Made by a program: the position numbers and the translations under genes. From Rebecca billardiae RCC1528 (taxonomy: Eukaryota; Protista; Haptophyta), in contig OZ251223.1 of assembly GCA_965240325.2 (NCBI GenBank), forward strand, positions 2,852,001 through 2,916,000: DNA of 64,000 nucleotides, read 5' to 3'. The notes beneath the pieces are model-generated. The model ran no database searches, had not been told where the DNA came from, and was given only the letters and a program-made list of their open reading frames with translations. Shown piece by piece: positions 1 to 64,000 of this stretch. Each line of letters opens with the position of its first letter. Position 1 is the stretch's first letter.

Positions 1-1383
1 GGTGCGCCGCCGCCTCTGGACGAGGCCTTCTGCGAGGCGGCGCGTGCCGAGGCGGCGGGCTGCCTCGCGTTCCTCAACCTGCACCAAAAGCGCCTGCAGG
101 CCGAGGCGGCGGCCCTCACGGCGCGCGAGAAGGAGGAGAAGCGCGCGGCGAAGGAGCGCGCGGCCGCCGAGCGTGCCGCCAAGCGCGCCGCCAAGGCGGG
201 CAAGGCGCCGCCCACCGGCCCCGCCCCACACGACCCGCCGGGCGAGCACGACGACGATGACGATGACGACGATCATCAAGACCCGGCGCCGACGCCGCCT
301 CGCCAGCCGCTCGAACCAGCGCGGCAGCCGACGGTGCCGCCCGCCCAGCCGACGCCCCAGCCCCAGGCTCCAATCGCGGCGCCAGCGCCCACCGCCGCGC
401 CCGCACCGCCCGCGGCCCCTCATCGGTCTGGGGCCGCCCGGGCGCAGACGGCAGAGGCGCCGTCGTCGCAGCCGGCGGCGCCGTCCGCCTCCCTCGAGAT
501 GCCGATGCCGGGCCGTCACAACGAAATGCCGATGCCCGGGCACCATGACGGGATGCCCATGCCTGGCCATCAGCTCGCGCAGGCCGGGCTCTCGCCGACG
601 CTCTCGCCGCCGGCAGTGCCCGCGCGGCCGGCGCCGCAGCCGGCGCCGCAGCCGGCGCCGCAGGTGGCCCAGGAGCTCTTCGCGGCGCCCGCAGGCGGGA
701 TGGGCGGCCTCGCATTCGGCGCGTTCTCGCAGCCCAAGCCCGACGCCGCGGCGCTCAACGGGCACTCGCTCTTCGCGGGGGTCCCAGCGTCGCTCCCGAT
801 GTCGCTCCCAGCGACCGAGGCAAGCACGACGGCCGCGCCGCGCGCCACCGCCGCCGCCTCCGCCGACGCGAGCACGTGGCAGGAGGTGAAGCACGCCGAG
901 ACGGGCAAGACCTACTGGTGGAACACCGCGACCGGCGAGACGCGCTGGTTCGACCCCGCGGTGGACGTGTGGACGGCGGTGCCCGCCGCGTCGGGCCTCA
1001 CCTACTGGTGGAACAAGGCCACGGGCGAGACAACCTGGGAGATGCCGGCGTCGCTGCGCGGCGGTGGCGCGGCGGGCGGCGGGCCGCCCGCCCCTCCCGC
1101 GCCGGCGGTGCCCGCGCCCGCGCCGGCGGTCGTCGCCCCGTCGGCGGCACCGGTGATCCCCACGCCAACGCCGGCACCGATCTCGCCGCCGCCGGTCGTA
1201 CCCACGCCTGCGCCAGCGCCGATCGCGCCTGCTACGCCCGTGGTGCACACGCCCGCACCGCCCCCGGCGCCCGCGCCGGCCGCGCCGGCCGGCGCGTGGA
1301 GCTGCCACGTGTGCACCTTCGAGAACGACAAGCCGCACGCACTGGCCTGCGAGGTGTGCGGCAGCACGCGCCAGTTCAACTGA
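1..1383 (+). CDS. Pro/Ala-rich protein with two WW domains and a C-terminal RanBP2-type zinc finger (5' end outside window)
   Basis: Frame 1 is open from base 1 (GAPPPLDEAFCEAA...KEEKRAAKE) to TGA at 1381-1383. WW motifs WQEVKHAETGKTYWWNTATGETRWFDP and WTAVPAASGLTYWWNKATGETTWEMP; terminal WSCHVCTFEN..ALACEVCGSTR. Confidence 0.88.
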   Translation, partial: GAPPPLDEAFCEAARAEAAGCLAFLNLHQKRLQAEAAALTAREKEEKRAAKERAAAERAAKRAAKAGKAPPTGPAPHDPPGEHDDDDDDDDHQDPAPTPPRQPLEPARQPTVPPAQPTPQPQAPIAAPAPTAAPAPPAAPHRSGAARAQTAEAPSSQPAAPSASLEMPMPGRHNEMPMPGHHDGMPMPGHQLAQAGLSPTLSPPAVPARPAPQPAPQPAPQVAQELFAAPAGGMGGLAFGAFSQPKPDAAALNGHSLFAGVPASLPMSLPATEASTTAAPRATAAASADASTWQEVKHAETGKTYWWNTATGETRWFDPAVDVWTAVPAASGLTYWWNKATGETTWEMPASLRGGGAAGGGPPAPPAPAVPAPAPAVVAPSAAPVIPTPTPAPISPPPVVPTPAPAPIAPATPVVHTPAPPPAPAPAAPAGAWSCHVCTFENDKPHALACEVCGSTRQFN

Positions 1384-3450
1384 GCCAGCCGCTTGCACCA
1401 AGCCGCGGTCTCCGCTGCGCACTGCGGCGAGTGCGCCGAGCAGCACTCGGCGTCAGCGACCGATGACCAATCGAATCATCACCGTCGCAGGCTGCCGCGG
1501 CGGCGCGACACGGCCCGGGCTCGGGGCTGCCCCGGAGAAGCCGACTCCGTCACCGTGACTACGGTACGCCACTCCGCGGCTCCGCCGACCCGGCGCCGCG
1601 CAGCTCTGAGCTCACGAGTGCCACTAGCCTAAGTACGCGTGCGGCTACGCGTGCGCGCGGCCCGGGCTGCCGAGTCTTTCGTCCGTACGGACAGTCCCGC
1701 CGACTGGCGACTCTCACTCTGGGCCTGGCCGAGCGGCGGAGCGGCGCCGCGTATCTCATGACTCATCGATCTTGGCCCGCGGTGCAGGGCGGAGCGCGCA
1801 GCGTGGAGCCCGCACCAGCGGGCCCGAACCACGTTTCAAAAAGATCTTTGATCAAGAAAAAAGGGACGGGGGGCGATTTTTAGGGCTGGCGGAGACCGAG
1901 TTTCGAGTTTTTGAGATCGCATAGAGAGGTCTATTAGGCCGAAAATAAGCGCGCCCAGCTGATTCCCTTAAGTAAAGTGCGATCTGGACGTCAGCTGGAC
2001 GTGACATTAGTGTAACGGTTCGTTACGAGCGCGATTTTAAGTATGAGATTGCCGCCAACCGCCAACCGATAAAAACGGCAAGGCAAGGGCTCGGGAAACT
2101 TGATCACTTCCAAATACTGTGAATAGTAAAATGCTCTCCCCGAGCGCGCCTGTCGCCTCGCAGGCCGCGCGTCTCGCTCCCTCTCCCCGAGGCTGAGCTC
2201 GCGGCCCGCCTGTCACCTCGCAGGCTGCGCGCGCCACGGACACATGCGCGACGAGATCGCGGCGGGGGCGGCGAGATCGCGGCGGGGGCGACGGGCAACA
2301 ACCTGCCCGCGGGCGCGTTCGTCACTCGAGGAGCAGCGCGCAAGGGCGAGCCGAGTCCGGAGCACGCGAGCTCGTCGCTCGCCGACCGGAGCAGAGCGCG
2401 CCGCCCGCCGCCGCCGAGCGAGCGGCGCGGCAGAGCTGATGAGCCGGATGCGCCCGGAGCTCGCGCGGCTGAAGGGCGAGCTCGAGCACGCGAGCTCGCG
2501 CCTCGACGCCGAGCCCGAGCTCCTCCTCAACTCAGTCGACGGCGGCGCGGAGGTCCGGCAGCAGCGTGAGGACTCACAGACAGTGTGAGTGAGCCGCGCG
2601 CAGCTCAGCCTGCCGCTGGCAGCCGCCGTCTTCGTTCGAGGCCGACGCGGCGGAGGAGGCGGCGGGCGACGAGATCGCGGCGGGGGCGGCGAGATCGCGG
2701 CGGGGGCGACGGGCAACAACCTGCCCGCGGGCGCGTTCGTCACTCGAGGAGCAGCGCGCAAGGGCGAGCCGAGTCCGGAGCACGCGAGCTCGTCGCTCGC
2801 CGACCGGAGCAGATGAGCGCGCCGCCCGCCGCCGCCGAGCGAGCGGCGCGGCAGAGCTGATGAGCCGGATGCGCCCGGAGCTCGCGCGGCTGAAGGGCGA
2901 GCTCGAGCACGCGAGCTCGCGCCTCGACGCCGAGCGCGAGCTCCTCCTCAACTCAGTCGACGGCGGCGCGGAGGTCCGGCAGCAGCGTGAGGACTCACAG
3001 ACAGTGTGAGTGAGCCGCGCGCAGCTCAGCCTGCCGCTGGCTGGCAGCCGCCGTCTTCGAGGCCGACGCGGCGGAGGAGGCGGCGGGCGACGAGATCGCG
3101 GCGGGGGCGGCGAGATCGCGGCGGGGGCGACGGGCAACAACCTGCCCGCGGGCGCGTTCGTCACTCGAGGAGCAGCGCGCAAGGGCGAGCCGAGTCCGGA
3201 GCACGCGAGCTCGTCGCTCGCCGACCGGAGCAGAGCGCGCCGCCCGGCGCCGCCGCCGAGCGAGCGGCGCGGCAGAGCTGATGAGCCGGATGCGCCCGGA
3301 GCTCGCGCGGCTGAAGGGCGAGCTCGAGCACGCGAGCTCGCGCCTCGACGCCGAGCGCGAGCTCCTCCTCAACTCGGTCGACGGCGGCGCGGAGGTCCGG
3401 CAGCAGCGTGAGGACTCACAGACAGTGTGAGTGAGCCGCGCGCAGCTCAG

Positions 3451-5933
3451 TACCAGGTGGCCGCACGCCCTGCCTGAACCGGCAGCCGCGCTTTAGGGAA
3501 ACACCATCCGGGGGGCCGCCTTTCACTTAAGGACACGCGGGTGGGTGATTACTGAACACGTGAACCATGTCCTTTTCGGACATACGCACACGCAAGATCT
3601 TGGGTACGCAGTCATACTATCTGAATCCTGAGCGCCCACAAGCCCTCTTGGGTCCATGATAATCTGCCTCGTCAGCGAGCGTCCAAAAGCGAATCCGACG
3701 GAAGGTTTTGATTGAAAGCGAGCGCTTTCTCCACTACGAGACGGATTCCATTCTGGTCCGCTCGTTCTGAACCAAAAGGGCATGGATGCCGTTCCACGGC
3801 GCGCGCGCGGTTGGGGCGGGCGGCGAAGCGGTTTGGTCGGTGGGGTACGGTACAGTCTGTGGCGGGCCGGCGGTGGGTGAGCTACCTATGCAGTTTAGTT
3901 GCGCACGCTCGCTCGACGGCAGACCGGCCATAATCATGCAAGTAGCAATAGCATCAAGCTGTATGTGTCCGCCACTCCGCCAAGTCAAGAAGTGCTAGTC
4001 CCTACTTAGTTACGCCGGCGGCCGGCGGGCACATATCATTCACTAGAGACGGCACCCTCGACGCCACTATTGGCCTTCCGTACCCCGCCCGCCGCAAGCC
4101 CGCCGCACATCCGTATATGATCGTGAGCGTTTCAGACGACAAGTGGACTAGGGCAGCAGCTGGCAAAACGCACCGTCGTCGGCGTCGATGGCTCACACGA
4201 TCGCGTACCCGGTGGTGGTCGGAGTGCCGGTTGGGTTCACCATGCCCAACGGTCTCCCTTCGGGCCAGTCGGCCCGCACGAATGCGCCGCGACCAGCGCC
4301 ATTTGCCTCGCAACCATCGGCAGCATCGTTGCGCAACCGGGGCGGTCGCATTTGCCGGCGCAACATCTACCTGACCATCTCTGCAGTGCCCAACAACCAT
4401 CCTCTCCTTTCCAACCTTCCTGCAGTGGCGACACACTTGCTGGCGCCATTGAGGGGCAAACAGAAGGAGTTCGTCGTCTGCAAGGAGCCGCACGAGCACC
4501 CCAACGACCCTAGCCGCGCTTGGCACTTCCACGCCGTCATCGGATCGGAGATGAAGACGGACTGCCTGGTCACAGCCTTTGACCTCCCCCTCCAGGGCTG
4601 GGGCACGCTGCGAGCGTACCACGAGCCGATGGGCCCGACGAAGCGTGACCTGGCGAAGTGCATCCACTACTGCCAGAAGGAGGGGCCGTCCAACTTCATC
4701 ATCAGCGCCAACTGGGCAACCATCCCAGAGCCGCTCGACGTGTGCGGCGTCGACTGGGCGCGCGCGCTGCACGCAGCACAGTCTGCAGACGAGGCAGCGG
4801 ACATCTTGCAGTGCGAGCACCCGTCGATCTACTACCGCTACGGCCATGCCGTGCTCGCCATGATCCGCCACCGACACGGCAGCGGCGTCACGCCGCGCTT
4901 CGCCATGAGCTCGTTTGCGCGACTGCCGCTCGACCTCTCTGATGGGATGGCTGTCGTGCTCGCAGGTGGATCCGGCCACGGCAAGACGGAGTTCGGGCTG
5001 TCGCACTTCGAGAACCCTCTTCTCGTGTCCGAGATGGACGACCTGAAGGATTTGACGGCTCGCAACGACGGTATCGTCTTCGACGACATGGATTTCACGC
5101 ACATGACGGCCAAGGCCGTGATCAAGATGCTCGACCCCAACTACGAGCGATCGGTGCACACGCGCTACACGAATGCCAAGATCCCCGCAGACATGCCACG
5201 CGTGTTCACGACAAATCTGGCCATGCAGTACCCCTACGAGCACATCTTCCCGCCCGGTCGCAACCTCGAGCAGCAGCGTGCGCTCAACCGCCGCTTCAAA
5301 GTCGTGACGGTCGATGCCGACCTCTTTGCGGCGGCTCCCGCCGCCGGCGCGTCAGCGGCTGCCGTGCAGACGTGAGCCATCAGCAAGCGTGCGTCGGTGC
5401 ATAGCCGCAAGATGCCCTGCTCAGCCCTGCTGAGCTGCTCAGACTGGCTTGACCCTCACGCTAGTGCCAGGCGGCCTGGCGGTGAGGCGCCGCGGCAGCG
5501 GGCCGCCCTTTCGTCAGCCCTCTCTCGAGCGGCTTGCGGCGAGGGCGAGAACAGCGGTGAAACTGAAACATGGGTGTCCTCGGGCCAATCAGGTTAGCGC
5601 AAAACAGACCGCGCAGCCTGAATGCGTTGAGAGGAGCTAGTACATCGACCCTGAATAGCCCTATGGGCGAACTCGTTTTGCGGATGTGGAGGCCCCCAAG
5701 ATTCCGCCGATGATTCGGCACGATTAGGGAAGCATGCAAGCGTCCAACCGGTACAACATAAGAAGCCGCTGAGAAGTATAGGCTCAAAAATGACCATAAG
5801 CCCCAATCGCGGGGCGTACGGTTGCGTGTGTTCGACAACTTGACCCTGAAATCAATTGGAGACCGGGTAGAGCGGTCTAAGGCGCGGCCGGCGTCAGACC
5901 GCCGACTCACGCATATGACTTCTCCACCTGGTA
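3451..5933 (+). mobile_element. 2,483-bp Rep-encoding insertion with 10-bp terminal inverted repeats (TACCAGGTGG...CCACCTGGTA)
   Basis: TIRs at 3451-3460 and 5924-5933. The flanks CAGCTCAG | CCTGCCGCTGG rejoin exactly into the uninterrupted sequence seen in repeat copies 1 and 2. Lower GC than the flanks; single recognisable ORF. Confidence 0.88.
4188..5375 (+). CDS. rep: CRESS-DNA-virus-like replication initiator protein (HUH endonuclease + SF3 helicase)
   Basis: RCR motif I IYLTI, motif II WHFHAVI, GRS-like AFDL...AYHEP, motif III YCQKEG, Walker A GGSGHGKT, Walker B IVFDDM, motif C VFTTN, Arg finger ALNRRF. Intact 395-aa intronless ORF (the start could be a downstream Met). Confidence 0.93.
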   Translation: MAHTIAYPVVVGVPVGFTMPNGLPSGQSARTNAPRPAPFASQPSAASLRNRGGRICRRNIYLTISAVPNNHPLLSNLPAVATHLLAPLRGKQKEFVVCKEPHEHPNDPSRAWHFHAVIGSEMKTDCLVTAFDLPLQGWGTLRAYHEPMGPTKRDLAKCIHYCQKEGPSNFIISANWATIPEPLDVCGVDWARALHAAQSADEAADILQCEHPSIYYRYGHAVLAMIRHRHGSGVTPRFAMSSFARLPLDLSDGMAVVLAGGSGHGKTEFGLSHFENPLLVSEMDDLKDLTARNDGIVFDDMDFTHMTAKAVIKMLDPNYERSVHTRYTNAKIPADMPRVFTTNLAMQYPYEHIFPPGRNLEQQRALNRRFKVVTVDADLFAAAPAAGASAAAVQT

Positions 5934-6933
5934 CCTGCCGCTGGCAGCCGCCGTCTTCGAGGCCGACGCGGCGGAGGAGGCGGCGGGCGAGCACGGCGGC
6001 GCGGTGGAGCAGGCGCGCACGCGCGGCGGCAGGCGCGACGCGCCGCTCGCCTCGTTCCACCGCCCCGAGCTCCGCTCGGTCGGTCTCGGTGCGCGGCTGC
6101 GCAGCCGGCAGGCCGGCGGGCCAGCAGTCTGCAGTGGCGCGCGCTCTCGCTCTGCCGGCACGAGGCGTGCCGGCTGAGCGACCAGCGGCCCGTCGTCGAG
6201 CGCATGGCGCAGGGCGAGTACCTCAAGCAGGTGCGCCCGCTCGCGCGCACGCGCCGGCTCGCGACCAGCGGCCCTTCGTCGAGCGCATGGCGCAGCGCGA
6301 GCACCTTGCAAGCTGAAGCAGAGTGCGCCCGCACGCGCGCACGCGCCGGCCCGGCGCCGCGCGGCGCCTCTCGCCCTCTCGCCCTGCGCGCGCCGCCGCC
6401 CCGCTTCCCCGCGCGGCCCGTCCGCGCCTCTCGCCCTGCGAGCGCGCCGCCCCGCTTCCCCGCGCGGCCCGTCCGCTGGTGTCCCATGCCACCCTTGGCC
6501 GTGCGCGCCCGCATACTCGCGCCGAGTCCGAGACTCGGTCTCGGGTCTGACTCTCCCTCTCAGAGTGGCTGAACTGTCTTTCTGACTCGGACTGACTGAC
6601 TCGTCAGTCTCATTCTCAACCACTGCGCCGCGGGCCCCGAACTGCGTTGGTTCTACGGAAAAGGACCGCGGAACGCGGTCATGGCCCGCGGTGCAGGGCG
6701 GAGCGCGCAGCGTGGAGCCCGCACCAGCGGGCCGGAACCACGTTTCAAAAAGATCTTTGATCAAGAAAAAGGGACGCGGGGGCCGATTTTTAGGGCTGGC
6801 GGAGACCGAGTTTCGAATTTTGAGACCCTCTCTACAGATGCATCACGGAGAAAAAAACCGCGTCCACGACATTCCCCTAATCAATCGTGGACGGCCGGGC
6901 GTGAGAGTTCACTTCTGTGTGAAGTAGGACGGT

Positions 6934-7479
6934 TACAAGTCCAATACAAGCGTCAGCTTCTTTGAGGCTATTTTTGCACGTCCTTACGGGATCAGCGAAG
7001 TAACCAACCGATATATATTGGCTTCGTCGGGGTCGTATTCACTACTGGAGAACATTTGCACCGCGCTTCGTATTCATATGTATGGTTCACGCAGGCATAA
7101 AATCGCTTCGTCGGGGTCGTATCCACTATACTGGAGAACATCATTTGCACCGCTTCGTTTTCATACATTATAATGTATATGGTTCATGGACTGCTAGGCG
7201 GGGTCGTACAAGTCCAATACAAGCGTCAGCTTCTTTGAGGCTATTTTTGCACGTCCTTACGGGATCAGCGAAGTAACCAACCGATATATATTGGCTTCGT
7301 CGGGGTCGTATTCACTACTGGAGAACATTTGCACCGCGCTTCGTATTCATATGTATGGTTCACGCAGGCATAAAATCGCTTCGTCGGGGTCGTATCCACT
7401 ATACTGGAGAACATCATTTGCACCGCTTCGTTTTCATACATTATAATGTATATGGTTCATGGACTGCTAGGCGGGGTCG
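6934..7479. repeat. Two tandem copies of a 273-bp AT-richer unit, each with an internal diverged sub-repeat
   Basis: 6934-7206 matches 7207-7479 (TACAAGTCCAATACAAG...GCTAGGCGGGGTCG). GCTTCGTCGGGGTCGTAT.CACTA occurs twice per unit. Confidence 0.93.
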
Positions 7480-7617
7480 AGCAGAATATCATCGATATTC
7501 ATCAGGCGCACGTGTGCGTATTCATCATCAGCCTTCGGGAATTGGGAGTAGCTATTGGCCTTTTGCCCTCTGGCGAGCCAGGAGCAGGCTCGAGGCCACT
7601 TTTGCGCTCACGTGGAC

Positions 7618-8133
7618 ATGATGCCGAGCACGTCAGCTGGCGACGCCGACGAGGACCGCGCTCGCCGCGTATTGAACGTGCTGCTCGAATCCGGGGCAGT
7701 GAAGAAGGTGGCTAAGAGCACGCTCCAGAGCATCGCTGCTGCCATCTCAGTCGTGAGGCACGAGCAGGACGTGCCCTCTGCGGCCGTGAAGTACAACGTG
7801 CCCAAATGGTCGATCTACAACTTCGTTCGCAAGGTCCGCACCGTGCTGGAGGACGAGGGCGCAATCGCCAGGGGGAGCGCGACGCGACTGATCGCCGACT
7901 TCACCACGCGCCCCGCAGGCCAGCTCCCTCCCTCCTCCTCACCCGGCCCAACAGCTGGCAGCCGCTTTGCGGCACTCACTCTCGGCCCGCGCCGGCGAGT
8001 CTGTCTGCAGCGCTGGACGGGCGGACCTAGGAGGACGAGCTGCGGCGCGGGCGACGGTGGTGCGCGACGTCCCCAGAGCTGGCCGTGCCTCTGCGACGCG
8101 TGCCGAGCCCGACCGAGGTGTGTCACCCCGTGA
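7618..8133 (+). pseudogene. Pipsqueak/CENP-B-type HTH-containing fragment (possible transposase relic)
   Basis: LQSIAAAISVVRHEQDVPSAAVKYNVPKWSIYNFVRK fits the psq-HTH pattern (A+..V......AA..Y.VP.S++). Downstream sequence degenerates; no catalytic domain visible. Confidence 0.55.
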
Positions 8134-9260
8134 CCCCGTGCAGTGCACGCGCGGCGCGCGAAATAACGATCACCGGTGCCCTCGCACCTCGGCACACACA
8201 GTGCTCCCTCTGGCTGTCAGCTCCGCGTAGATAGAGTTGCGCTCATGCGTCGATCACGCCTCGCGCCCGCCTGTCGGCCGTCGCGCAGGCGCTGGTCGAA
8301 CCCTACTCGGACCAGTGCAAATCATCTACTGACTACTCCTGGCGCTGCCGCGGCGCGGTGTGACGACAGACAGCGCGGTCAGCAGCAGCGGCCCGAACGA
8401 ATCCGCGGCCCCGCACAGTGTTCCCTGGCTGTCAGCTCCACGTGGCCTGGCGTGCACGTGGAGTCGCGCTCATTCGTCGATCACGCCTCGTCGCATCCGC
8501 CTGTACACAATCCGGGCGCCGCGCCGGCGGCTGCGATGGGCCCGCGCCCGCGGCGCCGGCGCCGGGGCGCAGCGGCGCGCCGCTGGAGTCTAGTTGTACG
8601 GGCATGCAACTGGCTGGTCTGTCAATAGACGACTGCGACGGAGGGTGCACCGCCACCGCGGGCCCCGAACTACGTTCGTTCTACGGAAAAGGACCGCGGA
8701 ACGCGGTCATATTATTGATGATTGATCGGCGGACTTGATAGTCGTCGCCTCGTCGGGCCCGGATTACGCGCGCGCCATTATGATGCGGTATAGTATAGGC
8801 TACGTACACACTGCGGCTAGGCTGAGCGCGTGTATATAATTTCAATTTGTCACTGTGTATAATCTCGCCTGCCTGAGCTGTGTGCGTCTCTTATTCTTAT
8901 AGCAGTAAACTGTATACAACCAGCCGGCGGCTCGTACTCGTAGCCACCGCCACTGCTGTCAGTCGTAGATTAATCGATATATGACGACTGCTCATTCGCT
9001 ATATGATTTAACGAGTGACACAGTCTGTGACACAGTCTGACAGTGACCGTGACGATGATGATTGATGTGATTGTGATGAATGTCAAACTGGCCGACCTGA
9101 GTCTGACTGACTGACTCAAAGCCTGGCCGGGGACAGCGTCAGGACTCGGCTCACGGCTGCATGGTCCGCTTCGGGCTGACTTCGGCTCAGGGCCAAGACG
9201 TAACGGAGCTTGGGGGATCAACCGGAGCTGGAGCCATCATTGCGAGTCATCATGCCAGCA

Positions 9261-10343
9261 TTATTGACGATGATGCACAGCGCCGACAGCGCGCCCTCGG
9301 GCGCGCTGACGCACGCATTCGGTTGCGGCCCGGCCGCCACGACGGACGATTCCGTCGTCCGGCCAGATGGTGCTCGGATGAGCTTCGCTGGGCTGAGAGC
9401 GGGGTCTACGCCTCACCAGCGTGGCGGCAGAAGGGTCGCGCACGAAGAGAAAGTAGGACGTGCAGTCACGCGTGGGCACCGCGTGCTCTTGGCGGCACGG
9501 CGCTGTGAAAGTCTGCTTGTGCTTGTGTGTGAGCTTATGAGCCCTCTTAAACATCTGCTCCCAAGACGCCGGCTCCGTGAGCGCATCCTTCCAACCAAAG
9601 CGCGCGAACTCCTGCGCCCACCACCAGCGTGGCAGCTTGGACAAGTGCACGTCGACCAGGCTGCCTTTGCTCGTGCGGTACACGCTCGGTCCCTCGGCAA
9701 TGTTAATCCAGAGCACATGCTTGACAACCCGCGTGATCTCCTCGATCGCCCGGTGGATGTCGGGCGGCGAGATGTGCTCAAGGACGTCCGAGCTTACCGC
9801 GGCGTCGAAGTAGTCGTCGGGCCACGGGATGTCGAGTATGGAGCCAGCCTTCAGGCATGGCTGCTCTCGACATGTGTGAGATCTCCCGAGGGCGTGCGCG
9901 GTGCGGATCGACGCAGGAGAGACGTCCATGCCGTGCATGTCCGCGCCTTTAACGATGCGCGGGATCTGCTCAACGGCGAAGCCGACGCCACAACCAAGCG
10001 AGACGACGCGCGGTGTCGCAAGACCAAGCCCGCGGAAGCAGCTGACTGTCTCGTTGATGAGTGGCAAGAAGCGCAGCTCGTTCGCCGTGAAGTTGCTGGA
10101 GTGGTAGCTGCGAGTGTCCAAGTCGGCGTACAGGGAGGCGTAGTCGAAGGTACTCCTATATGGCGCGGCCTCGCCGTGACCTATGGCGAGCGACCACCTG
10201 ACGAGGAATGGCAGCAGCCTCCTCGACGAGCGCCTTCCCGGCGGCGCGCGCATGCAGGCAGTTGGGGAGAGGGCGCCCGCTGCGCGGCGCAGCCCGCGCG
10301 CGCCGACTCCACTGCCAAGGGTGGTCGTCGTCAGGACACTCAT
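9261..10343 (-). CDS. Class I SAM-dependent methyltransferase
   Basis: Motif I VVSLGCGVGF, post-I HGMDVS, motif II IPWPDDYFDAAVSSDVLEHI, then AIEEITRV; possible N-terminal targeting region. Confidence 0.85.
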   Translation of the reverse strand: MSVLTTTTLGSGVGARGLRRAAGALSPTACMRAPPGRRSSRRLLPFLVRWSLAIGHGEAAPYRSTFDYASLYADLDTRSYHSSNFTANELRFLPLINETVSCFRGLGLATPRVVSLGCGVGFAVEQIPRIVKGADMHGMDVSPASIRTAHALGRSHTCREQPCLKAGSILDIPWPDDYFDAAVSSDVLEHISPPDIHRAIEEITRVVKHVLWINIAEGPSVYRTSKGSLVDVHLSKLPRWWWAQEFARFGWKDALTEPASWEQMFKRAHKLTHKHKQTFTAPCRQEHAVPTRDCTSYFLFVRDPSAATLVRRRPRSQPSEAHPSTIWPDDGIVRRGGRAATECVRQRARGRAVGAVHHRQ

Positions 10344-11650
10344 TGAATCGACGAAAAACGGATGAAAAAGTGACGACGACGGCCGGAAAAAAAGCGGGCG
10401 GCGCGAGCGCGCGGCTGGCCGAGTGCTGGCTAGTTCAGACCCGCCGCTCCTTTTGGGAGGCCGCTCCGCGGGCCCGCGGAGCGGCTAGCGATATCCAGTG
10501 GAAAAGCGTTTCGGTCTTCCCGTGCGTGAAATCCGGATTCGCGGAGTTCAGACCGCGGACCTGATTTGCAGGCGGTTTGCCGTGTTCGCCGTCATGCTGG
10601 CAGGCATGCTGCCCGTGCCCATCGCGCCGCGCAGATCGCCGGTACCGCCCGCCCAGATTGTTGGCTGGTGGTGCAGCGCGGTGCGGCGTGGCACATGCTA
10701 TCTTTGGGTCTCATCCGACGGCGATAAGGGCCGCCCACCCCGCCCTGCTCCACTTGTACGTGCACACGGACACAAGGTAGAACGGGCCATGGAACAGTGT
10801 GACACGTGTGGCCAAAAAAGAGTGCGGGCCCCTCCGCGCTCGTACACGGGTAGCTACTCAGCGCACGGTACACACTGTCCCCCCCCATGCCAGCCACTCA
10901 AAAGTGTTGCCCGCGAAGGTTTTGCGAGGTGCCCGGCCACGCGTACGCGCGGTGCCCCACAGACCGCACTCTGGGACAGAAGCAGTGCGCGGCGAGCGCG
11001 AAGGGGGGGAGAGCACCGCTCACCAGGTGGAGGCGCCGGCGAAGAGGGATCCACGTCTATCCGACTCGCGCGAGAGCCGCGCGCGCGACCGCCGACGCGT
11101 CACAGCCGCGAGCGCGACGGCGCGTCGGCACAAGGGCGGGCGGCACGCCGAGGCCCTCGTGGCCGGATCTCCTTTCAGGCCCTTGCTGGACTTTCCCAGC
11201 CGCTCCGCACGGAGCAATTTATTGTTCGTGGGTACCACGAAACGGCTGGGTCTGAACCAGCCAGGGCCGAGTGGCCGCTGGCGGCGGCGGAAATGAAAAT
11301 GATGCTATCTGCTGATGAGCTGATCATCTGATCACATCTGATATTCATCATCATCATTATTATTACACGATTGGCGCTTCCGTTATCAACACCGTCGAGC
11401 CGCGGCACCGGGCCGTTCAAGGGGCAGGCGTCAGTGGCATTGGAGCTGCAGCGGATCGGTGAGCAGTGACGAACAACAGGATCAGCGTTCGTCGCAGTCG
11501 TCTGCGGGCAGACGGGCAGAGGCGACAGCGACGCGGGCCGGTGGCGGCGACGACGGCCATGTCGCAGGCAGTCATGATACCGGGCCGGTGCGGGTGGCGG
11601 CGACGGCGACAGCGGCGGCGCCCGTGCACGTGGCGACGGCAGCGGCGGTC

Positions 11651-12327
11651 TTAAACCACCAGAGCATGCAGCCCAGGGCCCGTGCCGTTGTAGAACTGCC
11701 CTTTCCATGGGACGTTTTTCGTATCGACGTAGACGCCGTTGCCGTGCATCTGGTTGTCGACCCAAGTGCCCTCATACACCCCGCCGTCGGGGAAGACGTA
11801 GCGTCCGTGGCCGCTGTAGCGGTTGTCGGCCCATTGGCCGGCATACTTGGCGCCCGAGGCGTATGTGAACTCACCTGCGCGACGGACGCTCGGCGTGCGG
11901 GTGAAGGCGGGCATGAGCCAGCTGAGGGTGCAGCGTGAGGCGCGTGGGCTCGCGGGTACTGATCGAAACGCACCGAATCCACTCATCGCATCCGCCACCC
12001 ACTCGCCGACGTACTTGTACCCGAGGACTGGATGGGAAAGCACGCCCCTGCCCTGGCGCACGACGATTCCAGCCTCGTTGCGCACCCACTTCCCCACGTA
12101 CACCGAGCCGTCGCTGAACCTGAACTCGCCCTCACCTTCCTGCGGCTCCGCTGCCGCAGGCGCTGTCTCTTCCGCCTCCTCCGGCGGGGGCTCGGCCTTC
12201 TTCGCTTTTGGCGCCTGCAAGCGCGCGCGCGCGCGCGCGTGGTGTGCGTGGTGTGCGCCGCGACACGGCTAAGGGCTAGACGGCACCGCGCAGGCACCGC
12301 GTAACGTTCGCGAACGGGACCCACCAT
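11651..12327 (-). CDS. MORN-repeat protein (MORN2-like); exons 12327-12325, 12214-11974, 11874-11651
   Basis: Repeats FSDGSVYVGKW, YKYVGEWVADAMSGFGEFTYASGAKYAGQW, YVFPDGGVYEGTWVDNQMHGNG. GT-AG introns at 12324-12215 and 11973-11875 give MAPKAKKAE... with continuous repeats. Confidence 0.88.
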
Positions 12328-12729
12328 CTTTACCGCGTCACAAAATACGAAAATTGACGCGACTTATTGTTTGCGGTGTCCGGGCGGGCTCGCGCGCGCC
12401 GGCCGACTATTGCTCGACGCCAGAACAGCTCGGATCATGCTTGATTCTTGAGCCACCCGGCATGAGTATCTGCACTATGTGTACCGACGCACCCTCATAC
12501 GGATCAGATGACGAATTCCGCTTGGGTGCCGCCTGACCTCCATAAATGATATCGCCGTCCCTGGGACAAGCGATCGGTGTCGTTCCGGGCGGAGACGTGC
12601 CCTTTTGTAGTCATCATCGTCAGTCTTTCCGGCAACCCGCGCATCTTTTCAATAGGCGGCCGGTCCGTCGATCTCAGGGCCGATCTCCGCGCGCTCGAGC
12701 ACGTATTCGTCGCGCATCCCACGGCCAAT

Positions 12730-14565
12730 ATGGAGCGCCAGACGCCGTCGACGCTTGTGCACAACTCGAAGCTCGACATCTATGACCACTCGAGCGTGGC
12801 GCGCAAGACGTCCATCATCTGCACGATTGGCCCCAAGACCAAGTCCGTGGAGATGATCACCAAGCTGCGCCAGGCTGGTCTGAACGTCGTGCGCATGAAC
12901 TTCTCGCACGGCTCGTACGAGTATCACGGGGAGGTGATTGACAACACCCGCGAGTCGGTGAAAAAGAACGCCCTGAACGGGCGGCCCGTCGCCATTGCAC
13001 TCGACACGAAGGGACCGGAGATCCGCACGGGCATGCTCAAGGGCGAGGGCGGCGTCGACACGGTGACGCTCGAGAAGGACTCCAAGGTGACCGTCACGAC
13101 CGACGACAAGTTCAAGGAGGTGCGCGCGCGAGCGACGCGCGGCGGGGGGTGGGGTGGGGGGGGAGGGCGAGGCCCCGTCGCGAGCCTTCGGCCGAATCGT
13201 CTGGGCGCGTGCGATCGGGACTCCCAGGGTCGACCGTGTTGCTTGCGCGCGCGCGCGCGGCCGGGCTGATGGCGCGCGCAGGCGTGCTCCAAGGAGGTCA
13301 TCTGGGTGGACTACAAGAACATCACCAAGGTGGTGCACGTGGGTAAGCAGATCTACGTCGACGACGGCCTCATCTCGCTCGAGGTCGAGTCGAAGACGGA
13401 GACCGAGCTCAAGTGCCGCGTGGTGAACTCGGGCGCGCTCGGCTCGAAGAAGGGCTGCAACCTGCCCGAGGTCGACGTCGACCTGCCCGCGCTCTCGGAG
13501 AAGGACAAGGCGGACCTGGCGTTCGGCGTGGAGAAGGGCGTCGACATGATCTTCGCCTCGTTCATCCGCAAGGCCGCCGACGTGCGCGCCGTGCGCCAGG
13601 TGCTCGGCGAGGCGGGCAAGCACATCAAGATCATCTCGAAGATCGAGAACCACGAGGGCATGCGCAACTTTGACGAGATCCTCAAGGAGACGGACGGCGT
13701 GATGGTCGCGCGCGGCGACCTGGGCATCGAGATCCCGGCGTACAAGGTGTTCATCGCGCAGAAGATGATGATCGCCAAGTGCAACCTCGCGGGCAAGTCG
13801 ATCATCTGCGCGACGCAGATGCTCGAGTCGATGACCTTCAACCCGCGCCCGACGCGCGCCGAGGTGAGCGACGTGGCCAACGCCGTGCTCGACGGCGCGG
13901 ACTGCGTGATGCTCTCGGGCGAGACCGCGAAGGGCAACTACCCGATCCAGGCCGTCGAGATGATGGCCGCCGTGTGCCGCGAGGCCGAGCACGCCTTCTC
14001 GCCCTCCGCGTACCTCGCCGACATCCTCAAGACCTTGCCCGAGATCGTCGACACCAACGAGACCACCGCCATCTCCGCGGTGACTGCGGCGAACAACCAC
14101 GGCTGCAAGCTGATCATCACGCTGTCGGGCACGGGCGAGTCGGGCCGGCTCATCTCCAAGTACCGCCCGGCGTGCGACGTGATGGTCGTGACGCGCGCAC
14201 TGTGGGTCGCGCAGCAGGCGCACCTTTACCGCGGCTGCCTGCCGTACCAGTACACGGCCGAGCGCATCCAGCCGTGGGAGGCGGACGTGAACGCCCGCTT
14301 CAAGTGGGCCATCATCGAGGCGAAGAAGGTGCGCGCGCGGCCCGCGCTGCGCCACGCCCCGGCGAGCGTGCCGCGCCGCTGCGCCTGCTCACCACACGCC
14401 GCCCGCCCCGCCGACGCCCGCCGCGCCGCGCAGGCACGCATGATCAAGCCGGGCGACTCGGTGGTGGCGGTGCACGGCTGGAAGGCTGGCGGCCACTTCA
14501 CCAACACGATGCGCGTGATGGAGGTGCCCGAGGACTCGTCGCCCAACACGCCGCTCCTCGGCTAG
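12730..14565 (+). CDS. PK: Pyruvate kinase; exons 12730-13119, 13282-14328, 14434-14565
   Basis: [97 protein letters not shown] introns at 13120-13281 and 14329-14433. Confidence 0.97.
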
Positions 14566-15015
14566 GCAGAGCGCACGGCTGTGGCCGCGCTCACACTCAA
14601 CGGTCGCATTGACGCCTTGCCACGCCGCTGACGGGCCGCCCGCCGACCGCTCGAGCCATGCGGGGGCGGGCCCGGTGACAACGCGCGCACGCATGCCCGT
14701 GACTGCGCTTCACATCCTCCTCGACCTCATCGGGCTCCGGGGTCGCCAGTCGCGGGCCCACTGTCCCGCGAAGCCGCTGGCGTGCCGCGTGTCGGCGCGG
14801 TCGATCGGACGGCAACTGGATGAACTTCCAAATTCGTGGCCACGGCCGGCGCACTCATCAGAATCGCTCATGAGTCATGTCTCATCCCGACTCAGCTGCA
14901 GGCTGACGCATCAGTATTCGCCAACGTCGGCGCGGTGTAATTGTATCATTAGTATAGCTATTAATATATATATATACTATTAATAGTTATTAATACATGC
15001 ATATTGCTGATATAT

Positions 15016-15352
15016 TGCATACGACGACTACTGCTTCGAGACGACGGCTGACGACGCGTGGCACCGCGACCACCGCGGTGGCGCGCGCGCGTCGACGCCA
15101 GACGGTGCGTCGAGCAACGCTTCCGCGCTCGGCGATGCGGTCGGGAGACGGGATGCGGTCTGCGGAGTGATTGATGATTGATGAATGATGGGCGACTACG
15201 AGTACGACGGGGGGGGGACGACGGCGAGGAGCGCTGATCCTGGTGTTTGTCTCTGCTGCTCGTCGATCTGCTGCTACAGCTTGCTGACTCTGACGCCTGC
15301 CCGTTGCAAACTTGCATACCTGTCAGCAAGTACCAGTAGTACCTCGTCGTTA
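15016..15352 (+). mobile_element. Short 3'-end copy of the RLE non-LTR element at 54598-55176 (opposite orientation), embedded in an AT/TA-rich tract
   Basis: Aligns to the reverse complement of ~54598-54854 (TGCATACGACGACTAC...GATCCTGGTGTTTGTCTCTGCTGCTCG...TGACGCCTGCCCGTTGCA) with many small insertions. Confidence 0.8.
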
Positions 15353-15789
15353 TTATTTATAATATAATATATATATATATATATATAATGACACCGAATT
15401 ATAAAAATATAAGAATAATAAGACTATGGCAATATGATGGCGGTTAGTACGTATAACGTAATACTAATACCGTCAGTGCGTCACCGTGACGGTCACGTGA
15501 TCCATCACCGTCGCACCTGCACTCTTACTCTTAGCAGCGCTCGTCGCGAGACTCAGTCAGTAGCACTGTGACGGCGGAGAACTCACGGCACAACACTGAC
15601 AGTGCCGCTGGGAGCCTCGAGTGTCGAGCTTGGCTCGACGCTCGACAAAACGGAAAACCATGAACCGAGCTCAAAGGCCGTCTTGCGAGAGGCGCGGCAG
15701 AGGAGGCGCGCGATGTGACAGTGGCGCGGCCACGCGCGGCATGCGCACGCGCGCCAGCTGGGCGCTCGTGCGTGCGGCGCGCGGCCCGC

Positions 15790-18045
15790 TCACGCCACCT
15801 CTCGTGCGCGCTTGCGCGTGTTCTGCGCGGGCGGCGACACCGTGCTCGTGGCCGCCAGCAGGTCGCTGCGGCCAGACGTGGCGATCTCGCGCGTGATCTG
15901 CACGAGCAGGTGGGGCGAGGCCTCCAGCTCGTCCCACATGGTCGAGCCGACAACCGCTTGGTAGTTGTGCATGATGAACGAGAGGCACTGCGACTTGAGC
16001 TCGGAGCCGGGGCAGTCGAAGCGGTCGGCCGCCTGGATGATGCGGCAGACCGTCTCCACCGTGATCGAGCGGCGCAGCGCAAAGCCGCACGTGAGCTTGA
16101 GCCCAGGCAGCATGTACTGGTCGGCGAGCGCGAGCAGCTCGATCGCCATGTCTGGATCGACGTCGATCGCGCCGCCGTACAGGTGCTCGAGCATCTTGCG
16201 GAAGACGGCCGGGCGCACCTCGCGCACGCGCACCTCGCGCTTGGCGACGCCCGCGCTGCCGTCGCTGCCGCCGCCGTCGCTGTCGCTCGAGCGCGCGCGG
16301 CCCGAGCGCTGCTGCCCCTCGGCCATCGGCGAGGTGAGCATGGCGCGCAGCGTCTCGCAGCGCGCGTTGAGGATGTTGGAGTGCGCGTGGATGCGCTCCT
16401 CGCCCACGACGAACGTCACGTCCGCCGACGCCTCGTCGTCGAGCAGGGACGAGATCTGCGAGAGCGCCTCGGTGTTGAGCACGAGCCGCTGCGCCACCTC
16501 GCGGCCGGGCGTGGGCGTGAACGGCCCCCAGCGCACGAACGCGCCGCTCGCGCCCTCGTGGTCGCCGCCGCCCGAGGTGCGCGGTCCGCGCGAGTCGCGG
16601 TCGGACTCGACCACCGCCTGCAGCCACAGCTCCTCCTCGCGCATGATCGGCCCGCACCACGCGCTCAGCCGGCCGTCGTGCATGCTCAGCCGGTTGGGCG
16701 GCAGCTCCTCCTCCGAGATGAAGCGGAACGAGTCAAACCACGTCGTGCACCGGTCGCGGTTGCCGAGCGCGCACGCGCCGATGTAGCTCGAGGACGTGCG
16801 GCGGAACGGGATCGCGCACTCCTCCAGCTTGCAGTTCACGTAGAAGTCCACCTGCGCACGAGCGCGCGCGGCGCGGCGCGGCAGGCGCGCGCGCGCGTGC
16901 GCGCGAGAGGCTGGTGAGTGCTGGCGCGGCGCAGCGCGGCGCGTGCGGCCGGCCCGTCCGGCCGCACGCGCGCGCGCGCGAGGCAGGAGAGGGCATCGGC
17001 GCTCCATCGGCGTCACAGGCTATCGATCAGCGAGTAATCAGGTGGTTGATCCTTGTGAGTGAACTCGTCCCCTGGAGCCGCGCACGGCCTCCCTCTGCCT
17101 CCCGCCCGGTGCGGTTGCGCCGCACCGCGTGTGCGCCGGCGCCGCGCGCGCGCGCAGGGGCCGGTGGGCGCGCGCACCTCCTTGCGCTCCCAGTGGAAGG
17201 TGAGGTCGATGCGGTACCACGTGAACGGCTCGTACGGCACCGCGCCGTACGAGGCGCCGCCGGAGCCGAGGAGGCCCATGTTGCCGTCCTTTGTGAACTG
17301 GAACTGCGCCACGCGCCGGTTCACCTCGTTCGACTCGCCGAGAATGAAGTGGCCCGCGTCTGCCGCGCCGCGGCGCGCGCCGGCGGGTCGAGGCACGCGC
17401 GGCGGGCGTGGGCGGGCAGCGCGCGTCAGTCGGCGTTGGGCGCGAGCGCGCGCGCGCGCGCGCCGCGCGGGCGCGCGGCGCGGAGGCGCACCCGAATCAG
17501 GCGAGTCCGTGCGCACGTAGAACGTCACGCGCGCGGGCTGGAAGCGCTCGAGCTCGTTGGTCGGCCCCAGCTCCGTGTCGTCTTCAAACGCAGACGAGTT
17601 CTCGCGCATCACCGTCATCACCATGCCGAAGTTTGAGTCGTTCCCGCCCTTGAGGAACATCGAGGGGTTGCCCGTCGCGCTCACGTCCACGTCGAAGCCG
17701 TACTCGTAGTGCGTCTCGCACGTCACTTTCCTGCGCACGCGCGAGCGCCGCGTGGCGCGGCGGCCCAACCGCCTGTCAGCGCGGCCCGCACTGCGCGGGG
17801 CGCGGCGCGGGCGGCACGGCGCACCATTTGCCCAGCTGGCAGTCGGCGAAGTTCTCGTCGAGCGCGACGACGGAACGGATCGCGCGCACGCTAATGCCCA
17901 CGTTCAGGGGCGTGGGCTCGTCGTCCTCGGCGTCCGCGTCCGCTGTGTGAGCCGTGAGCTCGATTGGGTACGGGAGGTTGGCGCAGATCGCCGCGGGCAT
18001 CGCGCCCCACTTTAGGCGCACGGAGGTATTGTGGTACAGCGACAT
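15790..18045 (-). CDS. BTB/POZ-domain protein with C-terminal BACK-like region; exons 18045-17825, 17730-17492, 17359-17178, 16851-15790
   Basis: ADVTFVVGEERIHAHSNILNARCETLRAML...VRPAVFRKMLEHLYGG...LLALADQYMLPGLKLTC. Three GT-AG introns join the frames consistently from MSLYHNTS. Confidence 0.87.
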
Positions 18046-18381
18046 CGTGCGAAGCGCGACCGCGCGTGCGCCCGCCGCGTGCCCGATGCGCCGAGCCTGG
18101 CAGCCGGATGCCTTGTCCGCCGGGTGGTGCCAAGCGCCCACTACTGGACGCGCCGCGGGCACCAAGGCAAAGGCTGCCAAGTCAAAGCGCTCGCCACTGC
18201 TCACCACCAAGCCGCTCGCGCATCCGGTGCGCGGCGTCGTCGCTCCCGGACCAACCGCTGATGGCGAGTCCGGGGCATCACGCCGCCTCGAAAAGCGAAA
18301 TGGCGGCCGCGCACACCGGATCCGCCACCGTTGCTCCTTGCTGTGTGAACTGCTGGGCAAGCAGGCTGGGCGTTCGACGTT

Positions 18382-20654
18382 ATGACGACGCCGGGCCCCG
18401 GCGTCGTCGCGAAGCGCGCGGAGCGCAACCTCTCGCTCGAGAAGCCCGATGCGCACATCTTTGAGCTCCCCTCCGCATTCCGCGAGCACGCGCCGCTCAC
18501 GCCGCCGCGCCGCCCGCTGTCGCGCGACGGCGGGAGCGGCGGCTACGGCCGGCGGCCGCCGCGCACGGCGCCGCCGCCCTCCGCGCTCGGGCGCGACCCG
18601 GCGCTCGCGCCGGACGCGATGAGCGGCATGCTCGCGTTCCCGCGGCCCCGGATCCTCCGCTCCGACTTCACCCCCGTCGCCACCGCCGACGACCAGCTCC
18701 TCGTGCCGCAGGACCCGATCCGTCAGCAGCAGGGCAGCGGCTCGGCGGCCGGCGGCGCGGCGAGCGATGAGGAGCCGAGCGACCTCGAGCGGCGCGTGCG
18801 CGAGGCGCGCGAGGCGGGCGCAGCCGCTGCGACGGCGGACGTGTACGCCGCCGCGCCCGGCATGTGCGCCGCCGTCGCCAACGCCGCGGTCTCCACGGCG
18901 CGCGCGGCCGCGGCACATGCGGCGGGCGCGCCGTTGGCCGATGGCACGCCGCGCGCGCTCGGCTCGAGGGCGCGGCGGAGCATGTCGAGCGTGGCGCTGC
19001 CCGGGCAGCGCGGCGACGACTCGTCCCCCTGGTTCACCGAGCTCGTCGCGCGCCAGCGCCGCGCCGACATGCGCGCGCTCACGCCGCAGCCCCTCGCGCC
19101 GCCCTCTCAGCTCGTGCACGGAATGCAAGCGCCGGTGCGCCGCCCGCGGCTGGGCGAGCCGCCCGGCGCGCCGCCGCCGCTGCTGCCGCCGCCGCGCCGG
19201 CCGAGCACCGCCGCCGCGGACGGCGCGCCGCCGCCGCGCTCGGCCGCCGCCGCGTCGCGCTCGATCGCCGCGGTCACCGGCTCGGGCGACGGCCCGTCCC
19301 GCGACGCGCTCGGCCTGCTCGCGCACAAGCGCGCGGTGCCGGCGAGCGCGCTCTTCAAGCCGTGGCCCGAGCGCGTGTACGTGTTCCCCAACGTGGGCAC
19401 CTCGACCACCGACTCGCCCGACGCGGGCGGCGGCTACCTCCCCCACCTGCCCGCGGGCGCGGGCGCGAGCGCGCCCTCGACGGTCGCCGTGGCCGCGCGC
19501 GCGCGCGCGGGCGCGGGCTCGGCGGCGGGCGCGGGCGCCGACGGCGCGTCGGCCGGCGGCGCGGCGTGCGCCGACGCGGGCGGCGTGGGCGGCTTCCCGG
19601 ACTCGGCCGGCCTGCACTGGGGCGAGACGTTCGCCGTGGTCGGCCCGCGCGGCGTCGTCTGCGGCTCGTCCATCCCGCGCTCGGCGAGTGCGGGCGCGGA
19701 CGGCGGGGTCGCCGCGCGCGACGACGTTCGCGAGGTCGCGCGGCTGGGCGCGGCCGCGGGGCGCGGCGCGCCGTCGGGCGGCTTCTGCGCGCACAGCGCG
19801 ACGTTCTACACGCTGGGCGAGTGGGTCGACCGGCTCGACTCGTCGAACGCCGTCTCGCGCCTCGCGGACCCGCGCATGCACCTGATGCGCCAGGTCGTCC
19901 TCGGCTGGCGGCAGTACGTGCGCAAGTGCCGGTTCGAGCACCTGCGCGACGGCTTTGAGGCGCACGCGCTGCTGCTCACGCTCGGCTGCGTGCGCGAGGC
20001 GGTGCTCGCCGCGCGGCAGGCGGCGCTCGGGATCGTCGAGGACGCGACGGAGGGGCGGATCTCGCTGCTGCCCACCGCGCAGAGCGTCGCGGCCGCCGCC
20101 GCCACCACCACCTACCCCGGCGCCGAGCGCATCGTCCGGCTCGAGCTCACGGCGCCCGCGCAGCCGGCGCTCGCGGCCGAGGGCGGCGGCGGCGGCGCGG
20201 CGGCGCCGCCGCCGCCGCGCTCGATCGGCGGCGGCGGCGGGCACTGCCCCGTCGACGCGCTGCAGACGGTCGCCGCGGCGCACGCGCGCTCGCTCGCCGA
20301 GGCGGTGCGCGCGCGCGTCGACCAGTCCGCCTCCGCCTTCGAGCTCGCCTTCGTGCGCGCGCACCTCGACGCCAAGGCGCCGGCCGTGGAGGGCGACGGC
20401 CTGACGGTGCAGCCGGGCGAGGCGGGCTCGGTGGAGCACCTGCACGAGTGGCGGCGCACGGTGATGCAGCGGCTCGCGCGGCTGATCGACAGGATGCTCG
20501 GCGTGGCCGTCGTCGAGGCGACCGCCGTGCTGCTGCGCGAGACCGCCGCCGAGCTGCGCGCCGCCGTGCCGCCCGAGCACGCACTGGACGAGCTGCTCGC
20601 GCCCGCCGCGCGCGCGCTCGCCGCGGGCAAGGCGCCCGCGCCCGCCTCGCGCGC

Positions 20655-20688
<34 letters not shown>

Positions 20689-23600
20689 GCGGCGGCGGCG
20701 GCGGCGGCGACGGCGAGCGCCGCCGAGCACGCGGCGCCCGCGGCGGCGGCGGCAGCGCCGGCGCCCGCGGCAGCCGCGGAGGACGGCGCGGCCGCGCCCG
20801 CGGCCGAGGCTGCGCCCGGCGCGGCGGCGGCGGCGCCTGCCGAGGCCGCGCCAGCCGCCGACAGCGCGCGCGCGACCGACGAGGCCGACGGCGCGGTGGG
20901 CGCGCCGGCGAGCGCGGTGGGCGCGCGCGCGCCCGCACCCGCGCCGCCCATCGACGACGGCGCGATCGGCCGCGCCGCGGGCGCGGGCCCGGAGATCGAG
21001 CGGCAGCGATCGTCGCTGGTGGCGCTGCGGCGCGCGCTGAGCGCGCTGCAGAGCGCATGGCCGTCGCCGCCGTTGCTGTCCGTGCAGGTGGGCGTGCACC
21101 ACCCGCTGCTGCACGGCGCCGCGGCGTCGCGCGTCGACCGGCTCCTCGCGCGCGACACCGACGCGGGCGGCGGCAAGGCCGGCGCCCTCTACAAGGAGGA
21201 CGGCTCGGTGGACGCGTTGCTCTCGGCGGGTGAGCCGGTGCTGCTGCCCGACGCGTTCGCCGTCTCGGCGGTGCACGAGGCGTGCGCGCGCGAGGGGGTG
21301 CTGGCGCTGCAGCCGCCGTGCGCGTTCGCGGACTACACGCCCGTCTCGGCGCTGCTCGGCCTCGAGCCGCCCGCGCGCACCAAGAACGCGCCCGGCGTGC
21401 CCAGCGCGGGCGGCGGCGATGCGGCCGCCGCGGCCGCGGCGGCGGCGGCCGCGGCCGCGGCCGCGGCGGCGGGCGCGGGCGGCGCGGGCGGCAGCCGCAT
21501 CGCGCTCGCCGCCAAGACGGCGAGCGCCGCCGCCGCGCTTGGCGGCGCCGCGCCGCCGCCGATCGGCGTTGCGCCGCCGGCCGGCAGCACGCCCGCCGCC
21601 CCCGCCGCCTCGCCCAGCCTGAGCCGCTGGCGCTCGACGCACGAGCGAGCGGCGACGGTCGCGCGGCTCACCGTGCCGGGCGCGGACGCGGGCGCGCCCG
21701 CCGCCGCCAGCCCGCCGCCGCTGCCGACAATCCCGCACGCGAGCCGCGAGCTGCGCCGCGCGCTGAAGACGCGCGCGCCGCCCGAGCACGCGGACGCGGT
21801 GAGGCGCGCGGAGGCCATCCTCGCGCTGCTGCCCGCGCGGCCGACGCGGCCGTCGTCGGGCCCGGCGCTCGGCCGGCCGCGCTCGGCCGCGTCGGGCGGC
21901 GGCGCGGACGGCGCCGCCGTCGGCGCGGGCGCGGCCGCCTCGTTCGGGCCCGCGTTCGCGCGGCGTGCGCCGGCGTACGCGCACGGGGCGGGCGGCGCGG
22001 GCGAGGGCGCGCCCGCGCTCGCATCCGGCACGCGCGCCGCGCCCACCGCCGCCGCCGCCGCCACGCCCCTGCTCTCGCGCGGCTCGCTCGACTCGTCCGC
22101 GGCGTGGGGCGGCGCGCGCGGCCGGCGGCGCCCCCGGCCGCCGCCCGAGACAACGGAGGGGGCGCTCGGCTCGGCGCTCTTCCCGTGGCAGGCGTTCGTG
22201 GACGAGCTGACGCGCGCGGGCAAGGCGTGCGCGGCGCTGGCGCGGCGCGTGGTCTGGCCCCTGCTCGAGGAGCGCGCGCGCATCACCGCCGTCATCGTGC
22301 CCACCGCCGCCGAGCGCGCGGCGCAGGCGGCGGGCGTGCCGTCGCCCAAGCTGGTCGCGACGCGCTACGGCAGCCTGCCGCCATTCGGCGACACGGCGTG
22401 GCCGGCGCTGATCGCGCGGATGAGCCACGAGCTGGCGCAGCTGCAGCTGTGGGAGGAGCACCTCGCGCCGGGCGCGCTGCCCGCCGACTCGCGCGTCGGC
22501 GTCCTCCAGCTCCGCCTCGACGCCTTCTCGTCGATCTCGGCGGGCGAGCTCGGCGCCTCGGCCGTGCCGGACGGCGCCGCGCCGTCGCGCCGCCGCCGCG
22601 TCGCCGAGCTGAGCGCCGCGCTGGGCGTGTGCGCGCAGCGGCTGCACGAGTCGCTGCACGAGCAGCTGACGCAGATGGGCTCGCGCGCCGACTCGCTCGC
22701 CTCCTTCGTCGCGTGGCTCCGCCGCCTCGCCGCCGCCGAGACGGACGTGGAGGCGGCGAAGCGCGCGTGGGCCGACCTCGAGGCGTGCGAGCTGCTCCTC
22801 ACCGCGCACGGCGGCGAGTCGCTGCTGCCGCGCCCGCCCGCGCTGGGGCGCGGCGGGGAGGGCGCGCCGGCGACGGTGCTGGAGGACCTGCTCGCGCGGC
22901 TCGCCGCGCTGCAGGACGCCTCCGCGCGCGAGGCGCACTCGCTGCTGCCGCTGTACGCGACCGAGCTCACGCGCGCGGTGAGCGGCGCCAACGACGCGGC
23001 GCGCGAGCTCGGCGCGAGGCTGCGCGCGCACCCGGTGGCGTCGCCGACGGCGGACGCGTCGGAGGCGCTGGGCGCGTGCGCGGAGGTGCGCGCGCGCGCG
23101 TTCGAGCTGCTCACCGCGCGCGCGCCGCGGCTCTGCCGCTACCAGGCCACGCTCGGCGCGCCCGTCGACGCGCACGCCGCGGCGGCGCGCACGGCGCGCG
23201 AGGCTCGGCTCGCGCATCACACGTGGGCCGTCGCCTCCGAGTGGCGCCAGCTGCAGGCGTTCCTGTGGACGCAGCCGCTCGAGCGGATCCAGGCGCAGGT
23301 GGACGTGGACGCCGCGTCGAAGCGCTTCCGCGCGCGGCTGCGCGCGCTGCGCCGCGCGTGCCTCGCCGCCGAGCTCTCGGCTGACGAGCCGCCGCGCGCG
23401 CCAGCCATCGACATGCGAGTGGCGCACCGCGGCGCGCACTCGGCCGCCGAGGCGGAGGGCTCGCACGACGTGACGGACGCGCACGCGGTGGCGCGCGCGC
23501 TCGCGGCGGAGGAGGCCGAGGCCGAGGCGGCGATCGAGGCCGAGGCGCTCGCCGACATCGCCGCGCACGCCGAGCGCGCCAAGCTGCGCGTCGCGGAGGG

Positions 23601-26600
23601 CCGCGGGGAGGAGTCGGAGTCGGACTCGGGCGACGACGCGGACGACGACGACGAGCCCGCGGTCGGCGCGGTCGGCGCGGGCGGCGCGGGCGGCGCGGAG
23701 GCGGGGGAGGAGGGCGCCGAGGACGACGACGCCGCCGCCGACGAGGGCGACGAGGGCGCGAGCTCCGACGACGAGATCGGCGAGGACGGGCTCTCGTCGC
23801 GCGCGCGCAACGCGCTCGCGACGCGCCGCGCCGCGCGCGACGCGGCCGCGCTCAAGCGCGCGGCCGAGCTGAACATGCTGTGCAGCGCGGTGCACGAGGC
23901 GCTGCTGCTGCAGGTGCGCGAGTTCCGCCGCGGGCCGATGCGCACCATCGCGCTCCTCATCGACCAGCGCATGGGCCCGCTCCACTGGCACGCGATCCTG
24001 TCTGCCGTGGCGAGGCGCACCGGAGGCACGCTCACAGACACGCACTCGCTCACCGCCGCCTCCTCCGCCTCCGCCGCGGCGGGGGCGTCGGCGTCGGGCC
24101 GCGGGCGCGCGGCGGCGAGCGCGGCGCTCACGCTGGAGCAGCTGCTCCGCCACGGCATCGACCACTTCAAGCTCGAGATCATGGCGGTGCACGCGCAGGC
24201 GACGCGCACGTCCGCGCTGGTCGAGTCGCTGCGCGCGGTCGGGCTCTCTCTCTCGGCCGCGCGCGCCGCGCTGCCCGTCGTGGCGAGCGCGGCGCCCAAG
24301 CTGGGCGTGTGGGACGCGCTGCCGCCCGAGTCGCACGCGCACGAGCTCGCCGCCTCGGCGTGGCGCGACACGCTCCCGCCCTGCCCGCGCCCGCTCGAGC
24401 CCGACGAGCTGCGCGCGCTGCGCGGCGCGCTGTTTGGACGCGCGCCGCCTTCGATCGTCGAGTACAACCACGCGCCGTACATGCCGCGGGAGGAGGAGTC
24501 GCTCATGTCGGCGCGGGGGCCGCCGATGCCCTCGCTCGCCTCGTCGAGCGGGCTCAGCTTCTCCTACCGCCGCCAGCTCAGCGCCCTCTCCGCCGCGTGC
24601 GAGCGGCTGGGCGCGCTCGCGCACGGAGAGCCGGCCGCGGGCGCGTCCGCGCCGCTGCTGCTCACGCTCGACGGGCGGCCGCTCGGCGGCTCGGCGGCGG
24701 CGGCGGAGGTGGGCGCGGCGCTGGACGCGGAGGACGCGGCGGCGGAGTCGGCGGGCGCGCGGCGCGCCAGCCTCGGCGTCGGCGGCCGCCGCGGCAGCGT
24801 CACCGGCCTCGAGTCGCGCCGGCGCTCGTCGGTGATGTCGGCGGCGACGTCGGTCGCGTCGAGGGCGGTGGTGGTGGAGGCGGCGGAGAAGGCGGCGGCG
24901 TCGCCCGCGGCGTGGGCGGTGAGCGTGGGGCTCGGCGACATCGCGGCGGCGTCGGCGCACCTCGAGGCCGCGCGCAGCACCGCCGCCGCCGCGATCGCCG
25001 CCGAGGCCTCCGCGGCGGTCGAGGGGTCGGGCACGCCCGCGGACGGCACGCTCTCCGCGGTCGAGTTGCTGCAGCGGCTGCGCACGGCGCACGCGCAGGC
25101 CACCGACGCGCTCGCCGCGCTGCAGCAGGCGGTGCGCGTGCAGGCGGCGCGCGAGCGGCTGCTCGGGCTGATGCGCGTCGCGCGCGCGCTCGTCGGCTCG
25201 CGCCGCCTCCGCGTCTACGAGGCGGAGGAGGCGGGCTACAACCGGCTGCACGACGACCGCCACTCGGCCGCGCACGGCGCGAGCGGCGCCGCGCGGCGCG
25301 CCGCCGGCTCCGACTCGTCGAGCGGCGGGGAGGAGGAGGGGGAGGGCGGGGGCAGCTCGTCGGCGGGGGAGGAGGACGAGCCGCGCGTCGCCCTCGCGGG
25401 CATCACGCTGCTCGCCGACGACGCGCACTCGTCCGACGACGGCGGCGGCGGCGGCGCGCCGTCGTCGTCGCGCGCCGCGCCGTCTCGGCCGCGGGGTCGG
25501 CGCGTCGCGGCGGCGACACCGCCGCTCTCGCTGCTGTGGCACCGCTGCGCGGCGCTCGACCTCGAGGCGCGCTCGGTGCTGATGGGCATCGCGCTGCCCC
25601 GCTCGCTCCTCCACTGCGCCCTCGCGTGCGCCGCCGAGCCGCCGCCGCCGGGCGACGCGGACGGCGCCGCGCCCGAGGTGGCCACGCCCGCGTCCGCCTC
25701 GCGCCGGTACGACCTGAGCAGACTGCTGTCCTCGCTGCACGCGCACGCGCTCGCGCTGCTGCAGCACCCGGCGTTCGCGCGGGTTGGCTGCGCGATCGGC
25801 GGCGGGTGGCGCGGGGACATCGGCCGGCTGCACGCGCTCTCCGACGGCCAGCTCCTCGCGCTCATGGCGCTGGCGACCACGCCGCCGCTGCGCGCGCCGC
25901 CGCTGCCGCGGCCGGCCGCGGCCGAGCCGCGCGGCCGCGCGCGCGCGACCGACCCGCTCTCTCTCGCGGTGGACGCGGCGCTGGGCGCGGGCGGCGGCGC
26001 GGCGCCGGCCGCGTCGGCCGCGCCGCGCTGGTCCCCCGCCGCCCTCGCCCTCCTCGGCGAGAGCCTCTCGCCCCTCTTCCTCGGCACCGGGCCACTCTGC
26101 TCGGCAGCCGGCCCGTTGCAGCTCGCGCTCGGCGACGCGGCGCTGCACGCGCGCTCGCGCACGGCCGCCAAGGGGCGCGGCGTGGTGGTGGTGGGCGTGC
26201 GGCTGGCGGGCACGGGCGAGAGCCTGAGCCTCGTCCGCCGGTACGACGCGCACCTCTTCGCCGACGAGCACGCCGGCGCGGGCGGCGCGGCCCCGAGCTC
26301 CGAGGGCGCGCCGCACGACGGCCTGGCGCTGTGCGTCGGCACGGGCCCGCCGCACGCGTGGGTGCGCAAGCTCGAGCGCGCGATCATCGCGTCGGTCGCG
26401 CAGGAGATCGCGTGGCGCTTGCACGCGTACGCGCGCTGGCAGCGCGCGCACGCGCTCGGTGGCGGCATGGCTGACAGCGGCGGCGGCGGCGGCGGCGGCG
26501 TCGGCCGAGGCGGCAGCGCGCAGCACACCAACACGGCCACACCGGAGCGCTCGGCGGCGCCGACGCGGCAGGGCACCATGGCGAACCTTCTCGCCGGCCC

Positions 26601-26681
26601 GGCCGCCGTCTCGCGGCAGCAGAGCACGCTCTCCGCCGCCGGCGGCAGCCTGTCTCGGCAGCAGAGCTCCGCCAGCATCGC

Positions 26682-26738
<57 letters not shown>

Positions 26739-27095
26739 GGCTGGAGCGGGAGCGGCCGGTGCGAGCGTGGCGAGCCGGCTGCGCCAGCGCATGGGCACCG
26801 CGCTGCAGCAGCAGCAGCAGCAGCAGCAGCAGGCGGGCGCGTCGCCGCCGGGCGGCTCGCGCTGGCAGCGCGCCACCGGCTCGCCCACTCGCCACGGCGC
26901 GCTCCTCGGCAGCCGCAAGTCGACAGCTGGGAGCAGCCTCATCTCCAACGTGATCGCGGCCGCGCTGAGCAACCGGGCGTCGCGCGGCGTGACGCGGCCG
27001 GTGAGCCTGCCGCCGTGGCTCACGCCGCCCGCCGTGTCGAAGCGCGCGCTGCTCGCCGCCGCCGCGGTCGACCCGGAGGCTGGAGGCGCGGACGA

Positions 27096-27129
<34 letters not shown>

Positions 27130-29052
27130 AGCGGCGCGCTTGTGGGCGTCACGCCGGCGGAGAAGCCGGCGGCGCACGGCGCGGACGGCGGCGCGGGCGG
27201 CGGCGCGCCCGCGCTGCCGCCGCCGAGCACCTGCTACCTGATCTCGCCCGAGCAGCTCGCGCGCGACTTTGGCTGGGGCACGGCGGCGGACGGCCCAATC
27301 CGGCGCGGCCAGTACGGTGGCGCGCTCCTCGCCTCTGCACAGATCGCGTGGAGCTCGCAGCGGGACGCCGCGATCGGCGCGGGCTCGCCCAGCTCGCTCA
27401 AGGCGCTGTGCGCCTCGCTGCAGGCGCAGATCGACGCGCACGCCTCCGCCGCGACGCGGCGCGCGCTGCCGCGCGGCGCGCGCCTCGCCCTGGCCGCGCT
27501 CATCTGCGCCGCGCGCGGCTTCCGGGACGAGACGCTGGCCTGGCTCGAGCACGAGGCGGCGAGCGGCGCGGCGGCGGCGAGCGGCGGCGGCACCGGGCTG
27601 GGCGCGAGCGCGCGCAAGACGGCGGCGGGCGGCGCGGCGCACTCCCTCGGCGTCGCGCTGCTCGTGCGCCACGGCTGGGCCGAGCCGGACGAGACGGCGC
27701 GCGAGGACAGCGGCTCAGACGTGGACGCATCCGACGCCTCCTCGTCTGAGGATGAGATCGGGGGGGCGGCGGGCGGCGCGGCGCGCGGGGCGGGCGGCGC
27801 GCGCGGCGGCGCGGCGGCGGAGGAGGAGGGCGAGGGCGAGACGGACGGCGGCGAGTCAGACGCGGAGGGCGGCTCCGACGCGGAGGGCGCCGACCGGGCG
27901 GCGGAGACGGAAGAGCCGTCGCCCGGCGCGCGCCTGCGCGCCTCGACGGCGCGCGCCGGCGGCGCGCTCGCCGCGGGTGAAGGCTTGGGCGTGGAGCAGC
28001 GCTCGCCCGGCCGGCCGCGCGAGCGCCCGACCATGCGCGCAGCGACGCGCCTCTCGCTCGCCGCGAGCGAGTGCAGCGACCTCGCCGAGAGCGCGTACTC
28101 GCCCGTGCCCGCCGCGGCGCGCGGCGCGAGGCGCGTCGCGCTCGGCGGCACGGCGGGCGTCGACGCGCAGGCGCAGGCGGCGGCGATGGCGGCGGCGGGC
28201 GTGCGCACGCTCGCGGGCACGGGCCGCGGCTGGCGCGCCGCGCTGCCGCAGTACGAGCTCGCCATCCTCGGCCACCGCCTGCGCCACGGCCTCGAGCTCG
28301 TGTCGAGCGCGCAGCTGCCGTCGGCGTACTCGCCCGCGTCCGCGCGCGCGCAGCTCGCGCTCCTGCGCGCCGCGGCCGAGCAGGCGTCGGGTGGCGGCGC
28401 GGCGGCGCTGTGCGGGCAGGCGGGGTGCGGCAAGGGCCGGCTCGCCGCCGAGCTCGCCGCCGCGTGCGGCCGGCTGCAGCTCGCCTGCCCCACGCCGCCC
28501 ACGCCGCCCCTGCAGGCGCAGGAGGCGGCGTGGGCGCGAGGCGGCGCGGGCGGCGGGCGGCGCGCGGCGGCGAGCGCGGGCGCCGCGCTGGGCGCGGGCG
28601 CGCGCGCGGCGGCGTGCGCGCTCGCGGTGGAGCGCTGGGCGTACGCCGTGTGCCACGCGGGCGTGTGCGGCGGCTGGGGCCACGTGAGCGCCGCGGGGCT
28701 CGCCGCGCTGCGCATGCTCGGCGGCGTGGGCGGCGCGGGCGAGGGCGCGCCCACCGCCGCGGCGGGCGCGCGCGCCGTACTGGACGCCGCTGTTGCCTCG
28801 CGGCCGCCGCCGGACGACTGGAGCGCGGCGGGCGCGGCGGCGCACGGCAGCGCGGCGGCGGGGTGCGCGGGCGGGCTCGGCGCGCTCTGCGCCGCCTTCC
28901 GCGCCGTGCAGCACCGGCTCGCGCTCGCGGCCGACGCGGTGGCCGCGGCCGACGGCGCGGCTGCCGACGCGCTGGCTGAGCGCGAGATGCTCAACTCGTT
29001 GCTGCAGCTCGACAGGGCGGCGGCGGAGCGGAGCGGCGGCGGCGGCGGCGAG

Positions 29053-29084
<32 letters not shown>

Positions 29085-32000
29085 CGCCGCCGCCTCGCGC
29101 TCCGCCTTCTCCACGCGCGGCGGGCAGGGGCCCGTCGCGCAGGGCGTGGGCGCGCTCGAGGCGGCCGCGGCCGAGGCGCGCGCGGCCGCGGCGCACTCGC
29201 GCCGGACGTCCGGCCGCGCGGGCGTGTTCAGCCTGACGCTGCCGCTGCCGCTCGCGCCGGACGAGGCGGCGGCGTACGGCGCGGGCGGCGGTGCCGCGCT
29301 CCCCGCGGCGCGCGCCTCCGCCGCCGACCTCGGCATCTCGCTCGCCGACGGCGCGCGCTCGGCGCGCGTGCCGCCTGAGCTGGCTACGCTCGTGCGGCCG
29401 GTGGGCGTGCGCGCGCCCGACTCGGCGGCGCTCGCCGCGGCGGCGCTGTTCGCGCACGGCTGGGGCACGGCGCGGCGGTGCGAGGAGCTCGCGAGCGCGG
29501 CGGCCTTCGCGACGCGCGCGGCGCTCGCGCTCGGCGCGCGCGCCGCGCGCCCGCCGCCGCTCGGCGGCGGCGGCGCGCGCGCGCCCTGGTGCGCGCCCGC
29601 GCGCGCGCGCTGTGTGCTCGCCGGCCTTGCGCCCGCGGCGGTGCTGCGCGCGGTGGTGGAGCGCGCGACGGAGGCGCGCGCGGCGCACCTCGCCGTCCTC
29701 GCCGCCGCCGAGCCCGGCGGCCCGTCCGTCAGCGGCTCCGCCGACGCCGAGTCCGAGGGCGCGCGGATCGCGCGGCACGCGGCGCTGGCGCACGCCCTCT
29801 ACTCGGTGCTGGCGCCTCTCGCGTGCGCGGCCGCGGGCGCCGACGGCGACGCGGCGATGGACGCGGCGCTGGTGCTCGACCTGCTGCGCGCGATGTCGGG
29901 GCTCACGCGCGTGGGCGGCGCGGCCGACGCCGACGACGCGTCCGCGCCCGACGGCGCGCCCCACGGCCGCGCGCCGCACGGCGAGTCCGCGGGCGGCGGC
30001 GGCGGCGGCGGCGGCGACACAGCCAAGTCCGACACGGACCTCGCGCGCGCGCTCGTGCTCGCCGACTGCGCGCTCGCGGTGGAGCACGCGCGGCTGCGCG
30101 CGGCGGTGGCGGGCGCGGCGCGCGACGTGGCCGCGCTCGACCGCGAGGACGCCGCGCCGCGCGCGCACGCCGCGCAGCCCACCGTCGCCGCGCAGGCCGC
30201 GCGGCGCGCGAGCAACGCGGGGCTCGGCGCGGCGGCGATCGCGGCCGCGGCCGCGCGCGCGGTCGCGTCGGCGAGCCCGCAGGTGAGCAAGCCGCTCGGC
30301 TTCGAGGAGGACTCGGACGCGGAGGCGGCGGCCGAGGGCGTCGCGCTCGCGCCGCGCATCGAGAACGAGGTCGAGGCCCTCGCCGCCGCCGAGCGCGCCG
30401 CCGCCAAGCTCGCGCGCGACCGCGAGGCGAGCGCGGAGCGCGCGCGCTTCAAGCGGCTGCGCGCGGCCGAGGCGGACGAGGCGGCGAGCGCGCTGAGCGC
30501 GGGCGTGGGCGGGCTGCTGCCGCTGCTGCTGCTGGCGCACACGCACGCCGAGCTCGCCGCCGCCGTCGCGCGCCGCCAGCGCGCGCCCTCCGAAGCCGCC
30601 GCCGCCGCCGCCGCGCACGGCGCCGGCCAGGCCTACGACCCGACCGCGGCGGCCAAGGCGAAGGCGGTCGCGGCGCCGCTGCCGCCCGCCGCGCTCAAGC
30701 TGGCGGGCGTGGGCACGGGCACGGGCGCGGCGTCGGGCGGGCTGGCGAGCGTGTCGGGCGTGCTCGCCGCCGTGCGCGCGCTCGGCGTCCCGCTCCCGCC
30801 GCTCGCCCTCGAGAAGCTGCGCACCGCGCTGCGCGACGCGGCGGCCTTCCACTCGGGACGTGTCTTCGACGCGGGGGGACCGCTGTCGGTCGCGGACGCG
30901 AGGGGGCTGGCGGTGGCGGACGGCACGCTGCTCGCCGTCGCCGCGTCGCTCAGCGCGAGCGCGCACGGCGGCGCCGGCGCCGACGGCCGCGCCGGCCGGG
31001 GCGGCGGGCGCGGACGCGCGGACGCGCGCGGCGGGCGCGGCGGCCGCTCCGCGTCGCCGCCGCACCGCGGAGGCGGCGGCGGCGGCGGCGGTGTGGGCGG
31101 CGGCGCGCGCGGGCGCGCGGCGGGGCAGCGCACCGCGCGCGGCAGCGGTGCGGGCGCGATGGTCGGCGCGCTCGGCGGCGGCGCCGCGGCCAGCGTGAGC
31201 GCGCTGATGGCGGCGTCGTCGAGCGCTGCGAGCACGCGCGCGCGCGCGGAGGCTGCGATTGCGGCGGCGGCGGCGGCGGCGGCGGCGGAGCAGGCGCTGG
31301 ACGTGGCGCCGCGGCTGCCGCTGCTCGTCGCGACGCACGCGGCCGCGCTCGTGCTGGGCAACCACCAGGCCATGCTGCTCAGCGCTGCGTCGGGCGGCGG
31401 CGCGTCGGCGGGCGGCGGCGGCGCTTCGGCGGGCGGCGGCGGCGGCGGCCGCGCGGCGGACGGCGGCGGCATGCCACGCTCGCTCCTGCAGGTTGCGGCG
31501 GCGGCGCGCGCGGCGGAGCGCGTGGGGCGCACGCTGCAGCAGTCCGCGCGCTCGTCCGTCGCGCTCCGCACCTCGGGGCGCACCGGCTCCACCGCCTCCA
31601 CGCACAGCCGGCTCGGCAGCGGCGGCAGCGGAGGGCGTCTTCCTGGTATCGGCGCCGGCCGCGGCGGCGGCGGCGGCGGCGGCGCGGACGGCGGCGCGGC
31701 GGGCGGCGCGGGCGCGGCGGAGGCGTCGGCGCGCGCGGGCACGGACGCGGACGTGGAGAGCACGGACGACGAGGTGGGCGACGCGCTCGCCGCCGCCGCG
31801 GGCCAGGCCCCCGCCGCCGCCACGCGCCGCGGCTCGATGCGGCAGCGCGTGCGCGCGCTCGCGCTCGCACAGGCCTTGGGCGGGCGCGCGCGCGCCACGT
31901 CCGTCGCGGCCGCCGAGGCGGCGCGCGCGGCGGCGGAGGCGCGCGCGGCGCAGGAGGCGGCGGAGAAGCGCGCGCGCGCGCTCGGCGCGCTCGGCGCCGC

Positions 32001-32265
32001 GGTCGCCGCCGAGGCCGCCGCGCTCGGCCTCGCGCAGGCCGCGGGGCAGCAGGCCAAGGTCGGCGCGCTGCACACTCTGCTGCACGGCGAGCACGGCGCG
32101 GGCGCGACGCTCTCGCCGTTGCTTGAGGCGGCGGAGGCGGCGGAGGCGGCGGAGGCGGCGACGGTGACGATGGGCGCGCCGGGGCGCGGCGGCTCGATGG
32201 GCCGCGCCGGCGTGCGCAGCGCGCGCGCGCGGCGCCACGGCAGCAACTCGTCGCAGACCTCGGCT

Positions 32266-32348
<83 letters not shown>

Positions 32349-33013
32349 GGTGGCCGCGCCGGAGCCGGGCGCTGAGGGCGGCGGCGGCGGCGGCGGCTCG
32401 GACGACGGCGGCGGCGAGGGCGGCGCCGACTCGCAGGCGTCGCCGCCGAGCGCGGCCTCGCCGCCGAGCGCGCTCCTCGCCTCCGACGCCGCCACCGCCG
32501 CCGCCACCGCCGGCGGCGTCGGCGTGGGCGCCGAGCTGCCGCCGCACGTGGACACGCGCGCGCTGGGCGCGAGGGCGGCGGAGAGCGCGCGCGCGGCGGC
32601 GCTCGACGCGGCGCTGAGCGGCGCGGGCTGCCGCGTCGTCGTCCTCTGCGGCGCGCCGGGCGCCGGCAAGTCCTCCCTCGTCCGCCTCTACCTCGGCGCG
32701 CTCTCTCGCCTCCACGTCCGCGCGGCAGGCGGCTCGGTGGCGGCGCCTCTCCCTGAGGGCGCGGCGCGCGCGCACACCGTCTCGTGGGTGTATGCCGACG
32801 CGCTCGAGGGGGCGGAGGCGGCGGACGCGCTGGTGTGCGCGGAGCTGGGCGAGCAGCTCGCGCCGTCCGAGGGCGCGCCGCGCGTCGGCGTGCCGCCCGC
32901 CGCCGCGCTCGACGACATGCGCAGCGCGGGCGCGGGCGGCGCCGGCTGGGCCGCGAGCGGGCTCGCGGGCGCGGGCGCGGCGGCCGCGGACGAGGCGCGT
33001 GCCGACGCGGCGC

Positions 33014-33051
<38 letters not shown>

Positions 33052-36000
33052 GGCGCGGCGGGCGTGCCGGGCTTCGGCCCCGCCGCCGCGCGCGCCGCCG
33101 CGCGCTCGGGCGGCACGCACGGCGGCGTGCGCTGGTGCGTCGTCGACAGCGCCGCGCTCGGCGCGGCCGGCGCGGGCCGCTGGCCAGAGCGTCTGCTGCT
33201 GCCGAGCGCGGCCGCGCGCGAGGCGGAGGCGGCGACGCGCGCGCGCGCGACGCCGTCGCTCGGCGCGGGGCCGTCGCGCGCGCCGGCCGTGCTCGTCGAG
33301 ACCACCTCCCTCGCGCACGCCGCGCCCGCCCTCCTCCTCGCCCCGCGCGTCGGCCTGCTCAGCCTCGCAGCCGCCGACTGGGGCGACGCGGCCGCGCTGG
33401 TCGAGGCGCGACTCGGGTTGCTGAGGGACTACGCCCCCGCGGTCGACGACGCGGCGGGCGCGTCGGCGGCGCTGACGGCGGCGGAGGCGCACGCGGCGCG
33501 CGAGCTGCGCCGCGCCGCGCGCGCGCAGCGCCACGCCGCCGAGGCCGCGCGCAAGGTCTCGAAGAGCTCGCGGCGGCGCGCGGCGCAGGCGGCGGCGGCG
33601 CTCTCCGCCGCGAGCGGCGACGGCGGCGCGGACGGCGGCGGCGCGGACGCGGGCGGCGCGGACGACGCGCCGCTCGGCGGCGGCGGGCGCGCGGGCGCGG
33701 GCTCGGCCGCGCCGCTGCAGCTCTCCGCCGCCGCGCCGATGATGGCCAAGACCGCCGCCTCCGCCGCGCAGGGCACGCTCCCGTACGCGCCTGTCACGGT
33801 GCCGCTCGCGCGCGAGCTCGTGCGCACGCAGTGGACACCCGCGCTGCGGTTCGTGATGGGGGCGGAGGTAGACCGCCCGCTCGGCACGGACGCGCGCGCG
33901 CTGGCGGAGGCGTTCTGCGCGCTGCTCGTGGGCGGGCTGCTCGCGGACGAGGTGTCCACCGTCTCGGGCCAGCAGCTGCGCCGCGCCTTCCCCCTCCACT
34001 TTGGGCTCGCGCTCGTGGCCGCGCTCGGCGGCGCGCTCGGCGAGGGCGCGCGCGGCCGCGTGGCGTTTGATGACTGGTGCCGCAAGCACCTGTCGTGTCT
34101 GCCCGTGCCCGCGCAGCCGGCGGCGTCGCCGTGGGCGGCGGCGCAGGGGTGGCACACGCCGCTCTCGGTCTTCGAGTACGCGCTCGAGCCGCGCAGCTGC
34201 CAGCTCGTCCCCGCGCTCCTCCCCGCCGAGGTGCTCCGCGAGCCGCGGCCGCCCGCGCACCCAGGCAGCGGCGTGCCGCGCAGCGTGGGCGGCAGCAGCG
34301 CGCCAAGCGCGGCCGGCAGCGTGGGCGGCAGCGTGGGCGGCTCGTTCCGCAGCGCGCGCGGCGGCGCGCCCGCGGCGGAGGGCGCGGCGCCCGAGCCCGG
34401 CTCGAACGTGGGCGGCGTCCTCTCCCGCGGCGACGACGCCGAGGGCGCGTTCCTCTGGATCGACACCGCGCAGACCGAGGTCGTGCGCGCGCACGTGCGC
34501 GCGCACGTCTCCTCCGCGGTGCGCTGCCACGTGCTGGTGTGGGGCGCGCGCGGCGCGGGCAAGTCGGAGGCGGTCCGCGCGGCGCTGTTCGGCCGCTCGC
34601 CGTCGGTGTCGACGGTGGCGGGCGAGGGCACCTCCGGCGGCGGCGGCACGCCCACCACCTCCGTCTCCGCCGCGCTCGGCGGCGCGGGCGTGCACCACGT
34701 CTCGATCGAGCTGGACGGCAGCATGGCCGCCGACGGCGTGCACGCGCGGCTGCACGCGCTCGCGGCGCGCGCGTGCGGCGACCTCGGCTCGGACGGGCTG
34801 TCGAACGCGGCGCTCTCGAGCGGCGAGGAGGCGGGGCGGCGCGGCACGATCACGCCCGTCCGCCGCCTCGTCATCGCGCTCGACGACGTGCACCTCGCGC
34901 GCGCGCCCGCCGCGCTGCCGCCCAACGCGGCGGCGGCGCTCGCGGGCGCGCTCGCGCGCGGCGGCGACGCGCGCGCGCGCGCGCCGCCGCGCCCGCCCGC
35001 GCCGCTCGAGGTGCTGCGCGCGGTGCTCGACGGCGCGCTCGCCGGGCAGCGCGGCTCGGTGCCGCCCAGCCTCCGCCCGCACACCGCGATGTTCCAGCTC
35101 CTCGCCACCGCCGCGCCCGCGCCCGGCGGCGGCGGCGGCGAGCCCTGGGGTGCGGTGCGCGGCTGCCGGCTGCTGCGCCGCTGCGCGCCCGTGTACGCTC
35201 CGCCGCTGGACGACGCGTGCCTCGGCACGATCCTGCGCGCGCGCGCGGAGCCGCCGCTCCGCGCGCTCGCCGCCGCCTCGCTCGCCGAGTCCGCCGCCGC
35301 GCGCGCCGCCCCCTTCGACGCCGACGCGCACGGCGGCGGCTCGGCGGGCGGCGCGGCCGCGCAGATGGGCGGCGCGCTCGCGCGCGTGTGGGCGGACGCG
35401 AGCCTGGAGCTGCTGCGCGCGGTGGGCGGCGCGGCGCGCGGCGCGGCGCACGCCGAGGCGTGGTCGGGCGGCGGCGCGGACGGGCCCGAGCCCGCGCACG
35501 CCGCGCACGCCGGCGCGCGCGCGCACGCCGCCGTGTGGGCCTCGCTGCCGCCGTGCGCCCACGACCTTGTGCGCATGCTGAGCGCGCTGCCGGCGGCCGC
35601 GGCCGGCACTCGGCTCGGCGCGAGCGCCGCGCTCGGCGGCGCGCTGCGCTCGGCGACGGCGCCCGCGGCGGTGCGCGTCGGGCTGCTGTGGAGCGCCGAG
35701 GCGACCGCCGCGCTCGCGCCGCTCCTCCCCAGCCCCAACGCCGCCGCGCCCGCGCACGCGGCCGCGCAAGACGTGCGCTCGCTCGCGCGCGCCGTGCACG
35801 CGCGCCACTGGCTGCCGCTCTACGCGCACGCGGCCGCGCCGCGCCCGCGCGCGCCGCGGCCGCGCAGCCCGGAGCGCGGCGCGATGGTGTCGCGCTCGCA
35901 GGCGCCGCCGCGCCGCGCGAACACCCAGCTGCGCGAGCTCTTCGCGCGCTCGCTCTCGCCGCCGCCGCGCCGCGCGCCGCCGCGCGCCGCCTCGGCCTCG

Positions 36001-36734
36001 GAGGCGAGGAGCAAGGCGGCGGCGGCGGCCGCGGCGGCGCGCGCCGGCGCGGCGGGCGGCGCGGCGGCCGAGGCCGAGGCGGCGCTGCTCGCGCTGGGCG
36101 TGGTGCTCGACGACGCGCGCGACGACGCGGACGCGCGGCCGGTGACCGACGCCGCGGACGCGCTCGAGCCCGCCGCCGCCGCCATGCCCTCCGCGCGCGC
36201 GAGCCCGGGCGCGGCGGGCGCGCGCCGCGCGCCGCGCCGCTCAGCCGCATCCGATGCCTCCGCCGCCGCCGCCGACGACGACGAGGGCGGCGGCGAGGAG
36301 GGCGGCGCGGCGGGGGAGGAGGAGGACGGGGGGGACGTGGCGGACGCGGGCGCGCAGTGGGCCGACGACGCGGACGGCGGCGCGGGCGGCGGCGAGAGTG
36401 TGCTCTGCTTCAGCCCGCCGCTGTGGCGCGCGGCGGAGGCGGGCTCGGCGGCTGACGCGGAGGAGGACGACGGTGCGCCGCTGGGCGGCGGCGCCCACGG
36501 CGGCGCCGAGTCGCGCGCCGCGTCGCGCGCGACGTCGGCGTCGACGACCCTGCACTCGCACCGCTCAGCCGCGCTCGCACCGCCACTGCCCTACGGCGCG
36601 CACGCCGCCGCGGCCAACCTGGCGCCGCCGCCGCTCGCTCTCGTGGGAGCGAGTGCGCTCGCGGCCGCGCTGGCCGAGCGCGGCCGCGCGCTCGCGCCGC
36701 CGCCGCCGCCGCCGCCTCGGCCCGTGGCGGCGCT

Positions 36735-36767
<33 letters not shown>

Positions 36768-38786
36768 GCTGGACGGCCGCGCCTCGCCCAGCCCGCTCGA
36801 CGCGTCCTCCACCGACCCGCCCCCCGCGCTGGCCGCGGCCGCGTGCGCGCCCCCCCTGGCGTTCGGGTCGCCCGCGCTGCTCGCGAGCGCGTGCGCGGTG
36901 CGGCGCGCGGTGGCGCTGCCCGCGCAGCCGCTCGCGCTGGTGAGCGCGCGCGCGGGCGCGGGGCGCGCGCGGCTGGTGGCGTGGGCCGCGCGGCTCGAGC
37001 GCGCGCCGCTGTACGTCGCCGACGGCGCGAGCTCCGCGGCGGTCGAGTCCGCCCTCGCCGCGCGCGCGGGCGCCGCCCTCGCCGAGCTCGGCGCGAGCGG
37101 CTCGCTGCCGCCGCGCCCGTCGAGCCCGCGCGACGGACTGGCCGCCGCGGCGGGCGGCGGGCGGCGCGGCAGCACCGGCCGCGCGCCGGGCTCGTCGGCG
37201 CGCCGCGGCTCGGTCGAGCCGCCGCGCCGCGCCGGCGCCGCACCCGCGGGCGCGCGGCGCGGCGCGCGCAACGCGCCGCCGCCGCCCCCTTGGCTTGGGG
37301 CTCTGCGCGCGGCCGCGACGCACGCGATGATTCACGACGCCCCGGCGGTGCTGCTCGTGACGGAGCCGCCGCTGCGGCTGCTGTGCATGCTGGCGCGGCT
37401 GCAGCGGCTGCGGGCGGTGCTGGCGCACGCGACGCACGCGCGCGCGCCGCCGCGCGGCGCGGGCGGCGCGCGCTCCGCGCTCCGCGCCGCCGCCGCCTCG
37501 GCCGCCGCCACCGCCGCCGCGCCCTCGGGCGCTGAGTGGGGCGCGTCCGCCATCGCCCTCCTCCTCACCTCCGCCGAGGCGGACGACGTGGAGATGGTGA
37601 TCGGCTCGCAGCTGCTCGGCGCGCACGAGAGCGCGGTGGCGGAGCACAGGCGCGCCAAGGCCGCGCGCAAGGCGCGCGCGCGCGGCGAGTCGCGGCCCGG
37701 CTCTGCCGCCGTCGGCGGCGGCGGCGCGGCCGCGGCCGCGGCCGCCGACGCGGGCGGCGGCAGCGGCGGCGGCGGCGGCGGCGCGGACGCGCCGCCGGCT
37801 GGCGGCGCGAGCGGCGGCGGCGCGGAGCGCAGCGGCGCGCCGCGCTCCACCTCCTCCTCCGCGCGCCGCCGCTGGGTCGCCGAGGCCGAGCGCCGCCTCT
37901 TCGCCAACCTTCGGCTCGTGCTGCGGCTCCACCCGACCGAGCTGGGCGCCGCGTGTGCGCACGCGCCCGCGCTGCTGAGCGCGTGCGCGCTGCTCGACTG
38001 CGACGCGGCGCAGGGGGCGGCGCCGCCGAGCCCGCTGCCGCCGCGTGTGCCGGGCGGCGCCGACGCGCGCGCGCAGCGCCAGTCCCTCGACGCGCCGCTC
38101 TCGCTCGCCGCGCCCCTCGCCCTCTCCGCGCGGCCGGCGCCGTCGGGCGCCGAGCGCACGGCGCGCGCGCTCGGCGCCGCCTGGCTCGTGTCGATGCGAG
38201 CGGCGGGCTTGGCCGCGCCCAGGCCGCGCTCGGCGGCGGCGGAGACGCTCGCGCGCGGCGTGTACGCGGTCGCGCGCGTGCTCTCGCGCCGGCCCGGCGC
38301 GGACGGCACGCTCGCGCCCGACGCCGACGCGCCGTGCGCCGCGCGCATAGGCGAGCTCTGGCGCGCGCTCGCGCCAGCGCTGCACGCCCTCGGCGGCGCG
38401 GCGCGCGCGCGCGTTACCGAGCTGGGCGTGGGACAGGCGGCGCTGCGCGCGCTGCGCTACCGCGCGAGCGAGGCGCGCGCGGCGCTGCGCGGCATGGGGC
38501 TCGTGCGCGTGCGCGTCGGCGCCGCGCCCGCCGCCGCCGCCGCCGACTCGAGCGCTCTCGGCGCGGCGGGCGGCGGCGCGGACGGCGCGGGCGGCGCGCC
38601 GCCATCGGTGTGGGTGCGCGCGGACGACCCCGACTGGGGCGGCGCCGCCGAGCGCGTGGCGAACGAGATCGCGCGCGCGCAGGCGGGCGCGAGCACGCGG
38701 TGGGGCATGCGCGGCGGCGACCTCGTCGCCACCATCTTCATGCACGACGAGCTGCTGGCGGAGGCGGAGGCGCGCGCCGCGCTGCT

Positions 38787-38819
<33 letters not shown>

Positions 38820-41800
38820 GCGCTCGGCGGCGGCGGCGGCAAGGGCGGCGACGGCCGGCGCCGCCGCGCCCGCCGCCGCCGCCGAGGGCGGGGCTGACGG
38901 CGACGCCGCCGCCGCGCGCGCGGAGGGCGAGGCCGACCGCGGCGACGACGGCGGCCCCGCCGAGCACGGCGCCGCCGAGCTCGCCGCCGCCAAGGCCTTG
39001 CTAATCGAGCTGCGAGCGCTCGAGCGCGCAGAGAGCGCAGCCGAGCGCTGCCACGCGCTCGCGCCCGACCCGGCGGCCGCGGCGGTGTGGGCGCGGCCGG
39101 CTCGGCGGGCGGAGGGCGCGGCCGAGGAGGAGGAGGAGGGCGAGGCGGGCGCGGAGGCCGACGCCGACGCCGGGGCCGCCGCCGCCGCCGCCTCCGACGA
39201 GCCCCGCGCCGCGGCGCAGCCGCCCCCGAGCAGGCCGCAGACTGCGGGCGGCGGCGCCGCTCCGCCCAGCCGACCGACAACCGCCGGCAGCGGCGCGGAC
39301 GGCGGCGGCGCGGACGAGGCGGACGGCGCGGCGTCCGAGCGCGCGTCGGACGGCGCGCCGCCGCCGGCCGAGCCGGCGCTCTCGTGGGCGGCGCAGCTCT
39401 CCGCCGCGCGCGCGCTGCAGCGTGGCGTGCACGGCCTTGCCATCCTCGCCGCCGCGGGCGCGAGCGCGGAGGTCTCACGCGCGGGCGCGGCCGCGCGCGC
39501 CGCGGCGCTGAGCGAGGGTGCGCGCGCGCTCGCGGAGTTGGGGCTGCACGTGCCGTCGGCCGCGGCGCTGGAGGCGCTCGCGCCGATGCCGCCGCTCCTC
39601 CCGGAGCTCGACGCCGCCGTCGCGCTCGGCGGCAGCCTCGGCGGCCGAGGCGCGGCGGCGGCGGCGGGTCGGAGCGGCGGGCGCGCCGCCGCCGCGCCCC
39701 CACCTCCGCGCCGGCTACCGCCGCCGCCGCCGCCCACGCTCCCGCCCAGCCTGCTCGTGCCGCCGGGCGCGCTGCATGCCGCGCGGCTCAACGCCGCGAG
39801 CGCGCTCGCGGCCGAGGTGCGCGCGGCGCAGCAGGCCGCCTCGCACGCCGCGGCGGGCGGCGGCGCGGCCGAAAGCGGCGCCGGCGCGGGCGCAGGCGGC
39901 GGCGGCGCGGGCGGCGCGCGCTCAGGCTCCCCCGCCCGCGACGGCGGCGGCTCGGCGGCGACGCTCGCGTCGGCGGCGCTCGCGGCCGAGGCGCAGGCGC
40001 ACGTGGCGGACGCGCTCGCCATCTCCGCCGAGACGCGCGACACGATGCTCGCGACCCTCTGCCCCGCGGGCGCGCGCGTCTCGCTCGTGCGCGACGGCCA
40101 CGGCGCCGCGCACGCGTGGGTGCACACGCTGGCGCGCGCCGGCTTGCTCGGCCGCACGGTGGGGCTGGCGGCGGCGGAGGGGAGCGGCGGGCGGAAGGAC
40201 GAGGCGTGCTTGGCGGACGCGTGGGTGAACGGCGGCACGCTGCTGCTCCGCTTCGACCCCGACGCCGCCGACGCGGACGCCGCCGACGACGACGACGACG
40301 GCGGCGGCGGCGACGACGACGACGGCCCCGCGGCGCGCTGGGCGGTGCGCGCGAGCGGCGCGCACGGGCTCGGCGGCCAGCTGAGCCGGCTGGGCGCGGG
40401 TTGCGCGGCGGAGCTCGAGGCGGTGGGCCGGCTCGTCGAGGGCGACGCGCTCGCGCACGACGACGGCGGCCCGCCGCTCGGCGCCCTCCTCCTCGCCGCC
40501 CTCGCAGGCACGGCGCTGCGCGCGCCTCCGGCCGAGCACGAGGCGCGCCGCGCCGCCGCCGCGGACGCACAGCGCAGGCTGAACGAGCTGCGCGCGATGC
40601 GCGTGCGCCGCGGGCTGGACATCGCGGCGGAGGCGGCGACGGACGAGATGGTGGCGACGGAGGGTGGCGTCGCGCTCGTCGACGAGCGCTGGCTCGCGCA
40701 GCCGCCGCACCCCTCGTTCCGGGTGCTGCTGCTGTGGCCAGATCGGCCGGCGCCGCCACGGCCGCTCGCGCCGCCGCCGCAGCCGCCGCCGCAGCCGCAG
40801 CGGCTCGGCGGCGCGGAGGGCGGCGGCGCGGAGGCGGAGGCGGGGCTGGACGAGGGCGGCGCGCGCTGGCCGTGGTGGTGCGCGCGGTACGCCCCCGCCG
40901 TGCGCGTCGCCACCCTCGGCGCCCCCTCGCTCCGCCACGTCGAGGAGCTGCTGGCGGCGGCAGTCGTGCGAGCGCTCGCGAGGGGCGCGGGCGCGGGCGG
41001 CGCGGCCGGCGGCGCGGCCGGCGGCGCGGCCGGCGCGCGCGGCGGCGCGGAGGGCGAGGCGCGGCGGGCGTCGAGCCCGTCGCGCCGCGCGAGCGTCGAG
41101 CACGAGCCGCGCCGCTCCTCGCTCGCCCGCCGCGCGGCCGCCCTCGGCCGCGGCGGCGCGGCCGGCGGCGGCACGGCGTGGGAGCAGCCTTCGCGCGTGC
41201 CGCCCGCGGCCGCGCTCGGCGAGGGCGAGGGCGCGCGCGCGTCGCTCGAGGCGGCGGCGGCGTCGCTGCTCTCGCACGCGCGCGAGCTGCCGCACGTGCT
41301 CTCGCGCACCGACCGCGCCGCCGCGCTGCTCATCCGCCGCTGGGGCGCCGAGGCCGACGCGATCGCCCACAGCTGGGCGGCGGCGGAGGCGGCGCACGAT
41401 GCGGCCGCGGCCGCGCGGCGCCGCGCGGCCGCGCTGCTCGCCGTCCCGCTGGGCGAGGCGGCTGCGGGCGAGGGCGAGGGGTCGGCGGCGTGGGGCGCGG
41501 GCGCGGCGTCGCCCGCCGCCGTCCTCGCCGCCGTCGCCGAGAGCCGCCGCCTCGGCGCGCGCCACGACCGCACCGTCGAGCTCTCGGCTGTCGTGGCCGC
41601 GCTCGCGGAGCTGGATGAGGAGGCGGACCCGGCGGTGGCGACGGGCGTCGAGGCGTTCGCCGGGGCGGACGAGGGCGTGGCGGCGGCGGCGGCGGAGGGC
41701 GCGCTGCTCTGCCCGTTCCGCGGCGCGTGGCTCGCGCTCGTCCGCGACCTGGCCGCCGCCGCCGGCCGCGCCCGCGTCGGCGGCGGCGGCGGCCATGCTG

Positions 41801-42840
41801 ACGCTCAGTTGGGCTCCGACCTCGGGCGCCAGCCCAGCGGCGCAGCCTCGGCGGCGGGCGGCGACTCGACGATCGGCTCGCCGCGGCACGGGACCGAGAC
41901 GCCGGGCTCCGGGGCGGAGTCGCAGCCCACCTCCACTCGCCTGCTCTCGCGCTTCGCGCGCGGGCCGGGCGGCGCGGCCGCGGCGGCGGGCAGCTCGGCC
42001 GCGGGCTCGCCCGGCGCCGCGTCAACTGTGTCGCCCGGGCGCGGGGCGTCCGATGCGGCGTCGCCGGCGGGTGGGCGGCTGCCGTCGGCGCTCGGGCGCG
42101 AGCGCGAGCGGCCGGCTGTGCTGGGCCCGTCCTCTCGCGCGCGCGGCGCCGGCCGCGCGGGCGCCGAGCCCGCGGCGGCCGGCGGCGGCGGCGCTGTGGC
42201 GGCCGGCGCGGCCGGCGCGGCCGCCGCCCGCCGGCCCAGCGTGCGCGCTCCGCCGCTGTGGGCGCTCGTCGCGGCGACGGCGCGCGCATGGGCGGTGATC
42301 GACGCGCTCCCGAGCGCGGACCACGCCCAGCTGCCGCCCGGCGCCGCGCCGCCGCCGCGCCACCGCCCGAGCCTCGCCGAGTTCCTCGAGGCGGCCGCGA
42401 CGGCGCTCGCGCGCGCGCACGGCACGGGCCGCACTCCGTTCGTCCCGCAGCGCAGGCGCGTGGGGCGGCGCGCGCAGCGCAGCTCGACGCAGGCGACGGC
42501 GGCGGCGGCGGCGGCGCGGCGGCGCGCGGCGGCGGCGCAGGGCGGGCTGAGCGAGGAGGCGGTCGCGCAGGCGCACAAGGAGGCGGAGGCCGAGCGCGCC
42601 GCCGAGCGCGCGGAGTCGGCCGAGCATGAGGCGCTGCTAGTTGCTGACGCGGTGCGAGCGGTGCGCGCGCAGCTCGCGCTCGCGTGGCACGAGCTGCTCG
42701 CCGCGCTGCGCGGGCTGTACCCCGAGCCGGCCGACAGGGACGCGCTGGAGCGCGCGCTCGCGCCGCCGCTCCCGCCGCTGCAGCCGCCGGGCGCGGACGC
42801 GGACGGCGCGGCGCCGGCGGGCGGCGCGGCGGGCGCGGGC

Positions 42841-42882
<42 letters not shown>

Positions 42883-45800
42883 CTCGCCGCCGCGCTGGCC
42901 GAGCGCGCGCGCGAGCTCAGGGCCTCGCCGGCTCCCAAGGGCGCGGGGGCGAGCGACGCGGGCGGCAGCCTCGACGACCGCCTCGCCGCCGGCGGCGCCG
43001 CCGCCGCCGCCGCTGCCGGCCCTGCCGACCGGCTGTCCGGCGGCGGAGGCAGCCGGTACGCACTGCCCCTTCCCAGCACGCCAGCCGGCCGCGCGCCGGG
43101 GCAGAGCGCTTCGCAGGGGCAGGGCGCGCAGTACTCGCTGCCGCTGCCGAGCTCGCCCCGCGCCGAGCCCGCCGCGCCCGCGCCCACGGCCACGCCCTCC
43201 ACGCCCGCGCCCGCGCCGGGCGCGCACGAGGCCGCCGCCGACGCGCTCGGCGGCTCGGCCACGCCCCTCGACCTTGCGCGGCAGGCGGCGCGCGCGCGCG
43301 ACGGCCTCAGCTGCGTGCTGCTCGATCTGGCCGACGCGTCGCGCGGCCGCGCGGAGGTGCGCGACGCGCCGGTGGAGCGCGCGCGCGCGTGCGCGCTCGC
43401 GTTCGACGCGGCGCTCGCGAGCGTGCTGCCGCTGCCCCCCTCGCGCGTCGACGTCTCGATGGAGGATGCGGCGAGCGCGGCGGCGGTCGAGACGGCCGCG
43501 CGCGCATACGTGGCCGCGCGCGTGCGCGTCGGCGGCCCGCTCGCGTGCGCCGCGCGCGGCGCGGCGGAGGTGGCCGCGCTGACGGCGGGCGCGGGCACGC
43601 ACCGGCTCGTGCGCACGCCCGCGCTGCCGCCTGGCTCCTCCGAGCCCGTCGCGCCCAACGCCGTGCAGTTCTACTTTGCGCCGGCGGGCAGCGCGGCGCT
43701 CGGCGCGCTCTGCGGCGTGGGCGCGGGCGCGGCCGGCGCGTGCGCGCTCGCGCCGCCCTCGCTCGGCGCGACGCGCGCGCTCGCGCGCGCGCACGCGCAC
43801 GCCGAGCGGCACGGCGCGCGCGGCGCGCCGCGCGCGGCGCGCGCGGCCAAGCACGGCCGCGTCGCCGAGGTCTCGCGCTGGGTCGACGCGGTCGCTCGCC
43901 AGATCGCAGCCGCGCTCGCCGCCGTGCCGCCGCCGCCGCCGCCGCCGCCGCCGCTCGGCGCGCACGGCGGCGGCGGCGGCTCGACGTCGCAGCTCGAGAG
44001 CGCGGGCGGCTCGCCGGCGAGCCCGCCTTCGACGTCCCCGCACGCGGACGGCCCGCAGCAGCCGTCGCTGTGGTCCAACAAGCAGCTCGCCGTGGGCACG
44101 CGCTCGGCGCGCCCGTCGATGGAGGCGGTGCCTGCGTCGCCGCTGCTGCGCTCGCCGCGGCCGTCTCTCGAGCCGAGCGGCGCGCCGCCGCGCTCGCCGC
44201 CGCACTCGGGCGCGCACGGCGCGGCGGAGCCGCCCTCGCCGCCGGCGCCCAAGCACGGGCCGCAGGGCTCGGCGCGCTCCGCGCTGCGCGCCGAGGCCTC
44301 GCGCAAGGCGATCGCCGCGGCGAAGGCGGGCGTGGAGGGCGCGTCGGCGGCGGAGGCGGCGGAGGCGGAGGCGGCGGCGGACGCGGACAGCGCCACGTCC
44401 GCGCTCGACCACCTCGTGATGCTCGACGGCTCCGCGCTCGCCCTCGAGCTCGGCCTCGCCTCGCCCGGCGGCGGCGGTGGCCGCAGCTGGCTCGCGCTCA
44501 CCGGCGCCCTCTCGCAGCTCAGCGGCGCGCTGAGCGCCCGACTCTCGGCGGCGCTGTTCGAGCGAGCGCGCGAGGAGGCGCGCGCGAGGCTGGCGCACGC
44601 GGCGGCGCACGCGCCCACGCACGCGCCCACGCACGGCGGCGCGCACGGCGGCGCGCACGGCGGCGGCGCGGCGGCGCACTCGCCCACGCGCGCGTCGCAG
44701 CACGGCGGCACGCCCGCGCCGCACTCGCCCTCGCGCCTCTCGGGCGGCTCGAGCACGGGCGGCGTGCACGCGCCCTCTCGCGCGCCGCCTCAGCTGCAGC
44801 ACGCGCCCGGCGGCGCGGCGCACGCCGGCGGGCGCGCGCACGTGCTGCCGACCGGCCCGGCGCACTCGTCCGCGTCGGCGGTGAGCGCGCACCCGTCGGA
44901 GGTGGTGCGCGTGTGCCTCGTCTGCGTGCTCGACGCGAGCGTGCCGTGGGTCGGCGCCGCGCTCGGGCAGGGCGGGCTGGCGGCGGGCGCGGCGGCGGGC
45001 GGCGGCGCCGACACGCTGGGGTGGCGGCTGCCTCTGGTGCCGTGCGCGCGCGCGCCGATCGCGCTCGTCGCGCCGCCGATCGGGCTGCCGCCCGCGCTCG
45101 TGCCCGCGCCGCTGCCGCCGGCGCTGCTGCCGACCGTCGGCGGCGCCGGCGCCAGCGTCGGCGCCAGCGGGCCCGCCTCGCCCACGCGCGCCAGCGGGCG
45201 TCGCAACCGCGCTTCCACCGAGCGCGGCGCCCTCGGCGGCTTTGGCGGCCCGGAGCGACGATCACGCCTCTCGCACGGCGTGGACGCGGCGGTGGAGGGC
45301 GGCGGCGGCGGCGGCGGCGGCGGCGAAGGCGGCACGCTCGCCGCGCCCGGCGGCCCCGCGCCGTGGGCGGACGCCGAGCTCGAGCAGTCCGGCGCCGAGT
45401 CCGGGGGCTGGGCGCACGGCGCGCTCGCCATCGCGTGGCCACACCTCGTGGGCGTGCCGAGCGAAGGGGCGGCGCCGCCGCTGCTGCCCAACGGGTTCAC
45501 CTCGCCCGTGCGCGGCGTGAAGTCGGCGAAGGGCGCGCGCATGGCCATCGCCGCGCACGTCGCGACGCACGCGCGCCGCGCCGAGCGGCTGCAGCGCGCC
45601 AACACGGCGCACGCACTCGCGTGCGCCGCGCACGCGACGCGCGTGCACGCGCTCGCGGCCGCGGCGGGCGCCGCCGCCGTGCACGCCGCAGGCGGCCGGC
45701 TCGGCGCCGAGCTGCCCATGCGGCCGGGCGCGCACGCGGACGCGCGCGCGCTGAGCGACGCGCTGTGCTGGGCGGCCGCGCGCGCCGGCTCGCTCCACGC

Positions 45801-47874
45801 GCTCGCGCCCACAGTGCACGAGTGCGCGCGACGCGCCCGCGCCCGCGCGCCGCGCGCCGCGCGCGCCGCGCCCGCGCGCTCACCGCCGCCTCCCGTGCGC
45901 GTCCGCGCGGCGCGCGCAGGCTGCTGTCCGGCGCGTGCGACCTGAGCGTGCCCGCGCTGCCGGGCGCGGAGCCCGCGCCGCTCGCGCTGCTCGAGGGCCC
46001 GGGCACCATCAGCGAGGATGGCAGCCAGCCGCCCAGCTCTGAGCCGGGCGCGCGCGCGCGGATGCTTCTCACCACCATGCTCGGCTGCGCGCTCACCGCC
46101 GCGTCGGTCGGGCTGGCCGTGGACGAGCTCGCGCCGCACCTGCTCAGCGCGCGCGGCGCGCGCGCGGCCGACGGGCTCGAGGCGCAGGCGCGCGACATGC
46201 AATCGTGCGCGCGCGCGCGGCGGCGGCGGCGGCGGCGGCGCGGCGCGCGAGGCGGCGCGCGAGGCGGCGCGGCGCGGCGCGTGCTGAGCCGCGCCGCCGC
46301 CCCCCCCCCCCCCCCCCCCATCCCCCATGCGCCCCCGGCCCTGCCTCTCGCGCGCGCAGGGGCGGCCTCCTCGCGCTCGCCGAGCAGCACCACGCGCGCG
46401 CGCTCAGCACCCTCGTCGCGCGCGTGCACTCCGCGCCGCACGCCGACTGGTTCGCAGTGCTGCACCACCTGCTCACGCCAGGGGCGGGCGGCGCGCCGCC
46501 GCCCTCGGCGGCAAAGGCGGGCGGCGGCCGGCGCGTGGGCTTCGACTCGAGCGCGGCCGCGGCGTCGGAGGCGCTCGCGACCGCGGCGGCGGGGCTGCTC
46601 CCCGGCCTCGCGCCGGGCGAGCGCTCGCCCTTCGCGCCCGGCGCGCCCAGCGGCGCCCCCGCCGACGCCGCGGGCGCGGCGCTGCGTGTGCGCTCGCTCG
46701 AGCGCGCGCGCGACGTGGCGGCTGAGCTGCTGCACGCGGTCGTGGCCCGGCCGGCGGGGGCGGAGGCGAGCGCGGAGGCGCACGAGGCCGTGCCGCGGCT
46801 GCTCGGCGGCGGCGGCAGCGCGCTCCGCCTGCTCGGGGCGCCGCTCGCCCCGCGCGCCAGCGCGCACTCCGCCAGCCCGCGCCGCTCGCCGCGCGCGTCC
46901 GTGCCGCAGGACGGCGGCGCGCTGGTGGCGCCGACGCCCGGCCTCGTCGCGCTCGCGCTCGCGCCCGCCGCGGGCGGCGCGGCCGCCGCGGCGGCGGGCG
47001 GCGCGGCGGAGCCGCCCGCGCCGCTGCTGCTGCAGCTGCTGCCCGCGCGCGCTCTGTTCAGCGCGGCGGGCGCAGAGGCACTGTCGCGCGCGCGCCTCGC
47101 GGCCGCCGCCGCGGCCGCGCGCCCGCCGCCGCTGCCTCTCGACGCGCTGGCCTCGGCGGCGGCGGCGGCGGCGCGCGCCTCGCTCGCGCGCGGCGTCGCG
47201 CTCGTGCTCGGCTGCCTCCACGAGACCGTCCCGCGCTTCGACGGGCGCGAGGCCGCGTGGCGCGTCGCGGGCAGCGTGCCGTCCGTGCCCCTGCTCGAGC
47301 GCGCGCTGCAGGCCGAGGTGGGCGCGGTGCGCGCGCTGCTCGGCGGCGCGCACGGCGCGTGCCGCCGGCTGGGCTGCGCGCTCGCGCCCGCGCTGCGCCC
47401 GGTGTGGCGCGCCGCCGCGCACGCCGACGCCGCCGCCGCCGCCGCCGACGCCGCGGTCGCGAGCGCGCTCGGCTGGGCAGACGAGGCGCTGGCGGACGGC
47501 CATGCCGCGCTCCACGTCGGCGGCGCGGACGCGCTCGTCGCGCGCGCGCTCGCGGCGGGCGAGGCGCCGGCGGCGTGGCGGCTCCCGGCGCTCGGGCAGC
47601 ACGCGACGACGGCGGCGGACGGCGTCGACGCGGCGGGCGTCTGCTTCGGCGCGTGCGCGCCGCTCCCCGCGCCGATCGCGGGCTGGGTGCGCGCGGCGAA
47701 CGCGCGCGCGCGCCTCGCGACCGCCTGGCTGCACGTGGCCGTGCCGCAGCGCTGGGACCTCTCGGCCACGTGCGCGCCCGGCGCGCTGCTCGGCTGCGCG
47801 CTGGGCGACTACGCGGCGCGCGCCGGGCTCGACCTGGGCGACGCGCAGTTTGCGTTCGGCGTCGTCTTCAGCGC

Positions 47875-47906
<32 letters not shown>

Positions 47907-48883
47907 CGGAGGGCGGCGCGCGGCCGCCCGCGCCGCCGCCGCCGCTGCCGAGCACACGCGTCGAGTGGCGCAACGCCGCCGCCGCCGCGCAGGAGCTCGG
48001 CGCGAGCGCGGGCGTGCACCGCGGCGCGCCGAGCGCGCTCCCCTGGATGGGCGCGGTGGCGGACGCATCGGAGAGGCTCACGCTGCGCGCGCTCTGGCTG
48101 GTGGGCGCGACGTGGGACGCGGAGAGAGGCGGGCTGCTCGAGCCGCCCGCGCCCGCGCAGCGCACGGAGCACCCCGCCGCCCTCGGCGTGATCTCCGTCA
48201 CCGACTCGGAGCGCTCGCTCGACGCGCGGCGCAGCTTTGACCCGAGCATGCGCGCCAGCTTCCTCAGCGCGACCTCCAGCCGCGACGGCGCCGGGATGGA
48301 CGAGGAGTCGAGCCGGCGGCACGCGGACGCGGCGGCGGCGGCGGCGGGCGCGAGCCATTGCGAGCAGCTGGGCGCACTCGTGCTCGTGCCTCGGCTCAGG
48401 CAGCAGGCGGCGGGGGGCAGCGCGGGCGCGGCGGCGGCGGGCGGCGCCCTCGCGTACTCCGCGCTCGCGCGCGCGGCCGGCGGCGCCGCCGCCGCCGCCG
48501 CGCCCGTCGCGGGCGCGGGCGCGAGCGCGGCGGGCGGCGCGCGCGCCACGGCGGGCGCCAAGACGGTCGAGTGCCCCGTCGTGCTGCTCGCGCAGAGCAG
48601 CGCGGAGCTGTGGGGCGTGCGCTCGCTGAGCGGCGTGCCCGCGCCCGCCCGCTCGCGCGGCGACAGCGGGCGGCAGGGCGAAGCGGCTCCGGCGCAGCCG
48701 CCGCCGACGGTCGCAGACGCCACGGCGGGCGGCGTGGCCGTGCCGTGCTCGCTGCTGCTCTCGCTCGAGCTGCCGGTCTCGCCCGCGTCGACGCGCTCGG
48801 CCGCGGAGTGGGCGCTCTCCGGCGTGCACCTCGCCGTGCCTCCGCCCGGCTGGACAGCGGCCGACTCAGCAGATGGGCCGTGA
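18382..48883 (+). CDS. Giant, highly divergent dynein-heavy-chain-like protein (~10,080 aa predicted); exons 18382-45821, 45920-46204, 46360-48883
   Basis: Dynein motifs occur in the correct order: linker-like MGPLHWHAIL and LTLEQLL; AAA1 CGQAGCGKG and PPELATLVRPVGVRAPD...LFAHGW; AAA2 VVLCGAPGAGKSS and VLVETTSLAHAAPA; AAA3 VLVWGARGAGKS and LVIALDDVHL; AAA4 AGAGRARLVAWAA and NLRLVLRLHP...PALLSAC; C-terminal LWLVGATWD, VECPV, WALSGVHL. Two phase-2 GT-AG introns keep the frame. Confidence 0.78.
32269..32346 (+). repeat. (GGC)n trinucleotide tract encoding poly-Gly within the giant ORF (another at ~26686-26736)
   Basis: Visible directly in the sequence. Confidence 0.9.
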
Positions 48884-49137
48884 TCCGGTGCTAGCCGACC
48901 GAGAGCTCGGGAGCTGACTAGTGATGTCCCGCGGCCCGAGCACCAGTGCGTAGCTGCCCGAATGCAGCCTGGTCGACGCCGGTCATTCGACAGCACTTGA
49001 CGCAGTGTCTGACGGTAGTGTCGATGGTCGCTCTGGAACGCCACCGACCGTAGCAACGGATTTGCATGCGCCCGACCTTGCCAACCGGGGCACGCGACAG
49101 TCCGGTGTGTGCATTCCGGTTACTGTATGGGCTCCGG

Positions 49138-50181
49138 TCACTGTCCGGGACGTCCAGCATCAGGGGTGCATTCAGACTCTCTGGGGGGGTCTGGGGGGGG
49201 GCTACGCCCAGCCGATCGAAGGACCAAATACGCCTCAATAAGGCCCCAACTCGCCAGAATTCGCATAGCAGACCGTGTTTGCTGGTGTTGGCTGAGGGCT
49301 GCGTCGTGCGGCGTCGGCTCTGCGCCGGGCGGCCATGACGCATTACACACAGCCCCGATATCGGCGCCTCCCTCGCGAGTCAAGACGTAGCGCAGTGCAG
49401 GATCGAGCAACGCATTGACCGCTGCGGCGCACCGCGCAGGCCACGCCGCACCTCAGCACTCGCGAACAAGCTCTGAGCCAGCCAGCTGTGGCAGTCCTCT
49501 GAGGAGCTGCAGCCAAGCACGAGCTCGTGCGCATACCCGTGGCACCACGAGCTGACGGCGCGGCCCGGGGCGCGAGCAGCTAGAAGCCGACAAGCTCATG
49601 CGCACGCCCGCACCGCCGCGAGGTGTGGCCGCCGGCGCGAGCAGCTCGACGCGGACAGCGCGCAGCTTGCTCGAGTCGACGAGCAGCTTCTCGCCCATCG
49701 GTGACTCTCAGTGCACGAAGGTGCACCCGGGGCGCGAGCGCGACAGGGTGCCGCGGCCAACCAGCGGATGCGCCCGGATCAAGGCCTCCAAGGCGTCTCG
49801 TCTCCTCGCCCGCTCGGCGGAGCTCCATCGTGCGAGAGACCGGTCCGGGAGCCCAATAACCGTAAAGAAGAAATGGTCCGCGGCCGTCCGGCCGTGCTGC
49901 GCAAACGATGTCCTCGCCAGCACTCAGCAGCGCTCCCTCTGTCCATCCAGCGCCGTGACCATCCCGCAAGGTTCCCTCACATTCTAGACGACGATCTCTG
50001 CTTCCAGCATAGGAGACAGTCGAGGTCGGAGGTGTGGCCCATGCGAGTGATGGAGTGACCAGCCCGCAGCCGGCGAGTCCTCGTGTGCGGTGTCGGGCGC
50101 CACCTGTGCAGCACGACTTGGTTCCGGCATAGCTTCCCCCTGGCTGTGCTCGTGCTGGCTATCCTGACTGACGCGCATCAA
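49138..50181 (-). pseudogene. Possible decayed ORF of unknown identity
   Basis: ORF pieces 49984-50181, 49708-49923, 49453-49698 and 49138-49410 share one minus frame separated by isolated TAG/TGA stops. They read as globular, non-low-complexity protein; no motif recognised. Confidence 0.3.
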
Positions 50182-52596
50182 TCGGCTGTGACGTCCGACA
50201 CGATCCGCGGTAAACTATACGAATCTTACGAACGCGTCCTGGTGCTGGCCAGGCGCCGCAGACGCAGTGCGAGCGAGCCAACAGCGCCGTGCACTGGCCG
50301 GTTGGCCCACAAGTGGCCATACGGCGAGACGTCACCAGGCACCTGTCGCACGAGTCGCACGTTAATTCACGTGGTGCGCTCCCTCCGCCTCCCTGCCGAT
50401 TCAGACTTGATGCCCGGCGTCACACCTGACACCAGCTCACTGCCCCAAGGCCCAGATGTGAGAGGTAAAATGAAGTCTGGGCTGCCGGCCGGAGCCCATC
50501 AAGCGGATCAAGCAGGCACGCCTGCGGCTGCTGCAGCCGCAACGTGCTGGCGCTGAGACAGGGGACCAAGACCACCCCGTCCGCACCAAGCCATCCGCGA
50601 TTGTGGTCATCCAGCCGCCCGAGGAGCCAGCCTCGCGCGAGCAGGCGGCAGACAGCTGCCGCCCGACCACCTGAGCGCGGCACCTGGCAGCACATGCCAC
50701 ACAACGGTGGCGCAGCTGCCAAGGACAAGGCAAAGCGGAAGGACGCAATCGTGCGGCCAGCGTCGCAGCGGGCATCCATCCAACCCACACGGGAAGCCCG
50801 CAGCCGCCTAGCAGCCCAGCCCAGCCCGTCACAGAGAGTCACTCAGCACTGGCTCTCGTGCAGCATCCGCACCCTGCGAGCACGGAGAGTTCAGGACGCA
50901 ACGCAGGGCGGCGCGCGCGCGGCAGGCGAGCCAGGCCGTCACCGCCCGCCTCCACAAGCCGCCCCCGCGCGCGCGGCGCGCACCATCCGCCCCAGTGGTA
51001 GCGTGCAGCGGCGCGCGCCGCGACCCTGGTCGAACCGGGACGCACTGCTCACGCCGTGGCGTGGCGCGACGGGCGCGGCGCGGCGAGGTCGCATGCGCTT
51101 CCCCCGGGGGCCTGAGCGTACTGGCTGAGGCCCCCACGCGCGGCGGACTCCGCGCGCGCCCCGCCTGATGTGCGCGCGGCGCGCGGCCACAGCGCGCGGC
51201 GGGCTTCCATGGGCCGGTGCCGGTGCGTATTCGGTCTCGTCAGCACCGTGCTCGGTCTCGTCAAGCGTTTTACCCGCATCGGCCCCCAGGCGGCGGCCCC
51301 CCCTTTAGCGCGGTTCTCGACAGCGAGGCCAACCATCGACGCTTTGACGCCTACGGCCGCGCCAAGCGACGGCGCCGAGCGGGCGCGCGCGCGCGGCACG
51401 AGAAGTAGACTCCCGTAGCGTGCCTCCACACCCCGCCCGCGCCAGCGCACCCGCTCCCGGCTCTCTTTCCGCTCCGCGGCGGCGCTCGGCACCCGAGCCG
51501 AACCGAACGCGTGCACGGCGCACGACGCAGCGCGGCGCGACGGGCGCGGCGCGGCGCGCTCGGAGTGAACTCCCCCGGGGCTCCGAGCGTACGGGCCGAC
51601 GCGCCCACGCGCGGCGCGCTCCGCGCGCGCCCCGCCGAATGCGCGGGCCGGCGTGAGGTGCGGGTCGCCACCCTTACGCGCGGCGGCGCGGCCGTCGCGC
51701 GAGGGGTCCCCGCACTTGGCGGCGACGAGAAGCGTCCGGACTCTCCTTGATGTTGCACAAAGCCGCGGGGGCGGCACGGTTAAATCCGGGCGTGCCCCCC
51801 CCGCGGAAAAAAATTCAGCACGATGGAGTCCTCCGTGTTCGGCTGTGACGACGCGTTCAAGGACAAAGAAACATACGAAATCGTCTGCGGCTTCGGTTTT
51901 GAACCTGCGGCTTCGTCCGCCGCCCCGGAGATCTTTCGATTGGTACCCTCATCGCTCCCTGGCTCCCAGGGGTTCGTCTAAATGCACCCCCCCATAGGGT
52001 CAGTGGACGTCCCTGACTGTGGCTGGAGCCTATGGTGTTCAGAAGGCCGCGCCAAAGCTTGCGTCGCGTGCGATGGCGCTTCCCGCCCGCGAGACACCTC
52101 GTGATGAGGGCCTTTCCGCACCGAGCCCGACGCGCGACGGTGGATCGCGCGAGGTGGTTGTCGTGCGCAGCGCTTAATACTATGGCTCGTGCGAGCGCTC
52201 AACGTGCAAGTCGGGCGAGGACCGCCCCAGGTCGCACGATCGTGTCCGGACGCGCCGAGCGTGCCTCCAAACGCGTCGACTTTGGCCCCCGTTCGACCTG
52301 CACGCGAGACGACGAGGGCAGCAATCGCGAATCGGGCGAAAACCCCCCTCGGGAGTCTTCTCACGATGTCCGCTCCGGCGTTGGATTTGGCGCGCGCCGC
52401 CCACGCGCTCCGCGCCATGGCCGACATGTTTTCGGCCGAGCGTCCCCAGAGTGGGAGCTGCGAGGGCGCCCGGTAGTGAGCGAAGCGACCCGGCAGTGAG
52501 CGAGGCGATTTTCTTTTCTTTGCGAGGCGATTTTCTTTTTTCCATTCCTTTTTCTTATCTTTTTCCCGGGCACTACAAGGGGCGGACCTACGGCCC

Positions 52597-52746
<150 letters not shown>

Positions 52747-54597
52747 CGGCTACGCCGATCTTCGGGTAGTGAACAACGAAGTTGAGGGCGCACGGCCCTA
52801 GTGGCTAGTCACCATCACGCAGCTAGTGAGCTTGTGAATGTGAGCAGCAGCCGCGGCTTGTGACGACACGGGTCGGACGGTCGGACGGTGCCGGTGCGGC
52901 GGGGGCAGCGGCGGCGCGACGGCGTCGGCGGTGGCGCGCTCGTACAGCGTCTGCAGCACGTGCGCAGCGTGACTGCGTGTGCAGCAGCGCGCCGCTCAGC
53001 TCCCGCCGCTCCACGCCGCCGCAGCGGCGCGCGCGGCGCGCGCCCGCCTCGGCCGCGGCCGCGCCCGCCACCATCGCCGCCGCCAGCTGCTGCGCCGTCG
53101 GTGACGGCGGCGGGTCGAGTGCAGAGAGGAGGTGGATGAGCCAGTGCAGCTCGGACTGCGTGACGTCCACGTCCACCACCGCGTCCTCCTTCGCCACCGC
53201 CATCTCCTCCGCCCGCCCCGCCCCCCAGCGGCGGTCCCACCACTTAGTAGGCGGCGACCGCGGCCCGGCGCACGCCGCCGTGACGCCGCGGGCGCCCGGC
53301 GAGCGCTCGGATGACGAACCGGCTGGGCGGCAGCGTGGGCGGCGAGGCGACGCGCTCTCCGCCGCTGACGGAGGAGTTGACGGAGGTCGTGCGCGCGAGG
53401 TCGGCGGCGGTGTGCGCGGCGGCGCTGGGCGAGTGCGCCAGCCTCTCGGGCAGCACATGCGCCACATGGCACATGCCCCGCCGCGCGCCCGCCGCCGCCC
53501 AGGCTCCCGCGCTCGGCCGCGCGCCGCGCCGCCGCGCTGTCCGGATGGCGCACCTCCCTCGACTGCGCCGCCACCATCGCCCTCGCTCCCTGCAGTCGCC
53601 GCCCCCGCCGCCTGCCGTGACGCGCTCGCCGCGCGCCGTTCATTCAGGCGGCACTCGCGGGCGGCGGCGTCGGCTGAGAGCCGGCGGCGGTGACGCGCGG
53701 GCGGCCGCCGCTGGCGAGGGTGAGGACGGACATGCCGTTCGGCGCGCCTCCCTCGTCCGTGCCGCCACCACCGCCCTCGCTCCCTTCAGCCGCCGCCCCC
53801 GACGCCTCCGCCTGGCCGCTACAAAGGCCGCCGCTCGCGCCGACGTGCGGGCGGCGGTTGGATCGTGACTGTTCGCGACCAGAGATACCAGAAGTGACGG
53901 TTCGTTAACTCGTACCATAAAACTTTACTGAGACAAGAGGCAGAATCAAAGCCGATCGCTGCCCTTTCAAGTTGTCCAGGACACACTCGTTTTCAGAGAG
54001 CTGTTAATCCTCGCAGATAGAGATGTCGAATCCCACCCGCATTGTAATACGTTGATACTGAAACGTTGTTTTTGAAGTGTGGTTCTCTTCAGAGGAGAAG
54101 GATAATAGGAGACGATACTTTACTCTTTGAATTGGAAACAGCAAACCAAAAGTGTATATCAGCAGGAGAATCACGAACGGCCCACCATCACGAACGGCCC
54201 AACAGTTCTCTTAAGAGAAGAGGGATGCGTCTAATCTAAAACGCTGTTTTTCAGAGGCGCGTGAATCAAAGCTGACGACCCAACCTATCGTTTCTATGGT
54301 TGGCGAGCTGTTTCAGGCTCTTACAATTCAGGCATCTTACTATGACGGAATGTTCTAACACACGGCTGGTGTTATGTGCTATTCCACCCTGCATTCCCCT
54401 AAGTGTTACTATCGTTAAAATTAAGGGGCAGTACAAACGCAATCATTGCGGCAGCGATATCCACTCATACGCGGTGGCCACCTACCGAAAAATCCCCAAA
54501 ATCCTGCGCGCATCCTCTTTTTGATTTTGCGGAGCACGTGCGCCGCCCCCCCCGGCTTTCGCTCACGCTCAGACCTTTCGGGGGGGCCGTGCGCCAT

Positions 54598-55176
54598 TAA
54601 CGACGTGGTTATGGTACTGTATGCAACGGGCAGGCGTCAAAGTCAGAAAGCTGTAGCAGCATCAGATCGAGCAGCAGAGACAAACACCAGGATCAGCGCT
54701 CCTCGCCGTCGTCCCCCCCCCCCCCCCCTCGTAGTCGCCCATCACTCCATCGCCGAGCGGAAGCTCGACGCACCGTGGCGTCTGGCGTCGACGCGCGCGC
54801 GCCACCGCGGTGGTCGCGGTGCCACGCGTCGTCAGCCGTCGTCTCGAAGTAGTCGTCGTATGCAGCGCCCCCGCGGGCGCGTGCCCCCGGGCGCACGTGC
54901 GCCATGCGCGCGCGGGCCATGAGCATCTTGGCCTGGCCACGCAGGCAGCGCATGCCCAGCTCGCGCCGCATGGTGCCGAGCAGCGCGCGCTCGGCGGCGG
55001 GGCGCGAGGGCGCGCTGGGCGGCTGAGGCGCGCGCGCCACGTGTCCCGCCCCATCTTGGCAATCTTCTTGAGGGTGAGGTCCACCTCCGCGCTCCACTCG
55101 CCGAACGCCCCCACGACAACCGGGACGATCGCGGGGAAGGTGTCGAGCCGCGCCTCGTATGGGCCCACCGCCCGCC
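54598..55176 (-). mobile_element. 5'-truncated non-LTR retrotransposon fragment (C-terminus of restriction-like endonuclease, CRE/R2-type) with 3' UTR
   Basis: Minus-strand IVPVVVGAFGEWSAEVDLTLKKIA, then after a frameshift MRRELGMRCLRGQAKML, matches the RLE C-terminal pattern (P+vve.fG.w...a...l..ia ... r..ls....rgna.m). A second copy of the 3' end is at 15016-15352. The 5' end abuts a TA tract. Confidence 0.68.
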
Positions 55177-55187
55177 ATATATATGAA

Positions 55188-55191
<4 letters not shown>

Positions 55192-55231
<40 letters not shown>
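55192..55231. repeat. (TA)n microsatellite
   Basis: Direct observation. Confidence 0.95.
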
Positions 55232-55235
<4 letters not shown>

Positions 55236-55628
55236 GATACACTACACAGGCTACACTCTACAGCCGCAGAGTAACTACCGCGGAAAGACACCGCGCCACC
55301 GGTGGCGAATGTGCGACGATGATGCCACCGCACCGTCATCGACAACGACAGGCGTTGCCGCGTTCGGGTCGCGTCACAGCGCCGCCCGCGACAGCGGCGT
55401 CGGTCAAGTTGGGTCTAGTCTTGGCGCCACGTCAGATCGGGTGCACCTCGGCCGCTGGGGGCAGGGCGTGCTCGGGGATGGTCGGGGAAGACCATCGCCA
55501 GGCACACGGTGCCCCCCGGGGGCGGGGCGCGCTCGGGGATGGCCGGGGTAGACCATCGCCGGGCGCGCGGCGCCCCCCAGTGCGGAGGTGAGGGCGGTGA
55601 ATCTGACGGAGTGAGACGAGAATCTGCC

Positions 55629-55827
55629 TCAGGCGTCCGAGGGGACTCGCGCGCAGTGCCCGATGCGCATGCGCTCAACCCAGGGATGGAGCGGCCGTGT
55701 CGTCGCCGACGTGCCTTTGCTCGTCGGCGTGACGCCACTGTCCTTGCCGCCGACGTGGCCGTGGCTGTCGTGTACGGAATGCTTGGTCTGTCGGAGGCCG
55801 CCCGCGTCGGCGGAGCTGTCCCTCAGA

Positions 55828-55869
<42 letters not shown>

Positions 55870-56597
55870 TGGTCAACCGACACCGTGGAGCGCGTCGCGC
55901 GAGGTCTGTGGATACGACCGAGTTTGCTGCCGAGGGCGGTGAGCGCGCCAGAGAATGGCTTAGGCGGCACCTCCTCCGAGATCGTGCCGCTGCTCAGCAG
56001 CGAGCGCGTGACGGTCGTGGCTGGAGTCACCGCTCGGTGCGAGCGCGCCGTGCGCGCAAGCAGCGCCAGCGCGCTGTCGTGGCCGATCAGATCCCATGCG
56101 ACGTCATCGATGAGGTACGCGAATGCCTCGAACTCCTCCGGCTCGACGAGCATGCCCGATGTGTCCAGCAGCGTGTTCCATGCTGCCAGCTCGGCACGTT
56201 GCAGCTCAGCCGTGCCCACGCGCGCCGCGTCGGCGACGAGGAGCAGCATGTTGTCGTAGCTGCGGTCGTTGCTGTACTTGTCAGCGAGGACGACACACGT
56301 GGCGAAATGGAGCTGGGCCTGCGCCGCAAAGTGCTGCGCCGCGCTGCTCTGGCACGAGCCCTCGTCCACGCTGGCAAACAGGCGGCCGAGGTACACCGAG
56401 GCGAGGACGAGCGACTCCGGCTTCACGCCGCTGGTCCAGCGCATGTCGGAGAGCAGGTGGCCGTTCGGGCTGATGGCGGCGGCGAGCTTGCGGATGCGCT
56501 TCTGCACGCGTGGCGCCACGTCCGCGTACGTCGCCGTAGGAGACGCGTCGGGGAGACGCATGGGGTTGAGGAGGGTGGTGGTGCGTGCGATGAGCAA
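55629..56597 (-). CDS. PHO80/P(U)-type cyclin-fold protein
   Basis: SLVLASVYLGRL...HFATCVVLADKYSNDRSYDN...GTAELQRAELAAWNTL...LVEPEEF is typical of the Pho80/Pcl cyclin box; Ser-rich tail. Start codon uncertain. Confidence 0.8.
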
Positions 56598-58342
56598 CGC
56601 GTCGTTCTATCGTTCGAGGGGTTGAGTCGCGCTTGGGGTGCCGCCGCCCGCCAGAGGAGTTTCCACCCGTCGGGGTTAGCAATTTAACCCGCTGGTGGTA
56701 CGACTTGCCGCTGAGACCAACTTCCCTTTGAATGATTGGTTGTCGTGACCGAAGCCGAAGGTGCGTGATCAGGCGTCAGTGAGGCGTGATATCGCGGTGG
56801 GGTGTGGAGGGCGCGATCTGGGTAAAGGAATGACACATCAATCGATGAAATTACCCGATTTACACAGTTTCGATAACATGTTGAGACATATGTGCTGCGC
56901 GACTCCTTAAAACTTTAAAAGGCGATTTCACCCAGCTGATTGATTGAATACCGTACGGAAATCGTCAGGTTTAGCGCACGCGAAGATTCCTATATTCTCT
57001 TAACAGCAAATAGTCAGATTCTCAGGTTTTACACAAGTCAGGCTATGAAAATTCTGGAAACCCACGAGAACAAAGGCACGACTTCACGCTTGGGGACCAG
57101 CCCGTCGCACCCCTTTTTTTGACGCCCCCCTAACGGCCTAACCCGTCTGTCTGTTTGTCGGTCACATAAGCGCAATTCGCGTACCCACTTACGCGCTCGA
57201 TAGGACAAAAACCGCTCGTCGTTCGGTCAAAAACCGCTCGTCGTTCGGCGCTTTGCGTACTCACATTCGCGCGAATCGCATCGGCCCATTCGTCGTGTCG
57301 CGAGTTCACACTTCACATTCACACGAACCGTCACTTTCTCGCTAGACAATTCACGAGCGAAAGGGCGCGCTGATAGCGGCACGCGGGTATCATCTTGCAT
57401 TGGACTACGAGCAATCGGAGCAACCTCGCGCGGCCTCGCGTCGTCGACGACGTCCCGTGAAGGACGACAAGGCGGATCCAGAGCCCACGCCATTCCAAGG
57501 GTCGCCCTTGCGTTGACGTCTCGTTCGGTCGCGCGACGAGCGGCTCGCGTGCGGCGCCAAGCGAGAGACGCGGGGCGCGCGGCGGGCGCACGCGCGAGGC
57601 TGCCCACCACGCGCACGCGCGCGACCCCGCCGGCTCGGGCGACACGCCGCCGCCTCAGCTCGAGCACGAGCGCGAGGCGTGGCGCCGGCTCGGTGGGCGG
57701 CGGACGGCTCGACCTGCACTGCGGTGCCAGCGGATGAAGCGGCAAGCCCGGCGGGCGCATACGCGCAGGTCCGCCCTCCACGCGCGAGCGCGCGACTGCG
57801 TGTTCCACGAGCTGCAGCAGGCGGCCGCGGGCTGGTCGGCGGCCGGCGAGGTCGGCGGAGTGCCGCCCGGCCCGCGTTCTCGCTTGGGCGCGGGCCACAC
57901 TCTCACTCACAGCGCGGGGCGTGGTGCTGCGGACGGGCCAGTCATTGCAGCGCGCACTCCGTGGTCAGACGTGCACACGCGCGCGCGTCGTCAGCCCCGC
58001 CGCTGCGCCCCTGTGGCGCCGTTGGCAGCGTCGGAATTCCGAGCTCGGGCTACCGGCCCGGCGTGCCATCATGCGTTTCAGAAACAGGTTTCCAGCCCAA
58101 GTTGACGCGCAGCGCCAACCCATATATAATACCCTTGCCCAAGCGGGAAATTGAGAATCGAGAGATGCCCCGTGATCTCCCATCCATGAGATGCGAACAA
58201 AACCTGACGAAATCGCACGCGATGACGCGGCAGAATCGGTGCGGGTCTTATTTCAAAAACATTTGCGCACGCTCGCCGGCGTGCGCAAATGTTTTAAATA
58301 ATAATAATTATATTATAAACTCGGCACTTATAACTAAATCCC

Positions 58343-60118
58343 CTAAGCATTGCTGCTCGCTGGGGCCAGCCGCTGCTCCAGCTCGGCCGCGGCGTGCGCA
58401 AGCTCTGGCGGCGAGAGCGGCGCAAAGTACGGGTGGCCAAGAAGCTCGACGAGCGACGGCACGCGGCGAGGTCCGGGCGCGAGCGCTCGGCGCGCGGCCG
58501 CGTCATCGCCGCCACTCGCCTCGACGGCGTCAGCGTCGGCGCCAAGGTAGGTGCGCACGAGCGCGCGCAGCTCGGGCGAGAACGCCCCCGCGCCGCTCGA
58601 TGCGTCGCCCAGCGCGGCCCCCGGCTCCCCGCGCGTCGCGCGCGCGAGCACGCGGACCGCGTCGGCGGCGAGCTGCGCACCGAACAGCGCGTGCGCGCTC
58701 GCGAGCTCGGCGGGCGCGTGCTCGGCGAGCGCGCGCATCTCGTGCTCGCGCAGCTCCGGCGCGGGCGCGCCAAAGCACACGCCGTGCAGCCGCAGCTCGG
58801 GCCGCGCATCCGCCCCGGCCGCGCCCTCGTCCCCCGCGGAGAGCACGCTGGGTGCGAGCTCGGCCGCCAGCTCGAGGTGCACGTGCGAGGCGGCCACGCG
58901 CGCGGAGCCGCCCGGCGCGGGCACGAGCGGGCGCGTGCACATCGTCCAAGCGTCCGCGCACGCCTGCGCGCGCGCGGAGAGGGGAGCGCGGGGGGGGGAA
59001 CGCGAGCAAGAGGGCGCGCGGCGTGGGCGCGCGCGTACCCCACGCGCACGCGCTCCCCGTCTCCCGCGCGCGCGGGGCACGCGCCCGCGCGGGCGCCGCA
59101 CCTCGAGCAGCTGCGTGCGCACGAACCGGCCGAGGGCCGATCGCTCGCCAAGCGGGCCGGTGGCGCGCACGAGCTCGTCGAGCCGGGCGCCGTGCGCGGC
59201 CTCGAGGTAGTGGTGGTGCGCGATGACGGGCGCGGCGGGCGCGGCGGGCCGCGCGCCGCCGCCGCCGCCGCGCGACAGCCTGCGCCCCGGCGCGTCCGGC
59301 GGGCGCGCCGCTGTGAACGTGCCGAGGTGGGCGCCAAACGCGCCGCTCAGGCTGAGCTGCCGATGGCCGTCCGCGCGGCAGAGGGCGCGCGCCAGCTCGG
59401 CGGACACGTCGAAGGGGCTCACGCTGCCATCGCCGCGCGCCTCGCCCGGGACGTACACCACGTCGATCGGGTGCGCGAACTCGACCGAGCGCTGGGCGTG
59501 CACGATGCGCACGGCGCCCGCGCCCCCGGCGGCGGCGGCGCCGTCGAGCGGCAGCGGACGGATCGCGCGCTCGCGCATCAGCCGGTCGATGCGCGCGCGG
59601 TTGGCACGCTGGAAGGCGTGCGGCGCGTCGTGCGGGATGGGCGGTGTCGGAGGGATCTGCGCCCACAGCAGCGCCTCCGCCTCGTCCGCGGCGATGCCGC
59701 CGCCGTCCGCGCCAGCCTCGTCGCCAGCGTGCAGCAGCTCCATCAGCTGCGCGACCTCGCGCGTCGCGTTGTCCACGTGCGTCTGGAGCACCCTGGCGAG
59801 CTGCGCGGACTGCGCGTCGGTCATCGCGGACGCATCCCAGCCGTCCACGATCCCCACGAGCTGCTCCACCTGCGGTTGCACGGCCGCCAGCATTTGGTCG
59901 ATCGCGACAGTGCCCTCGGTCGATGCGGCCTCGAGCAGCGCCGACTGGAACTGCTCGAGCGTGCACGGGAAGCTGAGGAGCGCGCGCGCGTGCGCGAGGA
60001 GCGATCGATCAGCAGGGCTGATGGGCACCCTCGCCTCCAGCTCGAAGAGGAAGCCGTCGTCATCCAGCTGCCCGCCTCTGAATGCATCCGACAGCGCCTC
60101 GGAAAGGGTCGCCGCCAT
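58343..60118 (-). CDS. Protein with degenerate C-terminal kinase-like fold (probable pseudokinase); exons 60118-59102, 58963-58343
   Basis: Hinge-like HYLEAAHGARLDELV..GPL and C-lobe FSPELRALVRTYL...PRRVPSLVELLGHPYF are present, but no HRD/DFG. In-frame GT-AG intron at 59101-58964. Confidence 0.6.
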   Translation of the reverse strand: MAATLSEALSDAFRGGQLDDDGFLFELEARVPISPADRSLLAHARALLSFPCTLEQFQSALLEAASTEGTVAIDQMLAAVQPQVEQLVGIVDGWDASAMTDAQSAQLARVLQTHVDNATREVAQLMELLHAGDEAGADGGGIAADEAEALLWAQIPPTPPIPHDAPHAFQRANRARIDRLMRERAIRPLPLDGAAAAGGAGAVRIVHAQRSVEFAHPIDVVYVPGEARGDGSVSPFDVSAELARALCRADGHRQLSLSGAFGAHLGTFTAARPPDAPGRRLSRGGGGGARPAAPAAPVIAHHHYLEAAHGARLDELVRATGPLGERSALGRFVRTQLLEVRRPRGRVPRARGRRGARARGVRARPRRAPSCSRSPPRAPLSARAQACADAWTMCTRPLVPAPGGSARVAASHVHLELAAELAPSVLSAGDEGAAGADARPELRLHGVCFGAPAPELREHEMRALAEHAPAELASAHALFGAQLAADAVRVLARATRGEPGAALGDASSGAGAFSPELRALVRTYLGADADAVEASGGDDAAARRALAPGPRRVPSLVELLGHPYFAPLSPPELAHAAAELEQRLAPASSNA

Positions 60119-60187
60119 TTCGAAAGTGCTGCTCCTCCGCCCGCCGACCGGCAGGTCCGCAGGTGGGCAGTCCACGGTGTCCGCACA

Positions 60188-61072
60188 ATGGCGGCCGAGG
60201 ACGCAGCCGCTGGCGTTGAAGCGCTACTCGACGAGGCGCTGGACGCGTTCGATGCAGAGGGCGAGGGTGCGGACACGAGTCTCGCGGCGGAAGAACGCCT
60301 CGCCGCGGCAGCGGCGCTCGCGCCTGCGGTGGCGCCTGACGCCGCGATCGGGCCCGCAGCCAACGCGGCCAATGCCGACGACGGCATAGACAGCGAGCTC
60401 GTCGCCAGCATGGAGAGCCTCATGCGCGGGATCGGCCAGGTGGACGACGCGGAGCTGATCAAACGGCTAGAATCGTCCCTCGCGCAGCTCGAGCAGGAGG
60501 CCGTCGCTGCCGCTGCGGCGACGCCGGCCGCTGAGCTCGAGGCGGCGCCTGAGAGCTCCGTCGAGCGCACGCTGCGCCTGCTCTCGCGCAGCGCGGACCG
60601 GCTCTCGGCGGACGACGGGGGGGAGGACGGTGGCGGCGCGGGCGCCGACGGCGAGTTCGGCGAGATCCTGCAGCAGCTCGCCGCCGGCCTCGACGAGCTC
60701 GGCGACTCGGACGAGTTCGCGTCCGCCATCGAGGGCATGATGGCGCAGCTCGTCTCCAAGGACGTGATGCACGAGCCTCTCGTGCAGCTCAGGCGGCTGT
60801 TCGCGCCGTGGATGGAGGCGCACGCGGCGGAGCTGTCAGCGAGCGAGCGCGCGCGGTACGAGGCGCAGCAGGAGGTCCTCGAGCGCATCCTCGCGCTGTA
60901 CGACGCCGGTGGCACCGAGCACGAGCGCATCATCGAGCTGATGCACGAGATGCAGCAGCACGGGCAGCCGCCGCGCGAGGTGATGCGGCAGCTTGCACCC
61001 GGCTCGGAAGTGGAGGCGCTCCTGCGCAGCGAGGGCGATGCAGGTGCCAAGGAGCTCTGCGCGACCATGTGA
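60188..61072 (+). CDS. PEX19: Peroxisomal biogenesis factor 19
   Basis: N-terminal LLDEALDAF (Pex3-binding), MMAQLVSKDVMHEPL, RYEAQQ, LMHEMQQHGQPPREV, C-terminal CaaX (CATM). Confidence 0.93.
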   Translation: MAAEDAAAGVEALLDEALDAFDAEGEGADTSLAAEERLAAAAALAPAVAPDAAIGPAANAANADDGIDSELVASMESLMRGIGQVDDAELIKRLESSLAQLEQEAVAAAAATPAAELEAAPESSVERTLRLLSRSADRLSADDGGEDGGGAGADGEFGEILQQLAAGLDELGDSDEFASAIEGMMAQLVSKDVMHEPLVQLRRLFAPWMEAHAAELSASERARYEAQQEVLERILALYDAGGTEHERIIELMHEMQQHGQPPREVMRQLAPGSEVEALLRSEGDAGAKELCATM

Positions 61073-61429
61073 CGCGCGGCGCTGCCGATGCGCCAGCAGT
61101 ACGCCTCGCCAGCTGCCGCGAGTTCACGACTGGGAGAGTGCTGCACGTGAGCTGAGACGCAGCCGGGCTCTGCCACTCGCAGTCCGCACGCCGTGGGCGG
61201 TGCCGCGGTGGGGCCCTGTGCCCGTGGGCAGCGTAGTGTCGTAGGGGCGATCGAAACTCGGAGCCGGTCCCACGGTTATTCTGAAAGGAGGTCCGGGCCA
61301 GCAATGGTCATCGGATTTCCCTGCTGATTTTCCATTTTTCCAGCATCTCCGGACAAACCGGACGGCCCTGTTTGGCCGCCGGCCGGCGGCGACCGCACTG
61401 GCGGGCGCGGAGGGTGAGGCTTGCACGCG

Positions 61430-62156
61430 ATGACAGGTCAGCGGGGTGATGACGACGACCTTCCTGACTATGCCAACCATGCTGAACACCACCCCGCGCG
61501 GGTAGAGCAGACCCGGCATGCTGGTGACCTTCCGGACTACTCCGAGTACCGCAACACCACGGAGGGTGTACGACTAGTGATTCCCGGCTGTCCGCCCACC
61601 CAGTGCTGCTGCTGTGACCTTCACACGGTGAGTGCGACGGGTAGCGTGCGCGGCGTGCTGCCATTCGTCTCACGCCCTGTTCCCTGACTGCGCCACCCAG
61701 GGCCTACTGGTGTGCACGCGCATCGTGATCGCTCTCTTCCTGCTGCTGCTGGCGCTGTTGGTGGCGCACCTGATCACACTTGAGTACGCGTGCGAAGAGC
61801 CGTCTCGTTGCGGCATGCTCTATGCACAACGTGGACTGCATTGCACGACCTCTGTGCTCTGCCTGCTGAATGTGGCCCTCTTCTCCTATGGCCACAGCGC
61901 CCTGAAGGCGCGTGAGCTCAGGCGGCTCCAAAACTTTTTCATCGTGCTTGTCGGGGCCCTCGTCGTGTGGATCATCAACGACATCGTGAACGGCCAAATC
62001 CTTCAAGCCATGTCTCCTCTGGGCTGGCTTGTCGGCGCGACCACCGCCGTGCGCACGATCAGCTACCTCGTCTTGGGCGGCTGGTACGCCTTTGGCGTGC
62101 ATCACCTGGCATACCAGCTGGATGAGGCCGAGCGTTTCGGCCGGCAGCAGCATTGA
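61430..62156 (+). CDS. Small multi-pass (about 4 TM) membrane protein with CCCCxLxTG motif; exons 61430-61627, 61701-62156
   Basis: A GTGAGT...CCCAG intron (61628-61700) joins QCCCCDLHT to GLLVCTRIVIALFLLL; four hydrophobic segments follow. Confidence 0.72.
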
Positions 62157-62196
62157 TGATTATGAATCATTGACTCAGAAGTCAGCATCATCACTG

Positions 62197-62250
62197 TGGC
62201 CTGCGGTGCAGGGCGGAGCGCGCAGCGTGGAGCCCGCGCCGGGGGCCCTC
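62197..62250 (+). repeat. Solo fragment of the 5' terminus of the HINE-like family
   Basis: TGGCCTGCGGTGCAGGGCGGAGCGCGCAGCGTGGAGCCCGC matches 1773-1813 and 6682-6722 and begins at the same TGGCC. Confidence 0.8.
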
Positions 62251-62291
62251 ACTACGTTGTCAACCATTAGCTAGACGCGATGATAGCGCTC

Positions 62292-62293
<2 letters not shown>

Positions 62294-62363
<70 letters not shown>
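62294..62363. repeat. (TA)n microsatellite
   Basis: Direct observation. Confidence 0.97.
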
Positions 62364-62368
<5 letters not shown>

Positions 62369-62968
62369 AATTATTTTCTGACGAGTACTACTTACATCGC
62401 GTCAAATAATATATATATATTATTTATTTATTTGGCGCACGGTCTGATCCGATCCGACTACCGTACTGTCATGACTTCACTTGGACGCGACGCCGGACGG
62501 GGGCGGCGCGGACGATTCTGTCTAGATGAGCAGACTCGCGGTCCGTCTCGGATTTACGAGTTGATGCCGGAATTGGACCCCGGGCGGCGCGGCGGGGCCG
62601 GGTGAATTTATAATAATATTATTATTATTATCGCGATTTTTCGAGCAGGGGCGGCAGCCCGGCGCGGCGCAGTCTGAGTCAGTGACTAGTGAGTCACGTA
62701 CTTTGTTAGTAGTTAGCGTTCAGTCAGCAGCATCAGCACGGCTATTCAGCAGCCGCTGTCTGCTCGATCACCTATTTTTCTATTTACAGTTACACAGACG
62801 ACTACTCAGAGTAATCAGATCCGTGACTCCGGTTGGCTCTAGCCTTATAATAAGGCTTATATAATAGCGGCTTATATTGTCGTCGACGTCTGTCTTGAGA
62901 TTTACTCATTCATCACGAATTGTACAGTACCGCCCGCCTAGCCTCTATTCATTCACAGTGCGGCTCTA

Positions 62969-63578
62969 TGGAGCGCTCGTTGGAACTTGACGCCGGTTTG
63001 GCGCCCGCGCGGCGAGGGCGACGACGGGCGTACACGGGGCCCGCGGCGGCGGGAAGCGCGCGGGCGCGGCCGAGAACGGCACGGTCCGGACGCCTCTAGC
63101 CAGCCGCGGACGCGCACCGCGCCTCCTCCTCGCACGCTGCTAACTTGATCCGGGTTGAACGGTGGTTTTGCTGCCAACCAGCTCAAGATCCACGGCTGGT
63201 CAAGGTTCGGCTTGCGACCTCGCCGCTGGTGCTTGCAAGAAGGTACACGAGTTGGTCGAACTCCCACGCACCCGCTCTGCGCTCGTCGACGCCCTCTGAA
63301 GGTGACTCGGGGTGCATGCGGGGCAGTGGAATGCAGTGGTTCGGCGTTGCCTCTCAGTCGTCCAGCGCGTAGGCCATGTAGCGCGGGTGTGGTGCGCGCA
63401 TGGCCCGGTACAGTAATTCGGTCGCGGCATGTCTGTCTGGGCTGCCCAAGGCCTGCCGCACCGCAAAGCGAGCGCTCAGGAGCGTGTGCCGACCGTGCCA
63501 GCCCCGCCGAGATGGGGCACTTCGCTGGGAAATGCGGTGTCATCAAGTTCCACCCCCGCTCAAGTTCCAACGAGCGCT

Positions 63579-63581
<3 letters not shown>
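62969..63581. mobile_element. MITE / non-autonomous TIR element (613 bp, 22-bp TIRs, TA on both flanks)
   Basis: TGGAGCGCTCGTTGGAACTTGA (62969-62990) is the perfect reverse complement of TCAAGTTCCAACGAGCGCTCCA (63560-63581). TA lies at 62967-62968 and 63582-63583, and there is an extra subterminal TCAAGTTCCA at 63543-63552. Confidence 0.85.

Positions 63582-63673
<92 letters not shown>
63582..63673. repeat. (TA)n microsatellite abutting the MITE right end
   Basis: Direct observation. Confidence 0.97.
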
Positions 63674-63675
<2 letters not shown>

Positions 63676-64000
63676 TAGTCATCTATACCGTAAGTAAGTA
63701 GCTACCGGCCCGGACACCTGCCGGCATCACAGAAAAAGCCACAGGCCGGGCCAAATTTGACACCCGCCGCCCTCTATTGGCTCTAATATTTCAGACGACG
63801 ACCGCGGACGTGAACGAATAGCTAAGCTCGGGGCGCGGTAATAAATGTCAGTAAGCGTCTTAAGATGCGATGGCAGCTTGCAGCTCGATTCAGTCAGTCC
63901 GGCATTGGAATAGATAGGGTCCGCGCGGTCGATAATCGATATAGGCGCGCGACCGGCTGATCAGTGATCAGCCCGCGTTGGGGTGCGCACCGGCCACGGG

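Follow-up and report, generated by a model that had tools for sequence, protein, structure and literature searches.

The locus raises the question of what a virus-type Rep gene is doing between two sharp inverted ends in the genome of the haptophyte Rebecca billardiae RCC1528: is it a dead viral fragment or a mobile element, and, if the latter, which enzyme moves it? We analyzed the 64-kb stretch of DNA around it (the whole of this stretch is termed the window, and all coordinates refer to it), together with related sequences from marine metagenomes.

The inserted unit and its rep gene

The unit interrupts the third copy of a 421-bp tandem repeat. The features that define its boundaries are:

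2248–3450, no strand assigned: host 421-bp tandem repeat, 2.9 copies at 97% identity, interrupted by the unit, with zero TA
2597–2620, no strand assigned: sister empty site 1, CAGCTCAG followed directly by CCTGCC, uninterrupted
3018–3041, no strand assigned: sister empty site 2, CAGCTCAG followed directly by CCTGCC, uninterrupted
3451–5933, plus strand: whole inserted unit, 2,483 bp, flush when compared with the sister repeat copies, single copy in the window
3451–3460, plus strand: left terminal inverted repeat, TACCAGGTGG
5924–5933, minus strand: right terminal inverted repeat, CCACCTGGTA, the reverse complement of the left tip
5934–5990, no strand assigned: continuation of the third repeat copy past the unit, 93–100% identity to the sister copies

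As both sister copies are uninterrupted, the boundaries of the unit are fixed to the base and nothing was duplicated or lost, just as the first-pass annotation had proposed from the letters. The inverted tips that it had reported for a 2,483-bp unit also lie exactly where it placed them. They form a perfect 10-bp inverted repeat (11 bp when the flanking G and C are counted) that stops after these 10 bp; the chance of finding such a repeat precisely at both ends of an insertion is about 1e-6, and the tip pattern with at most one mismatch occurs five times window-wide, vs. 0.83 expected. The target of the insertion was G^C, and the 1.2 kb of host repeat contain no TA dinucleotide, both TAs being inside the insert. 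A mariner reading, which needs a TA at the target, therefore fails for this copy, as had been argued before. The GC content of the unit is 0.59–0.64, vs. 0.72–0.76 in its flanks, and no further copy or fragment of it was found within the 64-kb window. The genes of the window are eukaryotic (Pex19, WW, BTB and a split pyruvate kinase), and Rfam and tRNA scans of the 64 kb gave no matches. An identical Pex19 is encoded on a 4.1-kb contig from run ERR14847148. Low-GC islands in the window were considered as transposase genes and rejected, as they are long (TA)n tracts.

The unit carries one intact gene, with the following features:

4188–5375, plus strand: rep gene (stop codon included), intact, 395 aa, no stops or frameshifts
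4347–4721, plus strand: HUH (Y1) nuclease domain, with motif I near 4359–4385, HUH at 4524–4532 and the Tyr motif at 4668–4679
4905–5315, plus strand: SF3 helicase domain, placed by alignments and fold matches
4965–4988, 5073–5087, 5205–5216 and 5289–5294, plus strand: SF3 Walker A, Walker B, motif C and Arg finger, respectively

Homologues, invariant motifs and the predicted fold confirmed that the product is an intact Y1 HUH nuclease joined to an SF3 helicase, a claim that had initially been based on motifs. The homologues are at 52% identity and below, and a profile of the family matches the nuclease domain of a geminivirus Rep (7vg8_A, E 3.8e-9), as well as 1l2m and 9pqq. The predicted fold matches 7vg8_A with a TM of 0.71, and also a redondovirus Rep (9pqq_A, E 6.8e-9), AAV2 Rep68, PCV2 Rep and papillomavirus E1. 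E100, H102, H113, H115, Y161, G260, K266, D299, R326 and N343 are invariant in 20 family members, and the catalytic residues are unchanged across divergence to ~30% identity. There is one catalytic tyrosine (Y161), and motif II is HUH, not HUQ. When the window Rep was searched against Pfam, PHROGs and, as a single sequence, PDB, no match was obtained; the nuclease domain escapes the Pfam models because it is too divergent. No record was found when the exact proteins of the window Rep and a neighboring methyltransferase were looked up. The GC3 of rep is 0.82, similar to host genes.

The rep gene is the only credible gene of the window unit. A capsid gene was sought in the non-rep arms among ORFs, by tblastx against relatives, in Pfam and PHROGs, and by fold prediction, and was not found, so that the earlier description of a discrete, capsid-less, Rep-only unit held by similarity, family and fold. 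Five of the six frames of each arm contain 6–10 stops, the predicted fold of the longest open frame gave nothing (pLDDT 38), and the arms had no significant similarity to relatives, including IMG/VR contigs L008–L032. Furthermore, the smallest related unit is 1,647 bp long with a rep of 1,170–1,190 nt, hence space for a second gene is lacking. No DDE transposase was detected in any unit, nor among window ORFs of at least 170 aa outside an 85% GC block. Searching the flank ORFs of relatives against Pfam was uninformative and revealed no transposase near the units.

Related units in marine metagenomes

The Rep protein belongs to a clade of about 25 proteins matched to the window Rep over both domains (26 of 1,537 Rep matches were at E ≤ 1e-30). 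The contigs that encode these relatives are all short (at most 3.3 kb), GC-rich and from marine metagenomes. The Rep tree and the comparison with relatives had both been suggested by the first-pass annotation. In the neighbor-joining tree 20 clade members were monophyletic with respect to four Pfam-recognized Reps (bootstrap 100/100), and the comparison revealed near-identical inverted-end units in different surroundings. In seven sampled lineages Rep is encoded inside a 1.65–2.1-kb unit with inverted ends, and in six of these seven there are near-identical copies (99–100%) with differing flanks, the flanks being read from metagenome contigs, which can be chimeric where they pass through repeats. 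L002 and L003 are 99.1% identical across 1,716 bp and have unrelated flanks, with an inverted repeat of 32 nt in L002. The 1,647-bp unit of L004–L007 is found with three distinct right flanks. The 1,828-bp unit of the P0171 lineage, at ~100% identity (one pair at 99.9%), has seven left and five right flanks, and its ends form a perfect 13-bp inverted repeat with the tip GGTGG. The P0013, P0026, P0019 and P0015 lineages likewise consist of bounded, multi-copy units; inverted ends were sought in L077 (P0032) and none were found. In every sampled lineage rep is intact and is the only ORF, although the copies were retrieved via the exact Rep sequence, which biases the sample toward intact genes.

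The near-identical copies in differing flanks show that the family consists of mobile units and is not a dead viral fragment. We used IMG/VR contigs L008–L032 for length, circularity, GC and one similarity search. Terminal overlap is absent from L001–L007 and present in 21 of the 25 IMG/VR relatives, and the GC content is 55–64% for the units vs. 40–49% for the circular IMG/VR relatives. One contig, L075, looks circular or tandem: its termini overlap by 31 nt, and 53 nt separate the two ends. Neither of two family tips was matched when IMG/VR was scanned for their patterns. The possibility of a whole circular virus genome opened within its capsid gene was considered and rejected, since kin contigs are non-circular, the ends are exact in differing flanks, and there is no split ORF at the ends.

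While the Rep proteins form one clade, the ends of the units differ greatly even among close Reps (window, L002 and L001). The tips of the units are 10–50 nt long. Tc1/mariner elements classically target TA, and piggyBac elements TTAA. Unit ends start with TA or TTAA, both types being mixed inside the single Rep clade, and the inverted repeat of L001 has neither. The window tip equals 9 of 10 bases of the printed Mos1 5′ ITR oligo, including its TA (PMC2642840). The P0013 tip is identical to the piggyBac end over 10 bases, and the P0019 tip reads TTAA then CCCC, but the P0171 tip, GGTGG, is unlike the piggyBac end printed in PMC2533014. AGGTGG adjoins the tip both in the window unit and in the P0171 lineage. 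The P0013 unit contains a third tip copy, facing inward, 241 nt inside its right end.

An empty site was found in the P0171 lineage, where contig L050 carries a filled site (50–1877) and an empty copy at 2472–2575. The empty site has a single TTAA and the filled site has TTAA at both ends of the insert. Thus, the earlier claim that insertion leaves no target-site duplication holds for the window copy but not as a rule of the family. The same TTAA pattern is also expected from cutting and rejoining within TTAA. When junctions are oriented by rep, 7 of 12 independent right flanks begin with CA, and none of 13 left flanks ends with TG (Fisher 0.0016; the statistics are post hoc). Such asymmetry relative to rep is expected of a strand-specific enzyme and not of a symmetric DDE transposase.

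The window unit also contains these internal structures:

3470–3485, plus strand: small, weak subterminal hairpin near the left tip, CTGCC/GGCAG, alone not above chance
3672–3770, plus strand: imperfect palindrome upstream of rep, apex 3714–3729, GAAAGCG/CGCTTTC, a candidate replication origin or regulatory site
5872–5902, plus strand: weak subterminal hairpin near the right tip, 12-nt arms, 83%

The z-score for folding of the palindrome is -1.3 in the window, -5.1 in L002 and -3.1 in L004, and A-rich/T-rich apex arms are common to the palindromes of L043, L002, L004 and L073. The window palindrome is a weak counterpart of the one in these four related lineages, and as a candidate origin stem-loop it was all that a de novo hairpin search yielded. 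Clear subterminal hairpins were seen only in the P0026 lineage, and the whole non-rep arms of the window unit folded no better than shuffles (z of -1.1 and -0.5). Since the upstream palindrome recurs while the ends vary, action of Rep at an internal origin fits better than action at the ends, which suggests that the conserved DNA partner of Rep is internal and not terminal.

Candidate movers of the units

The best reading of these results is an undescribed family in which each element has inverted ends and, as its sole gene, a CRESS-type Rep. We assign a probability of roughly 0.45 to the reading that these small (1.65–2.5 kb) elements of GC-rich marine protists owe their mobility to Rep, the tips being cut and joined precisely. 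The first-pass proposal of a distinct Rep-SF3 mobile class was partly supported, in that the related units are multi-copy, and Rep itself may be the transposase. In such a scheme Rep would nick single strands exactly at the tips (5′-TA... or 5′-TTAA... on each strand) and would join the cut tips to a target that is itself nicked, a reaction that HUH enzymes carry out at replication origins. Together, the inverted tips would form a single hairpin, one arm each, with the cut site in its AT-rich apex. At a target with the apex motif, cutting and rejoining would place the motif at both junctions (TTAA once when empty, twice when filled), and at a target without it, such as that of the window copy, no duplication would arise. 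Unwinding of the unit would fall to the helicase, and the palindrome that precedes rep would have a part in replication or control. Several observations speak against Rep-driven movement: the single empty site verified among the relatives has the appearance of an ordinary duplication of TTAA, the tips resemble those of Mos1 and piggyBac, and only one copy is visible in the window.

These likenesses bear also on the main rival reading, which we consider less probable than Rep-driven movement and in which a CRESS-type replicon (rep and origin palindrome) sits between resident DDE ends and is moved in trans, Rep only copying it, and the window copy is an aberrant, transposase-independent capture. 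The notion of DDE-type ends, raised at first pass as the alternative, gained from the Mos1-like window tip with its TA and the piggyBac-like ends of P0013 and P0019, and lost at the window target, where TA is missing. It would agree with the L050 pair of empty and filled sites, with the recurrence of the internal palindrome across lineages whose ends vary, and with the inward third tip copy of P0013, as seen in transposon families with short derivatives; there is also a precedent in Tuber melanosporum, an inverted-end element with Rep-like and transposase ORFs (PMC3198968). However, a transposase is absent from all units and surroundings examined, and at least two switches of DDE superfamily would be required within a single monophyletic Rep clade. 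In P0171, the lineage whose TTAA site was verified, the tip is unlike the piggyBac end, the L001 inverted repeat has neither TA nor TTAA, and the window inverted repeat is only 10 bp long. The flank asymmetry relative to rep is likewise unexpected for a symmetric DDE insertion.

It seems quite improbable that the window copy is a relic, captured once at a chromosome break from an extrachromosomal, capsid-less Rep replicon, whether linear with inverted ends or circular. The single copy in the window, the short contigs that carry all relatives, and the circular or tandem appearance of L075 would suit this, end joining is compatible with blunt, duplication-free junctions, and bacteria harbor integrated capsid-less Rep plasmids (PMC6668415). 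Yet each junction lies precisely at a tip, neither side having lost a base, and relatives at 99–100% identity keep exact ends in up to seven flanks, which points to a specific end-processing reaction and not random capture. Also, the close kin L001–L007 lack the overlap of the circular IMG/VR contigs, and the host-like GC3 of rep suggests long residence. Gene capture by DNA transposons is common, and the Tuber element may be such a case, but we find it more doubtful still that rep is a passenger, a viral gene captured by an unrelated inverted-end transposon with no role in its spread: it is the sole and intact ORF in all sampled lineages, its catalytic residues are invariant down to ~30% identity, and copies within lineages are near-identical, with the reservation that retrieval by exact Rep favors intact genes. 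We give almost no credence to an assembly artefact, a foreign or episomal read joined into the repeat. Tandem repeats are prone to assembly error and the window has only one copy, but both breakpoints lie exactly at the tips and the repeat register is restored to the base, which argues against a chimera.

Relation to known elements

The window Rep resembles those of CRESS-DNA viruses (Cressdnaviricota) in that a single protein combines the Y1 HUH nuclease with the SF3 helicase and motif II is HUH, and by profile and fold it is geminivirus-like and redondovirus-like, with circovirus and AAV matches. Unlike these viruses, the units have no capsid gene and have inverted ends, and they are integrated at many sites; the window copy is linear and integrated, and its close kin are non-circular. 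They also differ from decayed endogenous viral elements in the intact ORF of the window copy, in their exact ends and in having multi-copy kin. Parvovirus Reps (AAV Rep68/78) share the HUH and SF3 fold match, the matched AAV Rep structure having been solved bound to the integration site AAVS1, and parvoviruses also have identical sequence at both ends. Parvoviral ends are long self-folding palindromes and the genomes encode capsids, whereas the tips of the Rep units are 10–50 nt and no capsid gene accompanies them.

Among eukaryotic transposons, Replitrons of algae and protists encode a Y1 Rep without helicase, with a second small domain and mostly HUQ; their ends are short direct repeats and their insertion signatures are variable, sometimes with short duplications (PMC10288648, Craig 2023). 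They are similar to the window unit in being small and eukaryotic and in having a Y1 Rep related to CRESS Reps, but the window Rep carries an SF3 helicase and HUH, and its ends are inverted. Helitrons insert between A and T and lack inverted ends (PMC10288648). They too are eukaryotic, with a Rep-helicase fusion and precise, duplication-free insertion, but they combine a Y2 Rep with an SF1B Pif1-like helicase, in contrast to Y1 and SF3, inverted tips and a G^C target in the window unit. IS200/IS605-type elements have a small Y1 enzyme, no helicase and no inverted ends, whereas the window unit has both; the subterminal hairpins typical of that type are weak here. The four groups of HUH transposons that were known in 2023 all lack terminal inverted repeats, which counts against Rep-driven movement of the units, and leave no staggered-cut duplication, which counts for it (PMC10288648).

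The geminivirus-like transposon of Tuber melanosporum is bounded by inverted ends of 37 bp and contains transposase ORFs as well as a Rep-like ORF (Liu et al., 2011, PMC3198968). It is similarly multi-copy, with no obvious target duplication, but is much larger, its Rep ORF is interrupted, and it carries transposase ORFs, while the window rep is sole and intact. pCRESS plasmids are bacterial, integrate site-specifically at direct-repeat attachment sites and encode further genes (Kazlauskas et al., 2019, PMC6668415); like the window unit they are capsid-less, with a CRESS-type nuclease-helicase Rep, and integrated in chromosomes, but the window unit has a eukaryotic host and inverted ends. Ends that start with TA or TTAA are common to Tc1/mariner (Mos1), piggyBac and the Rep units. 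The window tip is Mos1-like over 9 of 10 bases, the P0013 and P0019 tips are piggyBac-like but the P0171 tip is not, and in L050 the TTAA of the empty site is duplicated in the filled one. The Rep units differ from both families in that they have no DDE gene and change end type within one Rep clade, and the window copy differs from Tc1/mariner also in the missing TA at its target and the short, 10-bp inverted repeat. A description of Rep-SF3 elements with inverted ends was sought in the literature and not found.

If Rep is the mover, the units would constitute a third independent group of eukaryotic Rep (HUH) transposons, the first with a complete CRESS-type nuclease and SF3 helicase as transposase and the first HUH transposons with terminal inverted repeats: a virus-type replicon turned self-mobilizing and still active in marine protists, as the 99–100% identical copies suggest. 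We hold this view tentatively, at somewhat less than even odds. It would add a new superfamily to the few HUH transposons and a route from rolling-circle replicon to transposon. If DDE enzymes move the units, a replicon borrowing its ends from more than one superfamily would be equally unusual. Rep viruses, plasmids and transposons are thought to interconvert repeatedly, and intermediates are rare. The present family retains the full viral replication protein and either lost its capsid or never possessed one, and it acquired sharply defined inverted ends and a life in chromosomes as multiple copies. With either mover, genome surveys of this concrete system, which is defined by sequence, can address the virus-to-transposon question. 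A further caution is that a Rep gene in a protist genome or metagenome need not be a virus or a dead insertion, and the Rep-SF3 unit with inverted ends may be a new kind of jumping DNA.

The inserted unit and its chromosomal setting

The unit interrupts the third copy of a host tandem repeat of 97% identity, and the repeat homology picks up again immediately to its right. Because the two sister copies (2597-2620 and 3018-3041) read CAGCTCAG/CCTGCC without interruption, the insertion is flush, with no bases duplicated, none lost and boundaries that cannot be shifted by a single base. No TA dinucleotide occurs in the 1.2 kb of host repeat; the two TAs belong to the insert, and TA-dependent integration would have had no target at this site. 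The first-pass annotation had described a discrete unit with inverted termini, set flush in the third repeat copy, and had remarked that the sister repeats offer no TA to a mariner-type element; the tips, sister copies and resumed homology bear out the former, and the latter extends to the whole repeat. The GC content of the unit is 0.59-0.64, versus 0.72-0.76 in its flanks, and the 64-kb window holds one copy.

Features of the window (plus strand unless stated or not applicable)
334-1383, gene of a WW and RanBP zinc-finger protein
2248-3450, host tandem repeat, period 421 bp
3451-5933, inserted unit, 2,483 bp; left tip TACCAGGTGG, right tip its reverse complement
4188-5375, intact rep ORF, 395 aa
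5934-5990, resumed repeat homology
9261-10343, minus strand, class I methyltransferase gene
12577-14562, pyruvate kinase in two ORFs with about 40 nt between them (likely intron)
15793-17016, minus strand, BTB/BACK protein gene
60188-61072, Pex19 gene (closest database Pex19, 55% identity)

The WW/RanBP, methyltransferase, pyruvate kinase, BTB/BACK and Pex19 genes identify the window as part of a eukaryotic nuclear chromosome of very high GC. Its low-GC islands are caused by long pure (TA)n tracts of 60-145 nt (52600-52744, ~55170-55235, 62294-62363 and 63581-63675), which contrast with the TA-free target repeat. A single ORF of 9,187 codons spans an 80-86% GC block (18382-45945, plus strand); the contrast between its codon positions (GC3 0.97 vs GC2 0.69) suggests real coding, and with 27% Ala and 13% Gly it may encode a giant low-complexity protein, whose first 2,000 residues had no Pfam match. 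Another insertion may lie at 6628-8710, where two direct copies of a 55-nt sequence (6628-6682 and 8656-8710, 96%) enclose about 2 kb of lower-GC DNA; within it are a 273-bp sequence present twice in perfect tandem (6934-7479) and an ORF (7555-8133) without a family match.

The Rep protein and the remainder of the unit

The Rep sequence had no match in Pfam, PHROGs or a single-sequence PDB search, and its homologues reach 52% identity at best, some distant ones carrying Pfam Viral_Rep or Gemini_AL1. The protein combines a Y1 HUH nuclease with an SF3 helicase in one chain, in agreement with the first-pass annotation. Across 20 aligned family members E100, H102, H113, H115 (HUH), the single tyrosine Y161, G260, K266 (Walker A), D299 (Walker B), R326 and N343 are invariant, and T63, K164, T267, D300 and R369 almost so. 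The family profile matches geminivirus Rep nuclease structures (7vg8_A, E 3.8e-9; 1l2m) and redondovirus Rep, and the AlphaFold model (pLDDT 76.5) matches the full-length redondovirus Rep 9pqq_A (E 6.8e-9), the TYLCV nuclease domain (TM 0.71), AAV2 Rep68, PCV2 Rep and papillomavirus E1 helicases. The GC3 of rep (0.82) falls within the range of the host genes (0.78-0.97).

The first-pass annotation saw no capsid or DDE transposase, and neither was found here. The non-rep arms carry 6-10 stops in five of the six frames per arm, have no significant similarity to the relatives by blastn or tblastx, and no match in Pfam or PHROG. Their longest open frame (156 codons) extends beyond the element, has its first ATG only near the 3′ end, and yielded no predicted fold (pLDDT 38). 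The smallest related unit, 1,647 bp with a rep of 1,170-1,190 nt, leaves no space for a capsid. No unit and no relative's flank contained a recognised DDE transposase, and none turned up among the window ORFs of 170 aa or more that lie outside the block of 85% GC.

A family of related units

Among 1.84 billion representatives searched, 1,537 matched the Rep, only 26 of them at E<=1e-30; both domains aligned in about 25, and the rest matched in the helicase only. All contigs with family members come from marine or other aquatic metagenomes, and none exceeds 3.3 kb. By neighbour joining, the 20 members sampled were monophyletic (100/100) against a small outgroup of four Pfam-recognised Reps. Most of the distant, helicase-level IMG/VR relatives are circular: 21/25 overlap at their termini by 99-298 nt, with a GC of 0.40-0.49. 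No such overlap occurs in the close kin on contigs L001-L007, whose GC is 0.55-0.61.

Units of related lineages (Rep, contigs; length; identity; ends; flanks)
P0001, L001; about 1,870 bp; single contig; 28-nt inverted repeat with CAAA on either side; one flank
P0002, L002/L003; 1,730 bp in L002; 99.1% over 1,716 bp; 32-nt inverted repeat starting TATCGC; unrelated
P0003, L004-L007; 1,647 bp; 99.6%; TATCCTC... / ...GAGGAT; 3 right
P0013, L041-L049; 2,119 bp; 99.2-100%; tips TTAACCCT...; 4 right
P0171, L050-L059; 1,828 bp; ~100% (99.9-100%); perfect 13-bp inverted repeat TTAAGGTGGTTTC; 7 left, 5 right
P0026, L060-L067; about 1,842 bp; 99.1-99.9%; 14-bp perfect tip TATCTCTTAACCGG in a ~50-nt inverted repeat, 11-bp hairpin at either end; 5 left, 3 right
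P0019, L068-L072; about 2,040 bp; 99.9%; tips TTAACCCC...; 2 right
P0015, L073-L076; about 1,690 bp; 98.8-99.3%; TAAAG... / ...CTTTA; 2 left, 3 right

As contigs with the same Rep show sharply bounded units in differing flanks, the window unit is a member of a multi-copy family of mobile units with inverted ends and rep as their sole gene.

Several contigs depart from the simple arrangement. In L043 (2064-2305), and also in L041 (1745-1986), the family tip occurs a third time, in forward orientation and exact over 11 nt, at 241 nt inward of the right end; the 242-bp segment marked off by it carries inverted tips of its own. In L068 (221-817) the left-end region, including the tip, is directly duplicated (269 nt at 100%, spacing 328 nt). 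L075 (1-1772), with a 31-nt terminal overlap, runs from the unit's right end through 53 nt to the left end; it represents a tandem pair of units or else a circle in which a spacer separates the ends. On the 3.3-kb contig L077 a family rep (P0032; 18-1382, minus strand) adjoins a U-box protein gene, with no detectable inverted ends around it, and may be an older or truncated copy. Host tandem repeats often surround family members (window 2248-3450, 421 bp; L050 1878-2575, ~647 bp; L060 2084-2226, 66 nt; short repeats beside L063, L073 and L074), which could reflect target preference or assembly bias.

The insertion signatures disagree between lineages. On L050 a filled site is followed, at a distance of one host-repeat unit, by its empty counterpart, which reads flankA-TTAA-flankB against flankA-TTAA...TTAA-flankB in the filled site; the TTAA there is either duplicated or re-formed at both sides. 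There may be short duplications at L001 (CAAA) and L063 (CAG), and there are none at L002 and L073. The absence of an apparent target-site duplication, noted earlier, holds for the flush window copy but is no rule for the family. Relative to rep orientation, the right flank begins with CA in 7/12 independent junctions and the left flank ends in TG in 0/13 (Fisher 0.0016), a provisional, post hoc count that took in the TA-type lineages and L001.

How the units may move

HUH transposons comprised, as of Craig 2023, IS200/IS605, IS91/ISCR, Helitrons and Replitrons, none of which pairs inverted ends with a Y1 Rep and an SF3 helicase (PMC10288648), and the window unit departs from each family tested in defining features. 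The nearest precedents are the Tuber element, which carries transposase ORFs besides a Rep-like one and has inverted ends of 37 bp (PMC3198968), and bacterial integrated pCRESS plasmids (PMC6668415). Full-text searches returned no description of this Rep-unit family, an absence of evidence within the literature searched.

For the window copy we favour, at a probability of about 0.45, movement by Rep itself, because the junctions are incompatible with TA-targeted integration. Rep would nick each strand at the tip and join it to a nick in the target. A circular-junction model, reasoned from the complementarity measured between the separate tips, would make the inverted tips the two arms of a single hairpin, AT-rich at its apex. 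Movement by Rep would account for the flush TA-free insertion, for the TTAA pattern, for the mixed end types and the flank asymmetry, and for there being a single, intact gene. It leaves unexplained the likeness of some tips to DDE transposons, which emerged when papers were searched with the elements' own tips: the window 9-mer, including its TA, occurs in a printed Mos1 5′ ITR oligo (PMC2642840), and a P0013 10-mer equals the piggyBac end (PMC2533014). Pure chance is unlikely for two matches that each come with the fitting TA or TTAA.

These tips would be covered if DDE enzymes moved a Rep replicon in trans, as would the TTAA site of L050 and a palindrome that recurs inside the units. We consider this the less probable of the two main readings. 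It does not cover the TA-free flush window copy, the absence of transposases from the units, flanks and window ORFs searched, the flank asymmetry, or the switches of DDE superfamily implied by TA and TTAA end types mixed inside one Rep clade. Two further observations speak against a simple DDE origin: the P0171 tip, from the lineage with the verified TTAA site, is unlike the printed piggyBac end, and AGGTGG stands beside the tip in both that lineage and the window unit. Dead-end episome capture, a passenger gene and an assembly artefact are, even taken together, improbable.

Movement by Rep also does not account for variable ends beside the recurring palindrome. The palindrome is long and imperfect, its arms A-rich and T-rich at the apex, and is found directly upstream of rep in four lineages (L002 638-700, z -5.1; L004 214-280, z -3.1; L043 632-739; L073 570-647), at the position expected of a CRESS origin. 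It has a weak counterpart in the window (3672-3770, z -1.3), and its loops are not conserved. That it recurs while the ends vary suggests that the constant DNA partner of Rep may be internal rather than at the ends. The main new result is the family of related Rep units to which the window element has led.
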